From Eledone cirrhosa (Eukaryota), in contig OZ024746.1 in assembly GCA_964016885.1 (NCBI GenBank), forward strand, positions 34,286,001 to 34,350,000: a DNA stretch of 64,000 nucleotides, read 5' to 3'. Every line of letters begins with the position of its first letter. Within the stretch, counting starts at the first letter, position 1. The notes under the pieces are model-generated. The model was not told where the DNA came from. It did no database searches and was given only the letters and a program-made list of their open reading frames with translations. Shown here piece by piece: positions 1-64,000 of this stretch. The translations under genes were made by a program, and so were the position numbers.

Positions 1-668
1 AATTTCCGTTCCCTATTTAATTAATTATTATATCTCTTCAACTTTACGTGTGTTATTTCCGATAACAACGTTGTAGAATTCTAGGCATCTTACCACTTAA
101 TAAGTACCGCAAACGTTCGATTCAAAATCACAAACCTGCAGGGAATATTAATGATGACAATATACTTCGTGTATTTAACCACTGGGTAATTTTATTTTCA
201 TGAAATATTTTCTATTCATGACGACATACTCTCTGCTCTCTATCTATTTTTTCTATACTTAAATAAGACCGTCATTTGCTTTAAACAGCCCTCAAACACA
301 AACAAACTAATCCATACAACTTTATTCGAGAACAATCACCAGAACTATGCTGCAAACGGAACAGTAAACGTTGCACACGTACTTCAAAACCATATACTAA
401 TTCTCCCACCAATACAACTACCAACATCCTCTGACTACTAGTATGGGTGTTTCGTGAATAATCAGCCTGCAGCCACTGTATTACGTAAATTAAATAAAAA
501 GTTTTGCGTCTGATAACCTATTGTATAATTTGCAATGCATCCATCAGACATTGGCCAATATAATTATTATAGATACATAGACAAAAAAGATATATAAATA
601 GTTAGACATATAGAGGTAGGTACGTAGACAGAGAGATAGAGATATTTTGTTGAATTTAGGGTCCAAAG

Positions 669-712
<44 letters not shown>

Positions 713-714
713 GT

Positions 715-751
<37 letters not shown>

Positions 752-754
752 CGT

Positions 755-803
<49 letters not shown>

Positions 804-1608
804 TATGTAACTATAGATATCTGTTGTTAATCTACTGAAAATCTACGAGGTGTATATGGCTTGTGTGTAAGGAAGAGGTAATGCGGAATATATCAGATTA
901 ATGCTTTTCAAACAAATCATTTCCTTCAAAGCTTGTATTGACTAAATGATGGAATCTAGATGATATATGGTTAGTCGGATAATATCGCTTAGCTTGGCAC
1001 TTAATTCATTCTATCGGCTATAATTAAAATACCATTTGTTTGTTTGTTTAAATCGTATCCATTATTAGTTGTCCTACTCGATAAAAAAATTGTTTTTGCA
1101 TTAGGGTCAGAATTGGTCAGCATCTATTATTAAATCTAATGATTACAATTCTTCATTTAGCTGCAGTGTTGGCAACTGGAGCCTGTGTTATGAATGGTTT
1201 CAGTCCTTTGTCGCAAATACTCATGCCATATCAACTCTTTTTCGAATGTATTTGTAGCGTAATTATATGCTTGTTCAGTCTCCAGAAAGCATGTGAGTGA
1301 TGAAAATATATTTTTGTAAATGTGTATCATTTAAGATAGAATTAGTGAAGGTACATGGCTCAATGATTAACGCATTGGGATTACAATCGTTTGGTTGTGT
1401 GTTCCATTCTCGAACCGGGCTGTGCATGTTATCCTTAAGCAAGGCACTTTATGTCACTTATTTCATCCAAAAGTCGAAACAATTATTTATACGAAATTTC
1501 TTTTTTTAAAAATTAGTTATTAAAATCGAAGGGATCAAGAAGGATGTTATCTCACTAACATGACACATGCTTATATATATATAAATATATGTATATATAT
1601 GTATATAA

Positions 1609-1968
1609 AAGTTTTAATATAGATGAGATTCTACAGGAATAGAACTGTTTCATTCTTTAGAAATCCTCAGGAAACTGGCTTTCCAAAAGTAAATGTTGTG
1701 GTATTTATATCTTTTCAGGTGGTAGGAGAGAGAGAGAGTGGGATGGGTGGAGGTCATTGGTTGAAAGAAAAGGGAATTCATTAAAAGCCAATTCTTTAAG
1801 GTTATAATTTATATTTAGAGTGACAAAGGCAGAAAGAATTCTATAAACCAGTTCAAAATACTGGGTGCCTATCATATCATCATTGTCATATATAAATAAC
1901 AAAATAATAAATATATAAATAAAGAAATAAAGAAATAAAGAAATCATTATTGTCATATTTCTCTTAAG
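1609..1968 (-). mobile_element. Dispersed repeat (PLE terminus-like) with degenerate minimal HHR at ~1638-1676
   Basis: Reverse-complement homolog of 8455-8945. Motif CUGAGGA-UUUCUAAAGAAU-GAAAC. Confidence 0.7.
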
Positions 1969-2004
<36 letters not shown>

Positions 2005-2283
2005 ATATATCGTTATACTTGGGGAGGGTCCTATTTGTGTAATATTGCCAAAATTAATAACAGAACACACTCACTGTTTCGTTGGTTTTCGCTTCTCGCT
2101 GTCTTTTATATCGGTAATCTAACTTACTCGGTCCTCAATGTTGCCATTGACTGATCGACGGTCAAAAATAATACAGATACAATATAGACACATATACAAT
2201 ATAGACACATATATATAGTTTATCATAAATCTTTCGTTGCACATCTGCAACATCGTCAGTGGTGTTATTTTTTCCTCCTGTTG

Positions 2284-2303
2284 TATATATATTTATATAT
2301 ATG

Positions 2304-2386
<83 letters not shown>

Positions 2387-2399
2387 GTGTGTGTATATA

Positions 2400-2442
<43 letters not shown>

Positions 2443-2504
2443 ATGTGTATGTATGTATGTATATATATATATGTGTATGTATGTGTATATGTGTATATGT
2501 TTGT

Positions 2505-2562
<58 letters not shown>

Positions 2563-2642
2563 ATATGTATATATATATAAATATATATGTGTGCGTGTGT
2601 GAATGTATGTGTATATACGTGTATATATGTAGTGAGTGTATG

Positions 2643-2737
<95 letters not shown>

Positions 2738-2784
2738 TTGCATGTATATATATATATGTGTGTAGGTGTGTGGGTATGTATGTG

Positions 2785-2815
<31 letters not shown>

Positions 2816-2854
2816 GTGTATGTATAATATGTATATATATATATATGTATATTA

Positions 2855-2944
<90 letters not shown>

Positions 2945-2975
2945 ACATATATATATGTATATATGTATATATATA
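2284..2975. repeat. Compound (TA)n/(TG)n microsatellite
   Basis: Direct reading. Similar tracts at ~671-800, 4978-5194, 6318-6845, 8032-8435, 27900-28130, 49180-49350 and 52910-53060. Confidence 0.98.
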
Positions 2976-3028
2976 AATTAATAAAATAATGAATAAACAA
3001 AGATACAGTTCCTTATATTAAACAATTT

Positions 3029-3162
3029 ATCATTTTACGATCGTTTCTAGGATATTTATGTTAGTGTTGGTATGCATATCCTATAGATCTATGTAAAATG
3101 TTTACAAACTATCAGAGGGAATATACATACCTACACATATATATGCTGTCTTCAGAAATAAT
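3029..3162 (-). ncRNA. Type I hammerhead with long (~100 nt) stem II
   Basis: AUUAUUU-CUGAAGA-[long imperfect hairpin]-GAAA-CGAUCG-UA/AAAUGAU. Confidence 0.7.
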
Positions 3163-3610
3163 GATATTTGTTTATTGAAAAAAACCAACAAAGATTTAAT
3201 ACAATAGGTCTGTTTGGGAACAGGTTTTGAATTGACGAATAGAAAGATAGTGAAGGTCAAGATGGTAAAATAGTAGTAAAAGAACTTAAATTTATGGTTA
3301 GAGAAAGGTATATTTCAGTTTTGGATGGAAAGAATATTATGAATGAAAGATTGTTTTAGGGGTGAAAATAGGACATATGCTGACCTCAGAAATAATTATA
3401 TTTGTTCATTGAATGAAACCAACAAAGATTTAATATAGTATGTCTGTTTGGGAACAGGTTTTGAATTGACCAATAGAAAGGTAATGATTGGCCAAATGGT
3501 AAAATAGTAGTAATGGAAGTTTATTTTAGGGATAGAAGAAGGCAGATTTCAGTTTTGAATGGAAGTAGTATGAAGAATGAAAAGGTTATTTTAGGGGTGA
3601 AAATAGGTCA
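3141..3610. repeat. Diverged ~235 bp tandem duplication in PLE 3' UTR
   Basis: ATATGCTG..CAGAAATAAT...GGGAACAGGTTTTGAATTGAC...TTTTAGGGGTGAAAATAGG starts at ~3141 and ~3376. Confidence 0.85.
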
Positions 3611-4972
3611 GGTCACTTAAAGTTACACGAAAAGTTGCTGTTATAAAAGAATAATGCCAATGTAGATATCTAAGGAGACTAAAATGTTACGATAAATTTG
3701 TTAGTGAAAAACATATATATGGAATTTACATCTATGAAAAGAATATAAATTAATTTAAATTAAAATAATATAAATTAATTTAATTGATGGGTATATTTAT
3801 ATTGATAAAATTATATCAATGCATATATATATATGATAAATAAGAGTTAGATGTAATTGAAGAGTGCTGTTAAAGATGAGGGGAAACAAAAAAAATATAA
3901 AAGGAATATATATACATATATATATATATATAATTATTTGGGGGGGGGGGTAAATTTATTAGTGAGAAATAATAAATATATAGACATTTTAAGGAACATA
4001 GAATCATAACCTGAAATTAAAACATTATATATTTTTACTTAATGGTATCAATTTTAGGAAAAGATAGTTGTAAGAAGGAAAGTAAAATTATGTAGTTCAT
4101 CAGTAGTAGAATATTAATTATAGGTTAACTGAATTAAAAAAAGTTTTTATATTAATTTCTAAAATGTATATTAATTAGATTTATAATGTTTAAAGGTTTT
4201 TCTCAGTTTATGATTACACGATATTATTAATTCCTGTCGCTTATTTAATAGGATATCCTTGCATTTCATTATTTCAAAAAGTTCTTGGGAACACAATCTA
4301 CATTCATATCTATTATTGTGATAAAGCGTGGCCCTTTTGAGCACACTCCAGGTCAGGTCATAATCTATATTCCTCTTTCTATAATTATTAATTATTTCAG
4401 CTAGAGATGTTGTATTAGCTAATGCGGCATTTTAAAAACTATGTTTGTGGGTATTAAATCTTACTTTAAATTGGTTAGAGGTAGCTCCTATATATGAACA
4501 AATTGAGTCCTTAGTGTTAACTTTACATTTATATACTGTTATTAACAAGGCAAGTTCCTTTTAATGGGCAGTTTGCTTTGTTTCTACAGTTACAACTTTT
4601 TGTGAATCCTGTATCAGAGGGGATATTGTGGTTAGTTTGATGTACTGGTGGTATACTCATGTTTTTTTTTACATTTACATGCATTGTAGGCACTTATATT
4701 TTGTTTTATGTTTTTGATTGTTGAGTAGGAGAATTTAAGCGTTGATCTATTTAAAATTTGATGGTATTTGTGGTTTGGCGGGAAGTTCTTCTCTAGGATA
4801 TAACATTTTTTTTTAGGTATATTATCCTTAATTTGTAAATTAAATGGAGCATTATACCTCGTCTATTACGGTTTCGATGTTGTTTATTGTTTTTATAGGA
4901 TGTATCATTAGATCTATTGATTTAGGTGTTTTAGCTTGTTTATTAGGAGTTTTATTATTAACATTTATAAGA

Positions 4973-5006
<34 letters not shown>

Positions 5007-5058
5007 AGAACATATATATATGTATATACATATATATATATATATATATACATATATG

Positions 5059-5098
<40 letters not shown>

Positions 5099-5101
5099 TT
5101 T

Positions 5102-5190
<89 letters not shown>

Positions 5191-5196
<6 letters not shown>

Positions 5197-6320
5197 TAAA
5201 TCATGTCCTTAGAATTATTAGATAAATTATATACCATTTCCTCTTCCAATTAGCATAATTAACCATATAAAAAATTAATTAGACCAAGCTACAAGAAGAA
5301 AGGCTATTATGAATAAATCTCCGACAAATAACCGAAAGTGGTCTCTTCGCGGTGGCCCCAATAGAGTATTTATCCAACATTTCGACAGCATGTAGAAACT
5401 GACTAAATATACCATCAACCATACACAATTAGGTGTAAAATTAAACTTAGAAGAAATATGTACATACCGTAATTATATCTCTACCATGGTTTCATCCATA
5501 TTTTTAGACATCCAATTAATAGGAATGTCTTGAGTTAGGATTCATCAGGAGACAAACTGAAAATCAGACATTTAGTTTTCCAACTTGATTGCCCCCAAAT
5601 TAGATTAAAATATGGCTAAGAATCGCTATGTGGCTGTGGTCAAGCTAGAAAGAATGCGATTGGTTGCTTACGGCGGTTAGGCTTGTTGCTAGAAAGTGCA
5701 GCCAAATATCGCCAAATTGACTCTCAACCTAACGGGAGATTATTAAATATAAAGGTTTACATATACATAAAGTTATAGATATATATGCTGCAACTGGTCA
5801 CCTTTTGGCTCTATGAAGAATTAATAAATTAAATAATCAGAGCAATATATCATAAATCATGGCCTTGGAATTATTAGATAAAATTGGATGTCTAAAAATT
5901 GGATGTCTAAAAATACGGATGAAACCATGGTAGAGATATAATTACGGTATGTACATATTTCTTCTAAGTTTAATTTTGCACCTAATTGTGTATGGTTGAT
6001 GGTATATTTAGTCAGTTTCTACATGCTGTCGAAATTTTAGATAAATACTGTATTGGGGCCACCGCGAAAAGGCCACTTTCGGTTATTTGTCGGAGATTTC
6101 TTCATAAGAGCCTTTCTTCTTATAGCTTGGTCTAATTGATTTTTTTATATGTTTAATTATGCTAATTGTAAGAGGAAATGGTATATATTTTATCTAATAA
6201 TTCTAAGGATATGATTAATGATATATTGCTCTGATTATTTAATTTATTATTCTTCATAGAGCCAAAAAGTGACCGGTTGCAGCATATATATCTATAACCT
6301 TAGGTACATGTAAACCTTTA
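5191..6320. mobile_element. Non-coding HHR element: ~656 nt unit plus inverted partial copy, within (TA)n
   Basis: CATAAATCATG at 5195 and 5851 (period 656). ~5900-6320 is the reverse complement of 5191-5515 plus 5750-5850. No ORF. Confidence 0.85.
5476..5554 (-). ncRNA. Type I hammerhead ribozyme
   Basis: UGUCUC-CUGAUGA-AUCC..(AGACAUUC/GGAUGUCU)..GGAU-GAAA-CCAUGG-UA/GAGAUA. Confidence 0.88.
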
Positions 6321-6378
6321 TATATATATATAAATATATATGAATATATATATGTGTGTATATGTGTATATACGTGTG

Positions 6379-6460
<82 letters not shown>

Positions 6461-6599
6461 TATATATAGATATATATATATATTTGTGTATGTGTTTATG
6501 TATCTTGTATATGTGTATATATGTGTATTTCTGTAGATGTGTTTGTAAATGTTTATATATGTGTATATTTATATGTATGCATATATATATATATGTATA

Positions 6600-6640
<41 letters not shown>

Positions 6641-6683
6641 ATATATATATGAGTATATCTATATATATATATATATATATATA

Positions 6684-6766
<83 letters not shown>

Positions 6767-7320
6767 ATATATGTGTATAGTTATGCGTGTATACATATAT
6801 GTGTATATGTATAAATGTATATGTGTATAGATGTGTATATATGCATATCAGGGCAAAGGGCAAAGGAACTCTTAAGAGTCAATGGCCATCCAAAATCACC
6901 GGGAGAGATGACCCCTTAGTCTTTGTCAAGGCAGAATTATAGGAGAAGGAAAACTCTGATATAACACCTGCAACTCTGATGGTATCCAATGATGTTGACT
7001 TGTTCTTCTTTTTGGTAAATATCATCTTGGTTAAGAGAGTGGGACTGGCTTTGTGCAGTGCCTTTGCTCACTATAAAAGCTTCACGGCACAGGCATTGCT
7101 TTATATATGGAGATCTCTCTGCATTTGTCGTCACATGGTACGATGGTCCCAGCACTATGTATCAATAATTGTCACAAGTGTAGTGTTTGTACCAGAGTTT
7201 TCAAGTCGCTGGCTGGAGTAAAGAGTCACACTCGTTCAGCGCATCGGTAGGAGTTCTCCTACATGGATATAAAGTAGTGGCCGTACTCGAAAACGAGTTG
7301 GCAGCCACCATATATATGTG

Positions 7321-7407
<87 letters not shown>

Positions 7408-7430
7408 ATATATGCATGTATATGTGTAGG

Positions 7431-7489
<59 letters not shown>

Positions 7490-7490
<1 letters not shown>

Positions 7491-7920
7491 AGGTTTAGCA
7501 AATAATGAAAAAGTTTCAAAATAAATTTTAAAAAATTGACTTAACCTACTATAGTTACCTTTACCGATCGGTTTCGAATCCCAGAAATAAACGGGGACCA
7601 TACGGCCTTCGTTACAAAGAGAGATTCTCGTCAGAATGTTCTTTTCATTCGAAGAATATAAAATTTTTGAATTGAAATTACGAATTAGCGCTATTCAAAA
7701 CTGTTCCCGAGATGAGAGTGAATGAAGTGGAATCAATTTTTTCAAGGGCCGAAGTAAAGATAGAGGCAGAGGGAGGTAGGCCAAATCGGCCGCCACTATC
7801 ACTAGCAGCAGTCGGAACGACCAAATTTTTTCTCAACAATAGAGGAGAAAGTAGCTATAGTAGGTAAAGTCAATTTTTTAAAATTTATTTTGAAACTTTT
7901 TCATTATTTGCTAAACCTTG
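7490..7920. mobile_element. Short PLE-derived element with ~70 bp inverted ends and a hammerhead
   Basis: 7490-7562 is inverted at ~7848-7919. Lies between (TA)n tracts. Confidence 0.75.
7557..7639 (-). ncRNA. Type I hammerhead ribozyme
   Basis: ACAUU-CUGACGA-GAAUCUC..GGGAUUC-GAAA-CCGAUCGG-UA/AAGGU, with one stem I mismatch. Confidence 0.8.
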
Positions 7921-8031
7921 TTTATATATGTTCTGGCTCGTTAATTTATTAACCTGCCATTGAACCACATTGGCATTTGGTTGGACAATACATGCGTCCC
8001 TTAGCGCCTTGTGCGTGAAGGAACACATATC

Positions 8032-8064
<33 letters not shown>

Positions 8065-8132
8065 TGTATGTGTGTGTGAGTGTATGTATATAAATGCGTA
8101 TATATATGTATATATATGTGTGTCTGTATATG

Positions 8133-8179
<47 letters not shown>

Positions 8180-8231
8180 GTGTGCATGTATGTATATGTA
8201 TATATATATGTATATATTATATATATGTATA

Positions 8232-8306
<75 letters not shown>

Positions 8307-8363
8307 ATATGTGTGTGTGTATATATATATACATATATATATATATGCATGTATGTGTGTAGG

Positions 8364-8412
<49 letters not shown>

Positions 8413-8454
8413 TTGTGCGTGGGTGTGTGTGTGAATGTGTCTGTTGACACCTGG

Positions 8455-8945
8455 AATATAGCTTAAGAGAAATATGACAATGATGATATGATAGGCACCC
8501 AATATTTTGAACTGGTTTACAGAATTCTCTTGGCCTTTGTCACTCTAAGTAGAGCTTTAAAGAATTAGCTTTTAAAGAATTTCTCTTTTCTTTAAATCTA
8601 TCAACCATGACCGACCCCTAACCATCTTATATACACCTGAAATATAGGCATTGTTAGCTGAAGAGAAACTTAAAAATAAGGAGTGGCACCAATTCTGAAC
8701 ATGTTTATAGAATTCTTTCTGCCCATGTCAGTCTAAATATAAATTACTGCCTTAAAGAATTAGCTTTTAATGAATTCCCTTTTCTTTCAACCAATGACCT
8801 CCATCCATCCCACTCTCCCCCCTCTCCTACCACCTGAAAAGATATAAATACCACAACATTTAATTTTGGAAAGCCAGTCTACTGAGGATTTCTAAAGAAT
8901 GAAACTGTTCTAGTCCTGTAGAATCTCATCTATATTAAAACTTCT
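8455..8945 (+). mobile_element. Dispersed repeat with internal diverged ~190 bp duplication and degenerate minimal HHR (8877-8915)
   Basis: GUCUA-CUGAGGA-UUUCUAAAGAAU-GAAACUGUUC-UAG. Homologous to 1609-1968. Confidence 0.7.
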
Positions 8946-9011
8946 ATACTCTGCTATGTATTGAGTACCGTACTTACTGTGGTTACCTCCGATTCAACCC
9001 GGAATAACTTA

Positions 9012-9079
<68 letters not shown>

Positions 9080-9750
9080 GGTGTGGGTGTGTGTGTGAGC
9101 GTGGCCGTGTGTGTGTGTATGCGTGCATGCGTATATGTGTGTGTGTGTGTGTGTATATTGAATCCCTGACTCGTATTCACATTCTCAAAACGTATCGTAA
9201 TATAATTTTAAGTAATCCCATACAAAATGTAAGCTGAAAATGTTTGGAATTTGTATCCGTTCAGCAAGCTATTTACACAATGGTCGATATTTGAAAATGT
9301 TCGGAAATTAGTCAACGCAAAATATTATAGAAATGATATGTTATTTAGGTTATATATTGATACATACGCGTATAAGATCGATTCCGCAATGAATCAGTCC
9401 GGAAACGGATTTCTGTATATGTGTCATTAACGATGCAACACACGCATAAACACGGACGCACACATGCACACACACACACACGCACACACACACACACACA
9501 CATACGCACACCCAGATACCCTCACTCACGATGACCCACCGGACCGTATTGGAACCCACTAAAATGGCGAAACATTCTCCTGGTGAGTGTGTATATGTGT
9601 GATTTAGGTGAGGTTGGTTTCTCATTTCAATTTATACTTTTAATTTTAATTTTGTCCTATGCTTCTGGTAGCTTATATTCTCTTCACACTGGTGGTTTGA
9701 AATTCCTGTAAAGAAAAACGCACTCTTATGTGTCTTTCCCCTCTATATAT

Positions 9751-9798
<48 letters not shown>

Positions 9799-9898
9799 CA
9801 AGAAAGGAATTCCGCCAGCCTGAAAAGCTGAAACACTTCGTAAGATCATGTTACAACCTACAATGACCTTTTCTTTTAGACATGACGAATGCAGTTAT

Positions 9899-10001
<103 letters not shown>

Positions 10002-11525
10002 TGCAGTTTGTGACGTGTGTTTGTGTCTACATATCAGCACCTGTTTAAAACGACGAGCTGTGAAATAAAACATATTCTGTTCGTGAATTCAAATATGAGA
10101 CATGCAACAGACGCATTCACCTTCTCAATTAACAGATGGACTGAGCGTAAGCCAGGTTGTGATATGTTAACATAATTTTACCAGCTGAGTAAGGAAATAA
10201 AGTATCTGCAAGGAACCAAATCCTCAGCGTGTATAGAATTCACGATCTCGAGTTCTTAGCTAAACACTTTAATGACTGAGCCATTAGGCTTGACTTTTCT
10301 GTTAGATATTACGTGATGACTACACTGCAAAGAATTGAGAGAGATAATTATTTTATACAGATATGTAATGTTGAACTCTCTTATCTTTCAGTATTACTCC
10401 GTGTACTGTATAAACCGAAGTGCCACAACCATGTACCGAAGTCGAAACCTGTAGTCATGTATAATTGTGTCGGTCAGTATCATAAGAAATGAATCATTCA
10501 CATACTTATGCACAATATAATCACATCTATGAAAATATTTGCCCCTCTCTTTCTTTTATTTGTTCTATCTTTATATAACTGCTAATGACCAAAAACCAAA
10601 TAAAGAAAAGAATCCTACGTTTTTTTAAAAAAATAATGTCTGTTAAAATACGTGACATCTAAATAAATAAAATTGAAAAAGAGAATCTTTAAACAAATTA
10701 ATTATGTGAATTATTTTTAATAATGTTTCAATTTTCTGCTATTTTGGGATGTAAGTTGATTTAGCAAATTCAATTAAATGCCATTATCACACTTCACTCT
10801 ACCTCGCAAGAACACTATACTCCCTGTAAACTGACCTAAACACACTTCGGATTAGCATTCAACTCTTTCTCATTTTGTGTGTATGCGTTTGTCAGTCGGT
10901 TTTGTGTATGTGAATATGTATGCGTTTGTCAGTGTGTATGTATATGTGTACGTGTATGTATGTCTTTGTCAGTGTCTGTGTATGTATTTGTCAGTGTGTG
11001 TGTATGTGTTTGTCAGTGTACGTGTATGTGAATGTGTGCGTGTGTATTTGTGTCTTTGTCGAGATTTATAGTGCTTCTATATTTCATAATTTAATTCTTT
11101 AAATACTTCTTAAATCTCCAATTATGTGCTGAGTCAGTGAATCAGATTTCAATACTAGCTGATAATTTTATTTTTCATTTTATATACGCTGTTGATTAGC
11201 TTTCTCTGTAATGTATTATCATTTGCATTTAGAATGTTCTATTTATCCTTACGTTTCAATTTTTGGATATGATTTTTTCCAATGTTCGTGCAATGCCACT
11301 GAACTGGATTTCAATCCCTATTAGAATCATATACTTTCGTTTACCCTCCCATAAAATTTAGAATATTATGATTAACGGACATATATTCCACACACATTCT
11401 TTTTTCTTACGCAAATAGGACTATATGGATTGTCTATTTCTGAACATTTTTTGAATATTTATTTTTATTTAGAGGACAACCGTGTTTAAGTTAAGACAAT
11501 TCAAAATGACATTATTGCAATCATT

Positions 11526-11707
11526 AATAATTGTTTCTACTTTTGGCACAGGGCCAGCAAATTACTGGTACTTTATTTTATCGACCCCGTAATGATGAAA
11601 GGCAAAGTTAACTTCGGCGGGATTTGAACTCAGATCATAAAGGGAGGTATCTCCATGCTTCAAAGCATGGCGTCCGACCCTCTACCGATACTGCCAATTC
11701 ACTGCCG
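11526..11707 (-). mobile_element. tRNA-derived SINE
   Basis: Same family as 36780-36968. Confidence 0.88.
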
Positions 11708-12382
11708 TATTGCAATCCTTAATAATAATATTAAATACATTTAAAGACATTGGTAAAGAAATGAAATGCATCAGCTACTTATGTAACTATTTTACATACA
11801 TAATTCACCAGAATTATAAAACAAAATTAACGTTTACTACACCATTAGACCGTTCAGATATAATGGTGGATAGAAAATAAAATAAAAGGAGTGAACATAT
11901 ATTGAGAATATGCACTAAAATTCATCCGAATGATGTTAGATTTTACTGTCTCAATCATAGTCTCAATAATGCAGATCTGAAATTTTATTTGGATACCTTC
12001 TACCATATTGCTTATGAAGATTCGCAAGGTGACTGAAAAATGTTAGCCAATGGATTAAGCCATATTCAGATTTTGTAATTTCGATACGTGATTCATATAA
12101 TAGTTAATCAACAAGAGAACTGATTCAAATGCTTGCAACAGAGTACATTCTGCCAAAATCAACCAATGGCTAAGTGGTAATTTTAAACTCAGTTTTAGTT
12201 AAATAGACAAATCCCGAACATGTAGACAAGCTGAATTGTCAGTGTTAACTTGGGCGGGGAAGAACAAATTTATACAAGGCATCCAGTCCTCAGTATGTCG
12301 TCAAGCTGAGCAGGCTTGCGTTTTCCCAGCTGCTGACTTAGAGCTGATTGATTGTAGTAGCCAATCACATTTTGCAACAATA

Positions 12383-12725
12383 TACGAAGGGGCTTCAAAA
12401 TGTTAATGGAAAGGTTACATAGCTAAAAGTCATATGCAGGGATTTTAATCTCAATGCACATGTATGTTAACGTACTAACGTGTCATAACATGTTCTAACA
12501 CCAACCTTGAATGCATGTTGCAACGTGGCACAGCCAGTCGGAATTCAGCACCCGCTTGAGCAACGTGGCCTCCATAAATTCATGGTGAATCTAGGGTGAA
12601 AGAGCAGCCAAATCTTTGACGTTCCGGAGCAACATTATGGGGGCAATGTCCCCAAAAAATCAACAGCTTACAAATGGATAACTCGTTTTAGAGAGGGAAG
12701 AAACGAAGTTGAAGATGATCTCCAG
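12383..12725 (+). mobile_element. 5' end of Hsmar2-like (irritans) mariner transposon
   Basis: TA + CGAAGGGGCTTCAAAATGTTAATGGAAA resembles the Hsmar2 TIR. Translation KFMVNLG*KSSQI..YGGNVPKKSTAYKWITRFREGRNEVEDD matches the mariner N-terminal HTH (from memory). Confidence 0.85.
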
Positions 12726-15103
12726 TTAACGAATTTCTAAATTAAAAGACTGTTTGTTAGCTTAGGTGTTTAAACTTTATATCGAATATTCTATTTTTTC
12801 CTATAATTTTGAGGGAATTATTTAAACATACGTATTCGTTTATCTTTTAAAGATATTTAACGAAACACTACTCAATATAATACGGTTCTCTATTCAGATT
12901 ATTCATTATCATATATTATAGAATTTAGTATGTTGAACATTTTCAGAAACCTTAGCTCATTAATTCACTTGTTGTGCGATCAGTATTTCTTTTATACTGT
13001 AATTATTACTATTAATTACCTTTCAATATTTCCCTATCAGCAAATATTAAAATTTTATTTTTAATTCCGTATACGAGTTATTCCCCTGTTGAAGAATACT
13101 TAACATTTCTTGTTTTCTTGCATCACTTTCTTTTAATTACATTAATTGATTTTAATCAAATTACTAAACAAATATTCTCCCCCAACATACCCCCGACAAT
13201 CTCATAAATTATTCATGAAAAACGTAAAATGTGTTGTCGTATTCAGTTACCTATAACGTTTTATGTATAAGATAGGTTGTTCCTTTGGCTATTAATGCTA
13301 AAATCCACTAATTATTGTTTCATTAAAATTCAGATTCCTCTCCAATATCCAGTAAAACGATTATATATTGATGCGAATCTGACTATTTTAATTTGATTAA
13401 AACATCTTTTGAACAACATATATATGTCCCCAACATTGGAGTTCCTTATAATTAAAATTAACTTTGTTCTTAGCGAACGAAGCACCACTCAGTCTAGGAT
13501 GTAGTGGCTGTACCTCCTTATGTCCCTTTCTTACATTGATTGATCAATTTTATTTTTCCATTTCCATTTCTCTTTTCGTTCGTTTAATAGTAGGTTTTGC
13601 TTTGTTAAATACTACTCGATTATTTTTATATAATTATATCCTAGAAATTATAGGTTACCACGCCTTGCGGGAGTGCAGAACAAATATGACACAACCGTAA
13701 TTCCGACGTGATGACTATGTCTCCCTAGGGAGTACATGGTGGAAATGAAAAGCTAATGTATGCATTTGTCTAAAATAATTTTAGGCATATATAAACATAA
13801 TTCCTCTTATATAACTGCAACTTCAGTGAAGACGGAGTAGTGTAATTAAGACGGTCACCGTACAAACACATCATTTCTGCTTTATTCTCATTGTATCTCA
13901 CATTATCTGCGTGTCCTCTGATATAATGTGGACAAACTAACCAGCAACGAATCATCTACAAGAAATATGAGCTGTGTCCCCTTCAAATGACACCTTATCA
14001 TATTTAAACTGTTAGGTCTTCAAACCTCTAATACTTTTCGATATAATCTGCTATTACACGGCTGACCTAAGGCAGAACAAAGATCAAAACCTATAATCGT
14101 TCTTTTAGCTATATCCAGAAGGTGCAAACCATGGTAGTAAATCTCTGGAAGCGCGTATTTATGTATAAATGTGTATATGTGTTAATCTTTCAGAAATGAA
14201 CACTGGTAAGGAAACTTAAAACGAGTGTTACCGAATAAAGTCTTGGCCACTTGTCTCATACAAACACAGTGACGCCTAGATTGAAATATTAACCTATACA
14301 CAATCAAGCTATGTTTTAGGAATTGTGATATAAAATATATTGCTGATATTCTAATAAATAACCGCTACGACAATACTAATTTTTCTAGCATTGTTGAACT
14401 CCTTACCGTTAAAGGGCATGTAGATTAATTCGCCCTATCACTACTATGTGTTGTGATACACATCTGCCCTCATCCCCTCTCTTCCTAACTTTCTCTACTT
14501 ATCACTGTACTTTATTTTATTTTATTTTATTTTATTGTCATTTGTTCTATTTTATTTTCTTAAACGTAAATGCCATCTTTAAGTTGAACATCTCATTCCC
14601 GAATTCTACGGTACGCTGGAAAGACATCACCACAAACAATTTAAGCTTTCTGAAGACATGTGCTATATGATTAATATTGAATATGATTGAACAAATACAT
14701 AATGTTATCAGCATATGTAGGCTATTATAATAGACACAGAAAAATATGTTAAAGCCTATACATTCTTACTCACCTTTCTCGCCGAAGTCTATATTTTACT
14801 TAATGCAATACTTGCTTATATATATATTTAACGGGATCTTTTGCAATAAAAAAAGTCAATCTGTGAACGCAGAAGTAAATATTAAAAAAAAAAAAAACGT
14901 TGCAACCGAAGGAAGACAGGAAGACGATACTTTGGTCCGTGGAAACGTTCCCTTCACAAAACATACAGGTAATATATTTTACCTATACAAATAAGTCAAT
15001 CTACCATTACTTATTTTCACGAACCAAATTATCACCTTCCTGTCTTCCTTCGGTTGCAACGTTTTTTGAAATATTTACTTCTTCGTTCACAGATTGACTT
15101 TGT

Positions 15104-15868
15104 AGTTTTAGAAGATCCCGTTAAGGGTGAAGGCAGCGATTCTTTGCTTAAACTTTCATCTGTTATTTTAATAAATAGATATATATATATGTCTCGGGCG
15201 GGTAAAATTCCCGAGATCCATCGACGAGTTCTCTCCAGCGGTCTCTGACCCTCATTATCGCTGCCATGTCCTGCGTCTCCAAAAGACCAGTGTCTGTCCT
15301 TAGGGCATCAACATACGTTAACCTTGGCCTTCCTCTTCCAGTGTGTCCATGTAGGGGCTCCCACAGGAGCACTGAATGCAATTTCAACTCTGGATGTCGG
15401 TGAACATGTCCAGCTAACTTCAGTCTCCTCTGTGTCACTTTTGAGCTGACTTATATAATATAATATAAGCAAGTATTGCATCAAGTAATATGCTTATATT
15501 ATATCATATAAGTCAGCTCAAAAGTGACACAGAGGAGAATGAAGTTAGCTGAACATGCTCACCGACATTCAGAGTTGACATTGCACTCAGTGCTCCTGTG
15601 GGAGCCCCTACATGGACACACTGGAAAAGGAAAGCCAAAGTTAACGTATGTTGATACCCTAAGGACAGACACTGGTATGTTGGAGATGCAGGACATGGCA
15701 GCGATAATGAGGGTCAGAGACCGCTGGAGAGGACTCGTCCATGGATCTCGGGAATTTTACCCGCCCTAGATATATATATATATATGTATATATATATTTA
15801 TTAAAATAACAGATTAAAGTTTAAGCAAAGAATCGCTGCTTTCACCCTTAACAGGATATTCTAAAACT
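15104..15868. repeat. ~380 bp-arm fold-back containing two RTE-like LINE 3' ends
   Basis: ORFs 15163-15438(-) and 15524-15769(+) encode RRLKLAGHVHRH..GRGRPRLTYVD..RDRWRELV, typical of an RTE-clade ORF C-terminus. The arms meet at ~15485. Confidence 0.9.
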
Positions 15869-15872
15869 TCCG

Positions 15873-15916
<44 letters not shown>

Positions 15917-16060
15917 GTGTGTGTGTGTGTTAAAGTTGTTGTATACAATCTAATAATATATTGAATACCTTACTTAGAGTGATTACGCCCGACTCAAGCC
16001 GGCACTCACGCACACACACACACATGTATATATATCTGTCTGTGTGGGTTGGTGTTTGTG

Positions 16061-16097
<37 letters not shown>

Positions 16098-16208
16098 AAA
16101 GTTATATTTAAATTGTTGGGTTACAACTAGTAAATATTTATAACTGATATAAAAGCACTCAACAAGTATTTGGAGTATATTTACGATATTAAATAAATGG
16201 AAACTATA

Positions 16209-16311
16209 TTTATAAAACCATATCTATTTCATTATATATATTTCAGGGATATCATATTAACAATATGTTATGCCTTCTTCAGACAAAATACAATATAGAC
16301 AGTTTTATAAA
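16209..16311 (-). ncRNA. Type I hammerhead ribozyme in PLE 3' pLTR
   Basis: UAUUUUGU-CUGAAGA-AGG..CCU-GAAA-UAUAUA-UA/AUGAAAUA. Stem I extends via UUUAUAAAAC/GUUUUAUAAA. Confidence 0.75.
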
Positions 16312-17576
16312 TAAATAGATTTGACATACCGTTCAACATCGACTTGTATTTGAAAAAGTAGATTTGGCAGTGAAAAATTGTAAACAGAAAGAAAGAAAGA
16401 AAGAAGGAAAGAAAGAAAGAAAACGAAGAAAAAGAAGAAATGCATGCAACTAAATAGAGAGATGGAAAGATAGATAAAGAGAAGAACTTCATGTAAAGAA
16501 ACAGAGAGAGATATATAGAGAAAGGAAATAGATAGAGATAGATATATATAGTGAAAAGTAGGTAGTTGAACATCCGTTGAATGACGTATCAATGATACAT
16601 TTATTTATTTATTTATTTATTTAGCTCTAGTATTAATGTAAGGGAGATATATGTGGTTAGGAGAGAAACCAGCCGTTATATATAGAGAAAAAATGAAAAG
16701 TAACCAGACATAGGCGAGGCAGAATTTAAAAACCCTATGTTTCAATGTAGAAATATTAGTTCGTATAAAAACCAGGCACTATAATGTAAATATCAGTATT
16801 CATGAATGAGACACGTATCTATAATGTGTGAAAAGTAATGATCTTATGTCTAGTTTTAAAAATTCATATGTTTATATGATAACTACAAACATCGATGTGA
16901 ATTTACGTGATCAACTCTGCAAACTTCTATTTCACACGGAGAACATTCTCATTGTGCTATAAAAATTTAAGTATACATATATGTGTATATATACACATAT
17001 ATATAGAGTCTATATTAATTTTAACAATACTATTCTTGTCTTTACTTTACCTGATTATCTATCAAGCAGAAATAGAGAACAGATTTCAATATATTAATAA
17101 ATATATCAGAAACAAAAACAAAAAATAATAATAATAAATAAATAAAACAGAAAACTAAAAAATATTACATATTAAAAATAAAAATATTAAAAATATTAAA
17201 AAATATTAAAATAATAAAAATAAAAACATAGTATGCCACGCAAATCGACCACAAAGATCAACCCTTCAAAATTAATTGACAATATATAAGCATCAGAGTC
17301 GAAAACAGATAAAACTAAAAATGATTTACCAAATCACGTCTAGCAGAAATCATTTCAAAAGTTTAGGATACCCATTTGGTCTACATATGTTCTTATATTT
17401 AATATAGAAGTTTATCTAGTGTAACATTTATTCGATATATTTGGAGCATCAACTTTTAGGGTAGTTTAATTTTTCCTGAAGAATGTTTAAAATAAAAATA
17501 AAAAGAAGAATAAAAAGAAGAAATCAAAAGATTTATCGGCTAGTTTCCTAAATAATTACAAATCAAACTAAATATA

Positions 17577-19769
17577 CTACATTTTAAATTTAAATTTATA
17601 TTTAAAAGTTGAGTTCAATCTATGTTTGCAGCAACTGAATAAATTTGTCCGTAGATTAAGGGAATTTTTAGATTTTAGTATAAAGAATATCTCCTCCGCG
17701 CAGAGGTCACATGTCTCAGAGGATGAATTAAAAAGAATCCCTCTTTAGACTATATTCCAAGCCGTCGAATATCTAACGTTATCTTGTCTAAGTTGCCAGA
17801 GTACGCCTGATAGTGCTGTTGAAGATTTTTTGCTTGGATCTGTGAAAGAATTCTTGTGGTTATTATAGCGAAGTTTAAATTCCGTCGATGTGGAACCAAC
17901 GTAGTTAAAAGAATTAGAGTCCGTTTTAACATTACAGTTGTATATTATATTTTTAACTAAGCAGTTGTTATTTAACGGACATTTAGATCTATCTCTACAG
18001 TTACATTTGTTAACTTGTATATTATTTATGCTATTATCGCTAGGTTTTAAGTTCCTATTATTTATTCTATTAATATTTTGTGCTAAATTTTTGGTGGATG
18101 AGTAGATTAATTTTATAGTATGTCTATTGAAAATTGAGTGATACCTATGTGTTCTAGGGAAGCGATTATCAAGAGCTTTAAAAAATAGTTTAGCGATGTG
18201 GGTTTTAATGTTTAGTGAGAAAGGGGGGGCAAACCATATTATGTTCCTAGTTCTATTTCTTTTTTGGCTTTTGGAATTATTGTAATGCTTTCTATTATAG
18301 TTGTTAAGGTTGTTATTTTGTTTAGTTTGTCTATCATTATCTATGTACATAATTTTATCACTATATCCTGCTCTAGCTAACGCTTCATTGTAGTACTGGG
18401 CTTTTTCGTCGAAAATCTTTCTATTAGACGAGATTCTAGAGATACGTTTTTGAACAGAGTTTACTATAGTATTTTTAACAGATCTGGGGTGGTTAGAGTT
18501 AAAGCTGACATAGTTTAAGTTTTCATTCAACTTGTGAAATGGATAGTGAAGACATGTGTTTAGATTTAATGTTATATCTAGGAAATTGACTATTCTATGG
18601 TTGTTCTCAATTTCTATTTTTAGATTAAAGTAATTAAAAAATTGTGTAATTTGTTTTCTTTTTCTATTTAGTTCAGAGTTATTATTAGCAATAAGTAAAA
18701 GCATGTCATCTCTATATAAACCTCCGGTAGTACCAGGTATTTTCCTATGCAGCGAATTGATTAAAAATAAGCCCACAAGGTCAGTTACCTGAGCTGAGTC
18801 GGATGATCCCATAGTAATGTCAAAATTGCTATCTCTATCTGCTCTGGTCCATAGTTGGTCATTAAATTCTATCAATGTTTTCCTAGCCGATAATATAATG
18901 TGCATTTCATTGCTAGTTAGGTCTGTATGTTTGAATGCGTAATTTAGTGCCTTATTTAGTAGATTAGGGGTAATAGAAGAATAATAGTTAGCAATATCAA
19001 GTTGAATAAACTTATTATTATTGTTATATTTAATTTGCTTAAACCACTCAACAACCTCTCCAGTTCCCTTCCACAAGCTCAGGTTAGGTAAACAATCCAA
19101 GTTTTTAATTTGCTGTATCACCCTGTCAAGAATGTTTTTGCTTAATTTACCCAGGTCCGATTTTGATGGTGCGATCAATCTAACTGGCATGTCATTTTCA
19201 AAATTCCTTTTGTGATCTTTCATATTGATCTTCGGTTTCCTGGGCACAAAAGGTTGTGTTCTGCTCTCAATTTCCAACTCGTGCATTATACAAGATGCTT
19301 CAACATTCATTTTCTCAAGCTCGGCCTTATCTGCTACCTTGTACTTTTTCCTCAGTTCTTTCAGTATGAGGCCATTATACATGTCTTTCTGCACTCCATA
19401 GAGGTTGTTGGTCTTGTCAGATTTCACCAAGATCTTCTCAGTTTTCTCTAAGCTCTCAATATTATCCTTAATGCCTTTCAGATATTCCTGGTCTTTGAAG
19501 TTTCTCTTGAATTTGACTCCTTTTATGATAGAAATTATATCGTTTTCAAAGTCAGATAAAAGTTTATTAGGGGGTGGATTTCTTTTAGATTTGAAAACTT
19601 TGTTTAAGTCCGAGACATTTTCATTTATATTAGATTTATCAAAGTGGAATGCTCGCCACCTGATTCTCCTTATAAAAGAGTCAGATTTATCTATTAATTG
19701 TTTTATAAAGTCTTTGTTTCTAGGTAGAGGTATGTCTTTTAGAGAGGAAGTAATCTTAAAGAATTCCAT
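17577..19769 (-). pseudogene. PLE reverse transcriptase-GIY-YIG endonuclease ORF with one in-frame TAA
   Basis: 674 aa ORF with RT motifs (QLDIANYYSSI, ITMGSSDS, GLYRDDML, FLDITL), a CNCR..CPL..CL linker and GIY-YIG (NIIY...YVGST..FKLRYNNH). After TAA at 17745-17747 the same frame continues for 55 aa (RGILFNSSSETCDLCAEEIFFILKSKNSLNLRTNLFSCCKH...) to TAG at 17577. Confidence 0.93.
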
Positions 19770-21180
19770 TTTTTTCAGTTATAATATAAAGCGCTCAACA
19801 GTATTGGAGTAAGATACGTGGACAGTTATATTTAAATTGTTGGGTTACAACTAGTAAATATTTATAACTGATATAAAAGCACTCAACAAGTATTTGGAGT
19901 ATATTTACTAGCCGATAATATTTTGGAGTATATTTACTAGCCGATAAATCTTTTGATTTCTTCTTTTTATTCTTCTTTTTATTTTTATTTTAAACATTCT
20001 TCATGAAAAATTAAACTACCCTAAAAGTTGATGCTCCAAATATATCGAATAAATGTTACACTAGATAAACTTCTATATTAAATATAAGAACATATGTAGA
20101 CCAAATGGGTATCCTAAACTTTTGAAATGATTTCTGCTAGACGTGATTTGGTAAATCATTTTTAGTTTTATCTGTTTTCGACTCTGATGCTTATAATGAA
20201 CTTGGCAATATATTGTCAATTAATTTTGAAGGGTTGATCTTTGTGGTCGATTTGCGTGGCATACTATGTTTTTATTTTTATTATTTTAATATTTTTTTAT
20301 ATTTTTAATATTTTTATTTTTAATATGTAATATTTTTTAGTTTTCTGTTTTATTTATTTATTATTATTATTTTTTGTTTTTGCTTCTGATATTTTTATTA
20401 ATATATTGAAATCTGTTCTCTATTTCTGCTTGATAGATAATCAGGTAGAGTAAAGACAAGAATAGTATTGTTAAAATTAATATAGACTCTATATATATGT
20501 GTATATATACACATATATGTATACTTAAATTTTTATAGCACAATGAGAATGTTCTCCGTGTGAAATAGAAGTTTGCAGAGTTGATCACGTAAATTCACAT
20601 CGATGTTTGTAGTTATCATATAAACATATGAATTTTTAAAACTAGACATAAGATCATTACTTTTCACACATTATAGATACGTGTCTCATTCATGAATACT
20701 GATATTTACATTATAGTGCCTGGTTTTTATACGAACTAATATTTCTACATTGAAACATAGGGTTTTTAAATTCTGCCTCGCCTATGTCTGGTTACTTTTC
20801 ATTTTTTCTCTATATAACGGCTGGTTTCTCTCCTAACCACATATATCTCCCTTACATTAATACTAGAGCTAAATAAATAAATAAATAAATAAATGTATCA
20901 TTGATACGTCATTCAACGGATGTTCAACTACCTACTTTTCTCTATATATATCTATCTCTATCTATTTCCTCTCTCTATATATCTCTCTCTGTTTCTTTAC
21001 ATGAAGTTCTTCTCTTTATCTATCTTTCCATCTCTCTATTTAGTTGCATGCATTTCTTCTCTTTCTTCGTTTTCTTTCTTTCTTTCCTTCTTTCTTTCTT
21101 TCTTTCTGTTTACAATTTTTCACTGCCAAATCAACTTTTCAAATACAAGTCGATGTTGAACGGTATGTCAAATCTATTTA

Positions 21181-21283
21181 TTTATAAAACTGTCTATATT
21201 GAATTTTGTCTGAAGAAGGCATAACATATTGTTAATATGATATCCCTGAAATATATATAATGAAATAGATATGGTTTTATAAA
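21181..21283 (+). ncRNA. Type I hammerhead ribozyme, copy in inverted pLTR
   Basis: CUGAAGA at 21210 and GAAA at 21248. Near-identical to 16209-16311. Confidence 0.72.
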
Positions 21284-21307
21284 TATAGTTTCCATTTATT
21301 TAATATC

Positions 21308-21388
<81 letters not shown>

Positions 21389-22729
21389 CATATATGCGTG
21401 TGTGTGCGCAAATAAGTAGATATGACTGTCAAATACATAAGTCTGAATGTAGATACAACTGGATCAAACGCAACGTAATCACAAATAGCCCACTTGTAAA
21501 TGAAACACCCATGGAAGAAGACCGTCGAATACCAACCCATAAGCAATACACTTACTGAAACAAAGCCAACTATCTACTAAACTATACTGGATTTAACCCA
21601 TCATCTATATTTCCTGACTCATATTCCCTAAATTAACAACAATCCATCTTAATTACCGTTACGGTGGGATATATTTATTTTCGGATATATTTATTTGCGG
21701 CTGTCACTATGACGCAGTTACTCTATAAACTCAAACAACATTTATTATTATCTGCAATGACTATGACCCATAGAATTATTTAGTAAGTGATGCTGTTACA
21801 TTTCTTGTTTTTATCAATTTGCGCGTGTTTCGTTGAATTGGCAACGTAGTGATCCTTGCATCACAGTTAAATGGAACTATAACGGTATAAACCGTTCAAA
21901 TTCGGAACATTGGCTAGTGGTCTGAAGATATGATGTAGCTCTTTGAGAAAAAAAATCAATGTAGCGTTGTATCACAGTATATTTTACTTTTAGCCATTGT
22001 ATACATTCTGTGCAAGTACTTTGGTAGGGATCGATATGAAACCAATAGACCGTTGAAAGTGCTACATGTAGGACTGTTTTTAGTATGGTTGTGACAAATA
22101 GTATATTGAGGTATCAACATATGACACCTGCTTGGTGTTTGCTATTTTGGAAGCAGGTGAATATCGAATGGTGTGTATTCTCTGATTGTGATAACATTAA
22201 CTGATATATATTTCTAGATTAAATGTCATTTTAATTCATCTTTATGTGAAATTTTATAACCTATAGGCGTCAAAGTGTCTCTATTTTTGTACGTTCACAC
22301 GTCCTTATTCGATGTTTATAGCAGATCATTTGAATCAAGATAACACGTTTAATGTTATTTATTTCGTTATAGCTAATGAATTGAAGTAATAGCATGTAGG
22401 AGATAATTATTCGAATGATGCTTCAGAAGATATCCAGTTTAATGCTGCAGATAATATATTTATTCTAGAATTTTTACTTACGAAAATACATACGTGTCAT
22501 TATTTTTATGGAAACCAATGAGTCCAGATCGTTCTGATATCATGCATCATTTTTGTTTTGTTTTATTCGTAAATTGACAAAGAATGCAGATATAACACAA
22601 ACGGGTGTAGAAAAAAGAGAATACAGGGAGAAATGGAATGGGTGTTTGAAAGAGAAACAGGAGTGAGAAACATAGAAATAGGACTGGTAGAAAGATAGAT
22701 AGATAGGAGTGTTAGAAAGATAGAACGAT

Positions 22730-22764
<35 letters not shown>

Positions 22765-22929
22765 GAAAGGGAGAGAGAGAGCGTGTGTGTGTGTAAGACA
22801 GATATGGGGGAATGAGAGAGAAAGTTGGGTAGGAGAGAAAAGTTCTATATTATTTTCTCATATCTTTTTCTATTTTTTGGTAGTAATTGGCTGATTGGAT
22901 AAAATTAGTTTCAGTTTTAGTTTCGTGGT

Positions 22930-23400
22930 AAATTAGTTAAGTAATGGTTAGGATAGTGTTAGTTGTTTTCATTAGGTTTTGTTTATGGCTATCATATATA
23001 TTTGAGGTGAGTAAACAGATATTTTGCATATGTATATTTAGGTTATCTGGAATTGTAAGTTCCTTCCCATAGTCCACTTTCAAACAAAGGAAGAATTGCT
23101 TTGGATTATTTTGGAACAATCTGTTCTCCTCAAACTGTTTATTTCTGTTCACTTAAACTTTTATTTTTGACAAAAGGCTTCTACTTTTATGGTTCTATTA
23201 CTGTATACAATCCATTGTTCTATTACTGTATAGAATCCTCCTTGTTTGATACTTCTTGTGTATTGCCTCTCGATCTGCCTTTTTTCCGTTTTCCCATTAT
23301 CCTCTAAACTATTGCCCAATTTTACTTACATCTTGCTTTAAGCGATTTATGTCATTTTCAATGCGACGTTTTTGTCATGGATCTTTTGCCTAACTCTTCT
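22930..23400 (-). mobile_element. R4/Dong-like LINE fragment
   Basis: NRNKQFEENRLFQNNPKQF matches the decayed frame at ~44085-44150. Confidence 0.55.
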
Positions 23401-25416
23401 AGTTATACATTTTCAACAAATATTGGAATGGATCGCATTATCATTATTTCGATAAAATAAAGTACCAGTCACAAACTGGGTCGATTTGATAGACATTTTC
23501 TTCCTCCAAAATTACTGAACTTGTGCTTATATCAGAAACAATTGTTATTATTATGTTTTTGCATTGTTTTTATTATTAGTCTATATCAATAATATTAAAA
23601 TTTGACGGGTCTGCAATTTATCTCTACTACATATCACAGCAGCATCGTATTCTAAAATGAAACTATAATCAAAAGATTGGCATCAATCACACACCTCTTA
23701 TTAAGTTGCAGCTGTGCACGTTAATGAACGTATAATCGATTCGTCAGTTTCAATAGCGTGTATTGTTTGAAGAACTGAACCAATAGCCATGTTATAATCC
23801 TACACATACTAATCGTCTAAAGTCTATCTGAATTCTAAGGAATATTAATCTGGAAATTTTGGCAAACGGCCACCATTAGATTTCTTTTAATGAAGTAAGA
23901 TATGTAGCTTTGATGGACTCCAGGGTATTACTGCTACGTGAATTTTGTGCTCAAGTGCCGATGTTCATTAAATTGCATTTGCTATTTCCACGGTTGCAAT
24001 TAAAATAATTTTTTAAGGATATGAAACTGTCGTTTAAAATGAAGGTGTAGTGTAATATTTGTTATGAACGATACAACGATATATACTCTGTTTTCTTTCT
24101 CGATCTGCTCGAAGTATCATCCATCCCCAGCCCTACACATCATACCTTATAATTTACATAGATAGAAAATTCAGATACAATGTATTTCTGAATAAATTTT
24201 CTGAAAAATAATTATTTTGATCATTTGATTTGATTTAGAACCTGACCAAAACGTAAACAATAACATTGCCTAGCTTTCATTAAATGGACGCATGAGATGT
24301 TTCGATGTTTCTTGTAAGGAATATTTGATTTATATCACTGCAACAAATTGTGTAATGTAGCATACTGGCAGATTAATGAGAACATTATTTATAGCATCAA
24401 CCACATTGAACAGCATTTCCCTTCTGAAATATGAGATAATATCATACATTAACCCCCTTAACCAACTTAATCATGAAATCCCAACATGGCAAGACAGATG
24501 TGCAAGGTATGTGTGTATTGTTTATATCCACCTTTGGGGTTTCAATGGTAATATTATCTGACCTGTTTCTTATCATGTATAGAGGATGAAGTAAATTATC
24601 CTTCTATTTCTAACAAGTCAACCGACAGCCTAGATATTTGAGTAGACTTGTTCGATTGAAGGAATAACAATATATAACGTCAACGGAATATATCACGTTA
24701 CGTCTGTGTGGAAGCGGATTGATGAATCAATTTAAAAAAGGGAGTGTGACGATGAATATTTTCAGTAGTTAGTTATGATCAATTATATTTTGGGGTTAAA
24801 TTACCTGGGAAGAAGAGATGCCCATATGCCGCAATGCCACATCCGTGTCAACTAGTAAATAAAAGACATACAATGAATTCTAGAAGTCTTTTGTGCCTCA
24901 AATTCAAAACGTTCGATTTTTTACTTGGATGCTGTCTCGAGAAAGGCGGAGGATTGTGCAATTATTAGACGAAGGATGAAATTCCTTGTGGTATACATAC
25001 CGGCTTTCGGATCATAAATTATTCAGTTTTCGATTTGCATCTCATCATGTCCAGACGGATATTAATGTGCTATCCCAGAAGTGAAGAATATTTTCCTCTA
25101 CATTTTACTTTCTCTTTCCTTCTCGCTCTCACTCCCTCTCGTTTTTTAAATTTTACCCGAAATTCAAAGTCCATGTTTAACTCACAGCCTCACGCTAATT
25201 TTGGCATAGTAATATGTAAAGTGTATGTGGCTAAAAATACTAACACACGTACGTTATAAATTAAAGATCAGTTCAAGCAACTGAATGTTCATCCTCAAAG
25301 AGAACAAAGAACACACACACTAACGTTGTACATATAATTGTCAGTAGAAATTGGGCGAAAACAAATAACACTGACAGTAGCATTCGAAGTGTAGAGACAT
25401 GCATACTCACACACGT

Positions 25417-25450
<34 letters not shown>

Positions 25451-27215
25451 TATATATATATATATATGAAATGGGGAGAGAGAAATTTCATGTAATTGAC
25501 AAGTATATTATTCTGACGAGTCTCGAGTGGCTGAAAGACAACATATTGATATGGTTGTATATCTTGAAGACACGAATCACAATCACATATTGTCACACCT
25601 CTAGTCAACGGTTTAATGAATCGCATAAACCTTATTTGCCCGCATATACCTTATTTTCTATGCATATACCTTATTACATGTAACTGATTTATCCAACAAA
25701 CTAAAATGAACAATACGATGTAATATTTTCAAATCAGGATATAGTGAAATGCAGCTGAGCGGGACAGTACCTTTTTTTCCAATTCTCATCTTATTATTTT
25801 AATGTTTAATAACAATTGCTTTATACATCTTGCGTGAACAAAATGTGGTTTGACAGAGATATACCATACTAAGTATATTCAACTCTGAGTTGTTTTATAT
25901 TTCACCCCTTAAACTGTCGTAACGGAACAATGTATTGTGTCCGAGAATCTGAATCTTTGACAACTCACATTCTGAAGCAAATATTAAGCTTGTTTTCGTA
26001 GTAATGCCAAAACTAATAATAGATTCAGTTGTGAAATTGTTGCAAACATCTGTTTAGGCTCTGGAATGTTGAATGTGTATCACGTGTCGATAAAAAGTTG
26101 GAGATAGCTAAGTAATTCTATTAGACATTTGTCAAATTAATAAATGTTTCACAACCGGTGCACGTCGTGTTATTTGCACCTTAGAAATACTTGGTGGTCT
26201 CCCTCTTCTATCCAGGAATCCAGACTCTTACTACATTTAGCCTTTCAACTGGATATGTCACCGACGTACCCGAGTCAGAAGGAAGAGTTTTGGGAAAAAC
26301 AGTAGAGCTGTTTATTTCTAGGAAGGCTACTCTCAGACATAACGCTACCATCTCTCCTGACAACCATATGCACGATAATGTTTCTCTCAATACTCTATAA
26401 TGGTATCTCCAGTATTACAATCCCGTTTTTTCAACTCTATTATTTCTCTATTTTCAAACGAAACATATATAACAATATTTGGAAAGGAACATTTATTAAC
26501 GCTATATCCAGTATTGAAATAGTATTTATTTAAATGATCATCACATTTTTGTAATTGCCATTGGGTAACACTACATCCAATGTCAAATTAATGATTCTTA
26601 AAATCATTCTTAACAGTATTTCTGGTAACGATATAATGATTCTTCAAATGAATAAACCATATTTTCGAAGATTACGCTATATCATCTATTGGAATTAATT
26701 CTAATTACCTCGTTTCACTCTTCTTTCAATGAAGCATGTAGGTAGTGTTACCTCCGGTTTTGAAATAATATTGACATTGTTTCGCTAATTCCTGGATAAC
26801 GGTACATCAATTTTTGTGCCAATTGAAAAGGGTCTGATGCCTCTCAAGGAAACTCTTCTAGAAAGTGAAGTAATTAGGGAAGGACGTCAGATATAATTTA
26901 TTGCGTTATTGGCAATCTGATTAAAATTTGGCTGGAGTTTTCTTAACATGTCATTGTTTCCGTCTGGATTAATAAGTGCTAATCTATAACTGAATTTAAG
27001 TTATCTTTTTCTTCCCAGTCTTTCTTTCACTATTTATCTCTTCCAGTTCACGTGTAGATTGTACATTTAATTCAAAGATCCAGCCATACCCCATAATGTC
27101 ATGTCAATGAGAGGAAAGAATTGCATTAATTGTTTAGGAGTCTTTCAATACTAAGTCACACATCTTTTAATTTAGCATGTAGGGATTAACTAGATACAGC
27201 AAATGAATTCATATC

Positions 27216-27395
27216 GCGGAGGATTGGTAGTATCGCTAGAGGGTCTTTTCAGCAAAGAGTTACGGCTCTTTATGATCTGAGTTCAAATCCCACCAAGGTT
27301 AACTTTGCTTTTCATCCTTACGGGGTCGATAAATAATGTACCAGTAATACATTGGGATAATTGCTGGCCTTGTGCCAAACGTAGAAACAGTTATT
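27216..27395 (+). mobile_element. tRNA-derived SINE
   Basis: Same family. Confidence 0.88.
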
Positions 27396-27927
27396 TATAA
27401 CCGCCAGCAAAATCTTGGCTATAACAAATTCAAACGTTTATACGGTGGGTTTAATATTTTCAATTTGCCCTAGTACACATCACTTTCTGCCAGTTTAGCT
27501 CCTCGTCCTCCGCCTCTTCCTTCTTACCTTTATTAATATCATCTTTGATAATACTCGCCTATGTTTTAATACAGTAAAGTAGAAGAGTTTGGATTGGCGG
27601 AGGGATGTGTATTCGCCGTATATTTCTACCATTACGAAAGAGATGCATCCGAAAGGCAGAGTTAGATATGCATGCATATAAAGATACACAGACGCATAAA
27701 CAGTCGATTGACAGAGTGGTTAGAATATCGGCAAGTTTGATTGCGGTATTCCTTTCGGCTATCGGTTTTAAACCACAGTGTTCATATATGCCTGTTGTTT
27801 TCTTTAGATCGATAAACTTGTGGCAGTCCGAAACCGCAAACGATTTTTCGAGTATACTACTTATATATCTTTTTCGGAAATCCTCACAATTACACACCGC
27901 ATATATACACATATACATACATACACG

Positions 27928-27982
<55 letters not shown>

Positions 27983-27997
27983 GCACACACGCACACC

Positions 27998-28056
<59 letters not shown>

Positions 28057-28199
28057 AGACACAGAGACAAACACAGACACAGACACACACACACACACAC
28101 ATATATAAATATATATATATATACATATATTTTAATTTCAACGACTCTTATTAATAACTCTATTGTTTCATTCCAAGGATTATTTTCAGCCGTCCATCG

Positions 28200-28237
<38 letters not shown>

Positions 28238-28257
28238 TATAATATATATATATATCT

Positions 28258-28495
28258 AAGGCGGCTAAAATTCACGAGATCCATGGACGAGTTCTCTCCA
28301 GCGGTCTCTGTCCCTCATTATCGCTGCCATGTCCTGCGTCTCCAACAGATCAGTGTCTGTCCTTAGGGCATCAACATACGTTAACCTTGGTCTTCCTCTT
28401 GTAGTGTGTCTATGTAGGGGCTCCCAAAGGAGCACTGAGTGCAATGTCAACTCTGGATGTCGGTGAGCATGTCCAGCTAACCTCAGTCTCCTCTG
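28258..28495 (-). mobile_element. RTE-like LINE 3' fragment
   Basis: Same sequence family as 15190-15445. Confidence 0.85.
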
Positions 28496-29264
28496 TATAT
28501 ATATCTAATGCCAATCATTGTAACTTTAATTTGACATGCAAAAACATATATATAAATAAATTAAGCCAAAATCAAAGTAGATTCAAATATCACAGAGAGA
28601 AAGAGAGAGAGGGGGAGGGGATGAGAAATGATGGATTACATCATGGATTACAGGTTAAAATATAGTCCAGATAGGTGAGAAACAAAACCAGGATATAGTT
28701 TCTGGAACGCCCAAATGATTTAAAATTCGACCTTATGTAGTAGCTATCACATTAAGAAAGATATGAACGACACCAAAGCATTCTTGTTTTGAAAGTAGGT
28801 TTATTAGTATGATTTTCATAAGATTTTCTTATTTGTCTCATTGGTCTAGCCGTAGGTACTAGAGACGGGGGAGATCCTGGCCTTGAGTTCAATCCTAGTC
28901 AGGAGGTACATGTTATCTTTTTTAGTTGCTATTTTACATCCCATAGAAAAAAAAACTGAAAATATTTACCGGGAACCCTACTCCCAACCAGGATTGAACT
29001 TCATACCAGCATCATCACTGTCTATGATTCCAAAACTAGTCCGGCGAGACAGCTACGGAAGTACCATGCAAATTAATAATTATAAACCTACTTTCCAAAT
29101 CAAAGCTTAAATAATGTGGTGTCGTTCATGCATTTCCTAGAGACATTAGTCATATTTAGGTTGGACTTGTCAATATTCTGGCTCTTTGGTAACAACCTTA
29201 TTATTCCTATGAGTGTTTAACTGTTAAATTTATTTAATTTGATTACTTTAACAAATAGACTAAA

Positions 29265-29409
29265 ATCCAAAGTATCGTCTTCCTGTCTTCCTCCGGTTGC
29301 AACTTTCTTTGAAATATCCAGTTCTGCGTTTACAGATTGACTTTGATAGTTTCAGAAGATCCCGTTAAGGGTGAAAGCAGCGATTCTTTGCTTAAACTTT
29401 AATCTGTTA

Positions 29410-29415
<6 letters not shown>
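29265..29415 (+). mobile_element. Copy of the CAGAAGA-core repeat family
   Basis: Near-identical to 37485-37635 and ends in (TA)n(GA)n. Confidence 0.75.
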
Positions 29416-29503
<88 letters not shown>

Positions 29504-30710
29504 AGGGAGAGAGAGGATAGCTAGACGCGCTGAGGCATAGTGTATATTTCTATTCTGTACCTTTCTGATACATTGGAATTTCGAATTCCATGAAGAAAGA
29601 TTAGAATCTGCGGATTGACCGTCACTTATCTAAGCATGTATGATATGCTATTACTTGGTACTACTATGTATATAAAGAGACTGAAGATGTTATTAACGGA
29701 ATTAATGGAGATATAACAATGGTAAGTAAACTTGGCCAGTTTTTAATTATTTCCAGGATGGAAGACAACTAAATCCCACATTGCATTTATTCCAGCACTC
29801 TGAAAGCTGCACAGCCCGCTAGCTGAATCTATAGGTCCTATATTAAATTGGTCGGTGTATTTATTCCACAAGTAAATAATAATTTCATTGGTGAATCATT
29901 TGCAATTATACGTTAATATTGGTAGCTCTAACGTATGCATATGCCTTTCTTAGGTGAAAAAGCAATCCTATACATACATAAGTTATCACACCACATATGA
30001 CACGACATTTCCGTCGACATTTTTCCTGTTCTTTCTTTTTTTTATATAGATTTGCAGGCATCACTGAATTTCGATCAATCTTTGAAAGAATAAATAATTA
30101 TTTACGTTATTATTTAGACTTGTTTATTCCGTTGTTTGAAGATCCACAAATAATCTATGCCAGTCATTCTGTCTCAAATTTTCAACAATCAGAACCGATA
30201 TCTGTTTCCATACATTACTTTCTTCTATATTTCTCACATAAATTAAAATAATAATAGCTGTCATCACTCTTTATGTTGTTGCAGATATTGTTGTGTTGCT
30301 TTAAACATAATTTTTAAAATCAATCTTAGAAACAAATATATGGGAAAACAATCGAACAATGTTGGAAATACAGCAAAACAAACATTAAAAAATAACAAAT
30401 AGTGACGAAATTTTATGAATAAATAATTGTTGAGAGGGTGTAATAACAAAGCAGAAAATACAATTAACTATAGAAAATTAAAAGAAGAATTTCGTGATAT
30501 TGTTATGAATGTGATAATATCAATGCATAGTTTTTATATTCCTTAATAAAACTAATTTGCTGTTTACATATCATTTAAATGTATATGTGACTATACGTCT
30601 ACACACAAACGTATCTATGAATATGTTATATACATATTCATAGATACGTTTGTGTGCAGAAGTATAGTCACATATACATTTATATACATATATGTGGCTG
30701 TATATATGTG

Positions 30711-30747
<37 letters not shown>

Positions 30748-32063
30748 GTTCCCACATATACACACATACTTCGTTTTTGTATGTTTTGCAGGAATTATTA
30801 TGTGAATACCTGTGTTGAATCATATATTGTTATAATTCGGAAGGTTCATGCTGCCAATAAAAACAAACTATCCTGTAGGTTGTGACTTCAATGTAATACA
30901 AATCTCCAGTTGGTTGGCTTAATAACCGGGTGGTTGTTCATTTGTTGTCAAAGCTCTTTCGTCATACATTCTGTGACCTTTTCAGTGAGTATTTTTTTAA
31001 ATGTTGTGTCTCTCCTTGTTTTTGTCATAGGACATCTTATTTTTGTGTGTTGTGTCTGTATATCTGGGTTGTAAATCCGAGTTGGTTTGTGTTAATTTAT
31101 TGATAAGATGATTGATTTGTCACTAGTTGGTTGCTTTTTCTATCTGTGTGCGACTGATTTGTTTCATTAGCTTGAAACTTGTGTGTCCCTGTATGTCTTT
31201 ATCGTATCCTTAAATAGTTTGGTTCTTCCATGACTCTGATTCCTAATTACTGTTTGTGATATTTTTCCTGTTCAACTCATGTTTTCTGTTTAATTTTATG
31301 CTGCTGCAATCGCGTCTTTTCAGTGTGTGGATATAATTTCTATTTCTATGTTCTCTAGTGTGCTCTCCACATTCCATTTTGGTAATGATTTCAAGGGAGA
31401 TATTTCCCTAGCATTACGGGTCCCGTCGTGTTTTACATATTTCTAAAAATTCTATATTAGCTAATAATATATAACTGAAAATATGTATTATAAAGAAAAA
31501 ATGATTAGTAAAAACAAAGTTTATTCTCTTCTATTCACTGAGTTAAATTAGAATACACATTTAACGAATAACATGATGTGAGAGAAATTGTATCTATGTA
31601 CAAAACATTTGTGTGATGCTTAGTGTTATCAATCAGAATGATATATCATTGCACTCTGAAAGTGTAGCGGTTTATATTTTGTTCAAATGCATGCAAAATA
31701 TAAATATTTAAGTGTAATCTACCACAAAGCATATGGTAGCTAATAATCGGTCAGTTAATAATCGAAGAAAACATAGGACAGATTAAAACGACACGAATTT
31801 CTTCATAATGAGAAATATTAACGAGAAAACATGATACAAATCTTATAATGCCTCACTAAAGAATCGCAGTTTAGATGTAGAACAATAGTGCAAAGAATAA
31901 TAATTGAAATAAGTATGTAAGTGTTTGTATTTAAAATGTTTCCATTATTCTGGAAATGATTCACAATATAGTGTGAAAGGGTCTGCGTTGAAATGGTGTA
32001 TTTCTCATATATTATCCATACATTATTTTGCTACCTCGGTACACATTGTCCAGTTGGAAATAA

Positions 32064-32102
<39 letters not shown>

Positions 32103-32316
32103 AAAGAATAGAGGTGTAACACACAAGTTATTATATATTGGTAAACGGAATAGAAAATGGTGACAAATTGTTCACAGTGAAAAATAGTTTAATTAGGAAT
32201 AAGTGAGAATTAGTAATATTATTGGTTAGTATTCAGTTTTGGCTTTAAGTTTTACCGGTTGCGCATTTCTAATGCTTTTCAAAAATAATTTTGAGATAGA
32301 GCGTCCGTGATGTTTG

Positions 32317-32397
<81 letters not shown>

Positions 32398-32996
32398 TCT
32401 CGTAATTGGTTTCACAGAAAGGATTATCAGATTCATTTAATAATTAAAGAGACACGAAATGTAGACACATGTTTTTTTGATTCCCAACATGACTTTATAT
32501 ATAAGACATTTGGTTTTGCAGCCATAATTTTCAAATAGAAAATATCATACTATATATTATGTTCTATAGATTCATAGCAACTACAGTAATACCAGAAAAC
32601 ATACATACAACATAATTATAATAAGTAACTGAAAATAACAAACAGAGCTTCATAGAATGTGATGGAAATAAAAGAAAAGACACAGAGAGAAATATGAGAT
32701 GGTAAAAAATTCAATCATAAGGAAAAGTTCACGTAATTATCCTGCATTCATTAATTTCAATTTTGAGAAGCATGACGCAAATTGGACCGGTCATATACAA
32801 AACATATTTGAAGTCACGAACTGATTTCCCCCTGTTGTGTATTTGAAACGTATCCATTTTATATGTTGTTATTTAATATATATTTCTGGGCTTGTGCCAA
32901 AAGTAGAAACAGTTATTTAATATATATTTATTTATATTTCTCCATTTGCATAAATACTTACAAACACACTCGCACATAGATACATCTACACCCCCC

Positions 32997-33027
<31 letters not shown>

Positions 33028-33689
33028 TAGATAGATAGATAGATAGATAGATATGTGTGTGAATGTGCGTGTAGGTTTGTATGTATGATATTTATGCAAA
33101 TGGATAAATATAAATAAACATATATTAAATGACAACATATCAAATGGATACGTTTGATCCTTACGGGGTCGATAAAATAAAGTACCAGGAATACACTGGG
33201 GTAATTGCTGGCATTGTGCCAAAATTAGAAACAATCTAAACTATAATAAAGGGAGGCTCTGCGGGACTGCGTACGGTTTTAATCCAGTTAGAAAATAAGT
33301 TGGATTACTTTGAATATATAATTGTTTCTACGTTTGGCACAAGGCCAGCAAATACCCAGTGCATTACTGGTACTTTATTTTATCGTACTTTGAATAAATA
33401 ATGAATGTATATTACATAATTTATGTCCTAAATTTCGAAACTAAATTTCGCAAACATAAATAATTTAAAATTGACTCTTTTCAAATTTGTATTCACATCC
33501 GGTATATCGTCACCAGCACCACTTCAACTACCAGATATATAGAAAGAGAGTGTGTGTGATGAGAGATATAAATATATTATGATTTGCTACACGCTGCCGC
33601 GATTGAGTGTGCACATACATGCATCTATATGTATGAGTATATAACTATTATCAGTATATAACTATAATCGCGCAAACACAAACTTATAA

Positions 33690-33830
33690 CAATATTCACT
33701 TTAATACACATACATTCACTTTAATACACATACAATACACATACATCCACTTTAATACACATACATTCACACATACTTTCACACAAATATACATACATTC
33801 GCACATAAACATTTACACAAACACACACAT
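33690..33830. repeat. Degenerate ~20 bp minisatellite (ATACATTCACTTTAATACAC)
   Basis: Three to four recognisable units decaying into CA-rich sequence. Confidence 0.7.
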
Positions 33831-33984
33831 ACAGTCATGATAGTGTTCGGTGAAATGGAAATGGGAGGCTAAAACAAGTATAACGTTTTATTTATTTAAC
33901 TCTTTATTTATTTATAATGGTTACAGAACGAAAACACTAACAAGAATCATTTTTTCTACCGATTCTGCCAATCCCCCACCCTTT

Positions 33985-34171
33985 TAATAATTGTGTCTAC
34001 TTTTGGCACAAGGCCAGCAATTATCCAAGTGCATTACTGGTACTTTATTTTATCGCCCCCGTACGGATGAAAATCAAAGTTAACCTCGTCGGGATTTGAA
34101 CTCAGACCGTAAAGGGACGTAACTATGCTCGAAAGCATGGGGTCCGACCCTCTACCGGTACTGCCAATTCA
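33985..34171 (-). mobile_element. tRNA-derived SINE
   Basis: Same family. Partial copies also at ~33156-33235, ~33320-33385 and ~23450-23550. Confidence 0.88.
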
Positions 34172-34339
34172 ATATAATATATACAAAGGAAAGGGAAAGG
34201 AAAAAAGAAAGTGAAAAAATATACAAGCACGTATTAAACATATCTCCGACCACATAGAACAAAATGCAGACGAAAGAGTGGGAAAACTAGCCGCTACCAC
34301 CACAGCAAAATATTGCAATATAGCGAGGAGCACTGGGAA

Positions 34340-34790
34340 ACCTCTCTAATAATTTTTGAGGCAGGCCAGCACGCTCACAGCGTTACCTGGGATGATAGCG
34401 AGGCTGAGGTGCTGGAACAACCAAGTGCCTTCACGAGTATCACTAGTTACATCTGTGTGGCCAGCCGCCAGTGAAGATAGGAATCTCACTGTCAGTAACC
34501 CGACTACCCCAAATGTCTCGAACGCTACAGGTTAGATAATGTAGTTAGCTGACAGAACACGGTATTTTAGGATTTTGTTCGGTTCAGCTGCGGATGCTGT
34601 AGCTCTCGCCCTTACCGCTGCATCCAGAATGTGGGAAGAAGCAAAAGTGTCACTAACTGTGACGTCCCTGGTAAGGCACCTGCCTCTTGCCCAGGAGCAC
34701 AGAGTTAGACCGTCAAGTCTTTTCCTATCAATTCGGGACAACCCAGATGCTTCCAAAATTGAGGGGATATTTGCCCAGTAATGCGCCAGC
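34340..34790 (-). mobile_element. CRE-like LINE restriction-like endonuclease fragment
   Basis: EASGLSRIDRKRLDGLTLCSWARGRCLTRDVTVSDTFASSH..AAEPNKILKY..PVAFETFG..LFQHLSLAIIPGNA. Confidence 0.8.
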
Positions 34791-35879
34791 CTCAGCATTC
34801 AGTAATCTGAAGAAGGGGGTAAGTGTAAAATCCAAACTTGCTGTCTTCCTGGTATTCCTGCCAACTCTTACCGAGGATCGTGAATCTTGAGTAATGACCA
34901 AAAGAATACAATTGCAAATAAAAGTGGCAGGATGGGATTCCTCCGAAGGGTCTATGGAGTAACGTTACTCGATAACGTGCATAGCTCAGAGACCAGAGAG
35001 TCACTCCAGGTAGAGCCGCTACTTCTCCAAATTGAGAGATCACAACTCTGATATAATGAGCAGGTGGTTAGAATGTCTCAGTAAATAATCGCTAGACACA
35101 TTTCACAGGCAAAACCAACCGGCAAGAGACCCAGAGGTAGACCCTCAGACAGATAGTTGGATAACATCCATCAGCTTGGGTGGTCACCCTTTGAGATCCA
35201 GCTGGATCTGTTAGAGATGTTTGCTACTGACAGACTCGCTGGAAGGAGTGTTTGAGAAGGACTTTGCCCCCACGACCCTCTCAGAAATAAGTGGGTGAAG
35301 AAGATATTGTCAATTTACTTTTCAATTTATATATATCTATATGCATATATATTGGCGTATAATACCAATATGCACACTACATATGCTAGCAGAAAAGCGC
35401 CGAGGGGCGTTTTTTCTGCTAGATATATTAATGCGCTTTATTTCCACGAAATGGTCATCGATTTAATACATACTTATATTCAGTGGGGATTCCTTTAAAT
35501 TAAATGATGATGTAATACACATGCTCATTTCTCTGATTATGTGTGAGGAATGTTGTGATAAGATTATATGTTGTTGCGTAGGTCGTAAATAGATAAACCG
35601 AGCTAAGTTTATATACTCTTTAATGAATCAGAGAAAGGGAATGGGAGAAAATCTAATTTGCTTTTAGCCTGGCATTTTCAAATAAATAGATCTGTTATGT
35701 AGAAACTACACAATATGAAGGCTGTAACCTGAAAATATCCTTCATACTCACGCGGGTAATTACTAGATAGTGGGGCATTATTTGAAGGACCTGTTTAGTT
35801 TAACTTTTCCTTAATACATAGACATTTCCACGTCAAGTACTATGTACCAATAATTAATAGGTGAAATTTGACATATTAT

Positions 35880-35970
35880 GAAGAAGAAGAAGAAGAAGAA
35901 GAAGAAGAAGAAGAAGAAGAAGAAGAAGAAGAAGAAGAAGAAGAAGAAGAAGAAGAAGAAGAAGAAGAAG

Positions 35971-36000
<30 letters not shown>
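35880..36000. repeat. (AAG)n microsatellite, ~40 units
   Basis: Direct reading. Confidence 0.98.
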
Positions 36001-36001
<1 letters not shown>

Positions 36002-36779
36002 CCATATATTAATGGTCATTTTATAGTTAATTTAATTTATTTAATAAACCCAAGATTTCATTAAACAAAAGTGAAACAGTTTACGGGGAAATCATGAACA
36101 TATCTTAGTATATATATAAAACAACTAATTATCCTTAAATCCTAGTAGATACTCTCCACATCCTTTAATCTGATCGGAAATCTAAAGAAATGTATAATAA
36201 ATCCTATCCCTGAAGAAGAAACAGCAGATACTAAACTCCACAAATGAGACTCTGACGTCACATAGCAGCAAAAACATATGATAAACATGTCTGTTTTCAT
36301 CATAAACTGACTTATTGTATTATAATATTTCCTTTTAAACTCGAATTTTCTAACAGCATTAGAACTCGCTCGCCAAACTCCATTCATTTATGTATATACT
36401 TATACACACACACCCATACATACACACACACATATAGATAGTTTGACTTATGTCAAAGTCATAAAACATACTTTGAGTTATGTCAAAATCTCCGAAGGTG
36501 GGAGCAGACGTCACATTAACTAACGCAAGAAATTAGGGATAGCAACTGTAGTTTCTGGATGTTAGAAACAATATTTTGTAACTTAATATATTTAGAAAAC
36601 CAACATTGTTAAGATAATTCCATCGGCAGAAGGATCCTTTGGAAGTAAAACATTATTTTCATCAATTAGTATAAAAAATAAGCTGACACGACCATACTCA
36701 TTTGGATGCAGCATGGAGCAACTAATTACACGGGTATGCTGCACGCATCTGCACACATAGCAATGCATTATTATAACCT

Positions 36780-37076
36780 TGGTGGATTGGCAGTATCGGT
36801 AGAGGGTCGGACGCCATGCTTTCCAGCATAGTTACGTCCCTTTACGATCTGAGTTCAAATCCCGCCGAGGTTGACTTTGCCTTTCATCCTTACGGGGTCG
36901 ATAAAATAAAGTACCAGTAATGCACTGGGTAATTGCTGGCCTTGTGTCAAAAGTAGAAACAATTATTATAACCTTAGGTTAATTCTGCCTTTCATCCTTA
37001 TGTGGTCGATAAAATAAAGTACCTGTAATGTACTGGGTAATTGCTGTCCTTGTACCCAAAATAGAAACAATTATTA
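36780..37076 (+). mobile_element. tRNA-derived SINE (Nin-like domain) plus tandem partial copy
   Basis: A box TGGCAGTATCGG, B box GAGTTCAAATCC, and core GACTTTGCCTTTCATCCTTACGGGGTCGATAAAATAAAGTACC. The 3' half is repeated at 36976-37076. Confidence 0.9.
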
Positions 37077-37464
37077 TAACCTAGAGTGTTTTAGGGGATA
37101 TAACACCACGACCGTTTGTTCTTCATGAACTATGATCACCTATTGTAATGTAAAGTTTTTTTAAATTTTGTTGTTACTCTTGACGGATCAACTCGGTTTT
37201 GGAACGGATCATTGTTAGAATTTTAGTCTACTTCAGTTATACCATTTACGTGGTTGTGTCTTTGCGTGCAATTCTCCACGTTCCACATATAACGTATTAT
37301 CTTCGTTTTTTCCATTCATTGCCAGAGAACGTCTCTATGAACCACCTAAGAGAATATTAGTCTACGAATTCTTTTATACCATAAACGTGGTTCTGTGTTC
37401 GCCTGTAATTGTTTTTCACCGCTCCTATTAATGACGTGTTATATTCGTGTGTTCTCGTTCTTTG

Positions 37465-37632
37465 GCAGGGAACGTTTCCACGAACCAAAGTATCGTCTTC
37501 CTGTCTTCCTCCGGTTGCAACGTTTTTTGAAATATTCACTTCTGCGTTTACAGATTGACTTTGTTAGTTTCAGAAGATCCCGTTAAGGGTGAAAGCAGCG
37601 ATTCTGTGCTTAAACTTTAATCTGTTATTTTA

Positions 37633-37640
<8 letters not shown>
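37465..37640 (+). mobile_element. Dispersed repeat ending in (TA)n with variant HHR-like fold (37551-37624)
   Basis: Other copies at 29265-29415 and 15015-15180, with inverted pieces at 14830-14950 and 15795-15868. The 5' boundary is uncertain. Confidence 0.75.
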
Positions 37641-37694
<54 letters not shown>

Positions 37695-37736
37695 CAATAC
37701 AAATATTAATAAAATAAATGTTCTTTTGATCAATTA

Positions 37737-37791
37737 CATTTTATTATACATATTTCAGATGTACAACAGTACATCCTCATCAGACAAAATA
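37737..37791 (-). ncRNA. Type I hammerhead ribozyme
   Basis: UAUUUUGU-CUGAUGA-GGAUGUAC UGUU GUACAUCU-GAAA-UAUGUA-UA/AUAAAAUG. Confidence 0.85.
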
Positions 37792-39100
37792 TGATGATAC
37801 ATGACATACCCTAAATGATTTAAGATTTAATCAAGGTAGTGATTAACGTAAGAGAAATGTTAACATTTATACGCTACTAATTAGAAAATGCGAAAACGTA
37901 ATAAATTTTATAGATAATAAGAAAAACGTTGCTTAATGTAACAGTTATATGGATTTTTAAATGTATGATACTACAATTTATGTTTATCTAGGAAAACAGT
38001 CAATGAGAGCCACTGGAATAGGATATATAGGGAGGGAAAGGTAAGGGGTAATATATGTAGAAGGAGATTATTTCAGAAAGTTAAACGGTTAAGTTTGAAA
38101 ATATTTAATTTATTCTATTTTAGGGTGAAGAATCAAGATCTTAGTTTTTCTTTTTTTTAAGTTGCTGGTTATTTATATTTATTAGTTTTGTAAATTCTAT
38201 AAGTGTGTTAACATTTCTAAACATCTGAATTTTATGAGGATAACATTTAAAGGATTTAGCTGGCCAGCAGAATGGAAATTTTACACTGTTGAATATTTTC
38301 CTAAATGTAAACTTTACCGAAGATAATCATTGTCAACATATTTGGTATGTAAACCTTATGAAGTACTTATTGTTAGAAATATTTAAATAACGATTATGTA
38401 TATATATATATATTAAAGAGCCAGTATATTTTAGGTAAATGATAACGAAAATAAAAATAAAATAAAATAATGGATTGAGGCATGCTAAAGTTAAATATAT
38501 ACCTATATATAACAGGGTATAAATGCATTAATTATTCATAGTTCAAAATAAATAATAATCAAGAAATTTAAACGTTAACTAAAAATAATGGATACAGGTA
38601 GGTATATACGGATAAAAATTACGTATTATTGATACAGTATACTTTAGGTAAATGATAACGGTTATCATTTTATATAATAAACATGTTATAGTTAAATACA
38701 TTTATATATATATATATATGAGAAAAGCAATAATAAATGCGTGGATAATTCAGAGTTCAAAATAAGGTCTATAATAATTTATAGTTTGTATATTTGCTCT
38801 ATATTTGAATCATGGATATACAAATGCAGTAGGTAAATTTAAAAACGTAAAAAATATATTTACATACATATTATAAATAAGAGATAAAACAAATACATGA
38901 AAGATTCAGAATTAGATATAAGTTCCGTAAAAATGTATGGGTTGGATATTAAACTAAAATTTAAAACTTAGATAGGAAGATAAAGATAGAGAAATAAAGA
39001 AATAATGGTATGGATCAAAGTTAATAATATTTTGTTATGTATATCAATGTTCCGGCATGTTATTGAACAAGTGTCTTTCATTCGAGCGTTATTTCTTCTA

Positions 39101-39250
39101 TGCTTTCCAGCATAGCTACGTCCCTTTACGATCTGAGTTCAAATCCCGCCGAGGTTGACTTTGCCTTTCATCCTTACGGGGTCGATAAAATAAAGTACCA
39201 GTAATGCACTGGGTAATTGCTGGCCTTGTGCCAAAAGTAGAAACAGTTAT
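39101..39250 (+). mobile_element. 5'-truncated SINE inserted in a PLE, with target-site duplication
   Basis: GTTATTTCTTCTAT at 39088-39101 and 39246-39259. Confidence 0.9.
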
Positions 39251-39822
39251 TTCTTCTATAGATAGTTATAAGATAATGCAATATTAAAGGCCATTAATGT
39301 TTTTACCTGTTGATTATATACATCTGACAACCAAGTTTTTAATGGTTAAGTGTTTCTCTCTCTTTTGTTCTCGTTTTGTGGGAGGCTAAGAATGTGAACG
39401 TAGCTTTATGGAGGCAACTAGAGAATAATTCACTTTTTTTGTTAATTAGGGTATCATCGTTATTAATAATCAACAGTGTCTCTATTGTACAGGGCGCGCA
39501 GTTATTTGATAAACTAGAGTTGCGGTAACCTCCACAGTTCCGAGGTTTTGTCCAAAGAATGGAGTATTTTAAATTCCTCTCTTTTAATGACCATATGAGC
39601 TGTGATAAAGACGTGGATGATTTCGTCTTGGAGTTCGAGAATGAGCATTTATGGTTCGCAAATTTGGCTTTAAATGTAGAAGAAGTCGATCCTATGTAGT
39701 TTTGTGATCAGTTTTTACGGTGCATGAATAAACCAAATTACTATCTAGACAATTATTTTGCAAAGGGCAAACAGTTTCTTCGTTTCTTATATATATATAT
39801 ATATATTCTATATTCTATGTCT

Positions 39823-41711
39823 ATATTCTATGTCTATATTCACATATATATCGCTATTTCAGAGCATTTATTCCAATTTCTAATTTCTGCCGGACCGGCA
39901 ACCGCTCTTTCAAACCAGTTCCTGTACACAGCTAAGTATTCTATAAGTCTCTAGCTGTGTCATTCTCGATAAAAGCACTGGATATGTAGTCCTGATGATT
40001 TCTAACAAGAATGAAACGCGTAGATTACTTCCCTTGCTTTTATCGAGAATCTAATTGTAATACGTGACGTATTCTATTCTATAGCAATTAGGTCTTCAAA
40101 ATGTTTATTATAAACATACAGAATATTTTCGAATATTCTATGTCTATATTCACATATATATCGCTATTTCAGAGCATTTATTCCAATTTCTAATTTCTGC
40201 CGGACCGGCAACCGCTCTTTCAAACCAGTTCCTGTACACAGCTAAGTATTCTATAAGTCTCTAGCTGTGTCATTCTCGATAAAAGCACTGGATATGTAGT
40301 CCTGATGATTTCTAACAAGAATGAAACGCGTAGATTACTTCCCTTGCTTTTATCGAGAATCTAATTGTAATACGTGACGTATTCTATTCTATAGCGATTA
40401 GGTCTTCAAAATGTTTATTATAAACATACAGAATATTTTCGAATATTCTATGTCTATATTCACATATATATCGCTATTTCAGAGCATTTATTCCAATTTC
40501 TAATTTCTGCCGGACCGGCAACCGCTCTTTCAAACCAGTTCCTGTACACAGCTAGGTATTCTATAAGTCTCTAGCTGTGTCATTCTCGATAAAAGCACTG
40601 GATATGTAGTCCTGATGATTTCTAACAAGAATGAAACGCGTAGATTACTTCCCTTGCTTTTATCGAGAATCTAATTGTAATACGTGACGTATTCTATTCT
40701 ATAGCGATTAGGTCTTCAAAATGTTTATTATAAACATACAGAATATTTTCGAATATTCTATGTCTATATTCACATATATATCGCTATTTCAGAGCATTTA
40801 TTCCAATTTCTAATTTCTGCCGGACCGGCAACCGCTCTTTCAAACCAGTTCCTGTACACAGCTAAGTATTCTATAAGTCTCTAGCTGTGTCATTCTCGAT
40901 AAAAGCACTGGATATGTAGTCCTGATGATTTCTAACAAGAATGAAACGCGTAGATTACTTCCCTTGCTTTTATCGAGAATCTAATTGTAATACGTGACGT
41001 ATTCTATTCTATAGCGATTAGGTCTTCAAAATGTTTATTATAAACATACAGAATATTTTCGAATATTCTATGTCTATATTCACATATATATCGCTATTTC
41101 AGAGCATTTATTCCAATTTCTAATTTCTGCCGGACCGGCAACCGCTCTTTCAAACCAGTTCCTGTACACAGCTAAGTATTCTATAAGTCTCTAGCTGTGT
41201 CATTCTCGATAAAAGCACTGGATATGTAGTCCTGATGATTTCTAACAAGAATGAAACGCGTAGATTACTTCCCTTGCTTTTATCGAGAATCTAATTGTAA
41301 TACGTGACGTATTCTATTCTATAGCGATTAGGTCTTCAAAATGTTTATTATAAACATACAGAATATTTTCGAATATTCTATGTCTATATTCACATATATA
41401 TCGCTATTTCAGAGCATTTATTCCAATTTCTAATTTCTGCCGGACCGGCAACCGCTCTTTCAAACCAGTTCCTGTACACAGCTAAGTATTCTATAAGTCT
41501 CTAGCTGTGTCATTCTCGATAAAAGCACTGGATATGTAGTCCTGATGATTTCTAACAAGAATGAAACGCGTAGATTACTTCCCTTGCTTTTATCGAGAAT
41601 CTAATTGTAATACGTGACGTATTCTATTCTATAGCGATTAGGTCTTCAAAATGTTTATTATAAACATACAGAATATTTTCGAATATTCTATGTCTATATT
41701 CACATATATAT
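39823..41711 (+). repeat. Tandem array of ~6.1 x 310 bp units, each with a hammerhead ribozyme (retrozyme-like)
   Basis: CGGACCGGCA recurs at 39891, 40201, 40511, 40821, 41131 and 41441. I see only two substitutions among units (40086, 40555). Flanked by (TA)n. Confidence 0.97.
39962..40050 (+). ncRNA. Minimal type I hammerhead ribozyme (also at 40272, 40582, 40892, 41202, 41512)
   Basis: GUAGUC-CUGAUGA-U UUCU AACA AGAA U-GAAA-CGCG-UA^GAUUAC. Distal stem I AUUCUCGAUAAAAGCA/UGCUUUUAUCGAGAAU is a perfect 16 bp. Predicted cleavage after 40022. Confidence 0.92.
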
Positions 41712-41769
41712 ATATATATATATATGAAACGAAGAAACGAAGCAGGCTGTGTGGTTACTGTAAACAAAG

Positions 41770-41965
41770 TTTAAGATGGTAATGATTATTTCTGAAGACA
41801 GCATATATATGTGTAGGTATGTATATTCCCTCTGATAGTTTGTAAAAAATTTACATAGATCTATATGATATACATACCAACACAAACATATATATCCTAG
41901 AAACGAACGTAAAATGATGAATTTTTTAATATAAGGAACTGTTTCTTTGTTTTTATTCATTATTT
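41770..41965 (+). mobile_element. Solo PLE terminus with long-stem-II hammerhead (41785-41918)
   Basis: Reverse-complement homolog of ~2995-3165. CUGAAGA at 41792 and GAAACGAACGUA at 41900. Confidence 0.8.
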
Positions 41966-42115
41966 TTATTAATTTATCTTGACTCTGTTTTCCTGTATTT
42001 TTCATCGGAAAACAATTTTTTTCTGTTTTAATACATCTTATCTTTTCATGATATTCGGATTACATTGAGTTCTTCATACGGATTGGACTCTACCGTACAT
42101 TTTGGTAGATTTATC

Positions 42116-42166
<51 letters not shown>

Positions 42167-42652
42167 GCAATATATAAGTATACATATGCATATACATATA
42201 TACACGTATATATGCATATACATATATACACGCATATATGCATATACATATATACACGCACATATATATGCATATATATGTGCGTGTGTGTATAGGTTTA
42301 TCAGTGTAATAATTACAATTTATTTGTAATCTGAAGCGTTTATATTCATTCTCAAACTATATTCGACCCCTTTTGACGTCGCATCAGATGGTGTATACAT
42401 AAGCTAAACTGCCACGGAACAATCAATGAGATAATATTTCCCTTATCAGTCATAACATAGAGAAGTATCACTGAAATGGTCATCCTGATATGTATAATAA
42501 TATTACATCTGTTGGCAATCAATTATCATATGTATGAAATAGTGTACTTAACACTATCATTAAAAGTAAATATAAATATGTACCTATTTATACCATACAC
42601 ATAAAATTGAACTCACACACAATTCAAGAACCATAAGGTTGATCATATAGAA

Positions 42653-42690
<38 letters not shown>

Positions 42691-42736
42691 ATGCTAGTAG
42701 TAGTAGTATTAGTAGTAGAAGTAGTAGTAGTAATGT

Positions 42737-42793
<57 letters not shown>

Positions 42794-42840
42794 AAGTAGT
42801 AGTAATGTTAGTAGTATTAGTAGTAGTAGTAGTAGTAGTA
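42653..42840. repeat. (AGT)n microsatellite
   Basis: Direct reading. Confidence 0.98.
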
Positions 42841-42860
42841 AAACTAATGGTTCCTTATAT

Positions 42861-43050
42861 AGGCACAAGACCAGCAATATTTCTGGAGAGTGGACAATCG
42901 ATTATATCAGCCCCTATGCCTGATAGGTGTTACATATTTAATCGCACACATATGGATGAAAGGCAAAGCTAACCTCGGCGGTATTCGAATTCAGAAGGTA
43001 AACGGATGTAACTCAATGTCATCAATCATGTTGTTCGACGAACTACCGAT
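42861..43050 (-). mobile_element. Diverged SINE subfamily copy
   Basis: GGCACAAGACCAGCAAT...GGATGAAAGGCAAAGCTAACCTCGGCGGTATTCGAA, with a longer middle. Confidence 0.7.
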
Positions 43051-43899
43051 ATGCCAATCCACATCCGAATGATATAGGTAGACGTCGGATGGTCACTCGT
43101 AAAGAAAGCCCACAAAGGCAAGGTCAGTTTGACTCTCAGGGCAAATGCATTATTCAAGTTGTGTAAGGGCAGGTCTATTCTCTCCGACCAAGTTTGCCTC
43201 TGACACCCACCTTTCAACCAACTACTTGTAAGGCAGCACTTCTCTTTCCACTCTGATTTTCCTCTCCTGTTGAAAAATAAAAAAAATGTAGTCAGGGCTT
43301 CACCATAGATGAATATGATTGGCTTTGAGCATTTCAAACGCATCCACCGCACGAACTTTTTCATCATGGCCATAAAACATTTAAAAACTGCCTAGACTGC
43401 CTGTCTAAACTAAGGCGGTGGGATAATCTTCAGGATAAATTCAGCTGATAGTCGGATGACTCCTACACGTGACAGCAGTTGCCCGACATCATTACTACTG
43501 CAGACGAATAACAAAAGGAGGTTAGAGCAGAATCTGAAGCTGTCTCTACGGTTGACTACAAAGTGAAAGTGGACAGTGATGAAGAAGATTTCTACTAATT
43601 GAACAACCGTCTGGCTGTGGAAGAGCATAGTGACGGAAGAGTAAGGAGTCACTTGGATGAGGCGGTTGAGTTGCATAGACGGTAGTTGGATTTATTGAAT
43701 GCCGCATAAGAAAGAATCCTAATGAATGTAAGAATGGCAGATAAGACGATGATAATTGAAACTACACAAAATATAAATGCTTAAATACAGCACATCCAGA
43801 CAAAGGACATACTGCAAACTTGAAATCTTTTCCGAGCTGTTGCACTGCTTGTAGGCGACAAATTCGACTGACGAGCAGTAAGCAGTGTACATTCCATAA

Positions 43900-46200
43900 T
43901 GCGGTTAAGGAAGGATCTAAGTAAAATTGATCAACGTGTGAGAGAAAAGTAGAACATTGGAAAAAGGTTGAACTAGAAGCACTTGACAAGGCATATACAA
44001 TATGTATGTGTGGATGCCATACAGTAATGTAATAGCTAAAACAGAATTCTCTTGAAAAGCCAGAAGACGAGGAGATGTTTAAAAAGAAATAAACAGTTAG
44101 AGGAGAAATGATTTTAACAAAATAATGTAAAACAAATGCCCTGTACTTTGAAAGGAAACAACGGGAAGGATGCTACCCCTAATGCTGACAGTGCCAGAGT
44201 GTTATGAAATAAAATATTGGGAAACAGTATGAGACATAGAAAGCAACCCAAGTGGATATATACCACCGAGTCAATTGTGAGGAGGATATATACATAGAGA
44301 TACTACCCTAAGCATATTTATATTGCCACGAATGATTTTAAGAAGTCATATGCTATAGTGCATCATCATTGGATTGGGGGAGGGGGGCTGTGTATGTTTG
44401 GTAATGCCGACAATGTCATCAAGCTTACACTGAATATTATGTTTTTGTGGAAACCCCAAGTGCAACCTATGCAAAATCTATCTGAGAAAAGTATAAATTA
44501 AAAGAACTATCTTCCAAGGGGACTCATTTTCACCTTTACTATTTGCTATAGCGCTAATACCTGTAACACTCACACTCTGAAAAATAAAAAGCGAGATACC
44601 AATTTGGAAAGCCATTCACAAACCACCTTCTGTTTAAAGATGACCTAAAACTGTTTGGGAAGACTGAAAACCAAGGAGTGTCATTGGTTAAAAAAAAGTC
44701 CAGATATAGAGCAGTGACATCAGTATGAAATTTGGTATTTCCAAATGATCTGTACTCAACATGGATAGAGGGATGAAAGCAGCCTGTAGTGGATTACGAC
44801 TGTCATCGGAAGAAACCATGGGAGAACCAGAAGATAGTTGCTATACATATCTGGGAAACTTATAGCTAGATGATATTTTGCATGGAGAAAGGAAAGAAAA
44901 GTTTATATTTTTAAAAGAATAAACGTGATTTAAAAATGCAATTTGATTGCAAGAAATCTTGTCACAGCAATGAATACCTGGGCGGTTGCAGTGATTAGAT
45001 ATAGTGCATTCATTCTGAGTTGAACCTAAGAAGAAATATCCAAAGTGGATTTTAAAAAAACGAGTACAATAACGAGTTAGTGTACGGATGTTTACACCCT
45101 AAAGCAAATATATATAAACTATGCATGAAGATGAAGTATGGTGGCAGAGGCCTCATCAGTGCGGAGCATTTTATAAGTAGTGAAAGGAGAATGCTTGCAG
45201 AATATCTAATATACAGCGACGAATAGTTGCTGCAATATGCATCAGACGGTATTGGCATAAATGCAGTAGAAATGGTAGGAGAGAAAGCATGTAACCAAAG
45301 AGCTGCAGGGAAACCAAAGATGATCTAGGAATGAGAATGCAAGATCAGTTTGAGATAAATACACAGAACATCGAGGATAAAACAACATCGTGAACAAGGT
45401 TTAAGCAAGTTATTGTAAAAGTGCCACTGAAATCATTATTGTTGCAGGGCAAGACCAAGCTGTTGCTAACAATTCGGTGAAATATAACATCTATAAATCT
45501 TATGGCACCCAGAAATGCAGGGTCTGTGGAAACAATGTAGATGTTAATGTAGATATGAGAACCTTGCAAGAAATTAATTCAAGCACATACCATGATAAAT
45601 TCTGTCTACACCATCATTGGATTCTGTGATGTAAATTTCAATATGAAATCATACAGAATTGCTATGAGCATGTGTCCTGTAAACTAATATGGGTGGGTGG
45701 GAAAGCAATAGTATCATGGGATGATGGGTTTCTAACTGATAGAGTAATTGGGCATCACCGACAGGACATGGTAGGATTGAACAAGAAAAACAAATACAGT
45801 CAGATCATCGACGTGGCCACACAAAATGACACGAATATTGCGAGTAAGGAGATTGAAAAATATCACTCTGAATTGTGAAGCTTGCAAGATTATTTGGAAT
45901 GCATGTGTTAGGTGAAAATGGTGAGTTGTGATCTGGGCATTAAGTTCAAACCCATTGACATTTAAAACTGCTTTAAGCGACTGGGATTACCATTACGTTT
46001 AGGTGTCATACAAAAGGGGGTTTTGCTAGGAGCAGTGCACATTTTGAGGAAAGTATTATCTGTTTGAGGTCTTTGTAACGATTTGATAGATCACTAAATA
46101 CATTAGAGCATTATCAAACTGCACAAAATGAGAGAGTGACAATATTAATAATGTTGATCATGATCATGATGATGATCATGATAATAAACAAATAAAAACA
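43900..46200 (+). mobile_element. Decayed R4/Dong-like LINE (RT + restriction-like endonuclease)
   Basis: Broken frames: IFQGDSFSPLLFAIALIP (~44509), NHLLFKDDLKLFG (~44621), NTWAVAVIRYS, HPKANI..GGRGL, CRVCG, DRVIGHHRQDMV..DVA..KEIEKY. Simple-repeat tail. 5' limit approximate. Confidence 0.85.
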
Positions 46201-46585
46201 ATTAACATAGTAATAAATGAAAAGTATTCCATATATAAAACTATTAAATTACAATTTCGTTTTGTTAAAATAACTATAACCTAAAATGATAAAAGCACTT
46301 CAGATGAAGTAAATAAATGTGATGTTATTTTATACTGGTTTCATCATGCCTTTGTGCATGAATTGACAACTTCAGAAACATTCGTATGATTAATATTTTT
46401 ATTTTTTACAAATAAACATATTGAAATTGCATGTATATATATTAAACAAATAAACGTATGAGGATTTCACATACACATACACACACGCGCGCGCGCGCAC
46501 ACCCACCCACCAACATCCACATCCACACACCCACACATACACCCACACACACGCACAAATATATATATATATATATACAATATAT

Positions 46586-46767
46586 TAATTGTTTCTACTT
46601 TAGGCACAAGGCCAGCACTTACCCAGCGCATTACTGGTACTTTATTTTATCGACCTCGTAAAGATGAAAGGCACAGTCAACCTCTGCGGGATTTGAACTC
46701 AGATCGTAAAGGGATGTAACTATGCTGGAATGCATGGCGCCGACCCTTTACCGATACTGCCAATCCT
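46586..46767 (-). mobile_element. tRNA-derived SINE
   Basis: Same family. Confidence 0.88.
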
Positions 46768-46770
46768 CAA

Positions 46771-47020
46771 ATGGAAACTATATTTATAAAACCATAATTA
46801 TTTTATTATATATATTTCAAGGACAACCAAAGCATTCTTGGTGCGCTTTCATCAGTAAAAATACAATATTTGTTTTATAAATATTGACATAACCGTGGAA
46901 AAAACAACCTTGACGGTTGAAATTTCACCAAATATTTACTCCAGTAAACTGTTGTGTGCCTTATGTAAGTTATAAACTTTTAAGCTTGTTGGAATCCCAA
47001 CAAATTAAATATAACTTCTG
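46771..47020. mobile_element. Mini PLE terminus related to 16097-16320, with HHR (46781-46882, - strand) and inverted terminal segment
   Basis: CUGAUGA-AAG..CUU-GAAA-UAUAUAUA. 46930-47020 is the reverse complement of the 16097-16182-type terminus. Confidence 0.8.
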
Positions 47021-48099
47021 CATATATATATATATTTATATATGTATTAGATGTGAAACGATTACATCTCATTTGACGAAATGAGTATTATTTGTTCTGT
47101 AGGTGGGAAATACAGAGCGAGAATTCAATGTGTATATAAACGTGTGTATCAATTATATTTGCACGTACTGAAACGCTAGATTCTGGGTGGAAGATTATAT
47201 TGAATGAATAATTAGTTTACGTGATAAAACAGGATAACTTTGATGATGATGAGGGTATAGAAAATGATTGTATTACTTCTGTGTACACTAGTGATGGGGG
47301 AGCATAAATGTGTGTGAAACAGGAAGTTGATAATGGACATAGTCATAAAATTAACAGATTGCCTTTTGTGCTGGGTTATCCACAGCTAGTGAGGCGTAGG
47401 GCTTGACTGTGGCTGCCGCCATATAGTGTCTAAACGTTGGTGGGTGGGGTCTTTTGATATTTACACAATCCTGCAATCAACGTTACCTAATGGGGTATCC
47501 GGGAGGCGGGTAGTGGATTATCGCGTGTATAGTCAATTGTGTATGTTTGAAGCGAAGCAAACAGGGAATTTTATCTCTGATTGCATCATTAACCTCTTGA
47601 TTGAAGCAAGTTTTCCTCCTGCCATCCGGCGCCACACGAAACATATGTCGCTCGCAACATTTAACAGCTGAAGCATAAACTCCTCTGACGAACAATCCCG
47701 ACTTAGTTTCAACGTTCTCATTTTGCTAGGAGAGATAACTGAATTCGGATACAATCCAATCGGCAGATCTTGTCCTGAATTCCTTATCCACCAACGACTC
47801 CCACTTTATCTCGTATGTCGCTCTAGACCTGACAGTTTTGTGGACGTCTTCGGCTTCAAGTCATCTCCAGCTACAAATAACAAGATGGTGATCAGTTGAT
47901 GGTCTTCCCCTCAAAAACCTATAAGGCATGGTCCACCTGAAGTGTTAACAAAGGGCCTTGTGTTGAGAGGCCCTGTTTGAAAAATATGTTACTGACTCCA
48001 TTTCATGCCACAAACACTGGCAGTGAGCTTGTGACATGTTCTGGGAGGCTTGCGATGGACGCTAAGCGTTTGTGTATCCCGAGACCTCAAAAACGTTTC

Positions 48100-48640
48100 A
48101 AAAGGGAGGTACACTTGAAAATTGACACCTGGATATGGATAATCACAACTGTTACAGGTAAGGAGCAAGAAGTTGTGGAGTAGGCTAGATGCTACGGGCT
48201 AAATATAGTCGTGGTTTCCTCTCCAATGTTCCCTGGCTCTGGTATTGTAGAGTTGGATGAGGGATGGTAAATCCACTATTAAGTTTTGGCGCCAGAGAGA
48301 AAAGTACAGCAAGGAGAGGGGATACTTACATGCCTCCGTCTGGGAGAATATATTTTGGATTTGATCCCATCAGGAGGGAGGATTTGTCTCTTGTAGGTAA
48401 CTGTTGTTTGTGCAGGTTTATGCACCAAACAAAGAGCCTGACGGAATACAGATCGTTTCTTGATGAAGTCACTGCAACGTTTGATCTAATGGGAGAATAC
48501 TATGGATATGGAAAGGAGTGATAGGAAGGAAAGGCGTGCCCGATAGAAAGACGAATGGAGGGGTCTAATGAGTCTTTTTTTATTGTAATACACTCTCCTC
48601 CAGCACAAGACTTCGATAAATCTACGTGATATAAGGGGAA
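48100..48640 (+). mobile_element. RTE-like LINE APE endonuclease fragment
   Basis: KIDTW..ITTVTGKEQEVVE*ARCYGLNIVVVS..GSGIVELDEGW. Confidence 0.7.
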
Positions 48641-49228
48641 TCAAGAAACTTACTTAATTATTCATTATTATTAGTCGGGTTCTATATTCAAAAATAAATG
48701 GAGATCCGAAAAAGCTGACATATTCTGTTGGCAGTTATACGAAATCAAGATGTCCATATCTCGCGGCAAACTCAACACTGACCATCGTTGAATATGATGG
48801 TTATAATTATATATATACATATGTGTGCGTGTATGTGTGTGTATGTGTGTGCGCGTGTGGTTGTGGCTGTGATGGTGAGATGCTCGCTACATATTAAATA
48901 TCTTGGAATCTAATTATGCAACGTAAAATCTGTTATAGAATCTAAGGAAATGATTTCTTATTTAAAGTTTAGAATGTTTAAAGTTTACCAACAAAATAAC
49001 TGAAAGTGTACCTTTTATCGATCTATATTTGCTTGCCATTTCCTTTCAGGCATACTATCTCTCTATATATATATCATATTCGCCCCCCCCCCCCGCTGTC
49101 GCTCTCTGTCTCTCGTTTTCTTTCATGCATTACATATATTTACATATATAAAGAGACATATAGAGAGAATGAGATACACGCGCACACACACACTCAACAC
49201 CTCCGCCATACACACACACACACATACG

Positions 49229-49348
<120 letters not shown>

Positions 49349-49859
49349 TATATAATTGCACAGATGATAAATTGATATCGAAACATAATCTATAATCATT
49401 CAATCTAAATCCTACACTATTTCTAAGCACCAATTCCTTTCTAATTTTATGTTTCTGTATTCGTATAATAACATATACAAAATCAATTTATTTATCCCAA
49501 ATATTTGACAATATCTGGCTATTTTATCGTATCAAATAGACAATTTATCTTTTAATGAGGCCATAATATTATCAAATCTGATCATATCTCTCATCCAGAT
49601 GGTATTTTTAAAAATCAAATGAGCACCTTAATGGTTGAATAACATTTGTTTATTTATGATTATAGGTGTTGCTTTACGTAAGCATATATATTATTATCTT
49701 AGAGAGAGTAGGTATGGAGTACATTTTCATCTTAGAATATCTGGGGTAACTATTATCTAAACACATACAGAGAGATATAGATAGATAGATAGAGAGAGAG
49801 AGAGGAATGCACACCCCATATATATATATACACACACATATAGGCATTGCCTTTATATA

Positions 49860-49899
<40 letters not shown>

Positions 49900-50237
49900 T
49901 AATTTATATAATTGTATATATATATATATATACATATATAGATTTTGAATATATGTTGGTTGTATATGATTCCAGTTCCTCAGTGAAATAACAACCCAAC
50001 CAGGAACTGAGCATATCAGAGTATTGACAATATTATACACCTCAACAACATATGTACTTGTCTATACCACACTAATTCGGACTGCCTGAAGAGGTCACAG
50101 CCAAAGATGGCTGTCACTGAAATATATATAGCAGCAATAAACGAAGCTAAATTTGAAACATTTAACTTTTTATTTAACTTTATTTTATATACATATATTG
50201 TTCCAGAATCCCACATTTTACACAAAAGTGTTTATTC

Positions 50238-52877
50238 TTAGGTCCCTATGCATTTTCTCATGCCGTTTTGTACAGTATCAATTTATAATGCGATTTTGAT
50301 TAGTTCAGACTAATTTAAGACTTGCCTAATAGTTACAACTTGGTTGAATAATGGCGGAAACTATTGGGCTTAGTTGTAGCTACTCGTTCCGTTGTGATGA
50401 TCGAGAAATATGGCTCCTGTTACATCCTTTTCACCAAACAAAATACCAACAAAGGAGGATGTTCTAGGATATTTCTTCTACCTGAAAGATGGTCCTATGA
50501 AACACGAAAAGCATGTGAGCTTCAATGGTGCTATTGCGGATAGGCTTATGATTGAAGTAGTTAGTCAGTGGGGAAAATCTGGTGTGGCGACTCAACGAAA
50601 AGACAAAGTGAAACTGAAAATTATGAACATGTCCAGTGAATACAGAACTTTACACAAAAACAAAGGTTCTAAGTCAAACAAAGAAAAGGAAGCACTATTT
50701 ATTTCTGAATTGGATTCGTATTTCTACATTGCACATACTGATGCTCAAAAGAAAATTTTTAAAGACCGCCTTCGTAATAATGAACAGAAAATGGAAGATG
50801 CTACATTTCTCGAATCCCTGCGTTGCCAGAAAAAAGTATCTCTGGGTTCTGAAAACAAGGGTTAACGGAAAAGTTATCTTCAACATTTAAGCGTAATCAG
50901 GTTTCTGGGGCTCGTCGAGAGTCAGAGGACCATAGAAAGCGTTTGTCAGGATCTATAGCAGCACAACTTCCACGTAATGAATTGAGTGATTCAAGTTCAA
51001 CCAATGATGAAACTGAAGATGAACAGGATCCTGAATTTCAGGCCTCAAACCCACCCAGAGACAGCTAAAGTCAGACAAGAAACGAAAAATCCAGCTGGAA
51101 CTCCCAAAGAATCCATTTCAAAGTCCAAACATTTCTCTAGTGGCTGATCGTTTAAACTTGACAATGGGCCAGAGATGGCATCGATTATTTCTGAGGGTGG
51201 GACTGACATATACGCCACAACTCTCTCCGAGAATAGTAGCAGACGTGCAGCTAAGAAGATCAGAACTGTGGGGGATGAACACATAAAGGAGAAATTTTCT
51301 GTACCAGACTTTGTTACCTTGCATTGGATGGCAAATCATTCCTGGTGACCACGAGAGGCTAGGTGTGCTAGTTGCTGGAACTACGGACTTCAGAGAATGT
51401 AAACTCCTCGGTGTTCCCATAATTCCTGATGGCACTGGAACCACCCAAGCCGAAACATCATTTGATCTTGTTAAAGATTGGAATGTTGATGGGTCTGTGG
51501 TGGGCTTGGTCTTCGTCACAACTGCTTCGAATTCTGGATGGAAAAATGGTGGCTGCGTGAAACTAGAATAGATGCACAACAAAAAGGTGTTTTATTTTGC
51601 TTGTCGGCGTATCTTGTGTGCAGTGTGGCAACAACTATTCGGAGCAATGTCCAGTCCAGACACCCCAGAGTTCAAGGAGTTCAAAAAAGATTGGGTGTCA
51701 CTCACGTACAAGACCAACTTTAAAATATTGAACATTGTCGACCGGAGACTGAAGCATCTGTGTTCTGAGAACATCAATTTCCTCCAAGATTTGCTGACAT
51801 CCGACGATGGGAAAATGAGTTCTCTTCCACGGGACAACTACCGAGAATGTGCCAAGTTTATGTTGATCTTGCTTGGTGTCGCTCCTCCGCGTAGAATTCA
51901 TTGGATGCTGCCTGGTGCACATCATAATGCTCAGTGGATGTCTACAATCATCTATAGTGCAAAGATGTATGCATTTGGTGAGCGACTCAATTACGATCAA
52001 GCTAAACTGGTAAGTTCTACGTGCGATACTGGCTGCCACAGTCAAGTGAGCTGATGCACCATCCAATGCCCTTCAATTCTACGTGGAGTTGACACAGTAC
52101 AGTAAGGTTGACAGAGATCTCTCGCAGGCAGCCACTACTGCTTTGAGCAGGCATCTTTGGTATCTGACGGAGGAAGCCATTCCGCTGGCGCTGTTTTCAA
52201 GTCGGGTTGAAGAGTCCGAGAAGAAACAAATAGCCCAATGTTTTGTCTAAAAGAAAACGTCTGGGCCTTTCGACCGTGGTGCACCAGTATTTCCCGAGTT
52301 GAAGTCGTCCATGAAGCTGCCTCATCTAGTTGGGAAGAAATCAAGGCTTCTGTTCGATCTCATTGGTCTCGACGATACTTGGATTTACCTGTCACCTGCA
52401 ACTTGGTCATCACAAGCGTCATATCAAAATACCTGTGCTGCTGTTCACAATATCAAGGTAGTCAACGATCTGGCGGAGAGAGCAGTCAAGTTGATAACTG
52501 ATTTTGTTGGCATCACTAAGAATGAGGAGGAGAAGCAGTGTGTTCTTCATTAGTCGAAGCTCATCGTCGTTATGTCCCGGATTTCAAAAACGAAACTCTG
52601 AAAAAAATATGACTGGAGTTAACTCAACTGAACTTGTTTCTTCCTTGTACGCCTTTATATTCAAAGCTGGTTTACTGAATATAATGGATTAATAAAATAA
52701 ACAATTTTTGTATGGTCATATTTGGTTTCACATTTTCATGATTTCATGCAGCATAATCACACTTTCCACTATAATCACCATGATATAGGCAAGGCTCAAA
52801 ATAATTTATTTTATACAAAATATATTGTATTTTACCAATTCGGGAATTTGTAATGGGAAAATACACAGGGATCCTTA
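50238..52877 (+). mobile_element. Decayed hAT-superfamily (hATm-like) DNA transposon
   Basis: Fragmented ORFs 50410-52553 with LHW(D)GK (frameshifted), KLLGVP..DGTG..QA, F(V)TTASNSG..GGC..LE, FACRR, PRDNYRE, PGAHHNAQWM and VVNDLAERAVKLI. Possible degenerate inverted repeats at 50238-50261 and 52853-52877. Subfamily assigned from memory. Confidence 0.75.
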
Positions 52878-52905
52878 GTATTGTGACCTTGCTTTTTATG
52901 GCACA

Positions 52906-52967
<62 letters not shown>

Positions 52968-52977
52968 TGTATGTATG

Positions 52978-53021
<44 letters not shown>

Positions 53022-56000
53022 CAAATAACTTAATTGTTTATATATATATATATATATATGGTATGATCATGTAACAGGTTCTATAAATATATTTATTTTC
53101 CTCAATTCAGTAGAGAAATATGATTGAATTAATTTAGTTCAATTTGATTGAATGCCAATTACAATGCCTTATAATACTAGTATTTATGTATGCCGCACGT
53201 GGTTTTATTCATTGGCAATCATATATAATTTCATTTGAAATTGTACTTTTAAATCATGGGGCATCAATTGGTATTATCATTTAATATCTTAGCCTGTTGG
53301 CAAGAAACTCTCAGGCTAGCTGGATTGCAGAACACCTTCAGAGAAGCCACTATCAAGCAGTTGCTTCGGCCCTTAACATATCTAACTTATCATCTGGGAA
53401 TGATAAATCTTGTATTCTTTATTTAATATGTTCGTTTAATTAACTGTAACACAACACCCGATCGCTGGAGTATAGTTGAATGTGTAGCTGTTTAACATTT
53501 GTTTTTTTTCTGCTATAGGAATGTGTAGGCACCGCAGACTAACCTCTGAAAGCATTTCATAGTATCGCTCTGTTTCTTTTTCTTGATTCATTTCATGTTT
53601 TAATACTGAGCTTCCCCAATTGGTGCTAAATTAATTGGTTACAAAAGCAAATGTCATAATAGTCTCAGCTATGAAATAGTTCTTCCCTATTAGTATCATA
53701 TGATTTGTCATTAGTTATTAATACATGTTACACAACACATTGACATCTCTTGATTTAACAAATATTATAAATGCGAAGTACTTTTTAATGATGCGATCAT
53801 GATATATTACGTTATATGCCCATATCTAAGAGACGTACCGAGAAGAATATTCCATCAGTAATCCTCCATATGTATTCCGCATCACTACAAGTTCAGATAT
53901 TCCGATTAAATTTTCAGATATTCATGATTAAAATTATTCCTTAGTGTCTTCGAGGATATTTCAACCAATACTTGTGATTACGGTGATTATATTTTCGAAG
54001 AATTACTTACAACGTTGATGAAATGGTTGGTGTCAAATTAAGAGGCCATAATTGATTACGATACCAAGCTCTTATAGTGCAGCACCATCACCTATATGTA
54101 TTTCGTTGGTGGCTTTTTCGTTTTGGACTAAAATTATTAACTAACTTAAATGTACTGTGATGTTCAGATGTTGGTATAAAAGATGCATATGTATAAAGAA
54201 ATCTCTTTATTTGTATCGAAATTGGCTTGAGTAAACCTGAAACTCGTCTTGATGGATCTTCTCAATGACTTCACCATTATCAACGATGTCCGCTTCAGTA
54301 CAATATCTGAAACATTGGCATGCCTTAATCAGATTATCTCCATCTGTTTGGGACATTGTTATACTTATGGCAGATTGCCCAGATTGTATAGGGATATACG
54401 AGCGATCATTGATTGCCTCTCGATACAGCTCCATACGTAGTGAGTAGTACAGTAGATGCAGGTCTGAAGAGATATGCAGCCATCTGTTTTGGCCGGAAAT
54501 GTCTGGTAGTTTACCACTGCGAAAGTGGTTGTGTGGTGGACACGATTGAAAGGACTGAAGAGAGACACTTTCCTTTGAATTTTTGCTATCGTTTCTTATT
54601 TGATACATTCTACTCTAATCTATTACTTGATAGCACACCATCACATATGTTTTTGACAAATAATCCATTCAACCTTTGCTTAACTAATCTGCTAATCCGA
54701 CCGCTATAGGCTTTAGGACAGTCATATATAGCTATTGAACTGGTTCTTTGGTAGTGTTTTATGTCGGCTATTATGCCTTTCAGTGCAATTTCCACTTCGG
54801 TCTCTCTCTGGCTGGCTGCAGTCATCTCTTCTTTGTAGAAACGGATTTACAATTTAAGATCATTTACCAGTGCAACCAACACTTCTGGTGGATTGACTAT
54901 ATTGGCCCAAACATTTTGTATTTAATTTCATTTGAGCACTTATGCAATCTATATCTCTTTATCTGAAACGTCCATGGAGAAACGTCCGGTTCCTTTTGCA
55001 GCTGTTGCTGTTGCTATTATTGATCATGCTGTTGTTGTCATTTATGTTTGTCGTTCTATTCATGTTGCTGTTTTATTTGCTTGTTTCTATCACATTTTTA
55101 TTTTTTATGCGGTGTTGGTGACATTGGTGTTGTTAATGTTTCCATTAGTGTTGTTACTTTTTGTTGTGTTCATTTTATCAATCTGAACTTTTGTGGTGTT
55201 GGCGGTGGTGAATTTGAGAATTATGTCATGTAATTTTCTCGTGCTAATCTATAGTTCTTTTTGTCGTTTTTGAACGTTGTCTGTTCCATTATCTGGAGAA
55301 CCCACTATTTACTTCAGCGGAGGAAGTTTTGCCCTCTATAATGTCAAATCGTTTTGTAAATTGAAGGTCACTTTTTTTAAGAAAACCACTTAAGATATAC
55401 GAGAACTATACACCTCCAAAACAAGATGGTTGGTTTAGATAAAAAAAAAACATGTTAACAAACAGTGAAATTACAGCATCATGTGTAACACGTCTCGAGA
55501 GACTAAAATAATGATGGCAATATTAATTATTATTATCATTATTAGAGAAATAGAAATAAGAAATAACAGTGTTAATGGTCTATATTTTCAGTTTACATTA
55601 ATTGTTTTAAAATTGGATAGGATTTTTTTATGGAAACTCTATGTTAGCACTTAATTTCAACTAAATCTATGTTGGAACTTCTCGTTATCTATTGCTACAG
55701 ATAATTCTATATTGCAATCCTGAAATTATAAAGGTGTCTTGTAACGGTAATTGTCACTTAGATATTAAATGTGTTTAATTTTTATTTGTTGGTTTTCTGT
55801 TGATATTTCAAATGTCCAAACTGTAATTATAAGTCAAGATCTACAATTCATGTAAACGACCGTAGCCTATCATAATAATTGTCTCTATTCGACTGATAAA
55901 AAATGTTTGTTTTTGTTTAAATGGCAAGAGAGACAATCGTATGGACAAAAAGGTAATTAAATTCATAATGTGTGTAGATATAGGAACTAAATTTCCTCTT

Positions 56001-56354
56001 TCTTCGATCTAACTCACTTAAGGTTGGCAATCTATCTTTACGTTATTATTAACATCGCCCATCATAAACATCGCTTGAATTGAATGGATTCCGTTTCACA
56101 TTGTGAATAATGTGAGAAAATAAATATCATACATTATTGACTAAATGGAGAGACAAATTGAGATAGTATAATAGATATTAACACTTGGATTTTCCCACTA
56201 TGTTTTCAATTTATGTTCAGGGTTTCATGTTTATTCCAATAATATAATTATCAGATATTCTTTCTGTTACATAGAAAAAGCGCACACACCTGCACACACA
56301 TAATAAATTAGGTATGTGTTAGCCGGAATAGGTTGAAGAGTAAAGGAATAATAT

Positions 56355-56424
<70 letters not shown>

Positions 56425-56428
<4 letters not shown>

Positions 56429-56504
56429 ACGGCCATATCACGCTGAAAATACTGGTTCTCGTCCGATCATAGAAGTTAAGCAACGTCGAGCCTAGTTAGT
56501 ACTT
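56425..56504 (+). pseudogene. 3'-truncated 5S rRNA pseudogene (first ~80 nt)
   Basis: GTTTACGGCCATATCACGCTGAAAATACTGGTTCTCGTCCGATCATAGAAGTTAAGCAACGTCGAGCCTAGTTAGTACTT, then (TA)n. Confidence 0.9.
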
Positions 56505-56519
56505 ATATATATATATATA

Positions 56520-56808
56520 TATAAGGAAAAAAGATGAAATCAAAATGCAACTGGTGTCTTTTCTTTTTAAATATATATATTTATTTGTTTCCTTTACCGG
56601 TTCGCAGTTCTTCTGCTTTTCAAAAGTAGAATTGAGATGGAGGGTTTGTGGTTTTTCACACATCTGTGAGAAAAACCACAAACCCTCCATCTCTATTCTA
56701 CTTTTGTAAAGCAGAAGAACTGCGAAACCGGTAAAGGAACCAAATAAATATATATATTTAAAAAAACAGACTCCAGTTGCATTTTAGATTTCATCTTTTT
56801 TCCTTATA
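56520..56808. repeat. Near-perfect palindrome, ~140 bp arms
   Basis: Centre GAGATGGAGGGTTTGTGGTTTTTCACA-CATC-TGTGAGAAAAACCACAAACCCTCCATCTC. Arms extend to TAAGGAAAAAAGATGAAATC / GATTTCATCTTTTTTCCTTA. Confidence 0.93.
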
Positions 56809-56902
56809 CTTTCACTCGTGTTGGACACCTCGGTTATTTTTCATTTTGAAAAAAACAACTCACTTTCTAATAAATAATATATATAAATGTATGTGTGTGT
56901 GC

Positions 56903-56942
<40 letters not shown>

Positions 56943-59479
56943 GTATGTGTGCGTGCGTGAATATATACATATATATATAGACATACAGAAAGAGAGAGAG
57001 AGAGTGAGAGGGGGAGGGGGAGAGTAAGATAGACGGTCCCATATTTAGGATGCGGATGTAGATCTAGTGGGCATAATTTGATCACAGGATAAATGTGTGT
57101 CTTTTTCAACGATTCAATTTAATAACTCCTGTATTCACAGGAATTCATAAAGCACTCTCCCATCTGATCATAGGTGATGTTTTTTTTGTTTTTATTTTCA
57201 TTAACGATACCTTGTAATTTTCTTCTTCTCATCATTTTTTCGGTATTCAAACCGTATGCATAAGTCCGAAACATTTAATTTTTGATATATCTAATTTTTG
57301 GAGAGTTTGTGTAAATTTTAATCATTTACTTAAAATACTTATTTGTGTGTTTGTTAACGATTTTCTGTTAGCATGATTATTTCTTTCATTTCTCGTTTAC
57401 TGTAATCTATAAGGTGCCCCCGATCCCCAGGTTTCTGGGTAAAATACGATTATTAAAATGTTCCTATTGTTAATATTATTTATGCTGTAAATTTTATCAT
57501 TATTGTGTATTTTGGTATTGTCTATACCGACATGTTTACCGCACATATCCTTACGTGGGAACTGGTACAGTTTAATATTATTTCTGTATGCTCGAAAATA
57601 GATCAGGCAGTTACGTATCTTGTTACAACGAGATTTATATATCCTATGCAAAGGCGCAAGGATAAAAATATAGATTAAGGAGTACACAGATATATCTGGA
57701 TGCATCGATCTTCTCTACTTTATAATCATTGAGAAGGGATATATGAGCACTAAATTCTTCATATTGGTGACTGCAAGGCTCTATATAATAGTAATCTCTA
57801 GCAATGTGTGATGTTTCTAAACGTGTTTGTTATACTTTCTATTTGAATTGCACCGGCGTTCCTAACACACTTTTATTTATTACATATCACAAAATGCATC
57901 ATGTAACCTATAAAAAGCAGCAGTTTTATTTGAAAGCAAATATTTGTATGTGGAAGAACCAAAACGTATACCGGATTGAACATTATATCATATAGTATGT
58001 AATACATGCTTACACCTAAGATAATAATCATTCCAATTGAACAAAAAAATATATAATATGAAAAAATATGTTTTTGAACTGCATTTTAGACAATTAACCA
58101 GTAATAGGTTTTCAAAATGTAAGTAGAAATTGTGTCATATTACAGAAAAATGACTGAAGCATGTCAGACAAAATAGTATGTTATATTATTCCGAACAAAT
58201 AAGCATGAGGATTTTATTTTTAATTATCCAATGAGGGTGATTTTAAAGGTGAAAACAAAATTATTGCATGGAACGCTACGACCGCAAACACTTTCAACAA
58301 GTGTTCTAGAATAAGGCATTGCATATCACTAAACGAGAAATGAATACCCTTCTTAGGTCAAGGTTAACCGGGCACAAGAAATACGCCGTTTCGAATGTGA
58401 AGTCTAGTAGTCTAAGTCGCATATCATTAATAAGCGCGCGCGCACACACACACATATATGCATACAAATGAGTGAATATATATATAGAACGTTATATATA
58501 TTAAATATATATCAAATATGTTAAGGGTAAAGAAAATAACTGAATGTTTATTGAATACAAATTATAACCAGCGATCTCGTTGGAAATGAAACTGTTATTT
58601 TATTTAGAAAACATTGCTTTATATGCAAAATTGGTAAGCAAGGAAACAAGTTGAAAATGAAACAAAACAAAGAGCAAGGAAAAGTAATCGTTGAAAATAG
58701 ATCTATCGAAATACGAAGAAACGGAAATGAAAAGGAGAAAAATAGATTTCTCTGAAAGAAATATATTGACAAATAAATACAGCAATAGCTAAGTAAAATC
58801 TAAAAGAAGAACATAAGTTATTTGAATCGAAATGTAAACTCTACAGTAATCAATAGAAAATTATATATATCACATCGCAAGTCACGATTGTTTGATGTCT
58901 TTGTTGAAAATAGTGAAATAAAACGAAGACAAATAACAAAACAAATTTGACTGAAATTAAAGCTCTTAAATAAAATACTTGTGCTATTATACCTAGTGAT
59001 ATCTCAAGATATCTAGTGCCATATAACAGTAGTATACATTCCGTTAACTGTTATGAAATCATTGTATTAAATACTTAATTAGTTTGTCATATTTTGTATA
59101 AGTCGACAATTAAGTGTTGCATCGCACGGTAACATACACACATATATAGACGTAAACATATCGGCATGTGTATATACACTCAGCAGAGCTATTTTGCTAG
59201 AGAACGGGTCGCAGGTGGTTGGTGATGGATAGTGATACCGCCACCAGATATGATGGTTACTTGCGATATATGGCGGCAACTGCCGGACGAATAAGCAACC
59301 CCAGGACCAACAATGGTAAACTACTAGGAACATGAAGCAAATGGTAATTCTCCAGAAAATTAGCAAAATCTAGTTGCGTATGATAAAGCAAATATAGGCC
59401 GCTTCTAAGTCTTCCCCGGTTTGCGAAAATACTAGATTGATGAGTGGCGTGAACAAGATAAACGAAACTGCTCCTACAT

Positions 59480-59830
59480 TAGGGTGATAGGAACAAAAAT
59501 GAACGATCTCACATCGTCCTTCCTGCGGATCAACAAGGGTCGTGTTCAGGGCTTAGGAATAAGAGCCTGTACAGAGAGTTTATTGCATACTCCATTTCAT
59601 GCCGCATCATCTGACGATGGCCCTGCGTTCTGACCTGGGAGGCGTGGGATGGACGAACAAAGATTGCGAACCCCGAGAACACAGCGAGAGTCTGAAAGGG
59701 AACAGACCATAAAAATTAGAACTTGTAACATCACAACTCTTACAGGTAAGGAGCAGGAAATTGTGGAGGAATTTCGGTGCTACTAGCTGGACATAATCGG
59801 GTCTTTCACAGCAAAGTTGCATCGGTCTTT
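59480..59830 (+). mobile_element. RTE-like LINE 5' end / APE start
   Basis: KIRTCNITTLTGKEQEIVEEFRCY*LDIIG, homologous to 48120-48220. Confidence 0.7.
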
Positions 59831-62800
59831 ACCCAAGGTTTATAGAAGAGATGTTAGTAATACCGAATTGAAATTAATGCGTTTGTCTTTTACACCTTCC
59901 TCACTTCTTCTGGTGACCGAATGATGTTGTTGGCACATTTCTTCACCAGCTCCTGAAATTCCTGCCTTTTAGAACTCGTGAGAGTGGACAACATGACTTC
60001 TTGGTAAATGTCGACAATCACAATGTATGTTTTCGACTTTTATGCGGACACAAATAATAAGGCATTCGCATAGAGACATCAGCGCAACATGTCGTTGTCC
60101 AGCTACTACATAGTTATGCAGAACATTCCCCAACTTTCTCCCTGCAAGGCAGACGTTAGCCATTTCGATGTCTACGAAGCAAGAATAAATCTAGTGTCGA
60201 TACTTCTACGATTTTTCAAAGACCAGCCACAGCATAAATATTTAATTTGCTCGTTCATTAAAGTATATGAGGGTTTTATATTCTAGTCCCACTTCCAATC
60301 AATTATTTGTTTCTATAATGTGCTTTCTATAGTATGATTATATAGTACTCTCATTTATCCAAACATGTGTCTACCTATATATGCAAACTGTATGGTTTAG
60401 TAGGTAAACTATATGGCACAAACATGGTCCTAGAGCGTATGCAACATTTTGTGTCGAATCGTATCCCCAATTCAGATCCTCGAAAATGGAATTAAAGCTA
60501 CACTGATACCCCATAAAACATTGATTGAATATTTACATATGAAATGCCATGTTTCATCACACCTGTGCTGAAATTTCAGAATAGATGCAGCTACAGAATT
60601 AAAGCAATAATTACCTTTAAACCACTTGATGTTTCCAAAACAATTTGCCCGGAAAGGAAATCGGTGCTAAACCCTCATTAGCATTAAAAGGTGAATTAGC
60701 TGAATCTTTATCATGGAGTTCGAAAAGCTTAGCTGTGTGTTTCCCTTGCTCTATAAATAAGAACCCATGCTGTTGCATTTTATAATATCTATTTCGCCAA
60801 TATTAATATTCCAGGGAAGGTTATTATATCGGTTTCACAATATTTGTCAAAATTCCTCTATGGGCTTCTTTGCTATTTCATAAATTATATTAACAGAAAA
60901 AATGCCACCGTGGAGATAGCTACTTCGGACACGTCCTCAGTATAGTTATTAGAATAGGTAGAGTGTTGTGATGCTTAACCATTTCAAAAAGATTGTAAGA
61001 ACACACTAGATAATATAGTCCGATAAATACATTGTCTAACATATTAGAGCATCTATACAGTTGAAATCTCATATTCAACCATTTACTTTGATCAAGGTTG
61101 ACAACTAAGTATGCATATTCTTAATATAATAAGTAATTACCCTAGAACATTTCACTTCAAATATATATATTTCCGTCAAATTTAAATTTTTATGCACTTG
61201 GCTGAGATGAAATGATTGTTTCTCCAATTATGCTACAGAGTTTTCAAATATTTTCCTTTTTTTGTAATAATTGCTTTTTGTCAATATATCAATGGAGTTT
61301 CTCTAGCAAGTACTAGTAAACTTATTGTATGAGATGGAATTAAAAAACATTTTTCAGAGAGTAGAACATATACAACAAATTGCAGTCATGTCTGCTGCTT
61401 TATATCTGGTCATTTATTTATTATGAAACGTTCTATAGTTTCTCTAGTTTAATACTTTTCTTGGCTCTGTTTATATCATCACGTATGCTACAATAAGCTA
61501 GGAAATACATGATAATAGATTATACTAAATTAAATTCCAGAGAATGCATTTTTAATGAATTCTTGTAGTCAAAGTATATTATTTCTTATTACTACAAATG
61601 TTCAAATATATAAATACCAATCACTAATTTGCAATAAGAAAAAGTATGCTTCCAACCAGACGATGGATACTTTTAAAGCAAAGGATTAAATATTTTGTTC
61701 CAAATTATAATGTAGTTGTTCTTCACACAAATAATCATAACTGTATATTCAACTCAATATTAATGAAATAAATATAATCCAAACAAAATTCTTTCTAGAC
61801 TAGGAGGACTATAATGATGTGGTGGTGGAGTAGAATGAGAAAGAGAATGGAACTACGGACTAGTGAGCATAAAGTCTGACACAATGTAATTGTCCGTGGC
61901 CTTGGGTGTTTTCGGTGCACAGAACTGATATATTTTGGTATAATTTTATATAGAAACCGAGGAGTTGTGTATTTAGCTCTACACCTGCTAGAGGCACTAA
62001 TCTAATATGTATTATCTTTGTTGACATCTATAGTATACATATTTACAAAGTAGTGGTTTAGTAATATATAATAATGTTCATAATTCTTAAAATTAAACGT
62101 ATATAACAATATCCTATATACTGATTCAGCAATATTCTCTCGATCTTTCTTTAAACACAACGAGTGCTACAAATGAATGCAGGCTCCAATCCAAAATCAA
62201 CATATCACATTTCATCCAAATTGGCCTTGAAAATGTATGTTATCAGATATGAAATTGGATCTAAACTAAATTTTATGCAGAAACGTAACGCATCCAGATA
62301 TGTTACGACCAGCATGTATGACATGTCATACAGCTATGCATGTGATTAATAATATAACAGAAACGATATCTCATATCATTGATGTCTACCAAATGAAACA
62401 AATATCTCAAAGAGAGGTAATTCATTCTAAATAGTAACGGATGATATCGATCAATTGGAAGGAAAGTCGACGTCAACAATGAAATCCCGAAATGACAAAA
62501 CATATCACCAATAGCACAAATCATTAAAAAGACAAAACATTATTTGAATATCATAAAGATTATATAGATTAACATTCTATATATCGTATTAAAAGTAATT
62601 AAAACGTGTTGCATTGGTAATGACTCATATTATTTTAAATTACTCGAACAAAAATTAAAATTTATTATCAAATTTAAGAATTGGAAATTTATAATGTAGA
62701 CACATCAACATTTATCCATTTTTAGAGCATAGTCGATTCTTGTAGACGCATCTATATTATGTATGATAGTAAAATCAAACTAGTGTTTAATTATATTCCC

Positions 62801-63662
62801 TCAAATATGATCAGCCCGATTGGGATTAATTTTTACATATTTCAATAAATGATTTACAACCAATTTAAATACTCATATCCTTGTCACAAATAGTAATCAT
62901 AAATAGTCGGTGACTGATTTCTCATAAAACGCGAAGCTTCTAAATATATATATGTGTGTAAGTGTGTGTGTGTATGTGCATGTGCGTGCGGGTCTGAGCG
63001 TGTGCGTGTGTGTATGTGAGTTTGAGTACCTTTGTATATGTATTTCTGTATATAAGTGCATTTGTTTGTGGTTGCCAACTCCGATTTAAGGACTATCATA
63101 TTCGTTACATATTTCTAATCAATTACACATTTCTAATCAATTATCTTGTTGTTAACTGCGATGCCTTGATATTGTCTTAACTGTTTTCGTGAGTTAAAGC
63201 TACAGCGCTGATACGGACTACATCCTTGGGCATTCAATTAATCCAGTTTGATGGAATTGCATAGGTGGGAAAATTATATGATGTGCTCCTAATATACCTT
63301 TTTCCAATAGTTGACAAGACCGGCTTTTGAAAATATGCTTCATTTAATACTGGTGAACAGTTTGTGGGTTTTTGTACCACAAAGAGGATGAACAACTTTT
63401 AGGTTTTGGGGAGTTTGTCTCATCATCGTTTCAGAAATTATAATTCTTATTTGCTAAAAAAAAATATATATATATATATATAAAAGAAAATATCGCTCTA
63501 CATGGCTGAATACAATAAATGTAATCTGAGTTTTTCGAGTATTAATAATAACATTCGATTTGTTTGCAATTATGCAAAGAAGCCAAAATTGTATACCCAT
63601 GTCAGTAGAATGAGCACTTCGTTCTTGCTCTTGTGTTGGCATGCGAACACAATGATAAAATA

Positions 63663-63855
63663 GGGCGGTAAATTGGCAGTATCGGTAGAGGGTTGGACGC
63701 CATGCTTTGACGCATAGAGTTACGGCCCTTGCCATTCTGAGTTCAAATCCCGCCGAGGTTAACTTTGCCTTTCATCCTTATGGGGTCGATAAAATAAAGT
63801 ACCAGAAATACACTGGGTAATTGCTGGCATTGGGCCAAAAGTAGAAACAATTATT
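63663..63855 (+). mobile_element. tRNA-derived SINE
   Basis: Same family. Confidence 0.88.
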
Positions 63856-64000
63856 AATATTGGAAAAAATCAGATTACATCATATATATATATATATATA
63901 TATATATTGTTATGCTTTGGGAGGGTCATGTTGCCAATAAAAAACACGCACCAGTGCTTTCACTCCAATATATTATAAATTAAATTTATAAATTTAAGAA

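What the first reader, a model, noticed from the sequence alone, without database searches (positions are those of the whole stretch)
39823..41711. Six-copy 310 bp tandem array with a hammerhead ribozyme in every unit: candidate cephalopod retrozyme / circular RNA replicon
Seen: 6.1 almost identical 310-bp units with no ORF. Each has CUGAUGA...GAAA-CGCG-UA, a 6-bp proximal stem I, an internal loop and a perfect 16-bp distal stem. The array ends within its own ATATATAT motif, merging into a (TA)n tract. Established: metazoan non-LTR retrozymes are short tandem repeats with type I HHRs that self-cleave to monomers, circularise, and are thought to be mobilised by PLEs. Palindromic stem III loops allow dimeric cleavage. 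Inference: this is a recent insertion made by rolling-circle reverse transcription of a 310-nt circRNA by a PLE RT, primed at (TA)n. I do not know whether this family has been described.
Basis: partly seen in the sequence, partly recalled or inferred. Interest (0 to 1): 0.92.

Follow-up and report, generated by a model that had tools for sequence, protein, structure and literature searches.

The report
Two-armed hammerhead retrozyme, Penelope-type ends
This array is one of an estimated 2,000 young insertions of a protein-free 310-base repeat that carries a predicted self-cutting RNA motif, and its sister copies sit as two back-to-back arms ending at two fixed sites, which likely records a Penelope-type enzyme copying one small, probably circular, RNA from both ends of a DNA break.

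Summary
Observation confirmed: 6.1 units of 310 bp, 2 substitutions in all, each with a type I hammerhead motif. It is not a local satellite: 13,317 motif copies lie in an estimated 2,000 (TA)n-flanked insertions. Most are two head-to-head arms. In 97 of 97, one arm ends at site A (+126 to 139 after the predicted cut) and the other at site B (+159 to 172): the Penelope-like (PLE) 'tail'. The window copy is a one-armed site-A insertion. Both arms share one haplotype (37 of 39), units within an insertion are uniform, and stray changes are almost never shared between arms. This fits two target-primed copying runs round one RNA circle. An A>G change in the ribozyme stem recurs on five backgrounds, possibly RNA editing. 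A young Neptune-like PLE shows the same A+B rule (11 of 11) with a similar tail, but no sequence link names the helper. Cleavage, circles and expression are untested, and the ribozyme looks weak. It is a new family of a known kind. I did not find this insertion anatomy in print, but the scan already found this family and this reading on other DNA.

The parts
39823..41711 (+). One-armed retrozyme insertion: 6.1 tandem units of 310 bp, 5' end truncated at unit position +111, 3' end at site A (+139); positions count from the predicted cut
39962..40050 (+). First hammerhead motif (type I): 16-bp distal stem, internal loop, 6-bp stem I, core from 39992, U.U-closed 4-bp stem II, palindromic stem III; predicted cut after 40022. 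Repeats every 310 bp (six copies)
40148..40161 (+). Site A (internal copy, +126 to +139): end point of one arm in every two-armed insertion; inferred first internal start of reverse transcription
40162..40194 (+). 'Tail' (+140 to +172) ending in site B (+165 in 65 of 97 B arms; +167, +170, +172 in most others): end point of the other arm; inferred second start
41698..41711 (+). Terminal site A of this insertion, merging into target (AT)n through the unit's own ATATATAT
41712..41725 (.). 3' target (AT)n tract
39807..39822 (+). 5' junction: 16 bases made of short re-copied pieces of the +111 to +126 region (slippage or templated insertion), like inner junctions of two-armed copies (L083, L082, L158)
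39788..39806 (.). 5' target (TA)n tract, abutting the truncated 5' end of an older Hydra-type PLE endonuclease fragment (39339-39787, - strand), which is the host site and not part of the element

Best explanation
The array is one insertion of a young, non-coding, hammerhead-bearing repeat family (a non-LTR retrozyme) whose copies end at two fixed internal sites in (TA)n, and it was likely written into the genome by a Penelope-like (PLE) reverse transcriptase-endonuclease copying a predicted 310-nt RNA circle round and round. Steps: (1, inferred) arrays are transcribed, and neighbouring hammerheads pair through the palindromic stem III and cut out monomers; (2, inferred from other animals) a host ligase closes the monomer; (3, inferred) a PLE protein, probably a dimer, binds the +65 to +200 module and cuts both strands of a (TA)n tract; (4, footprint shown, enzyme inferred) one DNA end primes at site A and the other at site B, 26-33 nt away, on the same RNA; (5, inferred) each runs a variable number of laps, about 1.4 kb on average; (6, footprint shown) the two cDNA ends are joined through short microhomology or small templated patches, giving head-to-head arms. 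When the second arm fails, the first is joined straight to (TA)n, as in this window. Likeliest helper: the young Neptune-like family (about 55%), ahead of the Hydra family (about 20%) or an unseen PLE.
For: Dispersal: 13,317 motif matches, 0 control; about 6.7 per insertion, so about 2,000 insertions. Anatomy: 116 regions gave 118 insertions: 97 two-armed, 19 one-armed, 2 cut by the region edge; 97 of 97 pair an A end with a B end. In the 14 loci picked by the ribozyme motif alone, 11 are two-armed and all 11 are A+B. One-armed: 17 A, 2 B. AT-repeat flanks at 211 of 215 outer ends. PLE precedent: two internal RT starts 30-40 nt apart define the tail, both strands are cut and extended, a dimer is predicted (PMC11167929); inverted 5'-truncated copy, one-sided tail and (TA)n bias (PMC8557442). 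An autonomous Neptune-like family in this genome follows the same rule in 11 of 11 two-armed copies, tail 31-36 nt. One template: the arms share a haplotype in 37 of 39 (shuffled mean 5.5, max 13), with 30 haplotypes among 81 insertions, many seen once. Monomer bottleneck: 90 stray changes unshared between arms against 3 loci with in-register sharing. Circle rather than linear monomer: inner 5' ends spread evenly round the unit (p 0.43), only 4 of 192 within 5 nt of the cut; 1,022 passes over the cut site show four haplotype-level forms and 5 stray point changes. Inner junctions: 1-5 nt microhomology in 50 of 96, blunt 13, insertions 27, longer overlap 6. RNA stage: A>G at +276 in stem I, 849 units on five backgrounds against 8 scattered single units for a wobble-preserving C>T control.
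Against: No cleavage, circle or transcript was observed. The ribozyme is predicted weak (U.U at stem II, no monomeric stem III); only 1 of 9 Xenopus retrozyme dimers cleaved in vitro, and the anole PLE used unprocessed RNA. Three loci (L140, L127, L114) show changes in the same register in both arms, as a linear multimer template would give; L098 switches state within one arm. Long arrays show repeated variants that suggest later DNA-level turnover (L078, L083, L084, L121). No fixed variant hits the 11 core positions, but only 1.1 were expected (p 0.32), so selection on the core is not shown. The end module is no closer to Neptune's or Hydra's than shuffles (453, 407 and 965 of 1,000), and one chimera joins the retrozyme to a Hydra-type end repeat (L237). 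Arm lengths fit an exponential only roughly (KS p 0.016) and correlate weakly (rho 0.24). All but one of the 116 regions come from contig C1, most picked by an exact end pattern.
Confidence: 0.72

Rival explanations
1. Same PLE twin priming, but the template is an uncut linear multimer transcript of a parent array; the ribozyme is mostly idle and no circle is needed.
For: In-register changes in both arms of L140, L127 and L114; weak predicted ribozyme; unprocessed RNA was the main substrate of the anole PLE; 8 of 9 Xenopus dimers did not cleave.
Against: 90 unshared stray changes against 3 loci. New variants become fixed in every unit of both arms (30 haplotypes), which needs a one-unit bottleneck followed by re-expansion. 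Arms reach 8.5 kb, whereas linear copying can only shorten arrays.
Confidence: 0.14
2. The template is a cut linear monomer, and the enzyme jumps repeatedly from its 5' end to a 3' end to build the tandem.
For: Needs no ligase; template switches do occur (L237 chimera; 272-nt foreign patch in L084; haplotype switch in L140).
Against: No pile-up of 5' ends at the cut (4 of 192); no lap-to-lap indels at the cut in 1,022 passes (reads with an intact upstream anchor only); jumps between molecules of a mixed pool would mix haplotypes, which is rare.
Confidence: 0.07
3. The second arm is a fold-back (self-primed) copy of the first, or the arrays grew at DNA level by unequal exchange from monomer insertions, with palindromes formed later.
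For: Self-priming was proposed for inverted PLE copies (PMC3846280), and local amplification for retrozyme tandems (Li 2026); a few junctions have 16-17 nt overlaps; long arrays show repeated variants.
Against: A copy cannot be longer than its template, yet A is the longer arm in 47 of 96 and B in 49; stray changes are not mirrored; DNA-level growth does not explain 97 of 97 A+B ends.
Confidence: 0.04
4. Mobilised by a LINE-type enzyme through L1-style twin priming, or merely a local satellite or assembly artefact.
For: LINEs also insert in microsatellites and make 5' inversions (recalled); LINE-like frames occur in the flanks.
Against: Both primers land at fixed internal sites of a template with no end or poly(A); the same rule holds for an autonomous PLE here; the family is dispersed and is deeply covered in contigs of a public run.
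Confidence: 0.03

Closest known systems
Metazoan non-LTR retrozymes (Cervera and de la Pena 2020, PMC7229834; passages and Discussion read, supplements not read)
   Same: About 300-nt non-coding, low-GC tandem units with a type I hammerhead; a U.U mismatch at the base of helix II as in axolotl HHR_Amex2 and a palindromic helix III loop as in HHR_Amex1, both working better as dimers; PLEs proposed as helper and circles as RT template.
   Different: No sequence-level tie was tested. That main text has no occurrence of 'inverted', 'microsatellite' or 'octopus'. Here most insertions are head-to-head double arrays with two fixed ends in (TA)n, with no discernible target-site duplication. Expression and cleavage are not shown here.
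Vertebrate retrozymes as PLE derivatives (Li, Clavereau, Pollet 2026, bioRxiv 10.64898/2026.07.22.740005; parts 1-3 of 5 read, supplements closed)
   Same: Links retrozymes to PLEs; similar unit size.
   Different: Their evidence is co-occurrence and pLTR homology, and they suggest local amplification for tandems. Here the link is read from insertion ends, and no pLTR homology to the two PLE families examined was found.
PLE internal initiation and tail (Poseidon of Anolis, Frangieh et al. 2024, PMC11167929; parts 1-2 of 4 read)
   Same: Two internal start sites 30-40 nt apart downstream of a hammerhead; AT-rich target; both strands cut and extended; dimer predicted.
   Different: They saw no difference in start site between strands and did not explain inverted copies. 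Here each insertion uses each site exactly once, on opposite ends, and the element is non-autonomous and multi-lap.
Neptune and Hydra clade PLEs (Craig et al. 2021, PMC8557442; passages and section 11 read)
   Same: Inverted 5'-truncated second copy, tail on one side only, (TA)n targeting; young families with the described motifs of both clades are present here.
   Different: They encode RT-EN; the paper ascribes the tail to endonuclease resolution of an intermediate, whereas the data here fit two priming sites.
Plant LTR retrozymes and viroid-like circles (search listings and abstracts only)
   Same: Hammerhead-processed small circles.
   Different: Type III ribozymes, LTRs and Gypsy helpers (as summarised in Li 2026), or RNA-to-RNA replication; none indicated here.

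Membership tests
Non-LTR retrozyme | Short (about 150-450 bp) non-coding, low-GC tandem unit | tested here: met
   310 bp, 34% GC, longest ATG frame 30 aa
Non-LTR retrozyme | Type I hammerhead motif in every unit | tested here: met
   Core and stem I in all six units; Rfam match only sub-threshold; stems II and III weak
Non-LTR retrozyme | Many dispersed loci, dimers to multimers, no LTR | tested here: met
   13,317 motif copies, about 2,000 insertions, no LTR in 118 parsed insertions
Non-LTR retrozyme | Self-cleavage of the transcript | not testable with these tools
   Needs in vitro transcription
Non-LTR retrozyme | Expression as linear and circular monomer | tested here: inconclusive
   No usable RNA data; only indirect genomic signs of a monomer circle
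PLE-mobilised element | Inverted 5'-truncated second copy | tested here: met
   97 of 116 fully seen insertions are two-armed
PLE-mobilised element | 30-40 nt tail on one side only | tested here: met
   97 of 97 A+B, typical offset 26-33 nt
PLE-mobilised element | (TA)n or AT-rich target | tested here: met
   211 of 215 outer ends; most loci were picked with AT-flanked patterns, but the 14 motif-picked loci agree
PLE-mobilised element | Sequence shared with the end repeat of an autonomous PLE | tested here: inconclusive
   Not above shuffles for one Neptune-like and one Hydra family; other PLE families of the genome were not examined
Autonomous PLE | RT plus GIY-YIG ORF | tested here: not met
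   No ORF in the unit
Viroid-like replicon | RNA-to-RNA replication, usually with ribozymes on both polarities | tested here: not met
   No hammerhead core on the minus strand of the array (motif scan of both strands); thousands of DNA copies; replication itself not testable here
Classical satellite DNA | Few large local blocks, random ends | tested here: not met
   Dispersed small arrays with fixed ends

The most novel reading that the evidence does not exclude
Each insertion is a fossil of a PLE dimer whose two active sites prime from the two ends of one (TA)n break at two fixed sites on a single ribozyme-made RNA circle and run laps round it. That would explain at once the PLE tail, PLE inverted repeats and retrozyme tandems. 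Single A-to-I edits in the ribozyme stem of the circle are then stamped into every unit of the new array, so RNA editing is a heritable mutation source for the family.
Probability: 0.5. Interest if true: 0.8.

Novelty: new member of a known kind. Interest (0 to 1): 0.55.

Why it matters
The papers read here propose, but do not show, that PLEs move animal retrozymes through circular RNA, and they leave the origin of PLE inverted repeats and tails open. This family gives about 2,000 near-identical, ORF-free insertion footprints with a strict one-arm-per-start-site rule, the same rule in an autonomous PLE of the same genome, and a 310-nt template with two named start positions that can be tested directly in vitro. 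If right, it is also a natural rolling-circle, double-ended DNA-writing reaction. The class itself is known, and the scan has recorded this family before.

Tried and rejected
Recurrent inner junction at +65: it vanished in the position-ordered samples, so it came from the ranking of the top BLAST hits; rejected. First label 'Naiad' for the window's PLE: wrong, since the endonuclease is C-terminal and the motifs fit Hydra. Flanking GIY-YIG fragment as the element's own ORF or second arm: it is broken, on the other strand, separated by (TA)n and not shared by other insertions; rejected. Helper by sequence: no match of the unit's motifs in 575 kb of flank and Hydra loci other than a sister retrozyme family, none in Neptune loci, end-module alignments at shuffle level. 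Expression: no RNA holder listed, which is no evidence either way; three runs of unknown kind hold one 340-letter contig, which fits a circle and a tandem DNA equally. Whether an empty allele of this site exists remains open. Rfam at gathering level finds nothing in the array. Pfam finds nothing on the Hydra ORF. Core conservation as proof of selection: not significant. 'Inosine read as A' from single-unit reversions at +276: one true case (L104); the second candidate (L236) was a change at the next base, so this is not supported. Reverse-strand count is inflated by overlapping gap matches and was not used. Literature searches that showed no description of this family or of the A+B rule.

Full report
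Observation. The array is as described: period 310, 6.1 copies, 39823-41711, two substitutions in six units, no ORF above 30 aa from an ATG. Each unit has a type I hammerhead core with a 6-bp stem I, an internal loop and a 16-bp stem (z -5.63). Rfam scores it below threshold. Positions below count from the predicted cut (+1 = 40023).

Family. An exact core pattern matches 13,317 times, its reversed control 0 times; near-identical units lie on at least ten large contigs. At 6.7 motifs per insertion this is about 2,000 insertions; 1,417 arm ends match one exact site-A pattern. Units are mostly 97-100% identical to the window's, so the family is young.

Insertion anatomy. I fetched 115 regions of contig C1 in positional order, using the listed motif hits, site-A hits and site-B hits, and added the window. 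They hold 118 insertions: 97 two-armed, 19 one-armed, 2 cut by the region edge and left out of the end counts. Two-armed copies are head-to-head with their 3' ends outward. In 97 of 97, one arm ends at site A (+126 to +139) and the other at site B (+159 to +172; +165 in 65). A+A and B+B copies would have been caught by the same patterns, and none was seen. The 14 loci picked by the ribozyme motif alone give 11 of 11, and ten two-armed loci from the BLAST search, most on other contigs, agree. One-armed copies end at A in 17 of 19, the window among them. Outer ends meet AT repeats in 211 of 215. Inner junctions show 1-5 nt microhomology in 50 of 96, blunt joins in 13, longer overlaps in 6 and insertions in 27; the longer insertions are mostly re-copied pieces of the unit, and one is a 272-nt foreign patch. 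The window's 5' junction carries such a re-copied patch.

Link to PLEs. An inverted truncated copy, a 30-40 nt one-sided tail and (TA)n targets are described PLE features (PMC8557442; PMC3846280). In vitro, the tail lies between two internal RT start sites; both target strands are cut and extended, and the protein is predicted to be a dimer (PMC11167929). The genome holds two young autonomous families: Hydra-type (one copy at window 16095-21316; 44,539 first-look candidates; motifs as listed) with a tail of about 81-90 nt, and Neptune-like (784-aa frames, 15,547 candidates) with a 31-36 nt tail and A+B pairing in 11 of 11 two-armed copies. Tail length favours Neptune, but the end modules do not align better than shuffles, and one locus joins the retrozyme to a Hydra-type end repeat (L237), so the helper is not identified. 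A sister retrozyme family of about 320-330 nt shares the +65 to +200 module (0 of 1,000 shuffles) and the same two ends (L126, L170) but has a different hammerhead, which marks that module as the likely recognition signal.

Template. Among 81 insertions with three or more full units there are 30 haplotypes, each fixed across the units; the two arms agree in 37 of 39 (shuffled mean 5.5, maximum 13). Stray changes run at 4.2e-4 per base. Within laps covered by both arms, 90 are unshared, against three loci with in-register sharing. A is the longer arm in 47 of 96 and B in 49, which excludes fold-back copying as the rule. Inner 5' ends are spread evenly, with 4 of 192 near the cut, and the cut site is crossed 1,022 times with no lap-to-lap indel. 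The simplest reading is one monomer circle copied from two starts. Against it: L140 switches haplotype after two laps in both arms, L127 and L114 share one change in register, L098 switches within an arm, and long arrays show later turnover. Some insertions may come from multimers or were converted later.

Editing lead. A>G at +276, in a UAG context in stem I, is present in 849 units; the 14 loci among the first 100 hits fall on five backgrounds roughly in proportion to their frequency. A wobble-preserving C>T in the same stem occurs in 8 single units. A>G makes up 10 of 22 independent fixed changes against 8 of 73 stray substitutions (Fisher p 0.0009; haplotype-defining changes and indels were dropped before this count, and which changes define a haplotype was my choice). 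This fits ADAR editing of the folded RNA before copying (enzyme preference and heavy cephalopod editing are recalled, not from a call). One control site is little, and selection for tolerated wobbles is not excluded; I put it at about 60%.

What is not shown. Cleavage, circularity, expression, promoter, helper identity, species.

Comparison and novelty. All testable retrozyme features are met. Cervera 2020 proposes PLE helpers and circular templates (Discussion); Li 2026 adds co-occurrence and pLTR homology and states that the mechanism remains open. Searches showed no paper on this family, on retrozyme insertion ends or on the one-arm-per-site rule; subscription papers, Repbase and Dfam entries, and unread supplements could hold it. 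The scan's own notes, read after I had recorded my reading, describe what appears to be this 310-nt family and others with the same architecture; they are not independent support. Verdict: a real, new family of a known kind, with unusually clean mechanistic footprints.

Noticed in passing
window 16095-21316: Young Hydra-clade PLE: 677-aa frame (17745-19778, -) broken by one stop, 1.38-kb inverted end repeats, its own hammerhead motif (16282 -, 21210 +), tail of about 81-90 nt, (TA)n on both sides; many copies with about 745-aa frames at 96-100% identity.
   Followed up: partly
L241 (G000:C5:17086000-17095999), L206-L235: Young Neptune-like PLE family with 784-aa frames; no canonical hammerhead found by simple pattern in the 1.5 kb after the ORF.
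   Followed up: partly
L170 6550-7250, L155 7200-7900 (-), L126 3070-3560, L173, L180, L006: Sister retrozyme family sharing the end module and A/B ends, with a hammerhead core in which the C3-G8 pair reads U3-A8.
   Followed up: partly
window 8882 (+) and 1670 (-); L145, L247: Single hammerhead-like motifs with the same U.U-closed stem II, followed by TA-rich sequence; probably a third family.
   Followed up: no
L237 700-1500: Hydra-type end repeat joined in the same direction to two retrozyme laps at about +188: a possible template switch between RNAs.
   Followed up: partly
L084 1399-1670: 272-nt GC-rich foreign sequence captured between the two arms.
   Followed up: no
window 39775-39787 and 41726-41738: The two flanks share a 13-nt inverted match right next to the (TA)n tracts; unexplained.
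   Followed up: no
window 39339-39787 and 4339-4847 (-): Frameshifted Hydra-type endonuclease fragments.
   Followed up: partly
window 56425-56542: 5S rRNA-derived sequence that runs into (TA)n (Rfam 42.3 bits): pseudogene or 5S-headed repeat.
   Followed up: no
window 37783 (-), 46855 (-): Further minimal hammerhead motifs, probably in end repeats of other PLE-type elements.
   Followed up: no
window 32164 (-): Site-B end of the Neptune-like family.
   Followed up: no
L098, L104: Mixed A/G at +276 within one insertion: all A-arm units G but only the last two B-arm laps in L098; one reverted unit in L104.
   Followed up: partly
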